This document shows, piece after piece, positions 1 to 64,000 of a stretch of 64,000 nt of DNA. The DNA lies in the IMG/VR virus record IMGVR_UViG_3300044557_000292, positions 96,001 to 160,000 of that record; one strand, 5' to 3'. The stretch is from a virus. Taxonomy: Duplodnaviria; Heunggongvirae; Uroviricota; Caudoviricetes. How positions within the stretch are numbered: the stretch's first letter is position 1; each line of letters starts with the position of its first letter. A program made the position numbers and the translations under genes. Below the pieces are notes generated by a model, which was not told the DNA's origin, searched no databases, and was given only the letters and a program-made list of their open reading frames with translations.

Positions 1-7
1 GATCTTA

Positions 8-412
8 TCAAGATTCGAGCTCATAGTGATCTTGGCTGAATGACCCACCCTGCAGCTCGCGGACGCACTTGTTAAGCGCGTTAACGAGCGACTTACCGCC
101 GCGTGGGTTGAGCGAGATGCTGTGATTCCAACTGTTACCGCATTCGAGGGTGTAATGGAAGTACTCGGTAAGCTCCTGTACGGTGCCCGTTTGCTTTGAG
201 ACTCGACCGCGATGCGTCTTGATGATCGTGTATGTTCTCGCGCCCTTCTTCTTCAATGTCTTGCTGGGCGCGTCCGGCGCTGACGTAACCTCTACTGGTT
301 CGAGATGCTCACCGTTCGGCCCTCTCCAGTACCCGGAGACGTGGACGCCCGCGCGATCATAATCCTCGACCCAGGTAGCGCCCTGTACCGGTGGTTCACC
401 ATGATCACTCAT
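8..412 (-). CDS. Hypothetical protein with tag-1 N-terminus (DHGEPP..GATWVEDYxRAGVHVSGYWRG)
   Basis: ORF with GGAGG SD; N-terminal ~35 aa shared with four other ORFs in the window. Confidence 0.8.
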   Translation of the reverse strand: MSDHGEPPVQGATWVEDYDRAGVHVSGYWRGPNGEHLEPVEVTSAPDAPSKTLKKKGARTYTIIKTHRGRVSKQTGTVQELTEYFHYTLECGNSWNHSISLNPRGGKSLVNALNKCVRELQGGSFSQDHYELES

Positions 413-424
413 CTTATCCTCCCT
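312..424. repeat. Tag-1 DNA repeat (RBS + first ~33 codons), near-identical to 15119-15232
   Basis: Direct comparison: ccgttcggcc..ctccagtacccgg..gacgtggacgcccgcgcg..cctcgacccaggtagcgccctgtac..caccatgatcactcatcttat in both copies. Confidence 0.9.
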
Positions 425-879
425 TATTGCGTTATAGTCATATTAACGTGCCATTGATCTAACGGTTACGTTAGCATACCATTAATCTAACGAATCAATG
501 CTCTTCTTACTAGAAATCACTGTACTCCATCGTTTCAGCCATGTGGATACGGGGATGCAAAACGTTTATACCAGATAGTAGGGCGTGATGGAATATAAGC
601 ACCGCAGCGCGCACGGAGTCAACGCTTGATTTGAGTCTTGTTTTAAGCTCTTCACCAGATAATCCATTAATCAAGTTGTGAGATCGCAGTAAGGCTGTTA
701 TTGGATAGTTAACCAATAACAGCCTTTTTCTAAAGCTCTTGAATTAAATGATGTGGCCGATAACCTCATTGGCTATTCCATCATTGAACCCAATCTAATC
801 TGCCTCTGCGATCTCACAAGGCTTGTTCCCGTCATTTAGAATATGATGCCTACTACTCTAAACAACGCGCTATGATGGA

Positions 880-3423
880 TCAATACTTCAGATCACTTCC
901 CGTCTTATCAATACTGATTGACCTGTCCTCATAGAACTCATCTATATCGCCATTAGAATCAGCAATGCGTCCAGTCTCACCCTCAAGCTGCTTAGCCCGG
1001 TGAATGATCTCCTCGTGGCGCCCGTGGACCATTGGCCTTGCGGATGGTTCACCAAGATAACCGCACACCCTCTTCACCACCTGTACCGTCGTAGGATCGT
1101 CGTTACCACATTCCGGGCACTTGTATCCATCTGACGTTGGGGCGAAGTCGCCCTGATAACCGCATAGCTCGCAGGAATCGATTGGGGTGTTAGATCCAAG
1201 GAATGGCACACCCTTCTCATAAGCATAATCCCACATGGCCTCAAGACCCTTAAGATTCTGCCTCATGGACGGGTACTCGACGTAGATGATATTCCCGCCC
1301 GCACTGTACTTCGGGCACTCGCACTCGAAGTCGATCTTACTCGCCGCCGAACCATTATCAGCGTAATGGAAGTGCGGTCTGTTCACGACCTCGAGCACGG
1401 ACGCTGTTGGCTCGTGTGGCTCTGATCCTATCCAAACGGGCCGATGGAAGCTATTCGTATAGAAATCATGGTCGGTGATACCGGGGATCACCCCGAACTT
1501 CTCCTTGTCAAGACGGGCAAGCTTGTCAGTGAGAGACTCGGCAGGTGTACCGTAAACAGAACAATGAACACCCTCCTCATCCTCCCACTGCTTGCAGAGC
1601 TTAGTGAGCTTCTTAAGGATTGAGAGCATGAACTTGTGAGCATCCTCATCCCAACCGTAGTCATTCGCCCAGTCCTTACCATAGAACATGGCCGTGGTCT
1701 CGTAGAGTCCAATGTAACCGAGGGATATGGTCGCCCTCGACCTGAGCATAAGCTTGGACACGTCATCACCATCGTGCAGACGTCCGAACCCACCGTGCTC
1801 CCATAAGCCGGGCGCGTTCTCAGGAAGCGCTTCCTGAGTCCTCTTGATCCTGAACTGGAGGGCGTGATGCGCGACCTCCATCCTCTGATTGAAGATCCTC
1901 CAGAACTTCCTCCTGTTACCATGCGACTCGATGGCGATGCGCGGGATGTTCACGGTCACCACTCCGAGGTTCATGCGGCCATCTTCCTCATCCTCGCCGG
2001 TATCTGGGTTCACCCAGCCCTGCAGGAATGAACGGCAGCCCATTGGCGCTTTGAATGAGCCAGTGACCTTGACCACATTCTCATAGAAGAGAACGTCTGG
2101 GTACATGCGCTTGCTCGTGCACTCTAAGGCAAGCTGCTTCATGTCATAATTCGGAGTGCCGGGGGCATCATTCAGGCCATGCTTGATCGTGAACGTGAGC
2201 TTGGGGAAGATGGCCGTCTTGTGCTTTGAACCGAGGCCGTTGATCCTGATGAGTAAGATGCAGCGTTGGATCTCCCTCTCGAACCAGTCCTCACCGAGAC
2301 CGAATCCAATCGTGACGAACGGAGTCTGTCCAGTGGTAGCGTGCTGCGTGTTCACCTGGTACTCGATTGTCTGCATGGCGTCATAGATGTTCTTGCGGGT
2401 GAGAATCTTCACGTAGAGGTCACGCTCGCGATCGAGTGGATCTTTGATGCCCTCATCTGGATGGTCAATGATCGTCGCTCGATTAGGAATATGAAGATTC
2501 TTGTTCTCATTCCTCTTCGCGATCACGACCATCTTGCGTGCAGTCTCGGGGTCCGTGCCGTCGGGCATGAGGGTCTTCACGATCTCCATGTTCTTGTCAT
2601 AATTCTTGCGGGCGTAGATGGAGAGAACCTCGTCTGCACGGTTGAATGACTGTCCACCATACTGGCTCGACGCCACGTCAAGCATGATCTGCGTGACTTG
2701 GGTGGCAGCAGTCTCAATGCTCTGTGGTGATCCCATCTCAGCATTGCCAAGCATGAACCCATTGGCAAGCATGTCTTTGAAGTTCGGTAGAGAACAGTTC
2801 GTCATTGGAGTGAATGGCGAATAGTCAGCGTCATGGAAGTGGATGTCGCCCTTCGCATGAGCGTTCGCCACATCAGCTGGCAGCATCTTAAGGGCTATCG
2901 AACGCGACACGGTTCCAGCGAGAAGATCCCTCTGCGTGGAGTAAACGCGGGAGTCCTTATTAGCGTTCTCGTTCACGAGGGTCTTATCCTTGCCGACGAA
3001 CCTCTCGATCTCGTGGTTGATGTCTAGGGACTTAGCGCGCTTGATGTCCCTGGAGAGCCTGTAGTCAGTGTATGACTTGGCCACGTCATACCATCCATGA
3101 TTGATGATCTCATGCTCGACCAGGTTCTGGATGTCCTCGATATGGACGGGCTGCGTGTACCTTTCCTTCACCGTCGACTCGATCTCGGCTGCTATAGAGC
3201 TGATCTGGTCGTCCTGACCCTTAGTGGTAGTCTTGCCGACATCATGGAAGGCAAGACTGATGGCTCGTATGATGTTCTCACCGTCGAAGTCAACGATCCT
3301 ACCATCCCTCTTCAGAACGTTGATCGGCTCATAATTGTCAAGATCATCCCCGTCATACTGATGCTCATCGGTCTTGTCGTCTACTTGAGCTCTTACCTCT
3401 GGTTCTATCAATAATGCTGTCAA
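880..3423 (-). CDS. nrdD: Anaerobic (class III) ribonucleoside-triphosphate reductase
   Basis: ATP-cone (VLKRDGR), ENANKD, IHFHD, MGCRSFL, CxxC..CxxC metal site, glycyl-radical motif RVCGYL; AAGGAG SD before TTG. Confidence 0.97.
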   Translation of the reverse strand: MTALLIEPEVRAQVDDKTDEHQYDGDDLDNYEPINVLKRDGRIVDFDGENIIRAISLAFHDVGKTTTKGQDDQISSIAAEIESTVKERYTQPVHIEDIQNLVEHEIINHGWYDVAKSYTDYRLSRDIKRAKSLDINHEIERFVGKDKTLVNENANKDSRVYSTQRDLLAGTVSRSIALKMLPADVANAHAKGDIHFHDADYSPFTPMTNCSLPNFKDMLANGFMLGNAEMGSPQSIETAATQVTQIMLDVASSQYGGQSFNRADEVLSIYARKNYDKNMEIVKTLMPDGTDPETARKMVVIAKRNENKNLHIPNRATIIDHPDEGIKDPLDRERDLYVKILTRKNIYDAMQTIEYQVNTQHATTGQTPFVTIGFGLGEDWFEREIQRCILLIRINGLGSKHKTAIFPKLTFTIKHGLNDAPGTPNYDMKQLALECTSKRMYPDVLFYENVVKVTGSFKAPMGCRSFLQGWVNPDTGEDEEDGRMNLGVVTVNIPRIAIESHGNRRKFWRIFNQRMEVAHHALQFRIKRTQEALPENAPGLWEHGGFGRLHDGDDVSKLMLRSRATISLGYIGLYETTAMFYGKDWANDYGWDEDAHKFMLSILKKLTKLCKQWEDEEGVHCSVYGTPAESLTDKLARLDKEKFGVIPGITDHDFYTNSFHRPVWIGSEPHEPTASVLEVVNRPHFHYADNGSAASKIDFECECPKYSAGGNIIYVEYPSMRQNLKGLEAMWDYAYEKGVPFLGSNTPIDSCELCGYQGDFAPTSDGYKCPECGNDDPTTVQVVKRVCGYLGEPSARPMVHGRHEEIIHRAKQLEGETGRIADSNGDIDEFYEDRSISIDKTGSDLKY

Positions 3424-3599
3424 CTCTTATACTCCTTCTGCTACCTGTTCTAGGGGAGTCTTCACCTAGGTCGCCCCCTACCTGCTGATCATTCCGTTTC
3501 ACTGGATTCACCTCGGGATCCCGTGAATGCGTGTAATGAAAATCTAACGCGCTGATGTATCCTACAGTGTTAAGATATGTATATGGTACCCCTCAGGAA

Positions 3600-3647
3600 A
3601 CACTACGGGTTGCGTTGCTATACAATGAATCTCACTACATATTGCGC
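3600..3647. promoter_or_regulatory. Tandem NrdR-box-like operators upstream of nrdD
   Basis: aCACTACgggTTGCGt (3600-3615) and tCACTACataTTGCGc (3632-3647), 32 bp apart, resembling the NrdR box (CACwAtATaTwGtG) and its usual tandem spacing. Confidence 0.6.
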
Positions 3648-3825
3648 TTTTGAGCTCATTGATCCTTATAGAATTCTATAGAATATTGTAGAATTTCCTT
3701 CCACTCTCCGCGGGCTTATTGACCTTAAGACGATCTTATTTGTGAGTCTACAGTAGTTAGATTTAACGTGATGATATTTATTATGATGAAACATCATATT
3801 ATAGGGGTTATAGTACGAGGAGAGT

Positions 3826-4392
3826 TTGGACATGAGTGTGAACGAAGCGGTAAGAGACGCAATATGGGTGAAGCCGTACGAACGAGCTGGAGTACATGTC
3901 CGCGGGTACTGGAAGAGTCCCAACGTGGGTAAGATTCATGACGAGTCTCCTAACGTAGATCAACGCGAGCAGATTCTTGGAAGGTCAACTGCAATTGATC
4001 ATTACGCCCGCCGTCCAATGATTCGAGACTACACGTTCGAGGGCGTGAAGTTCAGGGTTGATGGGGCCACGTCGTCCGGTAGAGCTATCATAGGGGCGTT
4101 CACATCAGTCGCAGAGCATCTTCACCATGTGGATGGGGTGTTCCCATGGATGAACGATGAGGAGCTTGATGAGAAGATCAGGAATGAGAACATCGCCCTC
4201 ACGAATCCGCATAACGATGCTGATTCCATTAGAAGGAAGATCGGCGCGCTTGAGGAGGAGTACTCTGATAGGACTCATGAGAAGGTTCGAGATCATATGG
4301 ATGAGGTCATTACCGAGCTGTCGCGCCATAAGGTGAAGTATCAATCCCTGCGGTCTGTTCTCAAGACCATGCTTGAATCATATAAACTGTAA
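3826..4392 (+). CDS. Hypothetical protein with tag-1 N-terminus (WVKPYERAGVHVRGYWKSP)
   Basis: ORF with GAGGAG SD (start 3826 or 3832); shortened tag-1 motif. Confidence 0.8.
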   Translation: MDMSVNEAVRDAIWVKPYERAGVHVRGYWKSPNVGKIHDESPNVDQREQILGRSTAIDHYARRPMIRDYTFEGVKFRVDGATSSGRAIIGAFTSVAEHLHHVDGVFPWMNDEELDEKIRNENIALTNPHNDADSIRRKIGALEEEYSDRTHEKVRDHMDEVITELSRHKVKYQSLRSVLKTMLESYKL

Positions 4393-4432
4393 CAGGGCCC
4401 CCGTCTCTTTAATAGTATAAGAGGCTCTGTTA
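4390..4432. terminator. Possible bidirectional terminator hairpin
   Basis: taacagggcc...ggctctgtta inverted repeat between convergent ORFs. Confidence 0.4.
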
Positions 4433-4452
4433 ACCGCGATCACGCTTAGCGT

Positions 4453-4767
4453 TTACGCCCAGGTACCGTTCCTCTTGGCCTCATCAAGGAGACGATCATG
4501 CTCTTCCTCAATCCTAGCATAATGTTCTATATCTTCATCATTGGCGTTCTTCCACTCAGCTATGGCAGCATCGTCAACAGCGCGATTCGCATTATGGACT
4601 ATTCTTGACAGGTATGACGCCCTTCTAGCAGGACCAAACTTGTATCCAGACGTTATAGTTCTCAGTCGACCGAATAGGTATGCTAGCGAAGCAACGCCTG
4701 ATATGATGGCCGCCAGCCCCGTTACTGCTAAGCCGCCCCTAATGATCTTTCCTATTGTCCTCATCAT
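4453..4767 (-). CDS. Small membrane protein
   Basis: N-terminal hydrophobic helix, GAGGGG SD, ATATCTT motif upstream (4829-4835). Confidence 0.65.
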   Translation of the reverse strand: MMRTIGKIIRGGLAVTGLAAIISGVASLAYLFGRLRTITSGYKFGPARRASYLSRIVHNANRAVDDAAIAEWKNANDEDIEHYARIEEEHDRLLDEAKRNGTWA

Positions 4768-4858
4768 AACCCCCTCGACTTTCGTTCAGAATGATAGTTA
4801 ACAGTTACACTGTTATTATAACGGTAATAAGATATGTGGAAAGAGTAAGCTATAGTAA

Positions 4859-5818
4859 TCATTCCGCCTTATTGATCTCATTGAGGGCGTTGCCCACAGA
4901 CGACCTCTTGAACTTGATGTTCTTACGCTCTGACTCTGGGGTGGACTCCCATATGCTCATGAGCTGATCTGTGGTCACGGTCAAAGGCTCATCATCCCCA
5001 CCACTGGGGTACACTGTCCACGAGTGCTGCGCACCACACGTGAAGTCCTCGGTGGAATCATCTGAATCCCTCTTCACCGTGACCCTATAAGCCTCACTCG
5101 TTAACGGCTCGTACTTCTCGATCACACGATGCCATTCCCCGTCATCACCGACCACATGATCGCCAACCTTAAGCTCACCTAGATTCCTCCTGCCCTCAAG
5201 ACTGGGGACGATCGTGGCGGCAGCAAGCGCCTTGGCGGGTGATGACGTGTCGAGCAGCTCGCCGGCCTCGTCGACCATGACCATGAGAGCGCTACCGGCG
5301 TTCTCCATGTCGAGGAAGTTGTTATGGCCGGCTGCCTCCATGTCCCCATACCTGTCCATCATGGTCTCCTGGGCGAAACGGAGAACCTCGATCGCGTCCT
5401 CCAGGGTCGTGGCCACACCGATGATCGCGTTCGTGTACGGCTTGTAGGCAGAGAGCTCCACACGCTTTAGATCAATGGCAAGCATCTTGATCTCTTTAGA
5501 ATGCGTGATGATATGATCAACGATGTTACGCTGGGCGACGCTCTTACCGCCTCCAGTGTTATGGGTTAGCAATACCGAATCTGACGATTTGTCACGGAGT
5601 TCATATGAATGTGTTTTGTGTTCTACTCGGATGCACCTGACCGGTTCTTGTGGAAGATCATCAACAGATTTGATTCTCATCCATCCATGGCTGATGGAAG
5701 ATGGAATCAGGTAACGATCATATCCATCTTCAACAAGCTTCTTCATGTCAATGACTCTGACGCGCTTAAGATTACGATCCCATACCGTCCAGAGGTGTTC
5801 CTCATCGCACTTAATCAT
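4859..5818 (-). CDS. FtsK/SpoIIIE(TcpA)-family ATPase core fragment flanked by split-intein halves: Int2C (5558-5818) - extein (5231-5557) - Int3N (4859-5230)
   Basis: ..HLW..VRCIRV..LLTHN|TGGGKS; FtsK motifs IDLKRVEL, MMDRY and Walker B MVMVDEAGEL; then K|ALAAATIVP..LGELKVGDHV..CGAQHSW and a stop without intein blocks F/G. Confidence 0.9.
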   Translation of the reverse strand: MIKCDEEHLWTVWDRNLKRVRVIDMKKLVEDGYDRYLIPSSISHGWMRIKSVDDLPQEPVRCIRVEHKTHSYELRDKSSDSVLLTHNTGGGKSVAQRNIVDHIITHSKEIKMLAIDLKRVELSAYKPYTNAIIGVATTLEDAIEVLRFAQETMMDRYGDMEAAGHNNFLDMENAGSALMVMVDEAGELLDTSSPAKALAAATIVPSLEGRRNLGELKVGDHVVGDDGEWHRVIEKYEPLTSEAYRVTVKRDSDDSTEDFTCGAQHSWTVYPSGGDDEPLTVTTDQLMSIWESTPESERKNIKFKRSSVGNALNEINKAE

Positions 5819-5824
5819 ATGTGC

Positions 5825-5831
5825 AAGATAT
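5825..5831 (-). promoter_or_regulatory. Class-B leaderless promoter -10 (ATATCTT-N6-ATG) of the ATPase core fragment
   Basis: Same motif and spacing at seven other starts in the window. Confidence 0.7.
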
Positions 5832-5938
5832 CATTGGGTGATATTCCCGTTAACGGTTGCAACGTCTGTCGCATAAACGTTTTATTTTTATGACGTAAGA
5901 TATTGTTTCATCTGTAATAGAATGGTATAATGTATTGT

Positions 5939-8779
5939 ATGTTGACTTTATTAGAATCTAAGCCCTTAGCATCTAAGTTATGGGATAAGACCAAGAATAG
6001 CACGCCATTGGAATCAATTGATTCCAACGATGATAAGGAATATTATTGGACATGCAAGAATCATGGTCATAGCTTCAAGATGTCCCCAAAGAATATTCCC
6101 AATGATTCCAGATTCTGTCCCTTTCATACGCTTTTGCTTATACCAGGTCTTAATGATCTACAAACGGTAGATCCTTCGATAGCCAGTTGGTTTGCTGAGG
6201 ATCTTAACGGCGTGCCAGCAAGCAGAATCAGGGCGAATTCAGGGAAAAGGTTCTGGTGGCGCGACCCCAGGCATCATGATCATGTTTGGCAGTCCTCTCT
6301 TTCCAATAGACGAGGGCAACGATCTGGTTGCCCAATATGTAGCGGTCATGTTCTTCTATCGGGAGTGAATGACATAGCCACAATGGATCCAGTTGAGTCA
6401 GAAATGCTGGATACGGAAAAGAATCACGGGTTGACTCCTGATAAGATTCGATATGGATCTAATGCGAAAATATGGTGGAAATGTTCTAGGGGCCACTCGT
6501 TCCTCAAATCGCCCTCATGGATGAGGAATAATGGTGGTAAGTGCGAGCAGTGTGAGATGGAAGACACTTTATCGATAGCGGCTATGTACCCGGATTTAAT
6601 TCCTTGGTTTGATGATGGTTGCAATAAAGATTCCGCCGATCATACCCCGGCAAAGACCATGATGAAAGTTCATTGGAGGTGTTTTAAGGGTCATGCGTTC
6701 ACCATGAGGCCGTATGATATAGAACATGCTTCTCATAAGTGCGTAAGATGTTATGGGAAGGTGAAGAAACGTGTTGTTGAGGGGATAAACGATCTTGCAT
6801 CTCAACGTCCTGACTTATTAAAGCGGTGGGCTTATGATCGTAATAAAGATGATCCCAAAACGGTCAGGATTACTTCTAATAAAGAGTACTGGTGGACGTG
6901 CAAAGAACATCCTGATCATTTGTTCAAGTGCTCTGTGAAGAGAATGAGCTCTCTCGCTAAGAATCAGTGCCCGTATTGCTCTGGAGAAGAGACTCTAGTT
7001 GGGTTCAATGACCTCTTCACCATGATTCCAGAGTTCAAAGGAATATGGGATTACGAGAACAATGCGATTGATCCATCAACAATCCGCGTACAAACTAGAG
7101 GTACTGGAGCTTGGTGCAATAATGATGATGTTCTTTCCTGGAGGTGTTCTAAGGGTCATCACTGGAAATGCAAGATTTCAGATCTTCGAAGAGGCAATCA
7201 CAAGCATTGTCCATACTGCTTGGGAAAGATTATGCTTCCTGATCATTCTAATAGCATTGCGTCAGATTATCCAATTGTTCTTAAGGAATGGTTTTCTGAT
7301 AAGAATGGCGACCCCAACAATATAACTACAGGATCTTCGATAAGAAGCAAGATCTATTGGAAATGCTCTAATTGCGGAGGAATATGGAAGACGCGACCGT
7401 TCTACTATATTAACAACGTATCTTTTAAGCATGACAATAACTGTCCTTATTGCCACGATCGGGAGTTACTGACCGGTCTCAACGATCTTGCCACCAGGCG
7501 GCCAGATCTGATTCCAATGTGGTCAGAGAAGAATGACAAGGGTCCAGGTGAGTACATCTTCAACAGTCATGAAGAGGTGATATGGAAGTGCCCGGCTGGT
7601 CATCATCGTGAATGGAGAGATTCCATTCGCAATGAGGTCAACGGAGGGTACACTGCTGGATGCTACGTCTGCAAGAATAAGGTCTATTCGCTTGGAGAGA
7701 ACGATCTTGCTACGCTGCGCCCAGATCTGGTAAAAGAATGGGCGTATGATCTCAATAAGACCAGACCAGAAGATCATATGATCAATGATAGAACGCCAAT
7801 TATGTGGAGGTGCAAGAATGGCCATGTATGGACTTGTTCTATTTCCGGAAGAGCATTTGATCATAATGGGTCTTGTTTCAGATGCGCATCTGGTCTTCAT
7901 ACGAGTGAACCAGAGAATGAGATTACCAGTTATCTAAGATCTATTCTTGGACATGATGAGATAATCGTTAATAACGATAGAAAGATTCTTGGAGGACCCG
8001 AGCTTGACATTTATCTTCCTAACCGTCATGTCGCTATTGAATATAATGGTCTCTATTGGCATTCGGTTCTAGTAGACAATCAATTCAATAAGACTCGTCA
8101 TTATGAGAAATACACGTCTTGCAAGCAATTGGGAATCCGCCTCATACAGATCTGGGAAGATCAGTGGCTCGATCACCCCGATATTGTTAAGGACTCATTG
8201 AGAGCAATACTGAAGCCTGAGACCATGATTAAGGAGAACGCTCGGTCACTTCATGTCGAAGAACCAGAGAGATCATATGCTCAGAAGTTTCTTGATGAGA
8301 ATCACATTCAAGGGCATGCGGGAGGATGCTCATACCTCGCTCTCGTCGATGATCATCATATGATTAAGGCCTGCATGGCTTACAGGGTGAATGATTCCGA
8401 GTTCAATCTTGTTCGATATGCGTCCGAGCTAGGTCATAACGTAAGAGGTGGATTGAGCAAGCTTTTAAAGCATTCGATAAGCATCGTGAATAAAGACGAT
8501 AAACGGGTAGATCATGTGGTGACATTCAGTGATAACACGATTAGCGAGGGTGCGTCATATGAGAAGATAGGATTCCACATTGATAAGGAAATTCCTCCAG
8601 ATTACTCTTACGTGAGTGGGAAGCATCGTTTCCACAAGTTCTTGTATCGTAAGAAGAGATTCCGTGATGATCCTGATCTTAAGTATGATCCAACTGCTCA
8701 TGAGTCAGAGCTTGCTGAGATGAATGGTCTTAATCGTATCTACGATGCGGGTAAGATCCGCTGGAGGATGAACGTCTAG
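5939..8779 (+). CDS. Free-standing putative homing endonuclease: ~9 Zn-ribbon repeats + Vsr/DUF559-like PD-(D/E)XK nuclease + Hef-like C-terminal domain
   Basis: Repeated GxNDL..P.L..W....N....WWxCxxGHxW..CPxC units; SEPE..ELDIY..AIEYNGLYWH..IQIWEDQW; C-terminal FLDENHIQG..RYAS..GGLSKL..IYDAGK; start from GGTATAAT-N7-ATG. Confidence 0.85.
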   Translation: MLTLLESKPLASKLWDKTKNSTPLESIDSNDDKEYYWTCKNHGHSFKMSPKNIPNDSRFCPFHTLLLIPGLNDLQTVDPSIASWFAEDLNGVPASRIRANSGKRFWWRDPRHHDHVWQSSLSNRRGQRSGCPICSGHVLLSGVNDIATMDPVESEMLDTEKNHGLTPDKIRYGSNAKIWWKCSRGHSFLKSPSWMRNNGGKCEQCEMEDTLSIAAMYPDLIPWFDDGCNKDSADHTPAKTMMKVHWRCFKGHAFTMRPYDIEHASHKCVRCYGKVKKRVVEGINDLASQRPDLLKRWAYDRNKDDPKTVRITSNKEYWWTCKEHPDHLFKCSVKRMSSLAKNQCPYCSGEETLVGFNDLFTMIPEFKGIWDYENNAIDPSTIRVQTRGTGAWCNNDDVLSWRCSKGHHWKCKISDLRRGNHKHCPYCLGKIMLPDHSNSIASDYPIVLKEWFSDKNGDPNNITTGSSIRSKIYWKCSNCGGIWKTRPFYYINNVSFKHDNNCPYCHDRELLTGLNDLATRRPDLIPMWSEKNDKGPGEYIFNSHEEVIWKCPAGHHREWRDSIRNEVNGGYTAGCYVCKNKVYSLGENDLATLRPDLVKEWAYDLNKTRPEDHMINDRTPIMWRCKNGHVWTCSISGRAFDHNGSCFRCASGLHTSEPENEITSYLRSILGHDEIIVNNDRKILGGPELDIYLPNRHVAIEYNGLYWHSVLVDNQFNKTRHYEKYTSCKQLGIRLIQIWEDQWLDHPDIVKDSLRAILKPETMIKENARSLHVEEPERSYAQKFLDENHIQGHAGGCSYLALVDDHHMIKACMAYRVNDSEFNLVRYASELGHNVRGGLSKLLKHSISIVNKDDKRVDHVVTFSDNTISEGASYEKIGFHIDKEIPPDYSYVSGKHRFHKFLYRKKRFRDDPDLKYDPTAHESELAEMNGLNRIYDAGKIRWRMNV

Positions 8780-9639
8780 TCCCTGGTAAGAGATTCCTCG
8801 TACTCATCCTCCGCATCTGCAAGTACGTCTGCCGTCCATTCCGGGACGTCGTCCCAGGGATAGGGTTCTAGGGTGAGGCCATACAGGCAGTCTGCCTGCA
8901 TGATTTGGCTCACACCGTCAACCCTGGTGGGCCCATCTGGTCCAATGACCATATCACCGATCTTAACCCCGCCCATCGTCGTCTCTGTTCCATCGGCCAG
9001 TGGGATGATCGTGTCGAGGGTGAGTGGTCCTCCGCAGTTATGGGTCGGCACGCCGCTCTTCATGACCTCATCGTACTCATCCTTGTCAACGCGATACTCG
9101 ACACCGTTGCTCGATGGGATCGTCTTCAAATCGGGCTGATCGGTATTCGACCAATTGCCCTTCTGATCAGTATGCTCGAGTAGGCTAGAGTCATTGCTAG
9201 ATGCGAGTAGGAATGTGTGCGTCGGTGAGTCAACCCTAAGGCACTGCACCTTGATCTTGTCAGCATCATTGTCATCAACGAGCAGGCAACTCTTCACCAT
9301 CCAATGCTTGACTGCACCATCCGGCGTCATGATCGGCGCGAGGATTGGGTGATGACCCCTGGTAGTCCACGTGGCGATGTCCCCCGTGCTCGCCTCAGTC
9401 TCCCCCCTGTATGCTAGGGGGACGTCTGACGATGATGGGTCAAGTGGCCATACGTGACCAGCGTCAGCATTGTATGAATCCACATGACCATACGTGTCAA
9501 CGAACGTGATCCTGTAAAGCTCGCTCGGAGTCTCAGCACTAGTCTTGGAGAGGACTATCGAGATTCTTCCATCGGCATCAATAGTCCTATCGCCAGTCTT
9601 CACGTCAGCAAGACGCTTCGGCATCATCATCCATCTCAT
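8776..9639 (-). CDS. Double split-intein splint protein: Int1C (9037-9639) - extein CGG (9028-9036) - Int2N (8776-9027)
   Basis: LADVKTGD..ADAGHVW..VQCLRVDSPTHTF..GVPTHN|CGG|PLTLDTIIP..GVKIGDMVIGPDG; start from ATATCTT-N6-ATG at 9646-9652. Confidence 0.88.
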   Translation of the reverse strand: MRWMMMPKRLADVKTGDRTIDADGRISIVLSKTSAETPSELYRITFVDTYGHVDSYNADAGHVWPLDPSSSDVPLAYRGETEASTGDIATWTTRGHHPILAPIMTPDGAVKHWMVKSCLLVDDNDADKIKVQCLRVDSPTHTFLLASSNDSSLLEHTDQKGNWSNTDQPDLKTIPSSNGVEYRVDKDEYDEVMKSGVPTHNCGGPLTLDTIIPLADGTETTMGGVKIGDMVIGPDGPTRVDGVSQIMQADCLYGLTLEPYPWDDVPEWTADVLADAEDEYEESLTRD

Positions 9640-9769
9640 GTCATGAAGATATGAGTCTTCAATCATTCTATGCATATGTGATCACGTGTGTCCATATTGA
9701 ATTCGATGATAGATTACATGTGTTATTAATGGTGTCTGATCTTGATTGATTATAATGATGGAGGATATG

Positions 9770-10558
9770 ATGGGTGATCATGGGGAGCCACCGGAGGAGG
9801 GCGCTACCTGGGTGGAGGACTACGAGCGCGCGGGCGTCCACGTCTCCGGGTACTGGCGTGGTAGGGATGGGCATAAGATCTATCAGGTGGAGGAGTCGGG
9901 GCCACGGTCCCTTGGAGGCGGCTTTGACCCTGGGGATTCTAACGTTCTTAGGAAGAAGAGACCTGGCGAGCGTGACTGGGATCGCGTGAACGTGAGGATC
10001 GAGAATCTTATCCATAAGGAAGGTCGTCTATCGAAGGGGGACGTTGAGGGTCTTAAGGACACGACCGTACAGCTCATCATGTCAAAGCGTAAGATTAACA
10101 GGGGTACCTATGATAACGCTCGCGTCGCATACGAGATAGATCCAGACTCTGCCAGCATGGATGAGTACGTTGCCCTCAGTCTTTACTCCCACATCACCGC
10201 CGTCAAACTAGCTGAGTCAAAGAAACTTGACAAGAACAAGGTTGGTCTCCTCATTCATAATGGTGGTGATCTAGCCATTGAAGCCCTGGCGTCTAATCCA
10301 GATCTCCCAGACGACTGCTGGGAGATGGTTGAGTCGCAGTGCAGCTGGAATGAGGGCGTGTGCGCAAGACTTGCCTGCAATCCGTCATGGCCTAACGCTA
10401 ATGCAGCCGGGAGGCTGTATGCGAGTGGACAATGGGGTGAGATACCGGCCATGGGCGTTACGTTATTAGAACGCGGTGATCTTGATGATGACGTGAAGCG
10501 GGGTATCTTGAAGATGAATGATCAGTGGAATAAGGATCGTCGCTGGTATAATGGTTAA
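9770..10558 (+). CDS. Tag-1 protein with LRV/HEAT-like repeat C-terminus
   Basis: GGAGG SD; tag-1 motif; ALASNPDLP and LACNPSWP repeats. Confidence 0.8.
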   Translation: MGDHGEPPEEGATWVEDYERAGVHVSGYWRGRDGHKIYQVEESGPRSLGGGFDPGDSNVLRKKRPGERDWDRVNVRIENLIHKEGRLSKGDVEGLKDTTVQLIMSKRKINRGTYDNARVAYEIDPDSASMDEYVALSLYSHITAVKLAESKKLDKNKVGLLIHNGGDLAIEALASNPDLPDDCWEMVESQCSWNEGVCARLACNPSWPNANAAGRLYASGQWGEIPAMGVTLLERGDLDDDVKRGILKMNDQWNKDRRWYNG

Positions 10559-10717
10559 TCCCGTAAGACGGGGCAATGATTCCTAATATGACTACTCAAC
10601 AGAATCATATCCTGATGGTCCAGATGGCTATCACTCTAACACTCTTTAATCGGCCAGCATGAGATAAGAGGATAGACGCGAGATTGCAAGAATGAAACAC
10701 TGGGTACCATACAATGC

Positions 10718-11119
10718 ATGAGGTTGATAAAGAGCGCGATGCAAGAACATGATCAAACGATAATCGGATGCAGCCTGCTCATCGAGTATGATGGTCTTGC
10801 TAGCGAGCAGAGGGTTATTATCGTCCCCATTGAGGGATGCAACTCCTACACGATTAGGAAGCTCAAGGAATGTCATTCACCTCTTCATGATCTTACCAGC
10901 GAGCCCAACGTATCATTACTGAGGCCAATGTTCCTTGGATCCATCCTCACTGGCAGTAATGCTATTCTTGATGAGGGTACGTTGCGCACACTATCTGTAA
11001 GAAAGATTATTAGGATGATGATCACCGGCACTATGCTTGATGGATCCGTGGTGAAGATCGACATTGATCCGAATGATTCCAATCTGCGTGATGATCTCAA
11101 CCAGGTGTTAGGATTGTAG
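10718..11119 (+). CDS. Hypothetical protein
   Basis: ORF with GGTACCAT-N7-ATG leaderless start. Confidence 0.7.
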   Translation: MRLIKSAMQEHDQTIIGCSLLIEYDGLASEQRVIIVPIEGCNSYTIRKLKECHSPLHDLTSEPNVSLLRPMFLGSILTGSNAILDEGTLRTLSVRKIIRMMITGTMLDGSVVKIDIDPNDSNLRDDLNQVLGL

Positions 11120-11272
11120 GGATAACAGAAATAGTCGATTTTCGTTAAACAAGTAGATCTAATCTACAAGCTCTATAAGATAATTGGGGCGCTTGGACCA
11201 CGTTTCAGGGTGGCTGCTAATTGGGGGGCGGACGGCAGAGAATAAGAATGCTGATTGACCTTGTAATTAGAT

Positions 11273-11400
11273 CTCGTGATTCTATGACGATTCAGCGCTC
11301 AGGAAGTAACGTTATACATGAGGACGCTTTTCCAAGCATCATCGTTAAGATTATCATCAGAAGCACAGTAGCCCGTTACGTTCTGGCAATAGTTGAATCT
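11273..11400 (-). repeat. ~128-bp intergenic repeat R1, copy 1 (inverted relative to copies 2 and 3)
   Basis: Reverse complement aligns without gaps to 38047-38174 and 59246-59367. Confidence 0.9.
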
Positions 11401-11434
11401 CATTTGATCTTATGGATCATATAATGCCGCAATC

Positions 11435-12091
11435 TCACTGCTCTTTACGCAGTATAGCATTCTTGATGAGTGTCATGGTCGTGTCACTGCTGGATATCTC
11501 ATCCGCGCACTTCTTGAGCAGCTCGTGAATAGAGCCATCCTCGTCTCTAACATTCCTCTTATAGTTGATCTGATGCTCTAGTGATGACCATGCGTCCATT
11601 GCGATCGTCCTGATTTGAATCTCCGCCTTGATCTTCCCATCACCTGGAATCGTGACGATAAGGTGATAACTCCTGTAACCACTAGGCTTGGGACGGGCTA
11701 TGTAGTCTTTCTCCTCGATGACTGAGCCTCCCCTTCCTACGATAAGATCTTTTATGATTCCAACGGCGTCATAGACGTTGTCCGTGAAGCTGCACACGAC
11801 GCGAACACCAACCACATCATGCATCATGTTAACGGCCGTGCGCCCATCTAAACCCATATTGTTTTTTGAGAGCTTCTCCATCATTGACGACGGATCTTTG
11901 ATCCTACCATTCACGTACTCAATCGGCTCGACGCCGGGCTCCTCACCCCTGCCCATCTGGTCAGAGCAGTCGCGGAGTATCTTCATAAGCCATTGGTACG
12001 CTGAGGTCAACATTTGTAATGATTCACCATAATATTCTTCATAGGAAGTCCTGTCCCCAATGATTCCATCTGGAGCGGCCATTGTGATCAT
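11435..12091 (-). CDS. Small alarmone synthetase (RelP/RelQ-type (p)ppGpp synthetase)
   Basis: GRIKxxxSxxEK, HDVVGVRVV, KDYIARPKPSGYRSYH, EIQIRTIAMDAWSSLEH..YK. Confidence 0.92.
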   Translation of the reverse strand: MITMAAPDGIIGDRTSYEEYYGESLQMLTSAYQWLMKILRDCSDQMGRGEEPGVEPIEYVNGRIKDPSSMMEKLSKNNMGLDGRTAVNMMHDVVGVRVVCSFTDNVYDAVGIIKDLIVGRGGSVIEEKDYIARPKPSGYRSYHLIVTIPGDGKIKAEIQIRTIAMDAWSSLEHQINYKRNVRDEDGSIHELLKKCADEISSSDTTMTLIKNAILRKEQ

Positions 12092-12261
12092 ATTCCCAGC
12101 ATCCTTCTAATTCTCATATGACCTATGATATCATTTTATTGTTATCTTGTCACATCATGTCCAATAGATGAGCTCACGATTCGGCTTAATCTTAACTATA
12201 TCTTATTAGTGACGGGAATTAGCATCAGGTTAATTTTAATTATATAGAGAAGATAAGAAGA

Positions 12262-13284
12262 GTGACTATGAAAGAGGGCCAACAGGTTAAAAAGGATGCG
12301 ATCAATAAGGAAGATCTTGAGGCAGATAAGACGAATCACACGTCTAATGTTCAGATTAGTCGCAAGAGCAAGAAGAGTCTATTCACAACTACGATTATAG
12401 CGTCCGCGGGCGCTGCGGTCACTGCGTCATTATTGACTAGCAAACTTACAGGCTATCTTAACAGTATGGCTATTGTTGCTGTAACGTCAATCGTGATAGC
12501 CATAGCTTCAGAAGCGTACTCTAGAGTACTAAAGAAGATGAGGAAGGTAAGCGCTAAAGCTCTCACGATCATACCTCTTCCAGAGCAAACGCAAAGACGA
12601 TTAGAACTCGCCGCAGCTGACACCGCGCAGATTGAACCGATAGTAACCACGCTAACCAGCAATGCATCTACAGATCATGATAGCATTGACATGCCGGTTG
12701 ATGACACGATTCCCCATAAGACGGTTAGGAGTAGGTTAAAGTCAATTGTTGATCGTCTTAGCTGGACTACGAGAATGATCATCATGGTTATGATCATAGC
12801 CATCATGTCTATAGGAGCTAGCTGGCTCATGACGACGATCATTGACCGTCCTAACGTGACGAACGTGACTGAGAGCGTGACGAGGAAAGAAGTGATCAAC
12901 CTATCTGATTCCGAGAAGAAGGCTATTCAAGATGCTGCCGTCAACGCTGTTCAGGATAAGATCTCATCATTGACTGCTAAGATAAACGATCAATCGTACA
13001 TGATAATCAAGCTTGATGATAGGATTAGTGTTCTGGAATCTAGTAAATCAAACAATGATTCAAACAATTCAACAGCAAGCCAATCACCATCAATGAGATC
13101 ATCAAATGGCACCACGCCCGGCAATCAAGATGAACAGGATGAGATTGACTCGCTGAATGATCAGATGGCAGATTTGAAGAAGTCTATGTCTAGTCTTCAA
13201 AATGAGGTCAACACGTTGAAGAGTGAAGCGTCATCAACCAGCAGTAGTGATAATCCCCGAGCGGGATCATCGTCCAATGATTAG
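12262..13284 (+). CDS. Membrane protein with coiled-coil, Ser-rich C-terminus
   Basis: Three hydrophobic segments; long ORF. Confidence 0.75.
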   Translation: MTMKEGQQVKKDAINKEDLEADKTNHTSNVQISRKSKKSLFTTTIIASAGAAVTASLLTSKLTGYLNSMAIVAVTSIVIAIASEAYSRVLKKMRKVSAKALTIIPLPEQTQRRLELAAADTAQIEPIVTTLTSNASTDHDSIDMPVDDTIPHKTVRSRLKSIVDRLSWTTRMIIMVMIIAIMSIGASWLMTTIIDRPNVTNVTESVTRKEVINLSDSEKKAIQDAAVNAVQDKISSLTAKINDQSYMIIKLDDRISVLESSKSNNDSNNSTASQSPSMRSSNGTTPGNQDEQDEIDSLNDQMADLKKSMSSLQNEVNTLKSEASSTSSSDNPRAGSSSND

Positions 13285-13497
13285 ATGCACGATTAGTGAA
13301 AGATCGTTAGGAGTAGTCTTAGCAATATTGTTGAACGTCCTGCTCCCAGTGAAGATATCCTTTACCGCATCTATGGACCATACGATCCAGTCAAACACCC
13401 AGGCGAAGAACTTGAACGGGTTTCCGAACACGGATATGATCGCGAGACCAAGACCAATGGCCAGTATCATGATTAAGATCTTCTTGATCATAAGCAC
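13267..13497 (-). CDS. Small membrane protein
   Basis: Hydrophobic N-terminal helix followed by an amphipathic Trp/Phe-rich helix. Confidence 0.5.
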   Translation of the reverse strand: MLMIKKILIMILAIGLGLAIISVFGNPFKFFAWVFDWIVWSIDAVKDIFTGSRTFNNIAKTTPNDLSLIVHLIIGR

Positions 13498-13667
13498 GCC
13501 CCTTGTTCACATGAAGTAAGAACAATATGAAATCTATCATTGTAATGAAGATATCAATGGATTGCCACTAAAACTCAAATAAGAATTATCTTGATCTGGG
13601 ATATCTTGTATACAAATGTATACATTCTCTATTAAAATGTCTTTATTAAGGAATCGTTAGGAGCATC

Positions 13668-14540
13668 ATGCAGAGAATCGTAACCCATAGCAGAAGATCA
13701 ATAGGAATCATAGCCGTCATCACGTCAGTCATACTGACTGCGGGATGCTCCTCATCATGGCTAGTTGAGAAAACCAATCAGTCCTATGAGTCTCATGGAG
13801 TGTCGTCTGCCCCATCGTCTTCAAGTGAAGGCGCTAATGATTCTGGGAGCACGTCAGATTCTAATGGTAATGACGAGACAAGCAGCCCAGATGATCTTAC
13901 CCTTCTGTCATCATGGAATTCTAGCGAAGCGCCGAACTATTACGCCGTGACCGGTAAGGCGAATCTCCCATCTGATCTGGTGGCACCAGGCAAGGTTGAC
14001 TACCAGGGACTGGATAGCCTTGGCAGGACTGGATACGCTCACGCTAACATCACGGGGAAGATGATATCCGACTCCGCGGGGTGGCGCGCACCGTTTGATG
14101 ATACAGCGGACGAGATCTCAGGATGGAGGAATCCCACGACCGGGAGGAGTAATAACGGTAAGACTAGCATCGTGCTTGACACGGGCAAGACCTACCACGG
14201 GTACTTCTACAACAGGTCTCACCTCGTGGCCGACTCCCTGGGCGGGGCGGCCACGAGAACCAACCTGATAACCGGTACGAGGATGCAGAACGTTGGCGAT
14301 AACTCCTCCAAACCGGGCGGCATGGCCTACACGGAATCACAAGTCCGTGATTATTCTAAAACCCATAATGCCGTGACGTTCGCATATTACGTTCAACCAG
14401 TCTATAAGGGCAACGAGATTGTACCTAGGGGCGTCACGGTAGACGTGAAGAGTTCTGACGGTGCTATTGACGAGCACGTGGTCGTGTGGAATTACGCGAA
14501 CGGGCACACGATAGACTATAATACTGGAGCATGGAAGTAA
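13668..14540 (+). CDS. Lipoprotein DNA/RNA non-specific endonuclease (EndA/streptodornase-like)
   Basis: Lipobox LTAGC; LDSLGRTG, YNRSHLVADSLGG, NLITGTRMQN, GGMAYTE, P.YKGNEIVPRG. Confidence 0.9.
   Translation: MQRIVTHSRRSIGIIAVITSVILTAGCSSSWLVEKTNQSYESHGVSSAPSSSSEGANDSGSTSDSNGNDETSSPDDLTLLSSWNSSEAPNYYAVTGKANLPSDLVAPGKVDYQGLDSLGRTGYAHANITGKMISDSAGWRAPFDDTADEISGWRNPTTGRSNNGKTSIVLDTGKTYHGYFYNRSHLVADSLGGAATRTNLITGTRMQNVGDNSSKPGGMAYTESQVRDYSKTHNAVTFAYYVQPVYKGNEIVPRGVTVDVKSSDGAIDEHVVVWNYANGHTIDYNTGAWK
13908..14536. repeat. 629-bp nuclease-domain duplication, inverted copy at 47464-48092
   Basis: Near-identical DNA and protein, same length, no gaps. Confidence 0.95.
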
Positions 14541-14589
14541 ACAGTACGTATGATCTTATGAATCAGTGGGATCAGTAATGATCGCCTTG

Positions 14590-15219
14590 CTAATCTGGAA
14601 GGGCAGATCGTCCATCAGATGAATACACGCCATCTGGTTCATCGTTTACCTCGTCATCTTGATAATATTCAAGAAGTTTGTCTGATGTTTCCTTCTTCAT
14701 GGCTAAACGCAAGTTCGACTCGACCACATTACGATTCTTATCTCGATGCACCGTCTCATCGGCATAGACGTCTCCGTACTTCGTTGGTATAAGATACGTC
14801 TCGCGAGTATATGAGTCATTGGGATCATTGACTGCTGACGAGAAGTCATCGGGTTCTATAGGAGTAATTCGGAGTAATTCTGGCTTACCTATTGGATACT
14901 TGGCCGGCGCGCCGTTGATCAGCACGTCGTTCATGTTACTGAGAACAGTGCCATCCTCCATATCCTCACCGAAACCAGAGTATGTCGCATAATCCCCCTT
15001 GGGAAGAATGGGCTGGCCATTCCTGTCGATTTTTGGACTAGTTTTAACTAGATTCTCCTTCTTGAGCACTGGACTAGCAAACGTTGTACTAGTTGATTCC
15101 AGTGATTGAAGTCTCTTCCCGTTCGGCCCCCTCCAGTACCCGGTGACGTGGACGCCCGCGCGCTCGTAGTCCTCGACCCAGGTAGCGCCCTGTACTGGTG
15201 GCTCACCATGATCACTCAT
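14590..15219 (-). CDS. Tag-1 hypothetical protein
   Basis: AAGGAGG SD; tag-1 motif; unrelated C-terminus. Confidence 0.8.
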   Translation of the reverse strand: MSDHGEPPVQGATWVEDYERAGVHVTGYWRGPNGKRLQSLESTSTTFASPVLKKENLVKTSPKIDRNGQPILPKGDYATYSGFGEDMEDGTVLSNMNDVLINGAPAKYPIGKPELLRITPIEPDDFSSAVNDPNDSYTRETYLIPTKYGDVYADETVHRDKNRNVVESNLRLAMKKETSDKLLEYYQDDEVNDEPDGVYSSDGRSALPD

Positions 15220-15258
15220 CTTATTCCTCCTTCATTACACGTTATTGAATAAATTAAG

Positions 15259-16275
15259 CTACCTGTTCATATATTCTGGGAGTACGTCCCTAATCATGTC
15301 CGCGGCCTCATGGAAGCTGGCTGCCGCCCATTGGTCGCCGTCATATTCAGCATCGTCTCCCGCATCGTCATACTGATCAACTTTGTCCAGGAGTTCGTGG
15401 GCAGCTATTGACGCCGATGTGGAATCAATGAATGAGTTGTGTTTAACGATGCCATCAATATCGCTCGCAACCGACCCATAAACAATCTTTGAGTGGTCAT
15501 CAGTAACGTCTCTCCTAGACCTCATGTAGGAATCTTTGAGCTTGGACACCCTGTCCTTGAATTCTAATCCAATTGGGCTGGTATCACTAACGGGTATCTT
15601 CCAAGCGTCATTCTTATCTACGCCCTCGTACACGTCTGAGGTCAATTCCCCATCACTGCTCATGTGGAGGATCACAGCGTCATCATTGCCCGTCTTGTCA
15701 TTGTACACGTATCCTCTGTAATCACCTGGTAACAAGCGATTGGAAAGAACAGCACCGTAAGCCTCATCTACGTCTCCATCCTGGTCTCCTATAACGCTGA
15801 GGTAGAGGTTCCTGGTTGACCCAGAATCTAGCCTTAGAGTCGGAGCGTAATTGCTCTCATCAACGGAGCTAACGGAAGGATCGATGATTAGTGATGCCTC
15901 TTCAACGTGAGCGCCATTAAGATCTGCTTCCATTGCCTTCGTAATCTCGGTTTGAGACCTTACCCGGCCTCCATTCCCTAGATCGTTCATGATGCGTCTA
16001 ATATTACCCGGATTGCCATTATGGTCAGCCTTGCTCGCAGCGGTCTGAAGGGCTGTCCATTGAGCTTTGGCTTCCTTGCTGGCAAAATTGGAGTGGCCAG
16101 CCTTCTTCTTACTCAAGACGTTTACAGGAGTGCTTGGCCTGCCACCATTAGATTCTCCGATGATGATCTTATGGCCATCTTTACCCCTCCAGTAGCCTGA
16201 CACGTGAGAGCCGGCTCTCTCGTACCCCTCAACCCACGTAGCACCCTGTTCTGGTGGTTCCACATGATCTTCCAT
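15259..16275 (-). CDS. Tag-1 hypothetical protein
   Basis: GGAGG SD before MEDHVEPP; tag-1 motif; unrelated C-terminus. Confidence 0.8.
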   Translation of the reverse strand: MEDHVEPPEQGATWVEGYERAGSHVSGYWRGKDGHKIIIGESNGGRPSTPVNVLSKKKAGHSNFASKEAKAQWTALQTAASKADHNGNPGNIRRIMNDLGNGGRVRSQTEITKAMEADLNGAHVEEASLIIDPSVSSVDESNYAPTLRLDSGSTRNLYLSVIGDQDGDVDEAYGAVLSNRLLPGDYRGYVYNDKTGNDDAVILHMSSDGELTSDVYEGVDKNDAWKIPVSDTSPIGLEFKDRVSKLKDSYMRSRRDVTDDHSKIVYGSVASDIDGIVKHNSFIDSTSASIAAHELLDKVDQYDDAGDDAEYDGDQWAAASFHEAADMIRDVLPEYMNR

Positions 16276-16364
16276 TCTATCCTCCATTCGTATGCCTTTG
16301 TAAAAATCTAACGAAGGATTAATCAATGGAATTCGCTCAAGAAGGTCTAGTTAGGGTAACCGTC

Positions 16365-16613
16365 TCATTCTGACATAAGATCTTCAATGAACTTACGCAC
16401 GACTGGTATGGGGGCCCGCACTCCCTGCGATTTGGCCTGAAGATTAATTCTTATAGCCAGCTTCCGCGCGTCAACATCGTGACTACCCCCGTTAAGAGCG
16501 TAGATCCTCTGGCGCAATGCTTCCCTCTTCGCCGGATCAGACTCAACGGCTGATCCCAACGCTGCGAATCCTGCAAGTGATGGGACTCCTGATTTCCTTG
16601 ACTTCTTATCCAT
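16365..16613 (-). CDS. Small hypothetical protein
   Basis: Follows the upstream gene's stop closely; GGAG SD. Confidence 0.55.
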   Translation of the reverse strand: MDKKSRKSGVPSLAGFAALGSAVESDPAKREALRQRIYALNGGSHDVDARKLAIRINLQAKSQGVRAPIPVVRKFIEDLMSE

Positions 16614-16615
16614 AA

Positions 16616-17191
16616 TCATCTTCTCCAGTTCAATAGGAACAATGAACCGTACAGCATCATGAACACGCCGATTACAAGATTCCACGAGCCAATGAATGGT
16701 ATTGGCCAGGCGAGGGACGAGAGTAGCGAGATGACCGTAAACACGAGACCAATGCCCATGATTGTAAAGATGAACGTCATCATCCCCTGGGAGTATGATG
16801 AGGATTTGTCATCATATCCTTCCTTGTGAAGAGTGTCCTTAGTCTTATTAGCATCATCTTGAGTCATCGCGTCAATGAACTTCATGATGTCGGAATCAGC
16901 ATCAATATCGGGAGTGACATTAGCTTCAGACGTATTGTCCTCTTCTGCGGAAGAACTAACATTGGAATCGTCAGACAGGCCAGATTGTCTATCAACGTCA
17001 CGTTTGCTAGCACCCTTGGACATTGCAGAGTCGACTGAATCAACTATGGAATCAATGTCATGATCAGATTCGTCTTTAGTTAAATGATCATGATCAATAA
17101 CGTCCTCATTGTTGTCCTCATGATCAAGTCCGTCATACATCTTGTTAATCTCATTCTGAATCGTGTCATTCAGCTTATTCTCTACGGCCAT
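16616..17191 (-). CDS. Acidic protein with two C-terminal TM helices
   Basis: ATATCTT-N6-ATG start; hydrophobic C-terminus. Confidence 0.75.
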   Translation of the reverse strand: MAVENKLNDTIQNEINKMYDGLDHEDNNEDVIDHDHLTKDESDHDIDSIVDSVDSAMSKGASKRDVDRQSGLSDDSNVSSSAEEDNTSEANVTPDIDADSDIMKFIDAMTQDDANKTKDTLHKEGYDDKSSSYSQGMMTFIFTIMGIGLVFTVISLLSSLAWPIPFIGSWNLVIGVFMMLYGSLFLLNWRR

Positions 17192-17273
17192 GAGGATAAG
17201 ATATGTTAGCGCGGCGCCCCTCCCTGTTCTTGTTTAAGGGCGCTTCGATCGGTAAGACGCATATCTTAATCAT

Positions 17274-18539
17274 ATGCCTGATAACTCATTCCTGAAAGAC
17301 CCATATACTAGGGATACGATCTTCTCCCTCATGGCTGGGATAAAAGCTCATAATAGTCAGATGATTGTTGGCAATCCTGGTCTTGGCAAGTCAGCGTTAG
17401 TTAAGATGCTGGCTCGGGAGATGCTTCACGCTGACATGATAACGATCATAGGATCACAAAAGGAACCTCAGGACATCACTGGCTTCCCGAGGATGGTCGA
17501 CAAACCACTCACGGAAGGCAATAAGATCAGTATCACCAAGTATGCTATACCCGAATGGGAGTTCATCATCCTTACCAGGAAGGTCGTCCTCCTATTCCTC
17601 GATGAGTTCAGCAATTCTACACCGCCAGTACAGTCGTCAATGCTCCAGATACTTAACGAGAGGGAATTCCCTGATGGCATGAAGGTTCCAAAGGAGACCG
17701 TCATCATAGGGGCTATGAACCCGGTGGAGACCGCCGCTGATGGATACGAGCTCGGACTTCCCGTGTCTAATCGTCTCAAATTCATACCGTGGGAGCCATC
17801 ATTCGAGTCATGGGCGTCTGGAATGCTTTCCAATTGGGGTCACCCTGGGGACATTAGTGCTGACGAGATGTACTGGAGGAAGAAGATCGTAGCATTCCTC
17901 AACAAGAACAGGAAGCTCGTGTACAAGCTCCCTGAGAAGAATCAGAAGAGTGATCCGAATATCGTGTATCGTTTGAACGACTCGCCGGCTGAGAATGATA
18001 TCTTCAAGAAGGCCTACCCAACGAATAGGTCGTGGACTAATCTTGCCAAAGAGCTTCCGTACTGCAGGTACTCTGAAGGCGCCGGGAAATATGCGCCATC
18101 ACTCATCAGCAAGTCGGCTAACGGGCTGGTCGGTTATGAGGCGGCGAAGAGCTTCATGGAATTCCTATCTGTAAGCCAGACGAACATACCAACCCCAGAA
18201 CAGGCCTTATCGCATCCTGAATCAATACCGTACAAGTCACTTGACTTCAATGAGCTCGGCAAGCTTTATGAGAATTGCATCACGTATGCTGGCAAGAATG
18301 GTGACAGGGCTATCAAACGTCTCTTCATGCTCACCGAGCAGTACATTAAGAACGGCCAGTCGGGAATGTATACCATGCAGCATGCTCCTGCCGTCAAGGT
18401 CATGAGGATGATACCCGAGGGTAAGGAGGCTGTTAGAAAACTGGACAAGATGGTGTCTTCTAGTAACGTTGGAGAGATCTTGTCGGGATGGGGTGATCGT
18501 AATAATGACGTTACGAGCCAGGCAACGGATATAATCTGA
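17274..18539 (+). CDS. MoxR-like AAA+ ATPase
   Basis: Walker A GNPGLGKS, EPQDITGFP, Walker B LFLDEF, GAMNP, NRL, PTNRSW. Confidence 0.88.
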   Translation: MPDNSFLKDPYTRDTIFSLMAGIKAHNSQMIVGNPGLGKSALVKMLAREMLHADMITIIGSQKEPQDITGFPRMVDKPLTEGNKISITKYAIPEWEFIILTRKVVLLFLDEFSNSTPPVQSSMLQILNEREFPDGMKVPKETVIIGAMNPVETAADGYELGLPVSNRLKFIPWEPSFESWASGMLSNWGHPGDISADEMYWRKKIVAFLNKNRKLVYKLPEKNQKSDPNIVYRLNDSPAENDIFKKAYPTNRSWTNLAKELPYCRYSEGAGKYAPSLISKSANGLVGYEAAKSFMEFLSVSQTNIPTPEQALSHPESIPYKSLDFNELGKLYENCITYAGKNGDRAIKRLFMLTEQYIKNGQSGMYTMQHAPAVKVMRMIPEGKEAVRKLDKMVSSSNVGEILSGWGDRNNDVTSQATDII

Positions 18540-20344
18540 TGCTTAGGAGGAGAAGAGATCGCTCATATGATCTCACTGATGATGAGGAAAAGATATGGAT
18601 CGCATCAGTGAGCGGAGCAGCGTTAGCGTCATCACTTCTACGTGAGACCATGATGCTACTAAGACCCTACAAGTCGAAGATTGTTGATGTGGCAGGTATA
18701 GACGATGATTGGAGGGTCGCTATTGGTCCAAAGTTCTTCACGTACCGTCAGGCCGAGCGTGAGGCAATCGTAATCCATCTTTGCCTTCACGCCGTGTGCA
18801 ATTACTCGAATCGTTCACGGAATGCGGGCCAGAATGACTCCAGCATGTCGAGGATCGCTCAGGATCTTGAGATCAATCAGATGGTCATTACGCTGAGCAG
18901 GGTGAGGCTGCCCGCGGGATCGGTTATCCCGAAGATAAGTGGAGCGGAGCATAGTGATCTTAGGGTAATTGACGTACCTGTTGGTAAGAGCATGGAACAG
19001 TATTACCAGATACTATCGCATGATTATGGAGGCAATGCTGACGACAGCAGTCAAGACGCTTCTGATTCTAATCAGCCTACTCCTATGCAAGCTAGTCAAA
19101 GTCAATCTGATAGGAACGATCAGCCACAATCAGATCGTGAGCAATCTTCAAGTGAACCGTCAAGTCGTTCACAGAAACCATCAGGTCAATCAGAAGAAAG
19201 TGATAGGAATAAAAAGCAGGATAAGAGACCTGGTAGCGCACCTCCTGAAGATCGGGAGGATTCGAACGATAGGGGAAACGGGGCTGTCGATGACTCCAAA
19301 TCTGATGATCAGAATGACAGCAATGAGCAATCTGATTCTTATGGTCAGGCTAATCCTAATGATCAATCTAATAGATCTAATCAGCCTAAGCCTGGTGGTG
19401 ATGAAGATGCGGGTAATAGATCTGAAGATGGTGGTCGTGATGAATCGAAGGACGATGATCCTGGCGACACCTGGTCGATGACTGATGATGAAGATGAGAG
19501 CTCGTCAGATTCTGATAGCAGTCAATCAGAAAAGAATCACGATGTCTGTGCTAATGCGTCTGAGTCTGACATCTCGTCGGAAGCAGATCAGGCGGGCGTA
19601 CCGAAGTCTCGTAATGACCAGAAGGTGACAGCTACATCTAAGATGATAGAGCAGGCTAATCACATAGCTGCCATTACTGGCAGAATGCCCGGACTGGGCT
19701 CAAAGGACAAGCAGTTCGCGGTCGACGTGTCTAAGGCCGCGAGCCCACCAGATCTTGATTGGAGGAGGAAGCTGCTGGCCGTCAGTCAAGATCTCATGAG
19801 CAAGCAGGCGTACAAGAAGACTGATTATTCCTTCAAGAGGGTGAATCGACGAGGATCAGCATTCATGAGGGATGTAGCCTTCCCGAGCATCATTGGATAC
19901 AATCCTAAGATCATGATGGGGATAGACACGTCATACTCCGTGTCTCATGATGAGCGCCAGATGGCATCGATTGTTAGGAATGCTCAGGAGATCATGAAGA
20001 CTGTCACTAGGGGCGGTAAGGGGGCGTTCAAAGCGTTCTGCGTTGATACTCATCTTAAGGACACGCAGATCGTTGATAATGTTGACGATCTTAACCTTAC
20101 CGGCGGTGGTGGGACAGACATGAGCCCAGCGTTCGAGTATATTAGCAACATGAATCGTAGGGATAGGCCGGACGTGTTCATCTTGGCCACAGATGGAGAG
20201 TTGAGTGAATCCACGTGGAATAAGTGCGCTAAGGCTTGGCCTAAGAATGTGAAGGTCATCATTCTGATAACAGACTCTTACTACATGGACAAGATTCCGA
20301 AGTGGCTCTTTGATGAAGCGTCGGTTATCGACATCTCCGGGTGA
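18539..20344 (+). CDS. vWA-domain partner of MoxR (DUF2201-type) with degenerate metallopeptidase N-domain
   Basis: HLCLH..AQDLEINQ; acidic linker; LDWRRKL; MIDAS-like IDTSYSV, GGGGTDM, TDG; translationally coupled to the ATPase. Confidence 0.85.
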   Translation: MLRRRRDRSYDLTDDEEKIWIASVSGAALASSLLRETMMLLRPYKSKIVDVAGIDDDWRVAIGPKFFTYRQAEREAIVIHLCLHAVCNYSNRSRNAGQNDSSMSRIAQDLEINQMVITLSRVRLPAGSVIPKISGAEHSDLRVIDVPVGKSMEQYYQILSHDYGGNADDSSQDASDSNQPTPMQASQSQSDRNDQPQSDREQSSSEPSSRSQKPSGQSEESDRNKKQDKRPGSAPPEDREDSNDRGNGAVDDSKSDDQNDSNEQSDSYGQANPNDQSNRSNQPKPGGDEDAGNRSEDGGRDESKDDDPGDTWSMTDDEDESSSDSDSSQSEKNHDVCANASESDISSEADQAGVPKSRNDQKVTATSKMIEQANHIAAITGRMPGLGSKDKQFAVDVSKAASPPDLDWRRKLLAVSQDLMSKQAYKKTDYSFKRVNRRGSAFMRDVAFPSIIGYNPKIMMGIDTSYSVSHDERQMASIVRNAQEIMKTVTRGGKGAFKAFCVDTHLKDTQIVDNVDDLNLTGGGGTDMSPAFEYISNMNRRDRPDVFILATDGELSESTWNKCAKAWPKNVKVIILITDSYYMDKIPKWLFDEASVIDISG

Positions 20345-20513
20345 ACGGCTAGGTCTTAACCGTATCTGCGCTCAAGATTCACTCTTAGAGTGTGGAAATA
20401 AACTGAAACTTTATGATAATATCATAATCTAAATGCGCGTATGGCGAGCCGATTGGTACCATATTACACGTCACACAAGGGATGTGGCCTTTACCATAAG
20501 CAGGGAGAAGATT

Positions 20514-21545
20514 ATGACAGATCAATTGTATTCGGCTAGACCATTCGTGTCTCACGCCGGGCCGGATGGGAACGGATTCCGAGAGGAAGTCCTCGTCACG
20601 AAGGGCCGCGGAACAGTCGTAGACATCAGTAAGGAGAATGCATCTTCGGTTCAGGTGGAGATTAACGTTCCAACCCTCAAGTACGGAAATCTGAACGGAT
20701 GGCTGAACAAGTACATTCACTATGATGACGCTAAGAGCGCGGATGAACAGGAAATCAACCCAGAGTACCAGTTGGCATTGGACGCTATCAACGATGGATT
20801 CCCAGTGGATTTCCGGATTGAGCATCAGCGTAGGAAGAAGACGAAGAGGGATAAGGATCCAATTGATCCAAAGACTCCAATATATGAGCTTATGGGGGCT
20901 GACGAGAATGGATCTAATAAGCAGATGAATCTTGTCGGTGATACGACAGTGAAGCTTTTGGTTGGTCTTGGTAGGCCAGGTGAGCACATGCTGTTCACGC
21001 AGGATACAACAGATCCAGCTGAGGATCCTGATAATTCTGGTCCAACGTCAGCAAGACTATCAGGCCATGCTGAACGTGCTACACCCCAGCGTCACTCGAA
21101 TGGGTTCAATGAGGTACAACCTTGGGTAGGACAGAATCCCAGCGGAGAGGTCAATCCAGGATCGTATGCTGTAGACGCTTCGATTGACTTCTTCTTCTGG
21201 TTGAAAGACTATGCTCTCACCCATAATGTTGATGGCCTTGAGGGCAAGAGGGTTAGGATACTAGCCATTCACCTCGTGAGACTGGCTGATGACCTGCAAT
21301 TGGCCATTTACAATGATCGTCTCGACGCTCCCGATCGTAATATCGGATCATATCGTGAGGTTAGGTCAATCATCAAGAAGACTATTGATCATTTGTGTCC
21401 GTTGACGAATGATGACGTTGCTTCCAAGGACGCTATCAAAACGTGGATACAAAGGGTGTATGACCTTTCCCTTGACGTATGGAAGTGGGCTGTGGAGGAT
21501 TACGCCGAGTCAATTGACGTCAGCCCGTATGGTGAAGATGAATAA
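20514..21545 (+). CDS. Hypothetical protein
   Basis: Long ORF; AGGGAG SD; GGTACCAT motif upstream at 20455. Confidence 0.75.
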   Translation: MTDQLYSARPFVSHAGPDGNGFREEVLVTKGRGTVVDISKENASSVQVEINVPTLKYGNLNGWLNKYIHYDDAKSADEQEINPEYQLALDAINDGFPVDFRIEHQRRKKTKRDKDPIDPKTPIYELMGADENGSNKQMNLVGDTTVKLLVGLGRPGEHMLFTQDTTDPAEDPDNSGPTSARLSGHAERATPQRHSNGFNEVQPWVGQNPSGEVNPGSYAVDASIDFFFWLKDYALTHNVDGLEGKRVRILAIHLVRLADDLQLAIYNDRLDAPDRNIGSYREVRSIIKKTIDHLCPLTNDDVASKDAIKTWIQRVYDLSLDVWKWAVEDYAESIDVSPYGEDE

Positions 21546-21570
21546 CAACGATCATGCATATCTTAATCTA

Positions 21571-21729
21571 GGAATGACCGAAGGGGAATGACTACAGGAG
21601 AAACCACACAGGTTGTGTTTACGGGTTTCACCCGGATCATTGATTCTCCTTGCCCCTTCGGTTGTTCTTTTCATTGATGTGCCTCCTGGGATTGGGCGGG
21701 GCTGCCTGAGGCAGCCCCGCCCAATTTTT
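21571..21729 (+). ncRNA. Candidate structured small RNA (~160 nt)
   Basis: ATATCTT promoter motif at 21558-21564 with no ATG at the expected start; 16-bp stem 21571-21586/21653-21668 enclosing smaller hairpins; ends at an intrinsic terminator. Confidence 0.6.
21691..21729 (+). terminator. Intrinsic terminator
   Basis: Perfect 16-bp stem attgggcggggctgcc-tga-ggcagccccgcccaat followed by a T tract. Confidence 0.9.
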
Positions 21730-21766
21730 CGTGTTAGATACGATTCGTTTTGGTACTATTATCATC

Positions 21767-23080
21767 ATGAATGTAAACGGGGATAGAAACAAGAATCATA
21801 ACAAGAATACGAAGATTCCACTAAGAGGTGGAAGATATGATTCCCTTCCCTACGCTATACAGACGGCTACGGATTGGTTCCAGTCCCTGGGGATAGGCTA
21901 TGAATCGGTGAAGAGACTAACGGTAAATGCTCCAACGCATCCAAACCTGAAGAACATGAGGCCAAAGAATCAAAGAGAGATCATTGATCATGATAAGATC
22001 GCTCTTAAGAGCATGATAGAAAATAATGTGGCCACTCCAACCATGTTCGGATCAGTCGGAACGCTCCTCATCCTCAACGATAAGACGTCTGTAGAAGCTC
22101 TTCTATCATTAGTGACGGGTGATGATCCCCATCCGGGAGGAGTAAACGTTGAGGGGAAGCTCAGGAAGATCGCTTCAGACGGAATGTTCATTGTCATCAC
22201 TGCCCCAGGGAACATTTCAGCCGTTGGGAAGATTAGAGAGTACGTTAACAATCTTGGTATGGGTTTCAGCGACCCGAAGAAAGATTCCAACGGTGAGATC
22301 AACGCTATTCTAGGCTCATGCTCGTTGACATCATCTGTGATAAGCGAGTTGCGATCGTATGTTGGTGACAATTATGAGATTCTGCTTCCCGTAATACGAT
22401 CAATATCACAAGACTCCAGTCGTGAACAGAAGTCAATGACGTTTGAGGATATTCTCATGAGAATACCCAACCCTCCCGGTGAGATCCAACCATGGAGCGT
22501 CCGCGAGGATAAGGAATCTGGTGTTAAAAGTCGCGAAGGGCTTGACGAGCTGTGTGCTAGGGGAGATGTTGATGGTGCAGTCCAACTCTTCAACAGAATC
22601 ATGAAGGGAGGAAAGCTCCCGATCATTTACTCCTCATGGTTCTTGAGGAGAATGATCAATCTGAGCATCATGCTTATATTGATGGACGATGGCTACTCAC
22701 AGGAAGATGCGGCACACGCGGTGGGATCCGGAGGACCAGGGTACACGAAGGGTAGACCAGATCCGTTCAACGGTCTCGGCGGCTGGTCTGACAATCATCT
22801 CATCGCAATAGCTACTAATGGTGATACCTGGCATGGACGCGCGGGTGAGGGCAAGACGCCTGGGCGCGATGATCTTATATGGCTCATTCTAGAATTGAAT
22901 GCTGACAATGCGGCCATTCATGGGGTCAGCAACGGTCACGCGGTGTCCGGAAATGATCTAGGGGACGGGTCAAATGATAACAGTAATACTATAATGGTTG
23001 ACATGATCGTTAAGTCCGCATTGATCTTCAGTGGCGTGCATCGTGAAGACATTGATGTTGACTTGGAGGTAGTCCTGTGA
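21767..23080 (+). CDS. DNA polymerase III delta (HolA)-like clamp-loader subunit, divergent
   Basis: ELRSYVGDNYEIL and LDELCARGDVDGAVQLFNRIMKGGKLPIIY resemble HolA domains II/III; GGTACTAT-N7-ATG start. Confidence 0.5.
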   Translation: MNVNGDRNKNHNKNTKIPLRGGRYDSLPYAIQTATDWFQSLGIGYESVKRLTVNAPTHPNLKNMRPKNQREIIDHDKIALKSMIENNVATPTMFGSVGTLLILNDKTSVEALLSLVTGDDPHPGGVNVEGKLRKIASDGMFIVITAPGNISAVGKIREYVNNLGMGFSDPKKDSNGEINAILGSCSLTSSVISELRSYVGDNYEILLPVIRSISQDSSREQKSMTFEDILMRIPNPPGEIQPWSVREDKESGVKSREGLDELCARGDVDGAVQLFNRIMKGGKLPIIYSSWFLRRMINLSIMLILMDDGYSQEDAAHAVGSGGPGYTKGRPDPFNGLGGWSDNHLIAIATNGDTWHGRAGEGKTPGRDDLIWLILELNADNAAIHGVSNGHAVSGNDLGDGSNDNSNTIMVDMIVKSALIFSGVHREDIDVDLEVVL

Positions 23081-25311
23081 AGATTAAACTTAAGAGCATT
23101 CACCTGAGGAATTTCAGGATCCATGAAGATTACACTTTCACGCCAGATGAGACTGGAATCACGGCTATCGTCGGGGCTAACGGCAAGGGCAAGTCTTCAA
23201 TCATAGATGGGCTTGCCTGGGCGCTGTACGGTACTCGTCCGAACAGTAGCATGAAGAACTCCTCGTGGAGGAGGATACAAGCATCAGAAGATGATCCGTC
23301 ATATGTTCAAGCCGATATGTCTATCAATGATCAGAATATAACGATCAAACGTTCGATAGTCAACGCTAAGAACGGCGCCCAGCAGTGTGAGTGCTTTGTT
23401 GACGGTAATCTTATAGCAGGACCTGCCGTCAGTCATGCTGAGAAGTGGATCACTAAAACCATAGGATTAGACGAGGATAGCTTCCTGTCGACGATACTCG
23501 TCCAACAGAAGCATGTTGACGAGCTAGTGTCAGCAGGTCAGGCGGAGAGACGACGGATTCTAGAGCGTCTCACCGGGATCGAGGCCGTGTCAAGAGCATG
23601 GCAGTCAGCTAAAGATGATGCCAAATCTTATAGTAAGACGGCCGAGATGTACGGAGTAGATGACGATAAGCTGACAGAGCTTGAAGCTGAGGTCCAGAAG
23701 AATGATGCTCTGAAGAGGAAGTCTGAAGACAAACTCGAAAAGCTCAACGAGAAGTTCAATAAGATTGACGATGCTGGAAGGGCGTTGAGGAGGAGGGTTG
23801 ATGAGCTTGAACAGAAGGGACGGAATTATCGTGATCTTAAGAACTCAGAATCAAGACTCAGTGCTGAATCGTCAATGCTTTCAGACAGGCTGGTTAAGCT
23901 GTCAAAGCGTAGAGATGATCTGAAGAAGGTGCTCCCCAAGGTCATAGCTTCATCTGAGGACATGGAGGTCATGCAGGGCAGGCTCACAGAGCTTAATAGG
24001 AAACTTACCGAGCTTAGGGTCCAATTGTCCTCATGCAATGCGGCCATTAGTAGCAAGCCTACAGATGAGGAGGTAGCAGGAGCGGAATCAAAACGATCCG
24101 TGTTGTCTGATTCGATAAGTAAGATCGACTATCAGTCACTGATTGATAAGATTGCTAGTATCAATGATTCCATAGCATATGATCAGGCTAGGATCAAGCA
24201 GTCGAAGAAGTCCATGAGGGAGCTTGATCGCGACGGGGTGACGGAATGCCCAACCTGCCTGCAGCCGATAAGTGATCCAGAGCACGTCAGGAAAGAGTTG
24301 AACGGGAGGATTGACGAGGCTACCCATGACGAGGAATCAAAGCGCGGTGAGCTAGACGATGCTTCTAGACAGTTGAATGACTATCAGAACATGGTCAATG
24401 ATCTTAAGCAGATAAATGACGATATTAAGATCATGAGAGATCGCATTGACGGGGCGAAGAGATCTGAAGAGCAGTCTATAATCATTAACTCTGACATTGA
24501 TAGCGTGGAATCAGAGGTAAAGAGTCTTAACCAGACGATGAGGAGATTTGACGCTGATTCCGTCAAGAGAGACGAGTATGAGAGAGTGAGAGACGATCTT
24601 GCGGACGTCATGGGAAGGTCATCGTCAATCGACGCTGATCTTAATAATATTCGTAAGCAATTGTCCTCCGTGTCGGGTGGGTTCAGTGAGGACAAGCTTA
24701 AGAGTCTTCGCGAGGAGTTAGACACTAAGAGGGATGCTAGGGGTAAGGTCAATGCTGACCTGGCTGCTGTCAAGGGTGATATTAAGCTGTATGATAGCAA
24801 TATTCAATCCACGTCACGGACGATAGACATGGTAAAGAAGCAGATCGACGCTAGGAAGACGCTCCTGTCAGAATTGGAGATAAGCACTAGTTCTGTAGAG
24901 GTGTTGGGCAAGTTCAGATCCCACATGATCTTATCGTCTATACCCCAGGTTACGGACTATGCTTCAGATCTTGTCATGAAGATTACGGATGGGAGATTCA
25001 CGTCTATCCATATTGATGGCAAATTCGCCATCAACGTGGAGAGGGATGATGGGATAGTGGAGAACGTGTCGCAGCTCAGTGGTGGAGAGATGAGTCTCGT
25101 GGCTATCTGTCTACGGCTTGCCATCAGCGTCATGCTGTCTAACGGGTCACCATCACTCCTAATCCTAGATGAGATCTTGACGGCCATGGATGAGGACAGG
25201 GCTAGCGAGATCTTGACGGCCATGCAGAAACTCTCTAATGGCGGACAGATCATTATCGTAGCCCATAATGAGATCATTAAGAGCATAGCGGACAAGGTCG
25301 TAGAACTGTAA
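23077..25311 (+). CDS. sbcC: SbcC/Rad50 SMC-like ATPase
   Basis: GANGKGKSS, long coiled coils, CPTC zinc hook, LSGGE signature, LILDE, H-loop. Confidence 0.93.
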   Translation: MKIKLKSIHLRNFRIHEDYTFTPDETGITAIVGANGKGKSSIIDGLAWALYGTRPNSSMKNSSWRRIQASEDDPSYVQADMSINDQNITIKRSIVNAKNGAQQCECFVDGNLIAGPAVSHAEKWITKTIGLDEDSFLSTILVQQKHVDELVSAGQAERRRILERLTGIEAVSRAWQSAKDDAKSYSKTAEMYGVDDDKLTELEAEVQKNDALKRKSEDKLEKLNEKFNKIDDAGRALRRRVDELEQKGRNYRDLKNSESRLSAESSMLSDRLVKLSKRRDDLKKVLPKVIASSEDMEVMQGRLTELNRKLTELRVQLSSCNAAISSKPTDEEVAGAESKRSVLSDSISKIDYQSLIDKIASINDSIAYDQARIKQSKKSMRELDRDGVTECPTCLQPISDPEHVRKELNGRIDEATHDEESKRGELDDASRQLNDYQNMVNDLKQINDDIKIMRDRIDGAKRSEEQSIIINSDIDSVESEVKSLNQTMRRFDADSVKRDEYERVRDDLADVMGRSSSIDADLNNIRKQLSSVSGGFSEDKLKSLREELDTKRDARGKVNADLAAVKGDIKLYDSNIQSTSRTIDMVKKQIDARKTLLSELEISTSSVEVLGKFRSHMILSSIPQVTDYASDLVMKITDGRFTSIHIDGKFAINVERDDGIVENVSQLSGGEMSLVAICLRLAISVMLSNGSPSLLILDEILTAMDEDRASEILTAMQKLSNGGQIIIVAHNEIIKSIADKVVEL

Positions 25312-25391
25312 ATCTACGCGTCTAGCTCTTTTCTATGATAGTTAACGTTTACCGATTCATAAGATTATTACAGTGCGCTCAGGCATCAGAA

Positions 25392-25485
25392 GATGCGTTC
25401 TAACGCGCTGTGATCCGTGTGAGTAAAAAAACACATGCCACGCAGGGTCGAGCGTCTATGGCGCGTTAGAATGCGTCTAATGACG
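25392..25485. repeat. Palindromic repeat R2, copy 1
   Basis: Internal dyad ttctaacgcgc...gcgcgttagaa; 31 nt (25442-25472) are the exact reverse complement of 27862-27892. Confidence 0.88.
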
Positions 25486-25578
25486 TATAGGCAGTCCATT
25501 GACTATTAATTCCTCACGGAATAAGATAAGGTATGACTGACGTTAAAGCCCACGTCGCTCAAGACATATCTTGAGCAT

Positions 25579-25956
25579 ATGAAAATGATGTTGAACAATG
25601 CTGAACTTGAGGAAGAACTTGAGGACATTTGGGAGCACGTTCTAGATCAATATGATGCTCCACGGCTCAGCATTGTCTGCGATGAGCCTAACGAATCAAC
25701 AGATACGATGAATGGCACGTGGTTGTGGATGCAGGAAGATGGGTATAATCTCCTCAAGGTTGATAACGGGCACGCTAAAAAGATTGTTACAGATGATCTT
25801 GACGAGATTCTGTTCAGGGCATTACTCCCGAGTGTTCATGATATAGCATCTAGCATTGACGGTGATTGTTCAGAGAATGAGATTAACGTCTTCTCCTCAT
25901 TGGGAGAACGATGGGAGCATAGAATGGTGGATGAGCTCAATCGTCATCATGAGTGA
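25579..25956 (+). CDS. Acidic protein resembling polymorphic-toxin immunity protein Imm63
   Basis: TDDLDEILFRAL..IA..E..LGERW pattern; ATATCTT-N6-ATG start. Confidence 0.45.
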   Translation: MKMMLNNAELEEELEDIWEHVLDQYDAPRLSIVCDEPNESTDTMNGTWLWMQEDGYNLLKVDNGHAKKIVTDDLDEILFRALLPSVHDIASSIDGDCSENEINVFSSLGERWEHRMVDELNRHHE

Positions 25957-25963
25957 CTGATTC

Positions 25964-27739
25964 TTAGTCTTGCTTAGAGAAGAGGCCGTTGAATAATCCC
26001 ATGATCTCATTCTTGTGCTTGAGCAGTGGCTCGTAATCAAACTTGTGATCGTACTCGTCTGTAGTAGCGGTGAACGATGAGTCAGAAGCAATGCCATCAT
26101 CTTGATTCCTCCAATGCATCCATAGCTCACCCGCCCTGGCAAAGATCTCGGTTGGCGCGATGTAATTATCGATGTTAGTGCCAACGGCCTGCGTCCTGTC
26201 AATGCTTGCCTGGTAGTCTTTTATGATTGATCTGAACTCTGGCCTCATGGACAGTTGACGGCCACCGGAGTCCTGCGTGAAGTCCAAGTGATGCATGTAC
26301 TCGTGGGTGAATGCGCTTGGTGATCTTGGATCAACCGCTATGTTCACGAACCTCGGGGTGTAGACTCCGAGCGCATGATGTCTTCCGGTCTTCCTGAACC
26401 GGAAGTTGGCCCGCACCCTGGCCTTGGGTAGGCGAGACCTGTACGCATCATACTCCCCGGATATCCTTCTCAGCTTGTCAAGATCAACGGAATCGTCTAT
26501 CTCAATGTGGGCGAAGTCCTTACTGAACACGCTAGCGCCTGCTGCTCTCAAATGATCATCATCAATGTTCTTCTTGTCCTCAAACACGGTAGCACTGTGC
26601 TGAGCATTAATCCTCATAGAGTATGCTCGGTTAAGCTCACCGTTCCTCTCATCGTCAAGCGTATCAGATAGATAGCTCATCACATGCTCATTAGCATTGG
26701 TCATCGCGTAGGGAAGCATCTTCCTTTCCCTATCAATCTCAAATAAATCAAAGTCTTCCCTATTCTTCAAATCATACCAATTACCAAGCATTCTCTTGTG
26801 AGCGTTATCATACTCTCTTCTGATCTCACTGAAAGCCCTGTTCTCATAGTCCGGTAGTGCGGATTCTCCCTGGCTTGACAGGAACTTGTTCAGCTCTTTT
26901 GGACCCCTCATGTCATCTGTTATACTCTTATTGACGATTGTCCGTTTACTCCTGTTAAGGATACTGCCTACAATCTCGTACTTGAATCTTCTCCGATCCT
27001 CATCGTCATCAATAACATGGAATGGAATCGTGTTGATAGCCTGACTGGTAGCAATCATAGACCCAAGATTCACCATGTGAACCTTAATGCCAGATCTACG
27101 GTACTGCGCGTAAGCCTTCAACCATTTGCCTGGAGTCTTCCTCGTAACGATATACCATTCACCATCTTCGTCTTTATAGACATGCGGATCTGACTTGGGA
27201 TTCTTGTTCATATCCATCAGCGTCCAGTGAACACTCTGGGGGACATCACCGTCATTTTTGGTCACATGCTTTCCGTAGAGATTGGAAAGAGCAATGGTAG
27301 AATCACCATCAACATCTCCATCATAATTGTTCTCAATGTACTTCCCCAGCTTTGATAGACCAGAGACGACCGTATCATCTGATTTAAGCTCGGGGACTTT
27401 GCCCGTACGATCGTCTTTAAGAGGCACGTTGTCCGTAAGGAGCGTCGTGATGCGTTCAGTATTGACAGCACTTTCCCGGCGTGGGTCATCTTCAGTACTG
27501 TCGTTATCTCGTGGAGAATCGTTCCCAGTATGATTCTTCTTTCTTAGCTTATGACCGTTATCTTGGAGAGCCCCCAGGGCATCATCCTTAGATTTCCTCT
27601 CGTTGAATGCTTCCATAGCGCTTTCATCGTACTGGACGTGTGATTCCGGCGCGTGGAATCTACAGTGCGATGGATCTTTAGCCCTGCATCTGCTCATGTA
27701 CCCAGTCTTTGTAGACAATCCCATCCAAGCCATATCCAC
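25964..27739 (-). CDS. Tag-2 protein with C-terminal zincin/LPD1-like polyvalent-protein domain
   Basis: N-terminal CRAKDPSHCRFH..H; C-terminal ALGVY..HEYMHHLD..YIAPTEIFARAGE; AGGAG SD. Confidence 0.75.
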   Translation of the reverse strand: MDMAWMGLSTKTGYMSRCRAKDPSHCRFHAPESHVQYDESAMEAFNERKSKDDALGALQDNGHKLRKKNHTGNDSPRDNDSTEDDPRRESAVNTERITTLLTDNVPLKDDRTGKVPELKSDDTVVSGLSKLGKYIENNYDGDVDGDSTIALSNLYGKHVTKNDGDVPQSVHWTLMDMNKNPKSDPHVYKDEDGEWYIVTRKTPGKWLKAYAQYRRSGIKVHMVNLGSMIATSQAINTIPFHVIDDDEDRRRFKYEIVGSILNRSKRTIVNKSITDDMRGPKELNKFLSSQGESALPDYENRAFSEIRREYDNAHKRMLGNWYDLKNREDFDLFEIDRERKMLPYAMTNANEHVMSYLSDTLDDERNGELNRAYSMRINAQHSATVFEDKKNIDDDHLRAAGASVFSKDFAHIEIDDSVDLDKLRRISGEYDAYRSRLPKARVRANFRFRKTGRHHALGVYTPRFVNIAVDPRSPSAFTHEYMHHLDFTQDSGGRQLSMRPEFRSIIKDYQASIDRTQAVGTNIDNYIAPTEIFARAGELWMHWRNQDDGIASDSSFTATTDEYDHKFDYEPLLKHKNEIMGLFNGLFSKQD

Positions 27740-27847
27740 ATGCTCCTATGATTGATCTTCAACCATCATGAATCTAACCATCCGGTATCGGTGGTCATTG
27801 ATTCTATTCTTAAAGAGCGCATAGGCGGGAGTGGCGGTGAGCAGGAG

Positions 27848-27941
27848 CGTCATTCAGACGTATTCTAACGCGCCATAGACGCTCGACCCTGCTTTGTGCG
27901 TGTTTTTTATTCAATAGATCTACGGGTTGTTAGAATGCATC
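27848..27941. repeat. Palindromic repeat R2, copy 2 (inverted)
   Basis: Reverse complement of 25392-25485 with a 31-nt identical core. Confidence 0.88.
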
Positions 27942-28026
27942 CTCCGCATTCTAGTAGTTTCACTGAAACTGATGCTTGGTTATAAGCGTCCATTCAGTCT
28001 AAGAGGAATATCTGAGGTTGATTACC

Positions 28027-28995
28027 TTACAGCTTCTTAATGTTGTCCACCTGATGCTTAGCAATCCAAATGCCGAGTAGGTAGAGGGCGATAACCACGA
28101 GGAGTAGAACCCAACTCAGAAGGCTATGGAACCAGAAGCTCTTTGCTATCGGCTGAGCTAGGTACGTGTACAAGAACATTCCAGGGATGAATATCGACGC
28201 CACCCATATGGTGGGCATGATGGACGCAACAGCCTTATCAAGGTGTCTGGTTACTTCCATCCTAGCCTCAACGACCCCCTGGATGATAGCAAGCTGATCC
28301 TTAATGTCTTTACCGGACTCATCAGCCATGATGACGCAGGCGATGAAGAACCGTAGTTCTTCAATAGAGGTAGAGTTATAGAAGTCCCATAATACGGTCT
28401 TCAACTGGCCGCCTGCCTGCAGATTGTCCTCCATTGGCTTCAATTCTTCATGAAGCTCATTCGGAGTAGTCCCTATCGCCTGGATGAGAGACGCCTGGAG
28501 GGATCCACTAGCATCGTTGGCAGCTCCGAATGCGGATAGGAATTCCGGCACCTGACCAGATAAGGTCTTCTGCTTCCTCTCGGCAAGGAATCCAAGCGCG
28601 GCAGCCGCGACCACGTTAGATGCAACTACCACTAGCAATGCGCCGAAGATCGACCCCTGAAAGAGCAGGGTGAGAACTGCTAAGAGGCCAAGATCAAAAT
28701 AGATTATGATCTTACCAGCATTATTCCTATTAGCCGCCATAAAGTTGACACCGGAGTCAACCAGACGCTTCTCCCAGTACCGATCCCACTTGAGAACAAG
28801 ATTAGACTTCTTCTTTTTAACAGCGCCTGCTTCCGGCAACAACTGCTCATCAAACTGCTTCTCAAGAGCAAGCTTGTTCGAGTATCGTAACCAATACGTC
28901 TGTATGGTCGTATAGATAAGCATGATAAGCCCAACTACGGCCACGGCCACGGCTATCTCTACAAGAATGATAGCATTATTACTCACAATATTCAT
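28027..28995 (-). CDS. tadB: Tad/T2SS-F inner-membrane platform protein (TadB-like)
   Basis: TM pattern, QVPEFL..ASGSL..I..ELHEEL..ESGKDI..L; adjacent to a CpaF ATPase. Confidence 0.8.
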   Translation of the reverse strand: MNIVSNNAIILVEIAVAVAVVGLIMLIYTTIQTYWLRYSNKLALEKQFDEQLLPEAGAVKKKKSNLVLKWDRYWEKRLVDSGVNFMAANRNNAGKIIIYFDLGLLAVLTLLFQGSIFGALLVVVASNVVAAAALGFLAERKQKTLSGQVPEFLSAFGAANDASGSLQASLIQAIGTTPNELHEELKPMEDNLQAGGQLKTVLWDFYNSTSIEELRFFIACVIMADESGKDIKDQLAIIQGVVEARMEVTRHLDKAVASIMPTIWVASIFIPGMFLYTYLAQPIAKSFWFHSLLSWVLLLVVIALYLLGIWIAKHQVDNIKKL

Positions 28996-29030
28996 GACAG
29001 GAAGATATCAAGGGCGCGTTGATTGGATCC

Positions 29031-30641
29031 TCAGAGCTTGCTTGGGATCTTGGTGGCAACACCGTTCGGGAATCCTTCAAGCTTCACGCAGTCATCCCAC
29101 GTGAAGTCTGGGAGGAAGTTGATTCTGTGCCTGTTCGTGGTCAAGGGCGTAAGACTCCCGACCTTCTCATACTCACCAATGATCTTTCCATTGCTGGCCA
29201 CTCCAGTCTGCTTGTACTGCCATATCGGGAACGTGGCGACAGATGACTCGCCGGTAGTCTTGTTCTTACGAGCGAAGGAGTCAATCTCGCTGATGCTCAT
29301 GACCTTACGTGAGCCATCTGACAGGCGGTCAAGATACACGATGAGATCGAATGCCGATGCGATCATTGGGAGCGCAGCCGGGCCGCTTATCTCACCGCCC
29401 ATGGATATCAGGTTGGTGAGACGAACGATAGCGTCATCAGGTCCATTCGCGTGGATGGTTGAGTACACGTTATGACCAGTGTTCGCAGCGTCAACAAGAT
29501 CATATGCAGCCTGATCCCTGACCTCACCGATCACCACGATATCGGGCGCCATTCGAAGGGTCATCTTAACGTGATTACGAATACTGAATCCTCCATCACC
29601 GGCCTTATTCGGCTCACGCTTCTCACCGCCAGGAACCTTGAACGGCTTATTTGGGTTCAGCTCAAGCTCAAGGACGTCCTCTATCGTCATGATCCTAGCA
29701 TCATTCGGGAATAATCCTGAAAGAGCGTCAAGGAATGACGTCTTACCAGACCCAGTCTCACCGATGACTAGTATCGACAGTCTTGCATTCACCCACTTGG
29801 CGAGATCACACCACATGGCCTTACTGCACGTTCCCCACTTGTCAAGCTGCGTGATCGTGAAATACTCAGACGGGTGACGCCTGATTGATACAAGCGGTCC
29901 ACCTGGAACAATGTCTGTTGACGCGATGGCCACACGAGAGAGATCACGTAGACGAGCGTCGACGTACGGATTCTTCGTATCAATGTGAAGATCTGTACGA
30001 TTCGCCTGACGGAGAATACTATCACAGAATGACATCACGTGATTAGCGTCCTTGAACTTGGCGGCCCGCACGATCCTCTTCTTGCCATTCACCGATATTC
30101 GCACACGATCAGGGCCGTCGATCCATACCTCTTCCACGTTCAACTTGCCATCAGTATTATTCCATATCGGCTCAATGATACCCAGACCTAAGATCTCGTT
30201 GACTACTAGCTGGTACGCGATGCCGACGTCCAACTGTCGACCGCTCACATACATGGCAGAACCAGATGTGACTGTCGTGAAGTATTCTGACGCCATCGTC
30301 CTGATTCTGGACACTCCACGCTCATAATCCTGCTGCCCCCGCTTCGTCCCCCTATCAGCAGAAGATGCGGCCGCCATCAATTCCGTGATATTCCTATTAG
30401 ACGCCTCAGAGTAAATCCAATCCACACAGTTAAGAACAGTCTCCCAGTACGGCTTGATGAAATTCTCATCAGCTGTCATGAGAGTTTTCAGATCAATCTG
30501 CCGGATGTTATCATCATTACCTCCTGGTAATAGCTTCTTCCTGATAATGTTATGCTCGGATAAATCAATCTGCGATTCAATTCTATCGGGCTTGTCCATC
30601 CTGTTAGACAGACCCCTCTTAAAACCCCTATCAATAGCCAT
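29031..30641 (-). CDS. tadA: TadA/CpaF (VirB11-family) secretion ATPase
   Basis: PYVDARL, SIRR, GETGSGKTS, TIEDVLEL, LRMAPDIVVIGEVR, NTGH..STIHAN. Confidence 0.93.
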   Translation of the reverse strand: MAIDRGFKRGLSNRMDKPDRIESQIDLSEHNIIRKKLLPGGNDDNIRQIDLKTLMTADENFIKPYWETVLNCVDWIYSEASNRNITELMAAASSADRGTKRGQQDYERGVSRIRTMASEYFTTVTSGSAMYVSGRQLDVGIAYQLVVNEILGLGIIEPIWNNTDGKLNVEEVWIDGPDRVRISVNGKKRIVRAAKFKDANHVMSFCDSILRQANRTDLHIDTKNPYVDARLRDLSRVAIASTDIVPGGPLVSIRRHPSEYFTITQLDKWGTCSKAMWCDLAKWVNARLSILVIGETGSGKTSFLDALSGLFPNDARIMTIEDVLELELNPNKPFKVPGGEKREPNKAGDGGFSIRNHVKMTLRMAPDIVVIGEVRDQAAYDLVDAANTGHNVYSTIHANGPDDAIVRLTNLISMGGEISGPAALPMIASAFDLIVYLDRLSDGSRKVMSISEIDSFARKNKTTGESSVATFPIWQYKQTGVASNGKIIGEYEKVGSLTPLTTNRHRINFLPDFTWDDCVKLEGFPNGVATKIPSKL

Positions 30642-30700
30642 ATAATATGGATATGCGTGATCTACTCAATCCTTGGCTCTATAAGACTAGAGTATGGGGG

Positions 30701-31777
30701 CTAGTTCCCTAGGCTATCAAGCCTCTTGTACATGACGTCAGGATCGTACAGATTGAACTTACCGACATCAGAGAGATTCTCATTATCTAGGTAGAATGCC
30801 GGTATCACCTCAACCGAGTTCTTATTCGTCATGATTCTTGCCCACTGAATGAACGATCCTGCCTTAATAGAGTTCTTCGTGATCGAGCTCTCCTTGGAAT
30901 CAGTCTTCATCCCGTCATTCTTCAAAGTGTCAACAGTGTTCAGAATTGATTTCACCATGTCATCAGAATTACCGAACGTGCTGGTATCAACGTCAATAAG
31001 ATCTTTAATAGCCACCCACGTGAAGCTAGGATCATTATAGTCAATCTCACCAAGAGCCTCGGTCGCGAGCGCAGAATACTCACTACTCGTGAGTAGTAGG
31101 CATACTTCAGTTGACAGGGTTCCCTTCTTCATAGCGTATGAGAGCGTTGAGGCCTGCTCGTCAAGGAAGTTTCTTGATTTATCATCACCAAGCGAGAGCA
31201 CGACCTTGGCGTGATGTGCTGGATTACTACCAGAGCCCTTGAAGACAAAGCAGCTTGTTGATGATGATCTTCCAATATCATCATTACTAGGGAGGTTAGC
31301 GTATTTGATCGAGTACTGATTCTCATTCACGTCAAGATCATCAACAATTTTCTTATTCAACTTGCCACTCTTCCATGAGTGATCATACGTGACGATCTTG
31401 GATGTACCTATCTTATTCGCCTGAGATTCTTGTATGGCTGGTAGCACTAGTTTGAACCATGAGACCGGTCCTCCTATGGCCAGCGCGAAGGTTAGAGCAA
31501 TCACGATGAGACGCCATGACCAGAAGAATTCCTTTACCGTGATTCTGCGAGTAGATCCGGGGGCGCTTTTTCCATTCACGTCGCTTGAGACGTCTGTCCC
31601 GGCAGTTTCAGGAGAATCGGGATCATGATTTTCGTCAGCTGCACTGTTTGTGGAATCATCCCCGTCTTGTGGATCTTCAGGGCTAGAAGACCTCACAGCA
31701 TCATCCGTGTCTTCATCCATGTTCTCATCTCCATTTACAAGATCATTAGCCATCTTACCATTCTCCTTAATGGTCAC
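30701..31777 (-). CDS. Membrane-anchored protein, possible degenerate DsbA/thioredoxin fold
   Basis: Single TM; C-terminal VEVIPAFYLDNENL resembles the DsbA cis-Pro loop; no CxxC. Confidence 0.45.
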   Translation of the reverse strand: MTIKENGKMANDLVNGDENMDEDTDDAVRSSSPEDPQDGDDSTNSAADENHDPDSPETAGTDVSSDVNGKSAPGSTRRITVKEFFWSWRLIVIALTFALAIGGPVSWFKLVLPAIQESQANKIGTSKIVTYDHSWKSGKLNKKIVDDLDVNENQYSIKYANLPSNDDIGRSSSTSCFVFKGSGSNPAHHAKVVLSLGDDKSRNFLDEQASTLSYAMKKGTLSTEVCLLLTSSEYSALATEALGEIDYNDPSFTWVAIKDLIDVDTSTFGNSDDMVKSILNTVDTLKNDGMKTDSKESSITKNSIKAGSFIQWARIMTNKNSVEVIPAFYLDNENLSDVGKFNLYDPDVMYKRLDSLGN

Positions 31778-33030
31778 GCTTCGTCTAGGACGGAGTCCTG
31801 CCCCTGCTTGATGAGTCTCCTCGTCTCCTCGGCAACCTTATCCCTAATGTCATCGTGCAGACGCTTGTACTCATCGCTATCAGTAAGCCACGCGTTGAAC
31901 TGCTCAGATATCGTTCCAGTCGGCTGACCGAGACGAACAATCGAATCACCCTCCTCGGGATCATCATTGCTCTTCAACGCTAATCCCCATGTGAGTGCAC
32001 GACTGGAAAGATCTAGTATGGTCTTATTGTCAATAGCGCGTTTCTTCTCGGGGGAGATGTTCACGACCCTTTGGCGTAGGATTGGGGCGGTCGCCCAAGC
32101 ATTAGGATCGTCCTTCTGATCATCAAGAGTCGTGTTCAGGTTGTCCACAATCAGGTCTGTCACGTCTGATGCGGTAAGATCAGACGCGTCGATGATCGGG
32201 AAGTCAACCTGTGGACGTTCTGCTACCACCTTGAACTCTGGTATCATCTTCCCATCGGATAGAACAATCCACTTTGTCCATCCGCGTTGCAGCATATCGG
32301 CCTTATCGGAGAATCCCCTCCGTAGAATGGAACCGTTATAATATGTTCTTAACCCTGCCGTATCATGGACGCCATCACTGCTTCCAACGAACCCGCGCTC
32401 ATGGATGTGCCCTAACAAGCGATAATTCCAATTCCTCCCCTCAACGATTTCATCTGGAATCACGACCTCGCGGGGGGATGCCTCGGTATGGAGCGCTAGC
32501 TTCGTGATTGGATCAATAACGCTTCCATGGGTTGAGAAGATGTTGATCGCGTTAGGGTTCGGCTTGATTGAATCCCACGTACTGGCCTGCTCCTGGTACA
32601 GGTGGTGGCTGACCATGTGGAGTAGGACTCCCGGGGCGATCTCGTGTACAGCGTAAGCCTCCCAGTGCGCGTAGATATGACGCTCGGGATCATTAAGCAG
32701 GGCGGTTCCTGCTATCTCTGACTTCACGTCACTCACGTCATGATTCCCAGTGAGGATATAGACTGATATTCCGGCATCAGCGAGTCTTCTGAATTCCCTC
32801 TGCGCGAAGGCGGCCGTCCTCACTGACGGGGTCGGGGTATGGAAGACATCCCCAGCTACCAGAACAGCATTGATCGTACCGTCAGATATGATGTCTTTGA
32901 CGATCGTCTTGAAGGCGAGATACCCGTCGACCTCACGCCAGTTCACTCCATGCTTGTTCGTCTTATGACCGGAATGGTATCCTAGGTGAAGATCAGAAAG
33001 ATGCGCGATCGTTATCAAACCATTGTCCAT
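31774..33030 (-). CDS. sbcD: SbcD/Mre11 metallophosphoesterase nuclease
   Basis: SDLHLG, AGDVFH, GNHD, THG, LGHIH, YNGS. Confidence 0.93.
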   Translation of the reverse strand: MDNGLITIAHLSDLHLGYHSGHKTNKHGVNWREVDGYLAFKTIVKDIISDGTINAVLVAGDVFHTPTPSVRTAAFAQREFRRLADAGISVYILTGNHDVSDVKSEIAGTALLNDPERHIYAHWEAYAVHEIAPGVLLHMVSHHLYQEQASTWDSIKPNPNAINIFSTHGSVIDPITKLALHTEASPREVVIPDEIVEGRNWNYRLLGHIHERGFVGSSDGVHDTAGLRTYYNGSILRRGFSDKADMLQRGWTKWIVLSDGKMIPEFKVVAERPQVDFPIIDASDLTASDVTDLIVDNLNTTLDDQKDDPNAWATAPILRQRVVNISPEKKRAIDNKTILDLSSRALTWGLALKSNDDPEEGDSIVRLGQPTGTISEQFNAWLTDSDEYKRLHDDIRDKVAEETRRLIKQGQDSVLDEA

Positions 33031-33056
33031 AATGAGTATGGTACCTATGCGTCTTG

Positions 33057-34187
33057 TTACTGTTCTCTTGGGGAGATCACGCGTCTGAACTGCACCCAGT
33101 TACCACTCAGATTAGATGTCAAGTCCCTATCACTGATCGTGTTCATGGCATCAGCTATAGCCGGTATGGATCTTCCCTCGCTACTAGACCAGGCGATGTG
33201 CTCGAACGGGCTCATGTGCCCGTCACGAAGCAGGCGTTCACCAAGACCAATTTCTTTATTCCTCGCGGAATCACGATTCACGTATGATATCCTCGCGCAT
33301 TCCGAAGCAGATTCAAGGAGCTTCCCCTTTAATGACTCCCATGATGAGAGATCAGATTCTGTTATGGACACGAATGGAGCGTGAATTACCTCATGCTTGA
33401 GGACGTGACGGTCAAGACTTGCGTCCATTACAGCCCTCATGAGGATGGCTATTGCCTTGACCTCCGGCTGCGCATGGTCGCTGATCCTTAGATCATAGAA
33501 GTTCTTCCAGTACGTTGACGTGACCACGGTCTCATGCCACATCCAAGGCTCGATGAGCCTGTTCGCGTCTTGCTTGTGGATGTCAGACCAATCTACTGGT
33601 ATCTCATCATTCTTATAGGCCGTCTGGTACCGATTCACATAACTAGACCAATCCTCTATTCGGAAGTAGTCTGTGACGATCTTTTGATTCATGAGTAGGC
33701 GGAGTAGATTAGCGACAGCGTCATCTCTTGACTTGAGCCATTGTCTGGTTGCGGTCATGGCCTCATTCGTGCTGGAATATGATCCACCCATTCCCTTATG
33801 ATTCCGTGTCCAGAGTGGTATGAACGGATCTTCAACGACCGGCTTGATGGTGGCCTTAATGCTCCTAGCCCTGCTACTCGCACTATTACGGCTGAAGGCA
33901 CGATGCGTGTTGAACTCTGGGAGAATGATCCTAGGATACTTTACGACCATTGTGGTCACTCTACTCGGCGTTATGAGGTCTTCGCTGTCTCCCGGATCAT
34001 GATCAATGCTATCAGACACGATTAGAGCTTTGTATCCCCTCAGAACGGGATCTTCATACGTTGCCTGGATCGTTGACCCATAATCCTCATTCCAAGGGTC
34101 TCTCACCTCTTCTATCTTCACGCTATCGAAAATCGGTCCAACCGTACCCCTACGATCATATAACCGTACTATCTCATCCTTATTCAA
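33057..34187 (-). CDS. thyX: FAD-dependent thymidylate synthase (ThyX-like, phage-type)
   Basis: EFNTHRAFSRNSASSRA, HKQDANRLIEPW, NFYDLR..AQPE, ARISY, GHMSPFEH. Confidence 0.82.
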   Translation of the reverse strand: MNKDEIVRLYDRRGTVGPIFDSVKIEEVRDPWNEDYGSTIQATYEDPVLRGYKALIVSDSIDHDPGDSEDLITPSRVTTMVVKYPRIILPEFNTHRAFSRNSASSRARSIKATIKPVVEDPFIPLWTRNHKGMGGSYSSTNEAMTATRQWLKSRDDAVANLLRLLMNQKIVTDYFRIEDWSSYVNRYQTAYKNDEIPVDWSDIHKQDANRLIEPWMWHETVVTSTYWKNFYDLRISDHAQPEVKAIAILMRAVMDASLDRHVLKHEVIHAPFVSITESDLSSWESLKGKLLESASECARISYVNRDSARNKEIGLGERLLRDGHMSPFEHIAWSSSEGRSIPAIADAMNTISDRDLTSNLSGNWVQFRRVISPREQ

Positions 34188-35130
34188 TGGTTTGTGCTCC
34201 TTTCCTATCTGTTGTAGTGAACTGGTTCAACGGCGGTATCCAAATGTCAGTCGTGAGGCCGTAATCATCGGAATACGGTATACCGCTGTCTGTGGTATTA
34301 TTCCCGTTAAGATCAATGGTCAACGGTGTGCCCTCACGTCCGAACACGTCACCGTACGCTAGGAAATAAGTATGACGACGAGGTCTTACAAGACTGGGTA
34401 TCTTAATGCTATCGTCAAAGACACTTGTCTGCCTCTCCGTGTTCCCATCAGTGTGATCATTCCCATGGAGAATCTTCCAAACGTCAGTCCATCCGCTTGG
34501 ATACACCCCATCCCTCGTCACTCGGCCCAATAGTAGCCTCACGCTCTCATTGGCATCATCAGCATGAAGATCGGCCGCCATGTACATGAGGCCATTCTTA
34601 TAATCCGGGTCTTTGATCTTACGAACGTACGCGTCCTTCACGATGAGGTTCGCCAGTTTGACACGATGCACCTCAAAGAATGTTCCACGTATTGACTCGA
34701 AGTTATAGAGACGAACCATTCTACCGTTATCATAATAAGCGTCAACCAGACAGTCGGGGGCTAACTCAACCTGTTTACCGTTCGTCTCTGACATCATGCG
34801 TATCTCAGATCTCTCGCGGACATCTAGATCTGAATCTACCGCAGTCACGTTGCAGTAATTGAACCTGCTGTCGTTTTGACTGTGATGGAGCTTGTACCCG
34901 TTACTGGCGATCTCCGACAGCACTGACGGCGCGTCCATCCTCACCCCCTGGACGAAGATGACAGCAGGTCTGAACTTGTCCTTAACCGTCCTGTGAACGT
35001 ACTCGTTAGCTCTCTCCTCGTACATTGGAAGATGAGGCGCAAGATCAATGCTGACCATTCTCCTCACATCGTCACGATCAATCCCAAGATCTTCAGCGCT
35101 TAAACTCACATCATACTCCAATTCCCTCAA
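34180..35130 (-). CDS. Degenerate endonuclease/exonuclease/phosphatase (EEP)-fold protein
   Basis: PAVIFVQGV, MAADLH, WTDVW, YSDDYGL match EEP motifs with catalytic substitutions; start codon uncertain. Confidence 0.5.
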   Translation of the reverse strand: MRELEYDVSLSAEDLGIDRDDVRRMVSIDLAPHLPMYEERANEYVHRTVKDKFRPAVIFVQGVRMDAPSVLSEIASNGYKLHHSQNDSRFNYCNVTAVDSDLDVRERSEIRMMSETNGKQVELAPDCLVDAYYDNGRMVRLYNFESIRGTFFEVHRVKLANLIVKDAYVRKIKDPDYKNGLMYMAADLHADDANESVRLLLGRVTRDGVYPSGWTDVWKILHGNDHTDGNTERQTSVFDDSIKIPSLVRPRRHTYFLAYGDVFGREGTPLTIDLNGNNTTDSGIPYSDDYGLTTDIWIPPLNQFTTTDRKGAQTIE

Positions 35131-35252
35131 TGCTAATGCACGTTACAAACGATATGACCCACATTGAATTGACGTTCAATCGTAATCCACTTGAAAGATA
35201 TGGTTAAGACGAGCTTTCAAGAACTGAACTACGATCACTATTCCAACGTCTC

Positions 35253-36023
35253 CTACTCGTCATGATCAGAAATCCCGTCAGGCTCATTCCTTATCATGAG
35301 CCTCCTGGCCTTAGGTTGGAGCCGCTCGACCAGCGGTTTGAATTCCTGGAGCACCCATGCGTTTGATGACATGACGAGGATAAGATTCACGGTGCCTATA
35401 GCGTTGACCGTGTCGATAAGCGTTGTATAACAGTCACTACGATTCTTAGCATCATACCCAGTCATCTGCCCGCAGGAATCTATCATGAGTATTCTTCTAC
35501 CCTTAGTGAGCTTGTCAAGAGTCTTCTTCCTCGTAGAGAACCCGTAGAGATCTCCCAGTATCGAGCTTTCCTGCACGCACACGATCTCATGCTCTGGATC
35601 GGTAATGAGATCGGTGGTTCTAACAATCTGGTCGATGTACGCATACGCAGCCCAGGTCTTACCCTTGACGGCCCTTCTATGCGTCTTCCCATCATCACCG
35701 ACATACTTGATGGTCTCAGAGCTAATGGCAAGGTGACGTGGAATCTCAGGATCGTCATGGATCATCTGCGACAGGTCTTTCATGACGCTGGCGGCATGAT
35801 CATCATACTCGCTGACGGCATCTAGGGTAGCTCCACGATAAAGCACTGGGACCATGAGCTTCCAATCGTCAAGAGCATGTCCAGATTCCTCCGCACGCTC
35901 ATCCCTGAGGATATGGGAGATATCCTCATCTTGTCTTGCCTTCCACTTCATGAAGTCTTCATGATTAATGGGGGGTCTTACGTAGATCTCATCACCGTCA
36001 AACGTGACCCTACCCATAATCAA
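35253..36023 (-). CDS. Possible DnaC/IstB-like helicase loader (degenerate P-loop)
   Basis: YRGATLD, KGKTWAAYA, ILMIDSCG, MSSN; in the dnaB operon. Confidence 0.45.
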   Translation of the reverse strand: MIMGRVTFDGDEIYVRPPINHEDFMKWKARQDEDISHILRDERAEESGHALDDWKLMVPVLYRGATLDAVSEYDDHAASVMKDLSQMIHDDPEIPRHLAISSETIKYVGDDGKTHRRAVKGKTWAAYAYIDQIVRTTDLITDPEHEIVCVQESSILGDLYGFSTRKKTLDKLTKGRRILMIDSCGQMTGYDAKNRSDCYTTLIDTVNAIGTVNLILVMSSNAWVLQEFKPLVERLQPKARRLMIRNEPDGISDHDE

Positions 36024-36427
36024 TCATCCTCCCCGTTAATGATCCACATGATCGTATCGTAATCCATATCCTCCAGTTTACCGGTTGGAAGCCTGGAACG
36101 ATCATAAAGCCTTGATCCCCTAGCATACGTGAACTGATTGATCTCCATCCTATTCTCAATAATCCAGAACGTCACCCTGGTGAACTTGAGATCACTCCAA
36201 TCACCGTCAATGAGGAATTTCCTGTACATTCTCTCCAGCATGAGATTAGAAGTGTCATACGATCCATCCGGTCCAGCGTACGGTCCCATGAATGATGCGT
36301 ATATAGACCCACCCTCAGCCTTCTGGAATCTTCCTATGAACGCCTTGCAACGATCATCGTCATTCCTTATGGTAACGTCTGGGAACAATGGAGAGGTCAT
36401 TGACCTCTTGTAGTACGGGTCACTCAT
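36020..36427 (-). CDS. Hypothetical protein in the dnaB operon
   Basis: Start and stop overlap both neighbours. Confidence 0.7.
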   Translation of the reverse strand: MSDPYYKRSMTSPLFPDVTIRNDDDRCKAFIGRFQKAEGGSIYASFMGPYAGPDGSYDTSNLMLERMYRKFLIDGDWSDLKFTRVTFWIIENRMEINQFTYARGSRLYDRSRLPTGKLEDMDYDTIMWIINGEDD

Positions 36428-37953
36428 CAGAAGTCCTCCTCATCGTCAAAAACATCCATATCAGAATCATCTATCTCAGAGTCATGATCATTGTCATTTG
36501 ATTCATCTTGAGGAGGATCGTTCTGTTCTATACGCGACTCTCCATCTGGATCTCCGTCTGTCCCACTAGACTCCCGTTCGTCATGATCATCAAGATCTCC
36601 ATCCACCTGCTCGGTGACCTCAACGAACTTAGCATACTTGAGGAGCGTGTGGCACTTGAAGAAGATTCCATCCTTACCATTCCTGTTCTTATCAATCACG
36701 AAGGTTGCATCAGAGTCAGTCTTAGCCTCGCTCTTGGTTCTGTGGATGAGGATGACAACAGATGAATCCATCGCTATCTGGTTAGTCCCTCTAATATCAT
36801 CACGACGAGGCATGGCGTCTTCCTCGCCCTTAGCGAGGCGATTCACCATGGTCGCCTGGACAATTGGGACCTTGAGCTGCATGGATAGCAGTTTGATTCC
36901 ACGAGAAATGTCAGCAAGCTCCTCCTCACGACTACTCCTATGAGAACCAGCACTAGCCGATATGAGTTGAAGGTAATCAATCACGATTATTCCAAGACCG
37001 GTCTCACTGCTTGCCATTTGCTGAGCCCTTGCTCTGATATGATCAATGGTAATGTTAGGGGTAGAGTCCAGAACTATTGGGAGGCTTTTGATCTCTTCTG
37101 CTGACGCCATCACCTTCTGGTACTCCTCATCACTGAGAGACCCGTTCTTCAATGCGCTCAAGCGAACATTAGAATTAGCCGCGACGATACGGTTCATGAC
37201 CTCAGACGGAAGCATCTCAAGATTGAAGAAGAGAACTGGCGCGTTCGCGTGGGCTGCATTCAACGCTAGATCTGCCAGGAGGAAAGATTTTCCTATACCA
37301 GTTCTAGCACCTATGGTTATGACCTGCCCGGGAAGGAATCCTCCAACATAACGATCAATGGTCGGGAAACCAGCAGGTATCCCCTTCTGTGCTGCAATCG
37401 GATTATCACCGAACTTCTTGTACAGATCCATCTTATCAGAAAGATTCTTCGTATAATCGTCAAAGTAGTCTGACACGTTGACCACGTTAGACTCATTGGC
37501 GAGCTTTAATAACTCCCCATCAAGAGCTTTCCTCCCCGTCTCAATGAGCTTCTTAGCGTTTCCACCCGAATGCTTCACCTTGGTTGAGAGATCTTCGAAG
37601 ATCGGGGTGAGATTCCGCTTCGCTGACTCATTCTTCACGACCTGCGCGTAGATCTCCACCGTCCCCATGCTAGCATTGAGCGCCCCGTCATTGAAGAGTC
37701 TCTGCACCTCCTCGACCCCGCCGGCCTGGGCGAGAGCATCGTGCATGTGAATGTCAGACAGAATGTTAGCATAGTCGATCGGCCTGTCATGACGATCAAG
37801 GTCAACGATGGCCTTCCATATGGTCTTGAGTCTACCGTCCTCAAAATCGTCCTCGGTGATGAGGTCAATGACGTCTTTAACTCTCCCCGGAAGGTACAGT
37901 AAGGAGCTGATTAGCCCGTTCTGGGCTTCATCGTATGCCGTCAAATTTGTCAT
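36427..37953 (-). CDS. dnaB: Replicative DNA helicase
   Basis: DnaB N-domain, GARTGIGKS, FNLEM, VIDYLQLI, ISRGIKLL, DKNRNG; GGTAATAT-N7-ATG start. Confidence 0.95.
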   Translation of the reverse strand: MTNLTAYDEAQNGLISSLLYLPGRVKDVIDLITEDDFEDGRLKTIWKAIVDLDRHDRPIDYANILSDIHMHDALAQAGGVEEVQRLFNDGALNASMGTVEIYAQVVKNESAKRNLTPIFEDLSTKVKHSGGNAKKLIETGRKALDGELLKLANESNVVNVSDYFDDYTKNLSDKMDLYKKFGDNPIAAQKGIPAGFPTIDRYVGGFLPGQVITIGARTGIGKSFLLADLALNAAHANAPVLFFNLEMLPSEVMNRIVAANSNVRLSALKNGSLSDEEYQKVMASAEEIKSLPIVLDSTPNITIDHIRARAQQMASSETGLGIIVIDYLQLISASAGSHRSSREEELADISRGIKLLSMQLKVPIVQATMVNRLAKGEEDAMPRRDDIRGTNQIAMDSSVVILIHRTKSEAKTDSDATFVIDKNRNGKDGIFFKCHTLLKYAKFVEVTEQVDGDLDDHDERESSGTDGDPDGESRIEQNDPPQDESNDNDHDSEIDDSDMDVFDDEEDF

Positions 37954-38046
37954 AATCTCCATATTACCATTTCATCGCGTCATGACGGTATTTTTCCTGG
38001 AAGATCTCCCGTAGGTCGGTTTTTATAGAACACATCGTCATGGCTA

Positions 38047-38174
38047 AGATTCAACTATGTTCAGAATGTAACGGTCTACTATGATTCTAGTGATAGTCTG
38101 AGCGGACATTCCCGAAAAAGCTACTTTGTGTATAACGCAACTTCCTGAGGACTAAACCGCTTTAGAATCACGAG
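38047..38174 (+). repeat. ~128-bp intergenic repeat R1, copy 2
   Basis: 22 mismatches over 122 nt against 59246-59367 by hand count, no gaps. Confidence 0.9.
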
Positions 38175-38259
38175 AATCAGTTATTTAGAACTATATTGTC
38201 CTCGCTATCGTCTATAAAGACGTGATGATCTTTTAACCCATTAGCAAAGAACATTCTAA

Positions 38260-39351
38260 CTATCCTCTCACGATTCCACCGGTTTTAAGGAACTCTCCAG
38301 TTGGAGCCTCCTCCCTAGACTTGACCGCGTTGTCTTTTTTGATCTTCATGGCCGCAGGGCAGATGTTCACAAGAGGACACCATGAGCAGAGAGGTGACGG
38401 GCCACACTCCCATCTATTAAGGTTTACGGACTGCGTGAGAACGGAATCTGCCTGTTCTACATCTTCAACAGCCTGTCTACGATAATTCGTATTCTTCACG
38501 TCAATTACAGTCACGTGACCTTTATTCTTGATTCCAGTATCGGGATCTTCATAATCGGCTATGGGGTAGATCAGGCGAGCCGTCTCAATATCATACCCAG
38601 ATTCCTCCATCATCATCGTGTAGAGGATCTGCTGCCTCACGTATCCAAAGTCGGGATACTTCTGTTTGTCTGGAAGATAATCACTAGCATGCTTACCGGT
38701 CTTCCAGTCATCAATCACGTACCGTCCAGTCTTGTCATCAATACTCAAACGATCAATGAATCCGAGTACTTTATGATTGATCTTAGGAGATATCTTCCCG
38801 TCAACGAATAGCTCAAGACCGTCTTCCGACTTGACGTAAGACTTTCCATTCCTGCTCACACGGTCAAACGAGACCCTATCTGGGACATGAACCATTCTGG
38901 GATCTTCAAGATGAAGATTCCAATACCCGTTGATAGCCTTCTGCAACCATATGGTAGCATCCGAATCCATAGCTATAACGCGGTAATCAGGACTGTTAAG
39001 AACCTTCTTGTACGACGATCGTATCCCATCAACCGTTCTATCGTCTGGTGGCAGAGTGAAGAATTGCTCCATCACGCTATGAAAAGCTGATCCTAATGTG
39101 GTCGGTGAGAGCGGATCCGGCGGCATAAGATCGCTTAGTATCCACTTGTCAGAGGCTGCGCGGGCGGGGCACTTCTGGAGTGAGGAGATAAGACTGTTCG
39201 ATATGTTGACAGATGCCGTTTTACTGATGAGCTCAGGATCTTCGAATGATAGCCCTTCCTTGGACAATACTGCCCTAACGGTTGGATTAGAATTAGATTC
39301 AGTACCACCGTTGGCCTCAGGATCGTCAAAAACGTCTACATCTTCGCTCAT
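38260..39351 (-). CDS. RecB/Cas4-like PD-(D/E)XK exonuclease with Fe-S-type cysteines
   Basis: SNS..KCP, LGSAFH, GFIDRL, IDDWKTGK, QQILY, CSWC..IC. Confidence 0.85.
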   Translation of the reverse strand: MSEDVDVFDDPEANGGTESNSNPTVRAVLSKEGLSFEDPELISKTASVNISNSLISSLQKCPARAASDKWILSDLMPPDPLSPTTLGSAFHSVMEQFFTLPPDDRTVDGIRSSYKKVLNSPDYRVIAMDSDATIWLQKAINGYWNLHLEDPRMVHVPDRVSFDRVSRNGKSYVKSEDGLELFVDGKISPKINHKVLGFIDRLSIDDKTGRYVIDDWKTGKHASDYLPDKQKYPDFGYVRQQILYTMMMEESGYDIETARLIYPIADYEDPDTGIKNKGHVTVIDVKNTNYRRQAVEDVEQADSVLTQSVNLNRWECGPSPLCSWCPLVNICPAAMKIKKDNAVKSREEAPTGEFLKTGGIVRG

Positions 39352-39442
39352 ATTGATTACAGTTTCCTTATTCGTCTTATGCTAACAATCTTGCCGAGTA
39401 TGCTGGTCGGACAGAACATGACTGCTTTAATAATCGTTGATT

Positions 39443-40261
39443 CTATTTCTTGGTAGATGTGGATGCGTCAAAGTGCGAATCCCCAGACGATACAGCAATG
39501 ACCGCGTCCATATCTGATGAGGTGACAATGACTCCAGTTTGATCACTGAAGACGATCACGAATCCGTGAATCGTCTTATCATCGCCCTTGAATTCACGAA
39601 CAAATGCCAGGGAAGACCCGTTCGAGGGTGTGATTCTATATGACTGATCGCTGTAAAGCAGTGAATTGTCTTTCGCATCTCTGAACGCATAGAATTGCAC
39701 GGTAGAATCGTTGAGCTTGCCCTGTCCAAGATAGCAACTGGCCGCAGGGCTCTTCAACTCGCACTTCTTTGAAGATGCAGTGATGCCATCCGTCAACGCT
39801 GGGAATGTTACGATATACGTATTCTTATCTGCTTGAAGCATTAAGTCTTGTCCATTGACTGACGCTGCTACAGATCCATGGGCCGCCGCGCCGATATTTG
39901 ACGAATTAGCGGCGGGGTTAGCTATCTGCCCGGACTGATCACCTGACCCCGAGCTTTCAGATGGAGTGGCGGACCCAACTTGCTCGTTATGCTGGTTTTG
40001 TTCCTGCCGCGTACTGTTAATCTGATCGTAAATCGTATAACCGACAAAAGCAAGAGCAAGAGCCACAACAGCGGAAGAGATAATGATGAGCAGCTTCTTC
40101 CTGCGTAACCCCTTCTCCAGATCTATCCCCTTGGTATCAACGACGCCAGACTTCTTGGGGTCGAAGATCGCACTCCATGCAGAGTCCCCATTAATATCGT
40201 CAAGATCGTCTTCTTTATCTTCATCCTTCTTATTAAAGAAGCTCATATCTACAATCTCCAT
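39443..40261 (-). CDS. Single-pass membrane protein
   Basis: RRKK followed by a TM helix and extracellular domain. Confidence 0.7.
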   Translation of the reverse strand: MEIVDMSFFNKKDEDKEDDLDDINGDSAWSAIFDPKKSGVVDTKGIDLEKGLRRKKLLIIISSAVVALALAFVGYTIYDQINSTRQEQNQHNEQVGSATPSESSGSGDQSGQIANPAANSSNIGAAAHGSVAASVNGQDLMLQADKNTYIVTFPALTDGITASSKKCELKSPAASCYLGQGKLNDSTVQFYAFRDAKDNSLLYSDQSYRITPSNGSSLAFVREFKGDDKTIHGFVIVFSDQTGVIVTSSDMDAVIAVSSGDSHFDASTSTKK

Positions 40262-40377
40262 TCTCAGTCATCTGGAACATCCATGATGATTTCTTAAATC
40301 ATTAATCCACATTGAACTCACTATAGAATAGATATGTCAATAGAATAGATATGTCAATTAAAGACGTTACTAAGAAT

Positions 40378-40426
40378 CTGCATAACGTGGATGCATGGGG
40401 GTTAATAATGCGTCCACGTTATGCGG
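40378..40426. terminator. Hairpin downstream of ssb
   Basis: ctgcataacgtggatgcat...atgcgtccacgttatgcgg inverted repeat. Confidence 0.6.
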
Positions 40427-40469
40427 TCATTAATGCCTCACCGTTATCTACAGTGCGACGGTTGCATGA

Positions 40470-40976
40470 TCACCAGTCATCATCTTCGTCATCCGAATCA
40501 GATGATGTGGTCTGGGCTGCAGGACGCGCCGCCGGCGCCGTAGATCTGGCGGTTGTCCTCCTTGGGGAAGACTCATGATTATTACCATCACGGACCTCCT
40601 TCCAAGCCCACATGGACAGATCTGGTCCAACAGACTTGGCGACCACCTGATTCTCGTTCTGGTGTTCAACGCCCTTGCTATCAGTGTAATCGGGCTTCGG
40701 ATCCCTCTCTCCCTGCACGATGACACGAGATCCCGGCTTGAGGCTCTTGATGATGTTATCAGCCAGTCTTCCGAAGGCGGTCACGCTCTCGTAATACTTG
40801 CCTCCAGCATCCTGCTCCCACTGCTGGGTCTCGTTATTGAAACGATCCTTCGAAACGGCTACCGAGAAGTTAAGAACGGTCTGAGGCTTCTTTCCATTCC
40901 TGCCCTTCGTCTGCCTGGGCTCACCGATCCAAGTTACTCCGCCACTGAAGCTTGCAAAACCATAACCTGAACTCAT
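40470..40976 (-). CDS. ssb: Single-stranded DNA-binding protein
   Basis: OB-fold pattern NFSVAV..TAFGRLADN..SLKPGSRVIVQG..VGPDL; acidic tail; AAGGAG SD. Confidence 0.9.
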   Translation of the reverse strand: MSSGYGFASFSGGVTWIGEPRQTKGRNGKKPQTVLNFSVAVSKDRFNNETQQWEQDAGGKYYESVTAFGRLADNIIKSLKPGSRVIVQGERDPKPDYTDSKGVEHQNENQVVAKSVGPDLSMWAWKEVRDGNNHESSPRRTTARSTAPAARPAAQTTSSDSDDEDDDW

Positions 40977-41114
40977 AATTGTTCTCCTTATTGCTTATGT
41001 TGTTTTCATTGACCAGGTTTCTGATCACGATATGTATTGTACCAAATAGATGATGATTAATCGTTGATGGTTGACATGGGGTTAATGATCTTACGATATT
41101 GATTCCAAAGAACT

Positions 41115-42755
41115 CTAATTGCTGGAATGAGAGTCGTTGTCATCAGATGATGTAGCGTTGGGGACCGCTTTCGGCTTTGGCCATGAATCTGGAACGGTAA
41201 CACCGTCTGGTATATTCGGCTGCTGAACATCTGTCCTTGTTGGTTGGGTGAGTATGTCAGGCTTATCGGTTTCCTCCTCACAGTCTGACTGGATCTTTTT
41301 CTTCTCGTCATCAGTAAGCGTTGGAGTTGTTCTGGCGGATGGACTGGAAGAACTAGAAGGCGAGCTAGACTCGCTTGGCGAATCATTAACGTTACCATTA
41401 GATGAACTGTTGGTATCTTCTGAATCCTTCTCCTTCTGATTGATGAGATCTTTCTCATTTGACGCTACGCATGATTTGACGGAATTATTCCATTGATCCT
41501 CCGCTTTGCCATAATCAGTCTTCCATTGGACGTAATTATCATGATTGGTTACGTATTGGACCCAAGTGGGCTCGAACTGCGTCCTCTTCGTCTTAAAATC
41601 ATTCCATGAAGTATAGATCGCGTTCACTTTATTCGTATACTGATCCCATTGCGTCTGTCCACTCATGACTATTATAGATTGGGCGGACCACTTGATGATG
41701 GCAGAATTGTAATCTGATATAGACCTACTAAGTCCAGCCTTTACGGTCTTTATCGATGCTGCACGATTCCTCTTGAGAACATTAGCGTCATACTTCGGTG
41801 CTACCTGTCCAGTCCATGACCATCCGCACCCCGGGCCATCAGGGTCCTGGGTCTGGTATGACGCTATCGACCGTCTCGACGGCTCTGTAGGCTCTGATGA
41901 CAATGCGGTCAGTTGTGGCTCGGACGGGAGGGTTGACTGCATGCCCTGAGGTAGTGGTGATTCTGGAACGTATTCCTCACTGTTGACTGGGCTTGTGAAC
42001 ACGTTAGAAACATTCATTCCCCCGTCAATAAGATCTTGAGGAGCAGACGCCTTAATGATGTGATCGTCAACACTCACCGTCTCAGATGCGAACAGCCCCG
42101 TGTACGCCTTCTGATCATAATAATACGATCTTTTAGCGTCATTAACCGTCTCGTCGAGCGCTTTGCATCCACTCGATGTTAACATAGAGTTAATAGAATT
42201 AAGATACCAGGACTTTAATGATTGAATCTTTGAGGAATCATTGACCGTTACTCGAACGATGACATCACCGCGGGTGATCATGAATCCATTATCCCACCAT
42301 ATCGAGTTATTGTCTGATGACAGGGAATTACATGATTCCATCTGTTTGACATAGAAATCACTATAATTCTTCATGGCCTGACCCGCTCCGAACACGCCAA
42401 TGACGGACTCAACGCCACCTCCAGATGCGGATCGAGTATAGAGCAGTGATGACGGCGTGGAATCAGAGCTGCATTCAGACGGGAGAAGTACGGCAGACTC
42501 ATCAGCCCTATCGTTAGACGGAACCTTCCAATCCGATTTAGACACCCCGGCCGGAACGTTACTAACGATGCTCCTGCCGATCTTCTTTCCCTCATAATCG
42601 GCTGCCTGGTATGCTGACGAGTACGGTGAGGGTTTCACCTTAGAAGTACTAGAATCAACCCACGTCCGCCAGGTCTTGAACCCAATGAACCCTATGATCG
42701 CGATGAGGGCAATGATTACTCCGATGAATAACGCCCTGTTGATCTTCTTAATCAT
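41115..42755 (-). CDS. Membrane-anchored secreted protein
   Basis: N-terminal TM; Cys pairs; Ser/Pro-rich C-terminus. Confidence 0.75.
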   Translation of the reverse strand: MIKKINRALFIGVIIALIAIIGFIGFKTWRTWVDSSTSKVKPSPYSSAYQAADYEGKKIGRSIVSNVPAGVSKSDWKVPSNDRADESAVLLPSECSSDSTPSSLLYTRSASGGGVESVIGVFGAGQAMKNYSDFYVKQMESCNSLSSDNNSIWWDNGFMITRGDVIVRVTVNDSSKIQSLKSWYLNSINSMLTSSGCKALDETVNDAKRSYYYDQKAYTGLFASETVSVDDHIIKASAPQDLIDGGMNVSNVFTSPVNSEEYVPESPLPQGMQSTLPSEPQLTALSSEPTEPSRRSIASYQTQDPDGPGCGWSWTGQVAPKYDANVLKRNRAASIKTVKAGLSRSISDYNSAIIKWSAQSIIVMSGQTQWDQYTNKVNAIYTSWNDFKTKRTQFEPTWVQYVTNHDNYVQWKTDYGKAEDQWNNSVKSCVASNEKDLINQKEKDSEDTNSSSNGNVNDSPSESSSPSSSSSPSARTTPTLTDDEKKKIQSDCEEETDKPDILTQPTRTDVQQPNIPDGVTVPDSWPKPKAVPNATSSDDNDSHSSN

Positions 42756-43240
42756 TTCGAGGAATCCATCTCCTTCCTCACGTTATAGGACAATGTCTTC
42801 AGAGCCTCAAGCTCATTCGACATGAGGCGGATTCTCCTCACCAACTCCTTCACGACCTCCTGACGGACAATGAGCTTATTCTCATACTTCTCGGTCTTGA
42901 TCTGGGCGATAGTTCTCCTGACCTCAGACGTCTTGGCCGAATCTGCTAGAATGTACTCGCGATTATAATTACGATCATACTCAACCTTAGACTTCGCGGC
43001 CCGGGCCTCGGCAACCCTTAGATTCTCATTAATCTTGAACATGGCCAATCGCACCTGGTCGATCGACTTGTTGATAGCGACCATATCGTTATAGTCACCG
43101 ACCTGATTGTTCTGTAGTTCAAGAATGCTCTCGGGAACATAGTCTTGTTCAAGCGGGAACGGGTTGACGATATGGGGAAGATCAATATCGCTAAGACCGA
43201 GTTCCTTAAAGCCCTTATCGTCCGTATCATTGTCACTCAT
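42752..43240 (-). CDS. Coiled-coil hypothetical protein
   Basis: ORF with GGTACCAT-N8-ATG start. Confidence 0.7.
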   Translation of the reverse strand: MSDNDTDDKGFKELGLSDIDLPHIVNPFPLEQDYVPESILELQNNQVGDYNDMVAINKSIDQVRLAMFKINENLRVAEARAAKSKVEYDRNYNREYILADSAKTSEVRRTIAQIKTEKYENKLIVRQEVVKELVRRIRLMSNELEALKTLSYNVRKEMDSSK

Positions 43241-43298
43241 AGAACACTATGGTACCGTAATGATCAATAAGCTGTTCATAAGAACCCAACGATGATTC

Positions 43299-44681
43299 CT
43301 AGATTTTGTGGGCAACGTCATCTACCATGCTAATCTTGTCAACGTCAATTGATCTTGAAACCTTATCTGGTATCAGTGTGGCCGCATCCTCAGAGCACAC
43401 GACCCTATTAAACCCCAATCTTACAGCTTCCGCGACCCGCTCTGCAATCATTGATCTTCCACGAATCTGTCCCGTCAGGGAGACCTCACCAAGCCACATC
43501 GTATTCCCCTTAGGGGGTTGTCTGAGTGAGGAAGACGCTATGGCTGCCATCATGGCAAGATCAGCCATGGAATCATTGATCTTAATCCCGTTCGCTGACC
43601 CGACGAACACGTCACTCTTGTCCAGATCAAGCGCTGGGCTACTCACCATAAGTCTGGCTACTCTAGTGATCGCCCTCTGGGAGTTCATGCCGTCAAATCT
43701 ACGCTGAGGATTACCGTACGCCTCTGGTGCGACCAACGCATCAATCTCAACTGGAAGAAGCCTGCCACCATCTGATATGATGCTCCTGGCAGACCCAGAA
43801 AGATTACCGTCCATTGAACCAAGAAGATACTTGGATGGATCTCGTACTGATTCTAACCCGTGCTCATCATGAACGAAGACGCCGGTCACACCCGTTCTGC
43901 CGTATCGATTCTTCCTTGACCTCAGGAACTTCAATGGAGTGTCGTAATCGGAATCTCCAATGAGGATCGTATCAACCACATGAGGGATCTGATTAGATCC
44001 GGCCACGTCATCAGACTTCGTGAACTGACTCACGATAAGAAATGGGACGCCATGATCCTTAGCCCACGTTTTGAAGGCAAAACTGGCCTCCTTAGACTGA
44101 CTGATTCCGCCTATACCTCCATCCACGCTATCAGAGGCCATAGCCTGAAGACTGTCAACGCATACGATTCCAGCATGGAGTCTCTCAGCGTGAGTCAATA
44201 CCTCTTCAACGGTCGTAGTACTCACAATCTTAAGGTTGTCTGAAACGCATCCTATTCTCCTGGCCCGGTCAGCTATCTGTGGTGCTGACTCCTCTCCAGA
44301 TGCATACAGTGCGGTAACGCCCCTATCCGCCATCTCGCCAAGGACCTTAAGACAGAGGGTTGATTTACCGAATCCAGGTTCAGCGCCGATGAGAACGACT
44401 TGACCTGGAATAAGGCCCCCATCAAGCAGTCGATCAAGCTCACTTACACCAGTACTGGTCTTATCATCAGACGTATGATTGAGATCAGAAACCGTCCAGA
44501 CCCTGGTAGTTGAAATGCTGTCAACCCCACCCGATTTGATCTTCATACCAGCGCGTGGAGTAGTGTTGTCTTCAATTGGCTCCATTGTCCCAAACTGCCC
44601 ACAGACCTTGCATCTACCCATTTCGGTGACGCTGATAGCGCCACAATTAGAACACTTATACCTAACCATACTCTTAGCCAT
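43299..44681 (-). CDS. radA: DNA repair protein RadA/Sms
   Basis: C4 zinc finger, TGVSELDRLL, GAEPGFGKST, SGEES, KNRYG, Lon-like C-terminus with GEVSLTG. Confidence 0.95.
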   Translation of the reverse strand: MAKSMVRYKCSNCGAISVTEMGRCKVCGQFGTMEPIEDNTTPRAGMKIKSGGVDSISTTRVWTVSDLNHTSDDKTSTGVSELDRLLDGGLIPGQVVLIGAEPGFGKSTLCLKVLGEMADRGVTALYASGEESAPQIADRARRIGCVSDNLKIVSTTTVEEVLTHAERLHAGIVCVDSLQAMASDSVDGGIGGISQSKEASFAFKTWAKDHGVPFLIVSQFTKSDDVAGSNQIPHVVDTILIGDSDYDTPLKFLRSRKNRYGRTGVTGVFVHDEHGLESVRDPSKYLLGSMDGNLSGSARSIISDGGRLLPVEIDALVAPEAYGNPQRRFDGMNSQRAITRVARLMVSSPALDLDKSDVFVGSANGIKINDSMADLAMMAAIASSSLRQPPKGNTMWLGEVSLTGQIRGRSMIAERVAEAVRLGFNRVVCSEDAATLIPDKVSRSIDVDKISMVDDVAHKI

Positions 44682-44780
44682 GATAAGCATGGTACCTTAG
44701 ATGATCGGTCTATAACAAGGTGTTTTAAGATGAGTCAACTCTTTTGAAGGAAGAAGCTTATATCCATCGCGACAGAAGAA

Positions 44781-45878
44781 TCATTCAAGGAAGGCCGACC
44801 AGTTAGACTCCTCTCCCTCAGGATGGTCAACAATCATATTAGATCCATCTTTCGAGGACAAGTCCCTGATCTCGTTAATGAAGTCTTGATTCGGGTTCAG
44901 TGATAGCTTCCACTTCTCATCATCGCTCCCACCATGATTCTTCACGTAATCATAGGCGAGCTTCGGATCAGCATTAGGATTATGAAGAGCAGTCAGGACG
45001 GCCGTCTCATCAACCCTCCTTCCAGCTCTCGTATACGGATTATCATCAGTGAACATCTGGTCCACATTCTTAGCAGATAGTTCTGGCGATTCAAGAGCAG
45101 ATACCGGGGACGTCTCGAACGCTTGATCCTTGAACTTCTCATCAATATAGGGGCTATTCACTAGGAGACGGGCGCCATTCCTCATAGCGAGAGGATCTGA
45201 CGAGAGCCTATCAGCTATGCCGTCACTGACATGCGGATTGTCAACAAGCGTACCCAGAAGTCGCTCTTGAATAGGGCTAATAACATCAGAATCTTCAATG
45301 CCAGAAGAATTGCTCGCATCAGATCTGAAATCATCAATACGCAACAGCGCCTCATGCACAGCATTCTCCTGACTACTATCGAGGGTGGCTCCACGATAGT
45401 CGGGATACCCGTGATCGTAATTCTCCATGTACATGAGCTCAGCCTGGTCAAGACTTCCGGTGGTAGAATAAAGATCTTCAAGACCTTTCCTCTCAACAAG
45501 CTTGTCTGGACTTGTTGGAATCTCCCTAGATATCAGACCGGCAGTATAGATAAGACTTTCAGTCCTATCCATGAATTCATCCCAATCCTTATCATTGGGA
45601 TTGAACACTGATCCATCGCTGTCCCCACCGAGACTATCAACAGTTATCTTGTGAAGCTTTCCGCTAGGGACGCTTGTAGTATTGCTTATCGTATCTGGAG
45701 TGTTCTCGGTGACTTGATCAGCAGCAAGCCGCTCATTCATCTCATCAGCCTGCTTCTCGGTAAGCATAATGTGCGGGGAGTCGCTCACATGATACGGGCA
45801 ATGAGTGGGATCTTTAGCCCTACATTTTGTTACTCTTCCGTCCTTCGTCTTACCATAAACGGCTTTCTCACTGTTCAT
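44781..45878 (-). CDS. Tag-2 protein with LRV/HEAT-like repeats
   Basis: CRAKDPTHCPYH..H; LVDNPHV, ALHNPNA, LSLNPN repeats; GGAGG SD (start could be 45911). Confidence 0.75.
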   Translation of the reverse strand: MNSEKAVYGKTKDGRVTKCRAKDPTHCPYHVSDSPHIMLTEKQADEMNERLAADQVTENTPDTISNTTSVPSGKLHKITVDSLGGDSDGSVFNPNDKDWDEFMDRTESLIYTAGLISREIPTSPDKLVERKGLEDLYSTTGSLDQAELMYMENYDHGYPDYRGATLDSSQENAVHEALLRIDDFRSDASNSSGIEDSDVISPIQERLLGTLVDNPHVSDGIADRLSSDPLAMRNGARLLVNSPYIDEKFKDQAFETSPVSALESPELSAKNVDQMFTDDNPYTRAGRRVDETAVLTALHNPNADPKLAYDYVKNHGGSDDEKWKLSLNPNQDFINEIRDLSSKDGSNMIVDHPEGEESNWSAFLE

Positions 45879-46053
45879 TGGTCTACTACCTCCGTAATTG
45901 TTAGCTCGCACGGGTCAATGCATTATGATTGCAATCTATCTCATCTGAGCATGAATCTTAGTAGCTATTTCAATAGTGAAGCAATATTAACGCTTTGACA
46001 TGTCATATCTGCGTCTATTAACGGGCACATGGAGAGAACATGAATTGTTCTTC

Positions 46054-46689
46054 CTATAATTTGAAGACGCTCTTCTTGTCCTTATCCTCAGAATCGTCTT
46101 CATCAGATCCCTTGTCATTCTCACGGATCTTCTTCTTAGCGTCTTCCCTAGCCTCCCTCTCCAGTTCGGCTATGGCATCATCGCGTTCATCCATCACGTC
46201 GCGAGGATCGGGGACGTTGTACTTCTTCAACGTGCGCTCATCTTCTGTAAGCCTGCAGTACACGATGAGACCGAATCCTGCTGACACAATGATTGCCGCG
46301 GCAAGGGTGTAGACCTTCGTATATGACGTGATGATACCGAGGAGCGCTAGAACGGAGCCAACGATAATGCTCTGCTGGACCCTAACCCTGTATGAGTACC
46401 TCAACCTAAGCTCGATGTACTCTCCATCATCCTCATTACTCCTAGATTTCTCGACCAGCCCCTCATGCTGTTTGAAAGCGAGGAGGTAACCAGCTGAGAA
46501 CATTGGAACAGCAGTAATGATGGCCGCAAGAGCCCTCACGTAATTTGACAGGAACCATCCTCGGGGCAGGAAGACGTCCATGGCAATCGTTCCTGCTGAT
46601 AAGACGACGGTAAGCACGATCATCCATATGAGGAATCCCCGATTATTCAGATAGGTAGATCTTAGTCTCCTGATCACGCCCTCTATCAT
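46054..46689 (-). CDS. Four-TM membrane protein
   Basis: Four hydrophobic segments, charged tail. Confidence 0.75.
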   Translation of the reverse strand: MIEGVIRRLRSTYLNNRGFLIWMIVLTVVLSAGTIAMDVFLPRGWFLSNYVRALAAIITAVPMFSAGYLLAFKQHEGLVEKSRSNEDDGEYIELRLRYSYRVRVQQSIIVGSVLALLGIITSYTKVYTLAAAIIVSAGFGLIVYCRLTEDERTLKKYNVPDPRDVMDERDDAIAELEREAREDAKKKIRENDKGSDEDDSEDKDKKSVFKL

Positions 46690-46691
46690 GC

Positions 46692-47360
46692 TTATTCCTC
46701 CCTTGAGTCTTTCGTTCTACTAGCCCACATGGCGAGACATCTTCCATTCTTGAAGATGGTATTCGAGATCTTATCGTAATCCATGATACCGTACGGCCTG
46801 TACCCGAACTTGACGAGCTGCGTGCCAAGCTTCACATCAATCCTCGTACTAGGCCAGTACAGGAATGTCATGCAATGACCAAACCTTGACGCTTGTAACT
46901 TGCGAAGCAGGAATGCCATCATAGTCGCTATCGAGTACTCGCTCAAATTGAACATGGAATCTATAATGAGGATGGAGGGCGCCCTTGCAACCATCGACTC
47001 AATCTGTGGTCGTATCTTATGTGATTGCTTTAATGATAAGAATGTTGGTATGACATTCCTGTCATCTATAGTTGCAATGTGACCAATCATGAATCCTATG
47101 ATCTTATCCTCATCCTCTGATCTGCTCTTAGCAGGAAGCTCTTTACTCTTAATGGAGATCATGAGTTGCAGTGGATCAACTTGATCCCTGGAGGACAATG
47201 CGAGATCTATTCTGTTCATGGGAAGATTGATTCTATCCTTACCGTACGACTCTATGAACTTGTCCCTCACGTACCTTTCCTCCATTGAGGTCAGCCTGCC
47301 AAGAGCATCTACGCCATTAGGCCTGAGGTCTAGGTTGTGATACGCTTTCAACAGAGCCAT
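46692..47360 (-). CDS. Hypothetical protein
   Basis: AAGGAG SD; ATATCTT motif at 47395-47401. Confidence 0.7.
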   Translation of the reverse strand: MALLKAYHNLDLRPNGVDALGRLTSMEERYVRDKFIESYGKDRINLPMNRIDLALSSRDQVDPLQLMISIKSKELPAKSRSEDEDKIIGFMIGHIATIDDRNVIPTFLSLKQSHKIRPQIESMVARAPSILIIDSMFNLSEYSIATMMAFLLRKLQASRFGHCMTFLYWPSTRIDVKLGTQLVKFGYRPYGIMDYDKISNTIFKNGRCLAMWASRTKDSREE

Positions 47361-47459
47361 TGTTGATTACTCCTTCTCATCTTCCTTTGAGTTGAAGATA
47401 TCAATAGATGACAAATGAACGCAAAACTGCAATAAGATTTGCGGGTTATGACCAGTACG

Positions 47460-48698
47460 CTAATTCCATGCTCCAGTAGTATAGTCTATCGTGTGCCCGT
47501 TCGCGTAATTCCACACGACCACGTGCTCGTCAATAGCACCATCGGAGGTACGGACGTCAACCGTGACGCCCCTAGGGACGATCTCGTTACCCTTATACAC
47601 TGGAGTAGCATAATAGGCTGTAGTTACGTCTTTATGGATCTTCATGTAATCACGGACCTGTGATTCCGTGTAGGCCATGCCGCCCGGCTTGGAGGAGTTA
47701 TCACCAACGTTCTGCATCCTCGTGCCGGTTATCAGGTTGATCCTCGTGGCCTCCCCGCCCAGGGAGTCGGCCACGAGGTGAGACCTATTGTAAAAGTACC
47801 CGTGGTAAGCCTTGCCCGTGTCGAGCACGATGCTAGTCTTACCGTTATTACTCCTACCAGTAGTGGGATTCCTCCATCCTGAGATCTCGTCCGCGGTATC
47901 ATCAAACGGTGCGCGCCACCCCGCGGAGTCGGCTATCATCTTCTCCGTGATGTTAGCGTGAGCGTACCCAGTCCTGCCAAGGCTATCCAGTCCCTGGTAG
48001 TCAACCTTGCCTGGTGCCACCAGATCAGATGGGAGATTCGCCTTACCGGTCACGGCGTAATAGTTCGGAGCTTCGCTAGAATTCCATGATGAAAGCAACT
48101 GTGAGTCGGTTCCACTAACAGCTTGTGTATCTGTACCTGCCTTATTCGAAGTGGAGGTGGAGATCTTCGTCTTAGCATCATTCCAAGCGTCTTGCAGAGC
48201 GGACTCCGCGTGCTTATAATAGGATGTCCCCTTCAGATCATTAAGCTTTTCCTTGGCTTCTTTATACGCCTCCGTCTTTTCCGCCCCACTGGCGGAATCC
48301 TTGATCTTGTCAAGATAGTTCTGATACTCTGAGGTTACCGTTTCTGATGAGGACGATGCTGATTCTACTGGAGGCGCAGTGTACTCAGTCTGGCCGCACG
48401 CGGCCAGTGACCATAGGGAGACACCCGCGAGTGCAACGGCCAACGTTCTCCTGATACGATTCCTCACCACGGCAGAAGCTAATGGCCTATCATGGAATGA
48501 CGTGATGTGGCGCTTCTTAAGATTCCTCTCCTGATGATGGCCGGCAATGATCCCCTCATTAGCCCTCATGACCTGGCCCTCGGTCATGAGCTTATGGCTA
48601 CCATTCTCATGGTAGGGGCATGTTGCCATATCTGAAGCGTGGCATATGGTGTACTCGCCAACATGCTGCCCGCGAACTGCTATACCATAATGATTCAT
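47460..48698 (-). CDS. Tag-2 + lipoprotein signal + DNA/RNA non-specific endonuclease
   Basis: CHASDMATCPYH..H; RRTLAVALAGVSLWSLAAC lipobox; nuclease domain near-identical to 13668-14540. Confidence 0.88.
   Translation of the reverse strand: MNHYGIAVRGQHVGEYTICHASDMATCPYHENGSHKLMTEGQVMRANEGIIAGHHQERNLKKRHITSFHDRPLASAVVRNRIRRTLAVALAGVSLWSLAACGQTEYTAPPVESASSSSETVTSEYQNYLDKIKDSASGAEKTEAYKEAKEKLNDLKGTSYYKHAESALQDAWNDAKTKISTSTSNKAGTDTQAVSGTDSQLLSSWNSSEAPNYYAVTGKANLPSDLVAPGKVDYQGLDSLGRTGYAHANITEKMIADSAGWRAPFDDTADEISGWRNPTTGRSNNGKTSIVLDTGKAYHGYFYNRSHLVADSLGGEATRINLITGTRMQNVGDNSSKPGGMAYTESQVRDYMKIHKDVTTAYYATPVYKGNEIVPRGVTVDVRTSDGAIDEHVVVWNYANGHTIDYTTGAWN
47464..48092. repeat. 629-bp nuclease-domain duplication, copy 2
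   Basis: Reverse complement of 13908-14536. Confidence 0.95.
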
Positions 48699-48727
48699 CA
48701 GTGAAACCTATCCTCTAAGGGGGTATT

Positions 48728-49141
48728 CTATTCTCCTAATTGGAGAATGACCTTATCGGACTTGAATCTAACGTTCGTGATCTTACTCCCAGACCCATTG
48801 ACCTCCACTGGAATAGATAGGCGCGTCTTCGCGGGGTAAGCGTGGTACGCATCGGACAGTTTCGTTACTAGATCTGAGAGTTTTAACTCATCTGGATCAG
48901 CTATGTCCGGGTACAGGAAGCTATCATTGAGAGCATTGGCCGCATTGTCGATGAAGTCATCTTCATCATCACTGGAATCCTCATCGATATCCATATAGGC
49001 GGCCAATGACTTCGTACTAGCCTCCTGAGGAGCGTCAGATGTGATCTGGTTGGATTCGTCTGAACCTATCTCTCGGCTAATGCTCGCGATATAGAAAAGG
49101 TCCTTCCGCTGCTCATCATTATGATTGTTATTACTACTCAT
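48728..49141 (-). CDS. Acidic hypothetical protein
   Basis: ATATCTT-N6-ATG start. Confidence 0.7.
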   Translation of the reverse strand: MSSNNNHNDEQRKDLFYIASISREIGSDESNQITSDAPQEASTKSLAAYMDIDEDSSDDEDDFIDNAANALNDSFLYPDIADPDELKLSDLVTKLSDAYHAYPAKTRLSIPVEVNGSGSKITNVRFKSDKVILQLGE

Positions 49142-49202
49142 AACGATAAGATATCAACGGAAGGACCCAATACTTGTTCTTCACGAATGATCTTGTTGCA
49201 GA

Positions 49203-49505
49203 TCAGATACCATTCGAGTTGTCGTTTCCAACGCTGTTAGCGGTTCCCTTGAACATCTTTGATAGGGCGCCATTGGATCCGAATAACGAGTCACCGAAGA
49301 AGATGAGTACGCCGACGATAGAAGCTACCACGAGGAACATGATCAGCTTAGTGATCTGCTGACTCCTGATGAACATGAATGCGCCTATAGCTACGGCTGC
49401 TAGGAATAGCGGCCCAATCCAGTTATCCCTCACGCTATTCCAAAGATTGTTGAGCCCGGCGCCGACGATCAGATTACTGAATTCAGATGTATATAAATTG
49501 AACAT
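49203..49505 (-). CDS. Conjugative pilin-like (TcpD/VirB2-like) small membrane protein
   Basis: Two close TM helices, 100 aa, strong AGGAGAGG SD, next to tcpC. Confidence 0.6.
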   Translation of the reverse strand: MFNLYTSEFSNLIVGAGLNNLWNSVRDNWIGPLFLAAVAIGAFMFIRSQQITKLIMFLVVASIVGVLIFFGDSLFGSNGALSKMFKGTANSVGNDNSNGI

Positions 49506-49634
49506 TTTCCTCTCCTGTTTATGAAGAACCTACATATTGCGTTACATGGGTAAGATATCACCGCATTTTCGCAAAACGCTAATTAAGCACCTCATTAGTT
49601 ATTAAGGATATTCTTTAATCACTTAACGATGTGA

Positions 49635-51344
49635 TCATTCATCAGCGTTATTCTGCGGATACCAAGGATAACTTTGAATATCAACCACAGACAACTTATC
49701 ACCGTCCTTCGCAACCTTAATGACGTAGGTAGACTTCTGCTTGATGGTGTTAGAGTCATCTACCTTATCATTCCATTCCACTGTTGCTAGCACCCTGTAG
49801 TATGGATCTGACGATGGGGCCCCGTAAACCTTATAATCGAGATCCCCGTCCAATGTGACCGAACCATGCAGACCGGTCTTCGTTTCGGGGGTTCCCTTAC
49901 GTGACACGAGAGTGGTAAGAGCGTCGGAATCTGATGCCGCCCATGCTTGCATGAACTGCTTGACAAGAGCCGTCATGGTATCATTCTCGATCTCCTTAAC
50001 CTCCTCACCATTGCCGGGAAGAAGGTATCCCTTTACGGTCGAACCAGGGGAGGATATGGTCGGTTCTGGTATGAGTGTTGGGGAGTTCTCCGATACTGAG
50101 AACTTATGAATCTTAGTGTCATAACCCAAATCAACCTGATAGAAGATCATCTTATACTTGATTGATCCGCTGGAGTCTTTTATGACGTTACCGTTCATAT
50201 CTAGCCTATAGACAAGAGCACCAAGTTGATACGTAGCCGTTGATCCACCGACATCAAGAACCTTCTCACCATAAACATACGGACCGTACTCGATCTTCTG
50301 CTTGACAGTCGTTGGAATGGTGAGGTTCTGATAGCTTCCATTATTCCCGCCCCTCGCGTCGTTGGTGGCATCAGAGTACGAGACTCCCTTATAGAACATG
50401 TCCATGACCTGGGCTGTTGACGCGCTGCCGTCAGCCTGGAGGTATGCTGTTATGAATTGCTGGGCAACGCCTGATCCCTCCTGTAGAGGGAATCCAGTGT
50501 CATTATTCACCTGTCTAGCAATGCTAGCAATCTGACCCTCAGACGGTATAGCCTTCGGTACGAGGGTCTGGTACCCAGCCAGCAGGAGAACAAGGAAGAT
50601 GACCGTCAACGTGATCATACGATACGTCTTAGCCTTCTTGGCCAAATCTGATGCCGATCTTGGCTGGATTGACGATGCGTGAGATCTCCTCACATTCCTG
50701 TTATCACGCTTCTGTCTCTCCTCGATATGCTGGACAGACCTCGCCTCAGCGCGTTTCATCTCATTTGGATCATACTGATCGTCATTAGATTGACCATCAT
50801 CATTACGCTTATAAACATTGAATTGTGGCCGATTATTAGCAGAGGGCCCCACTGGTTCTCGTCGTGAGTTCTGTGGTTGGAGTCCATCCTGATTATAAGA
50901 GTTATCATCATAATCATGATGCTCATCCCCAGATTGGTATTGACGATCCTGATACTGATCATTCCTAGGGGGATTCTGATTCGTTAATTGCATGATCTGC
51001 TCTGGTGACATGACGTCGTCATCATATTCTTGATAATCATTCAGATCCTGATCTGTGTTCTGGTCATGACGAGGTGCACTTACATGCTGTTTCGGCTGTG
51101 GATTAGGATCGTCATTATCCGCATCGTCAAAAACTGGTGCCCATTCCTCATTATGGTCATTGGAATCATCTTCACCAGATTCAAGATACAACGACTCGTC
51201 AATCTGATTGGAATCAAAATCATTTGAGGATCCAGGCAATGGCAATTGATCAGACGCATTTCCTGACCCAGCATGATTGCCACTAGTGTCTTGAACGTGA
51301 TCTTGTCTACTAGAATGAGTAGATCCCCTTCTCGGTAAAGCCAT
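49635..51344 (-). CDS. tcpC: Conjugal transfer protein TcpC (VirB8-like) with long disordered N-terminus
   Basis: TM followed by two NTF2-like domains (AQQFITAYL, VKQFMQAWA, ATVEWND..QKSTY). Confidence 0.75.
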   Translation of the reverse strand: MALPRRGSTHSSRQDHVQDTSGNHAGSGNASDQLPLPGSSNDFDSNQIDESLYLESGEDDSNDHNEEWAPVFDDADNDDPNPQPKQHVSAPRHDQNTDQDLNDYQEYDDDVMSPEQIMQLTNQNPPRNDQYQDRQYQSGDEHHDYDDNSYNQDGLQPQNSRREPVGPSANNRPQFNVYKRNDDGQSNDDQYDPNEMKRAEARSVQHIEERQKRDNRNVRRSHASSIQPRSASDLAKKAKTYRMITLTVIFLVLLLAGYQTLVPKAIPSEGQIASIARQVNNDTGFPLQEGSGVAQQFITAYLQADGSASTAQVMDMFYKGVSYSDATNDARGGNNGSYQNLTIPTTVKQKIEYGPYVYGEKVLDVGGSTATYQLGALVYRLDMNGNVIKDSSGSIKYKMIFYQVDLGYDTKIHKFSVSENSPTLIPEPTISSPGSTVKGYLLPGNGEEVKEIENDTMTALVKQFMQAWAASDSDALTTLVSRKGTPETKTGLHGSVTLDGDLDYKVYGAPSSDPYYRVLATVEWNDKVDDSNTIKQKSTYVIKVAKDGDKLSVVDIQSYPWYPQNNADE

Positions 51345-51420
51345 ATGAGAAAGATATCAAAGAGCAGGAAGATGCGAATGATCGCGCATACTGTCACTTA
51401 ATGTCGGTACTATTGTTCTT

Positions 51421-52818
51421 ATGGGCGATGATACGATGAGAGGCGGATTCACATCAATCCTCACCGGTGGTGAAACTGATGAGAGACTTGAGGACAAGCC
51501 TCTTGCCATCAGAATGAGACCGAGAACGTTAGATGAGGTAGTCGGTCAAGACCGGGCCCTGTCACCCGGTTCTCCCTTGAGGAGGCTATCAGTTCCCGCG
51601 AGTGAGTCGATGACCGTAGCTCCAAGCTCGGTCATTCTATATGGACCCCCTGGAGTGGGGAAGACCACGCTTGCTAAGATCATGGCCAGCCAGTCAAAGC
51701 GAATCCTCGTTGAACTGTCAGCAACTGATTCCAGTGTGAAGGACGTGAAGACAGCCATTGACAGGGCGAGGAAAACATGGTCAATGTTCCATAGGGAGAC
51801 CATTCTGTTCATTGATGAGATTCACAGATTCTCAAAGAGCCAGCAGGACGCGCTGTTACCCGGTGTTGAGAACAGGGATGTGACATTCATAGCTGCAACG
51901 ACAGAAAACCCTAGTTATTCCGTGATTCACCCACTCCTATCAAGAAGCGTTGTGGTCAAGCTTGATGAGCTTACTGATCATGATATTGGGCTCATCATTG
52001 ACAAGAGTATTCAGTCTAGCCGCGGTTTGAATAAGTCTATGACGATCACCGATCAGGCTAAGAACACGTTGATAGAATTCAGCGGTGGGGATGCTAGAAA
52101 AGCTCTTGGTATCCTCGAGGCCTCGGTGAGCGCTCATGACCTCAAGCATGAGGATGATACGATTATCAGTGAAGACGACGTGAAGACGGTCATGGACTCA
52201 GCTGACGTTTCGTATGATAGGAGCGGCGACGATCATTACGATCTTGCTAGCGCGTTCATTAAGTCTATGCGCGGATCTAATCCGGATGCCGCTCTTCTCT
52301 ACGCGGCTAGAATGCTGAACTCTGGAGAGGACCCAAGGTTCATAGCGAGAAGGGTCATGATAGCCGCATCAGAGGAGGTCGGGCTTGCTGCACCCAGCGT
52401 GCTTACGCTATGCGTGTCGGCCGCACAGGCTGTGGACATGATTGGCATGCCGGAGGCTAGGATTCCACTTGCCGAAGCCATAATTGCGGTGGCCACTGCT
52501 CCCAAGTCAAACGCCTCGTACCTTGCCATCAACCAAGCGTTTGAAGACGCCAGGAATCATAGGGGTGGATCTGTCCCCAAGTACCTTTGTAACGCTACTA
52601 ATCATGAGAAGCGGGAGAAGGGCTATGGTAACGGGTACGAATATGCTCATGATTGGCCACACGCCGTGAGCCCATTAGAGTACATGCCTGAGGGCATGAC
52701 TGATAAAAGATATTACCATCCCAATAATCGCGGTCATGAGTCAGACATCATGAAGAGGATGATCAGGGTTGATGAGATACTGGGTAGACCACGGATTGAA
52801 GACGATCAGGAGAGATGA
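51421..52818 (+). CDS. rarA: Replication-associated recombination protein RarA/MgsA
   Basis: PLAIRMRPRTLDEVVGQ, GPPGVGKTT, FIDEIHRF, ATTENPS, HYDLASAFIKSMRGS, GMPEAR, PKSN. Confidence 0.96.
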   Translation: MGDDTMRGGFTSILTGGETDERLEDKPLAIRMRPRTLDEVVGQDRALSPGSPLRRLSVPASESMTVAPSSVILYGPPGVGKTTLAKIMASQSKRILVELSATDSSVKDVKTAIDRARKTWSMFHRETILFIDEIHRFSKSQQDALLPGVENRDVTFIAATTENPSYSVIHPLLSRSVVVKLDELTDHDIGLIIDKSIQSSRGLNKSMTITDQAKNTLIEFSGGDARKALGILEASVSAHDLKHEDDTIISEDDVKTVMDSADVSYDRSGDDHYDLASAFIKSMRGSNPDAALLYAARMLNSGEDPRFIARRVMIAASEEVGLAAPSVLTLCVSAAQAVDMIGMPEARIPLAEAIIAVATAPKSNASYLAINQAFEDARNHRGGSVPKYLCNATNHEKREKGYGNGYEYAHDWPHAVSPLEYMPEGMTDKRYYHPNNRGHESDIMKRMIRVDEILGRPRIEDDQER

Positions 52819-53675
52819 CGCTTGAAGTCACTGAACCACTTGATGACGCTATCAACCTTACTCTTGGTTGATTCAAGATCACCACTGAAATTCTTGGCAA
52901 CTACAGACGGATCAGAAAGCGTGTCAAAATAGCTGAACAGGTAGCTCAGCGTCTGCTCATCCTCATTCATCGCGTCCGAATCATAATCATCTAACTGTGA
53001 GACTGGATCTTCCCCTGGAATGTCATCATCGAGATCAATATCATCTGCGGTTGACCCAGAATCAGATGCGCTCAGCCTGTCTGCCCTTGGAGCATTGCCC
53101 TTAGGATCAAGATCTTGGAAGGAGTCATTCTTCACGTCATTGTCATTAGGATCTGAAGATGCATCATTCTTGATGGACGCCCGCTCGTCCTGAACGATCT
53201 TATTGATCTTATCCGCTGCTACGATTGGATCATCATTAGAGGTCTCGGCCTTAACCCTCTCGGTTATCTTTGGAAGCGTGTCCTTAATGTCCCTGGTCTG
53301 TGCTTCTGTAAGCATGAGGCGCGTGCCGTCAGGAGCGGCGGACTCTAGTTCTGATATGACGGACGCCTGATTGATGAGCTGGTAACTCCTACTGGTCGAC
53401 ATGTCGAATTCAGTGCTCACATACTCAGACCATGTTGAGTAGCCTAGTGACTTCCACGCCTTCCCATCATGAGCCCTCTTAATAAGAATCCATGTAGCCG
53501 TCGCCGCCGCCTTGATGGAGTCAGTCACCCTCCTGGCAGCCTCTTCCGTCATAGCACCCTCGGCTAACAACTCCCTGCTACGATCATCTTTCTTCTTCTC
53601 AGCGCGGCGCCTCTCGGCATCTTCGAGGTCCATCTGGGTCTGCGCGTCAACAAGCTGGTCCATATAGTCAGTCAT
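52806..53675 (-). CDS. Hypothetical DNA-binding (HTH-like) protein of mobile elements
   Basis: AWKSLGYSTWSEYVSTEFDMSTSRSYQLINQA, a pattern typical of phage/plasmid proteins. Confidence 0.6.
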   Translation of the reverse strand: MTDYMDQLVDAQTQMDLEDAERRRAEKKKDDRSRELLAEGAMTEEAARRVTDSIKAAATATWILIKRAHDGKAWKSLGYSTWSEYVSTEFDMSTSRSYQLINQASVISELESAAPDGTRLMLTEAQTRDIKDTLPKITERVKAETSNDDPIVAADKINKIVQDERASIKNDASSDPNDNDVKNDSFQDLDPKGNAPRADRLSASDSGSTADDIDLDDDIPGEDPVSQLDDYDSDAMNEDEQTLSYLFSYFDTLSDPSVVAKNFSGDLESTKSKVDSVIKWFSDFKRHLS

Positions 53676-53682
53676 GAATTCC

Positions 53683-54804
53683 TTACTTTCCTTTACGTGT
53701 TCTTTCAGAGAGCTTTCGATTCCAGTTCTTCAATAATGAAAAGATATCATGATGATGAAGTTTCCGATCAATCTTCCTCACGTCCTTATCGGTTAGCCTG
53801 GGGACTCCATTGAACCTTGACACGCAGTCAGCAATCTGGATCTTAACATCTTGATCACGTCCAATCGACACGACGCCCACATAAGACTGCCCGGCGCCAT
53901 TCACAGAGGGGTAAGATATGATGCCGGAGTGAACAGATGTGTCGTCATTCACAGAGTTCACGTCTAGTAGAATGACAATTGGATACAGCCCGGGGATCTT
54001 TTGATCTACACGATTCTGCATCCATTGTAGGAATCGTATGACTGGCCTTCCATGATACGTGAAACCCTTCTTATCAGGATTCAGACCCTCATCCATCACC
54101 GCGGGGATGATGACCAGGATAAGACCTCCAGTGCTATACCATACCCATAGGGATTTCCCCCTCAGCGCTTTAATGCTACCGCTCTTTACGGAAGGCCATA
54201 ATGATCTCATGATCTTATCAATTCTATGATGAACTTGATCATGATCGTCATCATCGCCTAGGATATGAATCTTATTCTTACCATAGTGAATGAAAATGTC
54301 AGACTTGAGGACGATGAGTCCAAAAACGATTCCAATTCCAACTCCAATTGATAGTATGATCCTTAAATCACCCGTCGTGAGGAGTCCATACTCTATTCCG
54401 AACGTTACGGCAGCAGAGGTGATTGTGGTCATCCATCTTGATCTCGTCGAGGTCATGAAGTACGATGCGGTTAGAATGAACAGCCATGTGAAGATAACCG
54501 ACATGCCGAGTATAGATCCACCTAAAGAACTTCCGCTATATGATGCTCCAGTGAGGACTGCCAATGCTGACAATATGATTAAACCGATTATGGACAGTCC
54601 AGCGCGGATCATAACCCGCGCGTTCATCCATATGATGACGATGACGAGCACTCCGAATAGCCCAAGGAGAGGCTTCCACCATTGCTGTGGATAGAACCAG
54701 AGAACAGAGCCTTCTATGATGATGATCAGTGAGGTCATGACGGTCAATGGGACTGAGTTCTTCATGAGGAAGGATCGTATTGCTCTTCCCACACCGTTCT
54801 TCAT
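53683..54804 (-). CDS. Multi-pass membrane protein
   Basis: About six N-terminal TM helices plus a soluble domain. Confidence 0.75.
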   Translation of the reverse strand: MKNGVGRAIRSFLMKNSVPLTVMTSLIIIIEGSVLWFYPQQWWKPLLGLFGVLVIVIIWMNARVMIRAGLSIIGLIILSALAVLTGASYSGSSLGGSILGMSVIFTWLFILTASYFMTSTRSRWMTTITSAAVTFGIEYGLLTTGDLRIILSIGVGIGIVFGLIVLKSDIFIHYGKNKIHILGDDDDHDQVHHRIDKIMRSLWPSVKSGSIKALRGKSLWVWYSTGGLILVIIPAVMDEGLNPDKKGFTYHGRPVIRFLQWMQNRVDQKIPGLYPIVILLDVNSVNDDTSVHSGIISYPSVNGAGQSYVGVVSIGRDQDVKIQIADCVSRFNGVPRLTDKDVRKIDRKLHHHDIFSLLKNWNRKLSERTRKGK

Positions 54805-54874
54805 CTCAACACTCCGTTGCTTGTTCTAAATAATTGCCCTATGATTCTTAGTCGATATGGAATCAAACTCATGA

Positions 54875-55603
54875 TTAATTGCCAGATGAACTGCTGGACG
54901 AGTCTGAAGATCCTTCTATGCTCTGAAGCTGGGCCGATCTTACCTTGGTCGTCACCTGGGTTGCTGATGAAGCGCCATCAATCTTCCATTCCTTACCAGT
55001 CCAGTCAACCTGAATGATCAGCTCGGCTGGAAGACCACACCATGCTTCTGATGGAATCAGAACGGTACCGTGATCCCTATCAACATAGGCCAATTTAGAA
55101 TTGTACGTGAGGTCAGAGTTCTCTTTGAGAGCGCTTGTCCTCAACTGCCATGCAGACATGATCGCCGTGTACCCTGCCGCCTTCAGGGTTTTCTCGTCAA
55201 CGGTCTTACCGCTGGTCTTCGTGTCATCGCTCCAATAGAAAGCGTTCTTGATAGATGACGGGACCTTCGAGTAGTCACCATTAGCCATGTTAGCCAGCTC
55301 ATTAGCAGCGTCATTAGTGGTCAGATAACCATCTTTAATTGACCCGTTATAACTCTTGAGGATGCTAACGAACCATTTCGTTGCGCTCGTGGCGGCGTCT
55401 TTAGGCATGGTCGAATCGTAGCTCGTTGATGTTGAAGATCCTGTTTTGGCAGATCCTCCAGAACCGGGCTTTGGACCATTACTCCTAGGAATCAAGATGA
55501 ATGCCATGAGAAGAGCGATCACTATGATGATAGATAATGCAGCAGTAATGGAAAGAGCTGTCTTCTTGTTCTTTGCGAACCATTTAGTATGATTATTCCT
55601 CAT
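54875..55603 (-). CDS. Membrane-anchored secreted protein
   Basis: N-terminal TM. Confidence 0.7.
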   Translation of the reverse strand: MRNNHTKWFAKNKKTALSITAALSIIIVIALLMAFILIPRSNGPKPGSGGSAKTGSSTSTSYDSTMPKDAATSATKWFVSILKSYNGSIKDGYLTTNDAANELANMANGDYSKVPSSIKNAFYWSDDTKTSGKTVDEKTLKAAGYTAIMSAWQLRTSALKENSDLTYNSKLAYVDRDHGTVLIPSEAWCGLPAELIIQVDWTGKEWKIDGASSATQVTTKVRSAQLQSIEGSSDSSSSSSGN

Positions 55604-56021
55604 GATTGTTCTCCCATCTCCTCAGCCTGAACCACCACTGCCCTATAAGAACGCCCTCTACGATTACACCAACTGAGACTAGAGAGCTGATAATGATTCC
55701 ACGCGCCCCGTACACGTTAGATGCGGCCAACGCTTTGCTGGCCATATCTGCACCACTGTTGGTTGACCCTGATCCTCCCGTCATGCTAAGATACGACATG
55801 AGACTCTTATTCTCAGCCAGACTAGCATACGGTTGAATGCTTTGCACTGACGATACGAATGCTATGGTAAGCAAGATGAACACGATGGCGATTGCGATCA
55901 TGGTCTTCCTCGGAATTTCTGGACGCTTTTTACCATTATGCTGCGTCTCGTTACTGGTTGCCCCTTCCATCTTGTCAAGAGCGCCGGCCCTCCTCAGGAA
56001 GTCGATCTCATCGGGTGTCAA
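55593..56021 (-). CDS. Two-TM membrane protein
   Basis: Overlaps neighbours in the operon; two hydrophobic segments. Confidence 0.7.
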   Translation of the reverse strand: MTPDEIDFLRRAGALDKMEGATSNETQHNGKKRPEIPRKTMIAIAIVFILLTIAFVSSVQSIQPYASLAENKSLMSYLSMTGGSGSTNSGADMASKALAASNVYGARGIIISSLVSVGVIVEGVLIGQWWFRLRRWENNHEE

Positions 56022-57142
56022 GACTTCATCACCTTCTCTGTTGATTGCAGAATGTCATCAAGCTTCTTGATGTACACGACCTGAGTCTCATTGAGCTTGT
56101 CGAGTAGACCGTTTAATACCTCAGCAGCCCTCTTGATCGAAGACAGCGATTCGTCTTCCACTACGAGCTCATCCTTGGTGGTACCAGTGAGCCTCAGGAA
56201 CAGGTCGATATTCTTAAGACTGGATGAATCAAGACCCATAAGGAAGAATGCTCGATCAGCGCCATCCCGTTCCTTAGCGTCTAGGAGATTATGAACCCCA
56301 GCCCTGATATCAGGATCCGTCTCAATGACCTCCTTGACAATGCTGCTCTCATCAAGATTTTCAATCCTTCTACCCTTAACATACGATATGGCTCTAATGA
56401 ACTGGACTACTGTTTTCTGTGAGCCCTTATCGAGATGTCTGTAATTATCAATAACGAATATGATCTTCCTCACGAGATCTACATCAATGGTAGACTCACG
56501 GCCGTCATCAACAATGACGTTAGGTATTGCTGGAACGATATGCGTCGTTTGATTGGAATCACGATCATTCCGTGTTGTGCTTTCAACCTGTCCATAACTC
56601 ACGGTATCATTAGGATCGTTCAATGGTACCGTATCGTATTGATTGACTGGAACTCTCTCATCAGATGAATCATTATTGGGGGCAATAACCGGCTTCTTGT
56701 TAAGATTCCCCTGATCTTCCCTCGGTGCAGGTTTTGGCTCAGGAATCTTCACAGCATTGAGGTCAGGGACTTTCATCTCTTTCTGTTGGGGAGCCGTGTA
56801 ATCGTCATCAAGATCATCTAAAGACGAATAATCATCCTGTCCCTGAATGGTCAGCTTGGGGATCATTGACGACTGTTCGTCATCTCCTTGATTTGAATCC
56901 TCAGTATCATCAATCGTATACGATTCTTGATCGTTATCGCTGGGCTGTTTAGTATCCCTAACATTCTTATCCGGCTGAAGATCTATTGATGGATCCTCAT
57001 CATCAAATGAGAATACGTCATCCCCATCGCTCTTACCAAGAATGGCGTCAGTTTCTGGGTCACCGCCCAGTAACGACTCGTCATCATCACCATCATCAAG
57101 AAAGTCTGATGAATCGAACGTCTTATCGTCTGCTGCCATCAC
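56018..57142 (-). CDS. Acidic hypothetical protein with helical C-terminal domain
   Basis: Long ORF coupled to the clp gene; AAGGAG SD. Confidence 0.75.
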   Translation of the reverse strand: MMAADDKTFDSSDFLDDGDDDESLLGGDPETDAILGKSDGDDVFSFDDEDPSIDLQPDKNVRDTKQPSDNDQESYTIDDTEDSNQGDDEQSSMIPKLTIQGQDDYSSLDDLDDDYTAPQQKEMKVPDLNAVKIPEPKPAPREDQGNLNKKPVIAPNNDSSDERVPVNQYDTVPLNDPNDTVSYGQVESTTRNDRDSNQTTHIVPAIPNVIVDDGRESTIDVDLVRKIIFVIDNYRHLDKGSQKTVVQFIRAISYVKGRRIENLDESSIVKEVIETDPDIRAGVHNLLDAKERDGADRAFFLMGLDSSSLKNIDLFLRLTGTTKDELVVEDESLSSIKRAAEVLNGLLDKLNETQVVYIKKLDDILQSTEKVMKS

Positions 57143-59190
57143 TTCTCCTTCGTGGATACCGCGAATCGTACCGCGTCACCATCTCTACTCATGTGTAAGA
57201 TATCACCATTTGCATGTTGCTTCTGATAGCTGATGACCCAATTAGCCATTGGAAGAACTATTCTACTTCGGATAACCCTCTGCAATTCCCTAGCGCCATA
57301 ACGGGTCGAATCCGTGTCATTGAGAATGAGGTCAACGAGATCATTGCTGACATGATCATCAATGCTAAGCCCGTCATGATGTTCTGATAAGATATCAGAC
57401 AGTGATCTGATCTGCATGGTTATGATCTTACTCAAATCAACCCTCCTCAACCTGTTGAATGTTACGATCACGTCAATCCTCGCGAGCAGCTCGGGCGAGA
57501 AGTACCTGTTCATGGCCTTCCTCATGATGGAGTCAATGTCAGATCTGTCCCTGGATCCATTAGATCCCATCGATCCGTGTCCGAACCCCGCCTTTGATGT
57601 CAGGGAATCCCTATTCCCAAGGTTAGACGTGAGTATGATGATCGTGTTCGTGAAGTCAGCCGGCACGCCCCGCCCATCTGTCATTCTGCCCTCATCAAGA
57701 ACCTGCAGGAAGCTGTTCCACACCTGCGGGTGGGCCTTCTCGGCCTCATCAAGAAGAATCACTGATTGCGGATGAGCGTTCACTTTATTCGTGAGTTGTC
57801 CGCCAAGATCGTTATCCTGGTATCCAGGTGCTGATCCGAACAGTTTGGTCACATCTTCCTTCACTGAGTATTCTGACATGTCGAGACGGATCATATTCAC
57901 GGGCTTCTCGAAGAGCTCCTCGGCTAGCTGCTTAGCCAGTTCAGTCTTGCCAACACCAGATGGACCGTCGAAGAGGAATGATGCTATTGGACGATCACCA
58001 CGTCGCAGACCGGCGGCATCTATCTTAATGCAGTCAACCATCTTATCAATGGCCTCATCTTGGTTAACGACCTTCTTCTTCAACCTGTCGGCTAGTGTCG
58101 TAATGTCAGAATACGCTAACTTCTTCTCCTTTCTAGCAGTCTTACCGGCGGGCGACATGGTAGAAGCATGTGATGAAGAAGTATCAACGAGCTCGTCCTG
58201 ATCCTCAGCAGACATGATCTTCTGTTTATCCTGCTGATCATAGTCCTCGGTCATCTTCTCGGCCGTATCATAGTCAACGCGACTAGGAAGATCATTGTAG
58301 AATTGCAGTAAAGACTTCCTGAATGCTGATCTGCTGACGTGACTAATGTCTATATGATTCTGTTCTATGAAAATGTGAAGATGCTCAAGGGCTATCAGCA
58401 TGAAGTCTATTGGAAGGATGGCGTCAGAATTCTTCGTGACCCGTAAAGACTCTCCAGTCTCCGCTATCGCCATTGACGCAATATTCTTCATAGCATAACT
58501 CATCTGCCCACGATCAAGTCTTGATGAGTAGACCTTCTCCATAACATTCTTCTCATTGAACCACAGCTCGTCCTCCACGTCTCCCCAGGTGGGTATCTCC
58601 TGATTGATGTAGATGAACTCAAATCTATCAATGATGTCATACTGCTTACGGATGAACCTATCAGCATCACTGCTCGGCATCTCTAGAATGGTCATCACGT
58701 TCGGTGCAATCCTGGCCATGAGCGCCGCTACATCTTGATTCGATAAGACGACAATCAGCCTTTCATCATGTAGTCCAGACACCATCCTCTGAATGACATC
58801 ACTGAGAATGGTCGCGTCGGACAGCTTAAGTTCCTCAATGCTCGGAGTGTTCAGGAAATTATAGAAGAGGGTCTCGTCGAATCTTCGATACTTAACAAGC
58901 AGTGAGTTCAATCGTCCACCCATGTCATCATGGGCGATCATCTGACGTATGGCAAAGGTCTTCCCCGTTCCAGATTCACCGGTAACCACGATGTTCTTGT
59001 AATGTTTGACCACTGATGCGGATCTTCTTATCCTGTCCATTGCCGTCTTGATGTTCGGCATGATATGGTCTATTGGTCTTGCGTCTGTTATAGATTTAGA
59101 ATCGATCTCCGGGAAGAGCTGATCGGCAATAAGATTATCATCGCCGTCTATCAGACTGTTAACAAGATCATCACTCACGTATTCCATCAT
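57139..59190 (-). CDS. ClpA/ClpB-family AAA+ ATPase with degenerate first NBD
   Basis: D2: VVNQDEAI, GPSGVGKTELAK, RLDMSEY, GSAPGY, LLDEAEKAHP, TSNLG, PELLARID, YGARELQR; D1: GESGTGKT without an acidic Walker B; GGTACCAT-N7-ATG start. Confidence 0.88.
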   Translation of the reverse strand: MMEYVSDDLVNSLIDGDDNLIADQLFPEIDSKSITDARPIDHIMPNIKTAMDRIRRSASVVKHYKNIVVTGESGTGKTFAIRQMIAHDDMGGRLNSLLVKYRRFDETLFYNFLNTPSIEELKLSDATILSDVIQRMVSGLHDERLIVVLSNQDVAALMARIAPNVMTILEMPSSDADRFIRKQYDIIDRFEFIYINQEIPTWGDVEDELWFNEKNVMEKVYSSRLDRGQMSYAMKNIASMAIAETGESLRVTKNSDAILPIDFMLIALEHLHIFIEQNHIDISHVSRSAFRKSLLQFYNDLPSRVDYDTAEKMTEDYDQQDKQKIMSAEDQDELVDTSSSHASTMSPAGKTARKEKKLAYSDITTLADRLKKKVVNQDEAIDKMVDCIKIDAAGLRRGDRPIASFLFDGPSGVGKTELAKQLAEELFEKPVNMIRLDMSEYSVKEDVTKLFGSAPGYQDNDLGGQLTNKVNAHPQSVILLDEAEKAHPQVWNSFLQVLDEGRMTDGRGVPADFTNTIIILTSNLGNRDSLTSKAGFGHGSMGSNGSRDRSDIDSIMRKAMNRYFSPELLARIDVIVTFNRLRRVDLSKIITMQIRSLSDILSEHHDGLSIDDHVSNDLVDLILNDTDSTRYGARELQRVIRSRIVLPMANWVISYQKQHANGDILHMSRDGDAVRFAVSTKEK

Positions 59191-59245
59191 GAGGGACATG
59201 GTACCGCGTCTATTCCCATGCCATCTGTCGAACATGGGATGGCTT

Positions 59246-59367
59246 AGATTCAACTATTGTCAGAACGTAACGGTCTACTGTGCTTCTGGTGATAGTCTGA
59301 ACGGACATGTGCAGAAAGGCTTCCTTGTGTATAACGTAACTTCCCGAGCGCTAAAACGATGTAGAAT
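59246..59367 (+). repeat. ~128-bp intergenic repeat R1, copy 3
   Basis: Ungapped match to 38047-38168 and to the reverse complement of copy 1. Confidence 0.9.
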
Positions 59368-59370
59368 TGC

Positions 59371-59399
59371 AAAAAGACCATCTATAATAGATGGTCTTT
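59371..59399 (-). terminator. Intrinsic terminator after dnaN
   Basis: aaagaccatcta-taa-tagatggtcttt hairpin; the A run gives a U tail on the minus strand. Confidence 0.7.
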
Positions 59400-59432
59400 C
59401 CACTGAAATCTTTAATAGGTGGTATGGATGAA

Positions 59433-60587
59433 TCACAGATGATTAGGAGTGATTGGCATGCTGAACAGGTACGTGTCCTCGTCAACCGATCCATCATTCT
59501 TGATCTGAGTCCAGATCACCCCATAGTCAAACGTGTCATTTGCGGGGTCGGCAATGAACTTCCACCTGATCGTCTCGGCATCAGCCGTGTTCAACGTGCG
59601 TATGATCGTACTGTACTTATAGACAGCGTGGTAATCCTCGTCAAGCTCACCCACGAACTGTATAGTCGTGCCCCACGTGTTCGACGAGTTGTGTATCTTC
59701 ACCTCGTTACCGTCAGCGATGACATCAAAGTACACGTTATTGTCCTCATCGTTTGTAGACCACGCTCCGAGCTTCGTCACGGCGGCCCTCAGATCTTCGA
59801 ACGCAACGTCAAAGTACTTCTCATCATGTCGTTCCCCGAAGACGAGCGCGTGATAATTCACGTACTCCTGATCAATCTTACTCACGCGGGCCGTTCTCCC
59901 ATCATCAAATGAGAATAGAATAGCGTCGTCATTCGAGTAAAGATCAACGGCCGTAGCGTGGACAGCGTCAGACATGGCCTTAATGTCTGATGATGGAAGC
60001 AGGAAGGAGTAATCACCCTCATCTCCCTTATTGTATGATAGGAGACGCGTCGTCAAGACGAAGCCCTCAGTAGCGACCGCCTTGACATGATCATCATCTT
60101 GAGTCTCGAAGAACATGCAGTAGAATCTTGAATCAGTAACGGTCGTATCACTGACACCCGCCATCTTGTTGATCACGTAGAAGAGATCGGCCGGCGAGAG
60201 GGTTCCAATATGACTCATTCCCTTTGAACCGTGGATTGGACGATTCTGACTAGACATGAGTGGGATCTTCAACTTGATTCCAACGTTAGCGAGCACCTGG
60301 GTCTTGTCCTTGTCAGTATACGACAAGACGATCGTATCAGAGGTTATCTGTGCTGGCACCTTCTTGAGGGCGCCGGACACCAGTTCGAATGGCGAGTCAA
60401 CTGGATCTTCAACCGTTACTGGAACCGTTATCGTTCGTTCACCATTGCTTGATACTGATGAGAACACGGCCGTTCCATCATCGTTAACAACAAGCCTTAC
60501 CGTGGCAAGATCGTCCTTCGTGTCAATGACATCAGTAGTCCACTTGATGGCGGCAGTGAAATCATCGCGCGTGAATGAGGCCTTCAT
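59433..60587 (-). CDS. dnaN: DNA polymerase III beta sliding clamp, divergent
   Basis: 384 aa, three-domain pattern, AVATEGFVL (ATDG.RL), YVNYHAL (YP.Y..v), C-terminal YLFSMPI. Confidence 0.75.
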   Translation of the reverse strand: MKASFTRDDFTAAIKWTTDVIDTKDDLATVRLVVNDDGTAVFSSVSSNGERTITVPVTVEDPVDSPFELVSGALKKVPAQITSDTIVLSYTDKDKTQVLANVGIKLKIPLMSSQNRPIHGSKGMSHIGTLSPADLFYVINKMAGVSDTTVTDSRFYCMFFETQDDDHVKAVATEGFVLTTRLLSYNKGDEGDYSFLLPSSDIKAMSDAVHATAVDLYSNDDAILFSFDDGRTARVSKIDQEYVNYHALVFGERHDEKYFDVAFEDLRAAVTKLGAWSTNDEDNNVYFDVIADGNEVKIHNSSNTWGTTIQFVGELDEDYHAVYKYSTIIRTLNTADAETIRWKFIADPANDTFDYGVIWTQIKNDGSVDEDTYLFSMPITPNHL

Positions 60588-60700
60588 ATTCTATTATTCT
60601 CCTTGTAGTCTTATGCTATTCTTGTTTGGGTCGTGTTGAATCAATATTGAAACGACGTTATGAGGTATAGTACCTCGTCTGAAACACCATTGAAGCACCA

Positions 60701-61189
60701 TCAGATGAAGTCGTCATCCTCATCGTCGACAATAGGAGCCGGAGGATCAATCTTATCGAAATCATCAAGATCGTCTGACTCCTCATCAGACGTCTTCTTT
60801 TCATTATGGCGCTTATCGACGCTACTTGTGGTGGAACGTGGTGACTCCTCATTCCTCGGAGATGGATGATTCTTCACTGACTCCACTTCGGATTCATCAT
60901 CTGAATCTTCCGCGTCCTTTGAGTACTTCCCATCTGAACCGGTCTCATTATCAGGCTCATTGGAATCAGACCCACCTAGACCACTGACTAGCTCGGCACG
61001 CTCAGACTTCTTGTCGTCAAGATCTTTCCTCTTCTTAGACAGGGAGTCCTCTAGTCTTGCTATCTCCTCAGTGAGGGACTTGATCTCAGCGTCATCTTCA
61101 CTAATAGCGGCCCTCGCCGCATTCCTTGCCTCATTCAGCTTATCTAGTATCGTTTTAACCTTACTGGCCATTTCTACTTCCTTTCTCAT
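60701..61189 (-). CDS. Coiled-coil/acidic hypothetical protein
   Basis: ORF with GGTACCAT motif upstream at ~61247. Confidence 0.65.
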   Translation of the reverse strand: MRKEVEMASKVKTILDKLNEARNAARAAISEDDAEIKSLTEEIARLEDSLSKKRKDLDDKKSERAELVSGLGGSDSNEPDNETGSDGKYSKDAEDSDDESEVESVKNHPSPRNEESPRSTTSSVDKRHNEKKTSDEESDDLDDFDKIDPPAPIVDDEDDDFI

Positions 61190-61260
61190 TGCTTATGTTA
61201 ATGAGTTAGCATTCTGTTTTACAGATTCATAAAAACCATAGGTAGTATGGTACCAAAATT

Positions 61261-63570
61261 TTAATTATGGTGCCCGTTCTGAGTTGTCTTTGACAGGGTC
61301 AGCTCGATGATCTTATCAGATCCTACTACCAACCTAGTTCCAGGACTCACGCTCTGCTTCACGATCACGTGGCTTGACCATAATGTTCCCCCATCTATGG
61401 AACCATCAGATAGCTCGCTACGCTTGAGGATCTCACCCTCAAGTCCTAGTGATCGTAGTGAGGACAATGCTGACGATGGGCTCATGCCAGTGAGGTCGGG
61501 AACAATGACCATATTCTTGTTCACGTTACCGACCTTCTTCCACTTCGTGTCAGTACTACCAAGATCTAAGCTAGCATTCGCACTCCCGCTAAGATTGGTG
61601 GAAATGAAGTCCCTAGTAGACTGTAGAGCCGCCTCAGCGTACGGACCGCGCGAGTATCCACGCCAGACGTAGTAGTCCATAGGATACTTGAAGTTCCCCC
61701 TGGGGTCATATGCGTTAGAGTAAACCACGTACTGGCCTACGATCTGGGCCCACACCTGGTTAGCGTAATTGTCGGTAGTTCCAGACTTGCCTACTGTAAA
61801 GTGACCCGGTACCACGCCCATCTGACCGAATCTCCCGGGAATGTCAGTTCCGTTAATGTTAGCGTCCAGCGCCTTGAGTACAACGCTGGCGGAATGGGGG
61901 CTCATGACAGACCGGCACCCGTTCGTGTTCGGATTCCAATCATCGGGAGCTTGTATCGCATTACCGTCAATTCTAGACATAGACGTGATTGGGGTTGCCG
62001 GACAGTACACTCCTTCCGCGGCGAAGGTAGCATAGGCTGCGGCCATGTTGATCACGCTATTATCAGATACGCCGAGCGTGTATGACACTGATCGAGGTCC
62101 TATCGAGTCGGGTGCGGACAGTCCAACGCTCTTAGAGAAGTTCTTGACCGCGTTCACTCCTATCCTTGATTCCAGTTCAACGAACCACGTGTTAGCAGAG
62201 TATGCTGTAGCCTGACGGTACGTGAGATGACCACCCTGAAGCGCGCAAGACGTCGAGTTTAAGATTCCACCAAGTGGGACGTCAAAGCCGGGCTTATTCC
62301 ACGGGCACTGTGATGATATGGCGTTTAGCTGATCCTCAGTCCATCCCGCGTTCAGAGCTGCGGACAAGGTCATCATCTTGTACGTTGATCCAGTCTGAGT
62401 AGACGCGGAGGGGATAACGACCTCCGTCTGACCTGCGGCTGTATTTGATCCCCAATCCCTGTTGGACCCGATGGCAAGAATGTAGCCCGTACCCGGCTGC
62501 ACGACAGCGGTTGACTGGACCTTCGGATTCGTGACACCCCAGTCCGTCTTCAATTGGGCGTTCAATTGTTCAAGCATGGTGGGGTCTAATGACGTCTTAA
62601 TCTCAAAGCCACCAGCGCTTACGGTTCGAGCACGATCATTTGCCGTAGACCCAAGCATGGTATCATCGAGTAGATAGTTGATCACGAGCTGGCAGTAGAA
62701 TGGATACTTGCTTGATCCGCAAGAACCAGACCAGCTCTGAACGTGAGTGGCAATTGGATCCTTAACAGCCTTATCATGATCTTTCCTGGAGATCTTCCCG
62801 TTCGCTAGGAGTCTGTCGAGAACGTAGGTCTGTCGTTCTTTCACCCTGGCCGCCACCGTGGAGTCATCCATCTGTTTGAGGTTATACTCACTCGTATTAT
62901 TCACAGAACCGGCCAGCGCGGCAGCCTCACTGAGCGTAAGATCTTTAGCGTTCTTGTTGAATATGACCTCAGATGCCGTCTCTATTCCATACACGTTGGG
63001 GGATCCAATAGCGATCGTGTTAAGATAATTCAGCAGAATGTCATCTTTGGAATGATTACGCTCGTAATTCATGGCCAGTTTAAGCTCACGGATCTTCCTT
63101 GATATGGTCGTGGCGGTGGCCGACTTCTTCTCCTTGGCGGTTGCCGTGCTATCATAGAATAGAAGATTCTTAATGAGCTGCTGGGTGATGCCAGACCCGC
63201 CGCCACTCCCAGTTATGAAGCTTCTTATCGTAGCTGGGGCATCAATGGCCCCATGTGAATAGAATCCCTTGTCCTCGGCCGACACTATAGACTCACGCAT
63301 GATCGGGCTCACATCATTTAGCGAGGGAACGATCTTCCTATCCTCTGACCACACCTCGGCAAACTGATTCCCGTTCTTATCAAGCATGATGGTATGCTGG
63401 TTCGTGGTTATGGATGGAAGAGTGGAGTCAGCCTGCGTCCAATACTTGAATATGGGAGACACGGCGAGGAATACTACGCATAGACCAACAGCAATCATCA
63501 ACGTGATGGTTATGATCATTCCCGATATGGAAGTGACGAGCCGCACAAAGTCCTTTAACCTATCCTTCAT
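61261..63570 (-). CDS. Class A penicillin-binding protein (transglycosylase-transpeptidase) with C-terminal PASTA
   Basis: EDKGFYSHGAID, GSGITQQLIKN, RKIRE, YLN; SxxK (STYK), SxN (SAN), KSG; VPDLTGMS PASTA. Confidence 0.92.
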   Translation of the reverse strand: MKDRLKDFVRLVTSISGMIITITLMIAVGLCVVFLAVSPIFKYWTQADSTLPSITTNQHTIMLDKNGNQFAEVWSEDRKIVPSLNDVSPIMRESIVSAEDKGFYSHGAIDAPATIRSFITGSGGGSGITQQLIKNLLFYDSTATAKEKKSATATTISRKIRELKLAMNYERNHSKDDILLNYLNTIAIGSPNVYGIETASEVIFNKNAKDLTLSEAAALAGSVNNTSEYNLKQMDDSTVAARVKERQTYVLDRLLANGKISRKDHDKAVKDPIATHVQSWSGSCGSSKYPFYCQLVINYLLDDTMLGSTANDRARTVSAGGFEIKTSLDPTMLEQLNAQLKTDWGVTNPKVQSTAVVQPGTGYILAIGSNRDWGSNTAAGQTEVVIPSASTQTGSTYKMMTLSAALNAGWTEDQLNAISSQCPWNKPGFDVPLGGILNSTSCALQGGHLTYRQATAYSANTWFVELESRIGVNAVKNFSKSVGLSAPDSIGPRSVSYTLGVSDNSVINMAAAYATFAAEGVYCPATPITSMSRIDGNAIQAPDDWNPNTNGCRSVMSPHSASVVLKALDANINGTDIPGRFGQMGVVPGHFTVGKSGTTDNYANQVWAQIVGQYVVYSNAYDPRGNFKYPMDYYVWRGYSRGPYAEAALQSTRDFISTNLSGSANASLDLGSTDTKWKKVGNVNKNMVIVPDLTGMSPSSALSSLRSLGLEGEILKRSELSDGSIDGGTLWSSHVIVKQSVSPGTRLVVGSDKIIELTLSKTTQNGHHN

Positions 63571-63609
63571 GATGATTATAGTACCCTAAGGATAGGCTAT
63601 TCATCCTAT

Positions 63610-64000
63610 CTACTTATCATCGCCGCTCAGCATTGCTTCCATGTCGATCTCCCCCGAATCATCACCCATTGGGAATCCGATGTCTTCATAAGAGTCATCC
63701 ATTGATGCCGGCAGTGGAAGTCCTCCATCATTATCGTCATCATCGCCCATATCCGGCATTGGCATGCCTGATGAAGATGAATCGGAATCTGATTTGAAGT
63801 CGAATTCAAGATCGATCTTATTGTCGGCAGCCGCGGCCTCTCGAAGATTCCTAGGCTTACGGGTATAGCCCTGAGCTCTCATTTCTGTTGCGTCTGAATC
63901 GTCAGAATCTAAGTCAGGAAGTGGCATTGAATCTTCATTCAAATCGGGGAGTGCAGCGTCATCATCAATCTCGTTAACATCACCCTCCGTAGTCACAGAG
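63610..64000 (-). CDS. C-terminal acidic low-complexity end of a gene that probably starts beyond the window
   Basis: Frame is open to the window edge. Confidence 0.6.
   Translation of the reverse strand, partial: SVTTEGDVNEIDDDAALPDLNEDSMPLPDLDSDDSDATEMRAQGYTRKPRNLREAAAADNKIDLEFDFKSDSDSSSSGMPMPDMGDDDDNDGGLPLPASMDDSYEDIGFPMGDDSGEIDMEAMLSGDDK

Follow-up and report, generated by a model that had tools for sequence, protein, structure and literature searches.

We analysed a window of 64,000 nucleotides, which is part of a closed 419,707-bp IMG/VR record (G000) with terminal repeats and a CheckV completeness of 100%. Two genes on the minus strand of the window, X and Y, encode pieces of an ATPase bordered by intein halves, and a predicted nuclease gene runs antisense between them, Table 1. 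Gene X is nearly all intein, and its extein is only three residues long, CGG. Gene Y matches the Pfam family FtsK_SpoIIIE (PF01580) at 1.6e-9.

Two further pieces, W and Z, are found in the same record. W contains two hydrophobic stretches, an N-terminal domain and the strand before Walker A; its extein ends PMSLI and is followed by a 45-aa tail, Int1N, which starts PLDVDT (block A). Z starts with a 46-aa Int3C head (blocks F and G, ending THN), followed by a 304-aa C-terminal extein that begins with SDDAK, carries RLGR and TQRP motifs and ends in an acidic low-complexity tail. A scan of the replicon for intein C-terminal motifs gave six matches, of which three are X, Y and Z. Direct tblastn and motif scans using X, Y and Z missed gene W, which was located via intact relatives. 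Upstream of W are a gene for a TcpF-like N-half and one for a signal peptidase.

Table 1. Location of the ATPase pieces, their intein halves and associated features. Plain numbers are window positions; C1 refers to G000 unless another record is named.
Feature	Location	Strand	Description
Gene X	9639-8776	minus	287 aa: Int1C to THN, CGG, Int2N
Int1C	9037..9639	minus	first part of gene X; all but block A, ends THN
X extein	9028..9036	minus	Cys-Gly-Gly, 3 residues; first half of the Walker A loop
Int2N	8776..9027	minus	last part of X; Pro start at 9027, block A, strands before block B, acidic tail, stop
Gene Y	5818-4859	minus	319 aa: Int2C to THN, extein, Int3N
Int2C	5558..5818	minus	first part of Y; block B start to THN
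Y extein	5231..5557	minus	109 aa; starts TGGGKS (second half of Walker A), ends shortly after Walker B VDEAGELL
Int3N	4859..5230	minus	last part of Y; Ala start at 5230, blocks A and B, stop
Predicted nuclease gene	5930..8779	plus	949 aa with zinc-ribbon repeats; antisense, fills the intein 2 break; stop overlaps the X stop
Gene Z	G000:C1:92668-91616	minus	outside the window, 8.2 kb downstream of Y; Int3C to THN, then extein
Two nuclease-like ORFs	C1:92863-94087	antisense to Z	directly upstream of Z; DUF7487 1.6e-7, weak PHROG HNH match 1.7e-5
Gene W	G000:C1:208552-209979	plus	outside the window, 103 kb from X; N-terminal extein, then Int1N
TcpF-like VirB4, one half	G000:C1:206357-207811	plus	
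TcpF-like VirB4, other half	G000:C1:223038-224264	minus	15 kb from the first
tRNA array	G000:C1:306,000-320,000		50 genes, with a GIY-YIG nuclease gene inside
Site-4 intein, sister record G001	G001:C1 (L071:6421-7854, L071:15762-16397, L028)		
Site-4 intein, sister record G002	L070, L029		
Site-4 intein, sister record G004	L072, L044		
Site-4 intein, further records	G005, G007		

The layout is reproduced in independent assemblies. A single 7,036-bp contig from one of these (run X5) covers window positions 4027-11061, i.e. X, the nuclease gene and Y, and X is free of indels in all three runs that cover it, out of four examined. An assembly artefact as the source of the split between X and Y is thereby ruled out. 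At least 83% of the sampled words are present in nine further runs, all of them from bioreactor sludge of 2021 and possibly from one campaign; this reading of the habitat sets aside runs with a small share (dust, wastewater). At least eleven otherwise unlike ORFs have a common N-terminal motif of about 30 residues (window 8-412, 9746-10558, 14590-15219, 15259-16326 and seven more loci in G000), which could be either a mobile targeting module or a repeat for recombination that aids gene shuffling. One contig of run X11 joins window position 5546 to 9921, with Y and the repeated-motif gene on opposite strands; this single record is probably a chimera.

All three inteins start with a residue that is not a nucleophile (Pro in inteins 1 and 2, Ala in intein 3), and all have the WCT triad (Trp in block B, Cys in block F, Thr in block G) and a terminal His-Asn. 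The +1 residues of inteins 1 to 3 are Cys, Thr and Ser, respectively. A non-nucleophilic start together with the W/C/T triad is the definition of class 3 as worded in the text of PMC7891396 available to us. The three inteins differ in where they are cut: the break follows block A in intein 1, directly precedes block B in intein 2, and is at the usual late site, before block F, in intein 3.

The best match of each of the six halves is the contiguous intein of its own site in a relative, at complementary ends. For intein 2, Int2N matches the N-terminal 76 residues and Int2C residues 174-254 of the contiguous intein in P0010, and P0094 does not have the intein and reads CGG-T contiguously. In P0001-P0006 a contiguous intein 3 links Y and Z in one protein, and P0192 and P0194 have intein 1 in one piece. 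The match of Int1N to a contiguous relative extends over only 9 residues (E 0.009), so that the pairing of W with X rests mainly on these two proteins. An identical block A ends 17 out of 17 W-type matches (self included). As each intein is contiguous or absent in some relatives, the pairing of all six halves is fixed.

Due to the staggered cut points, pairings that skip a piece (W-Y, W-Z, X-Z) would lack part of the intein fold. Backward pairings (X-X, Y-X, Y-Y) are conceivable and would have duplicate strands. The net charge of the halves ranges from 0 to -16; all are neutral to acidic, and whole fragments thus do not show the charge complementarity seen in typical split inteins. The AF2 model of X has a pLDDT of 79, and its top seven PDB matches are class-3 DnaB inteins. 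The model of Y alone is poor (pLDDT 47.5), and the ESM Atlas contains no usable match for W. A complex prediction of X, Y(1-125) and the W tail, run without controls, scored 0.27 against a mark of 0.32 and is used neither for nor against the pairing. Two other explanations were considered and rejected: a cyclic-peptide (SICLOPPS-like) role for X, because its two halves belong to different inteins, and joining of the pieces by a known intron, as there is no Rfam match in the 103 kb around the pieces.

When the four exteins are joined, they give about 846 residues, which match a profile of 17 intein-free relatives as one domain with 430 bits (E 7e-132), and both junction regions are free of gaps in W, X, Y and Z. 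Therefore, the register of the exteins is not due to chance. Omitting X from the set costs 16 bits, and omitting Y breaks the domain in two. The P-loop residues are identical in the intein-free P0040. The Walker A, Walker B, arginine-finger and QRP sensor motifs of the RecA-type domain of an FtsK/SpoIIIE/TcpA ATPase are all present across the four pieces, in register with the 17 relatives. The best solved relatives of the family profile are PDB entries 6O1W-6O1Z, named "DNA translocase coupling protein" (1.4e-36), which we take to be TcpA of pCW3, and FtsK (1.5e-30). Every break is inside an intein and none inside an extein, the four reading frames stay open throughout, and no motif is damaged. 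The family profile matches only W, Y and Z in the genome, and hence there is no intact paralog.

The original prediction was made from the window alone, and its core is borne out by these sequences. It had read X as Int1C-THN, CGG, P-Int2N and Y as Int2C-THN, TGGGKS...VDEAGELL, A-Int3N, and had proposed that their exteins complete a Walker A motif, which they do in register with the intein-free relatives. The ATPase was thought to come from at least four genes by three split class-3 inteins, and the triads and the six matched halves agree with this. Neither partner gene was seen in the window, and both were predicted to exist elsewhere; W and Z are these genes. The splicing in silico that had been proposed as a check is the single-domain alignment given above.

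To place the system among its relatives, 191 proteins among the matches listed were classed by motif; cluster members and the 56 weakest matches were left out. Among them are 17 W-type, 24 X-type (self included) and four stand-alone Y-type proteins. The stand-alone Y-type is seen in P0174-P0177 and L056. Contiguous forms were found for intein 1 in two proteins, for intein 2 in eleven (X and Y fused), and for intein 3 in six Y+Z fusions and others. Walker A and C-terminal motifs without any intein motif occur in 45 out of 191, some of which are fragments or more distant FtsK-like proteins. The family has two further intein sites. Thus, the ATPase exists in relatives as an intein-free protein, with contiguous inteins, or in two to four pieces. 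Seven contigs of 0.48-0.54 Mb common to a W cluster and a Y+Z cluster, as judged from equal lengths, suggest three-gene versions. In a quick tree (98 columns, 72 rows, 6 rows dropped without a core match), which is weak and cannot order events, the intein states are intermixed within one clade. No close relatives were found in GTDB genomes, named plasmids or phages, nor in IMG/VR with the W or X profiles, a search that may leave out records very near the window's own.

The fused X+Y forms (P0007-P0017, L057:8636-10978) appear by eye to have an X-like acidic C-terminal tail followed by a long low-complexity spacer, and they may be re-fusions rather than ancestral contiguous inteins. Degenerate short paralogs of the ATPase core are located beside the C-terminal or middle gene in some relatives (L030, L031, L036, L056:3059-3919). 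Further contiguous class-3-like inteins are present in relatives, in a nuclease-like protein and a pilus-type ATPase (L032/L033/L037:11375-13383; L079, L080; hosts named by eye), which makes this element family an intein hotspot.

Stand-alone X-type genes fall into 24 clusters with identities as low as 36%, and the catalytic residues do not vary among them. THN-CGG-P is present in 24 out of 24 X-type proteins, where the splicing residues, including the +1 nucleophile, are invariant, and the same stand-alone layout is seen in 24 out of 25 X homologs of near length (self included). L056 has separate X and Y genes in reversed order, with Y upstream of X, which excludes read-through. An intact functional paralog, with these genes left to drift neutrally, had been named as one finding that would speak against the system. 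Instead no such paralog is present, and the dN/dS against L056 comes to about 0.10 in the Y extein and 0.34 in X, rough values as dS is near saturation. The Y extein is still 81% identical to that of L056 while the synonymous sites approach saturation, and 4 out of 4 Y variants are synonymous among the variants listed. Population variants in X affect 11 codons synonymously and 12 non-synonymously, none of them catalytic, and show only a modest constraint on X.

Two of the three breaks have a free-standing nuclease gene. At intein 2 it is clear: the 949-aa ORF contains nine copies of Pfam DUF4379, matches PHROG homing/HNH endonuclease families at 7e-80 and 1e-87, and is a predicted nuclease. 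At intein 3 there is a weak relic, the two ORFs beside Z, which look split. No nuclease gene is located at the intein 1 break in G000.

A Pfam scan of 236 ORFs of the element found conjugation-type, Tad, replication and CRISPR-Cas genes. Capsid, terminase and portal genes are absent from these 236 ORFs (Pfam) and from 30 ORFs compared with PHROGs; both scans omit six ORFs across locus borders and nearly all ORFs below 200 aa. The PHROG comparison gave ParA- and ParB-like matches, and tape-measure families were matched only through lysozyme domains. Given also its tRNA array, we read the element as a giant and plasmid-like one rather than a proven phage. Matches to CrgA and NucS hint at a host in Actinomycetota, if their distribution is as we assume. 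The terminal repeat of C1 sits in a CRISPR-like array, with a type I-E-like cas operon about 170 kb away (244,884-253,541). A type IA topoisomerase is encoded by two adjacent genes without an intein motif (G000:C1:343248-345776).

What the motor does is less certain. A coupling protein of TcpC-type conjugation had been proposed, which is uncertain. In its favour, the best solved relative is TcpA, and the element encodes a TcpF-like VirB4. The VirB4 is itself in two genes, both with matches below the curated cut-off and neither with intein motifs, and its C-half is a separate frame of about 400 aa in five out of five relatives. What does not fit is that G000, like five out of five relatives, encodes a VirD4/TraD-like ATPase, and that no relaxase of the MOB_T type was found (no match to PF02486, PF08751 or PF00589 in G000). 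According to the text seen of PMC3548315, VirD4 is absent from 47 out of 47 TcpA regions, and these go with MOB_T relaxases. The VirD4-like ATPase makes the label of coupling protein uncertain, and with no relaxase match we therefore call the ATPase a TcpA-like translocase and not a member of TcpA. Like TcpA and FtsK/SpoIIIE it has an N-terminal membrane anchor. It differs from TcpA in its surroundings, with a VirD4-like gene and no Rep_trans match, and from chromosomal FtsK in that the tail of Z is acidic and of low complexity and no gamma (KOPS-reading) domain was detected, with no Pfam family at all matching Z at E <= 1e-5. Most likely the motor moves the DNA of the element in conjugation, a reading that we hold only a little above an even chance, or else in segregation. 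The transfer would possibly be of double-stranded DNA, which has been discussed for relaxase-free plasmids in the part of PMC13492992 at hand.

Sister lineages (G001, G002 and G004 in IMG/VR) have another intein in the same ATPase, at a site one residue before the end of Walker A (the K|S site, site 4); no intein is present at this site in G000. In all three records the N-terminal gene ends 14-20 residues past the P-loop lysine, and the C-terminal gene, which has only blocks F and G, is 90-118 kb away. Close to the N-terminal gene, another ORF aligns with positions 12-204 of a profile made from 14 contiguous inteins of the site (E 2e-14 to 4e-24). The short tails of 14-20 aa score nothing on this profile; they are placed by their position alone. 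The middle ORF has homologs in five out of five further records, three of these homologs being weak and without the block B Trp. From these matches, the site-4 intein appears to be split over three genes in the sister lineages.

We consider it likely that three split class-3 inteins ligate the W, X, Y and Z precursors in trans into the predicted membrane-anchored FtsK/TcpA-like ATPase of about 846 residues. Each pair of halves would fold, the internal Cys would attack, the chain would be transferred to the +1 Cys, Thr or Ser, and cyclisation of Asn would follow. This is the class-3 route, with a Cys-branched intermediate, that we predict for all three inteins. X would work as an adaptor with two ends and contribute Cys-Gly-Gly to the P-loop. 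As for the origin, selfish inteins would have invaded conserved motifs of the ATPase, free-standing nuclease genes would then have broken the inteins, and rearrangement would have scattered the pieces; selection on the ATPase would now keep all halves. Two junctions are inside the P-loop and there is no intact copy, and therefore all three splicing reactions would be required. By construction this makes a logical AND, and nothing shows selection for it.

The original prediction had gone further and seen a possible post-translational AND gate on transfer. In a fuller form of such a gate, the four-gene layout would have been domesticated for regulation, so that active motor arises only with all four loci on and X is the limiting transfer switch. 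All four products are logically needed, W has conjugation-type genes as neighbours at a distance of 103 kb from X, Y and Z, and the split between W and X is widespread and old, all of which would suit such a gate. As an adaptation it has not fared well, since relatives range from intein-free to four pieces and show every mix of absent, contiguous and split inteins, intermixed in one clade of the quick tree, the gene order varies between elements, and the nuclease genes at two of the three breaks fit selfish fracturing, so that no benefit is needed to account for the splits. Around X and Y, promoter-like sites are about as frequent as expected by chance (13 against 10.4 +/- 3.0), and we find the gate improbable. 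It is unlikely, too, that the three inteins were domesticated into an ordered assembly line, in which the staggered cuts were selected against skipping and X would license the motor when the four dispersed loci are expressed. The sister elements would then reach a similar end through the free-standing middle fragment of their three-piece intein.

A working P-loop needs its peptide bonds, as established from its structure. With two junctions three residues apart within this loop, and with the splicing residues invariant in all X-type proteins down to the +1 nucleophile, it is very unlikely that the motor assembles without full ligation, as a non-covalent complex whose intein halves dock or self-cleave, even if there are phage precedents in NrdA of Aeh1 (PMC2677866, as far as its text was available) and in gp43A of Aes123, which has no intein in its GenBank record. 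Finally, mobile elements could have destroyed the ATPase and left these genes as decaying remnants. In favour of this, the nuclease-like ORFs next to Z do look split, and the second coupling-type ATPase could substitute for a lost one. Set against this are the four open frames, the intact motifs, the location of all breaks within inteins, the identity of the Y extein to that of L056 near synonymous saturation and the synonymous Y variants. These conservation data appear to refute the decay largely, and we regard it as highly improbable. Ligation in trans remains our preferred reading.

In the literature available to us, described split-intein hosts consist of two trans-spliced pieces, and one naturally split class-3 intein has been described. 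If assembled as proposed, the ATPase would depend on four precursors being joined by three trans-splicing reactions within a single cell. We found no natural host trans-spliced from more than two pieces in the main texts of the open literature; the related literature covered here also includes PMC10189870, PMC3322345, PMC3653736 and PMC11923092, each in part. Inteins in more than two fragments are stated as not shown in nature in the accessible text of bioRxiv 2023.01.30.526203, and a survey of actinobacteriophage inteins (bioRxiv 2025.01.02.630785) has no mention of FtsK in its accessible text. The three inteins would be a natural set of class-3 split inteins that are probably orthogonal and have an early, a middle and a late cut, one with a very short N-piece; such a set would be useful for ligation of multi-segment proteins. 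The ATPase family keeps the whole series of intein-free, contiguous, split and dispersed forms, which lets a neutral ratchet be tested against regulation in intein splitting, by comparison and by gene replacement.

Laboratory constructs for tandem trans-splicing (PMC12707363, in the part available) likewise use middle pieces of the form IntC-segment-IntN with orthogonal inteins, and the engineered three-piece inteins of bioRxiv 2023.01.30.526203, also made in the laboratory, resemble those of the sister lineages in their N, M and C fragments. Among natural systems, the AceL NrdHF intein (PMC7891396, Hoffmann et al. 2020) is also a naturally split class-3 intein and has been shown to trans-splice efficiently; the present host has three such inteins, each with the standard WCT triad and a cut site of its own. 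The PolB of Aes123 (GenBank JN377899; PMC11923092), as far as the sources seen describe it, is a single enzyme spread over three genes, two of which are separated by a nuclease gene and share a split intein. Unlike the present case, it has one intein-annotated junction, adjacent genes and a cysteine-less intein that is not class 3. Closest are the fractured genes of PMC2677866 (Dassa et al. 2009), in which, according to the part seen, a free-standing nuclease gene is located at an intein break, and for which the model given there predicts that the parts are later dispersed; the origin proposed above follows steps II-IV of that model. As in those loci, an enzyme gene is broken within an intein, with a nuclease gene at the break, and one of the inteins described there is cut after N1, as is intein 1. 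However, the loci described there are in two parts, with three ORFs on one strand in one locus; one DnaE locus with part of an additional intein is also mentioned there. The system described here has four pieces, three split inteins, antisense nucleases, one piece 103 kb away and an extein of three residues. Judged from its sequences, the four-gene ATPase is a real, conserved and complete system, and it would be an extreme variant of the fractured genes.
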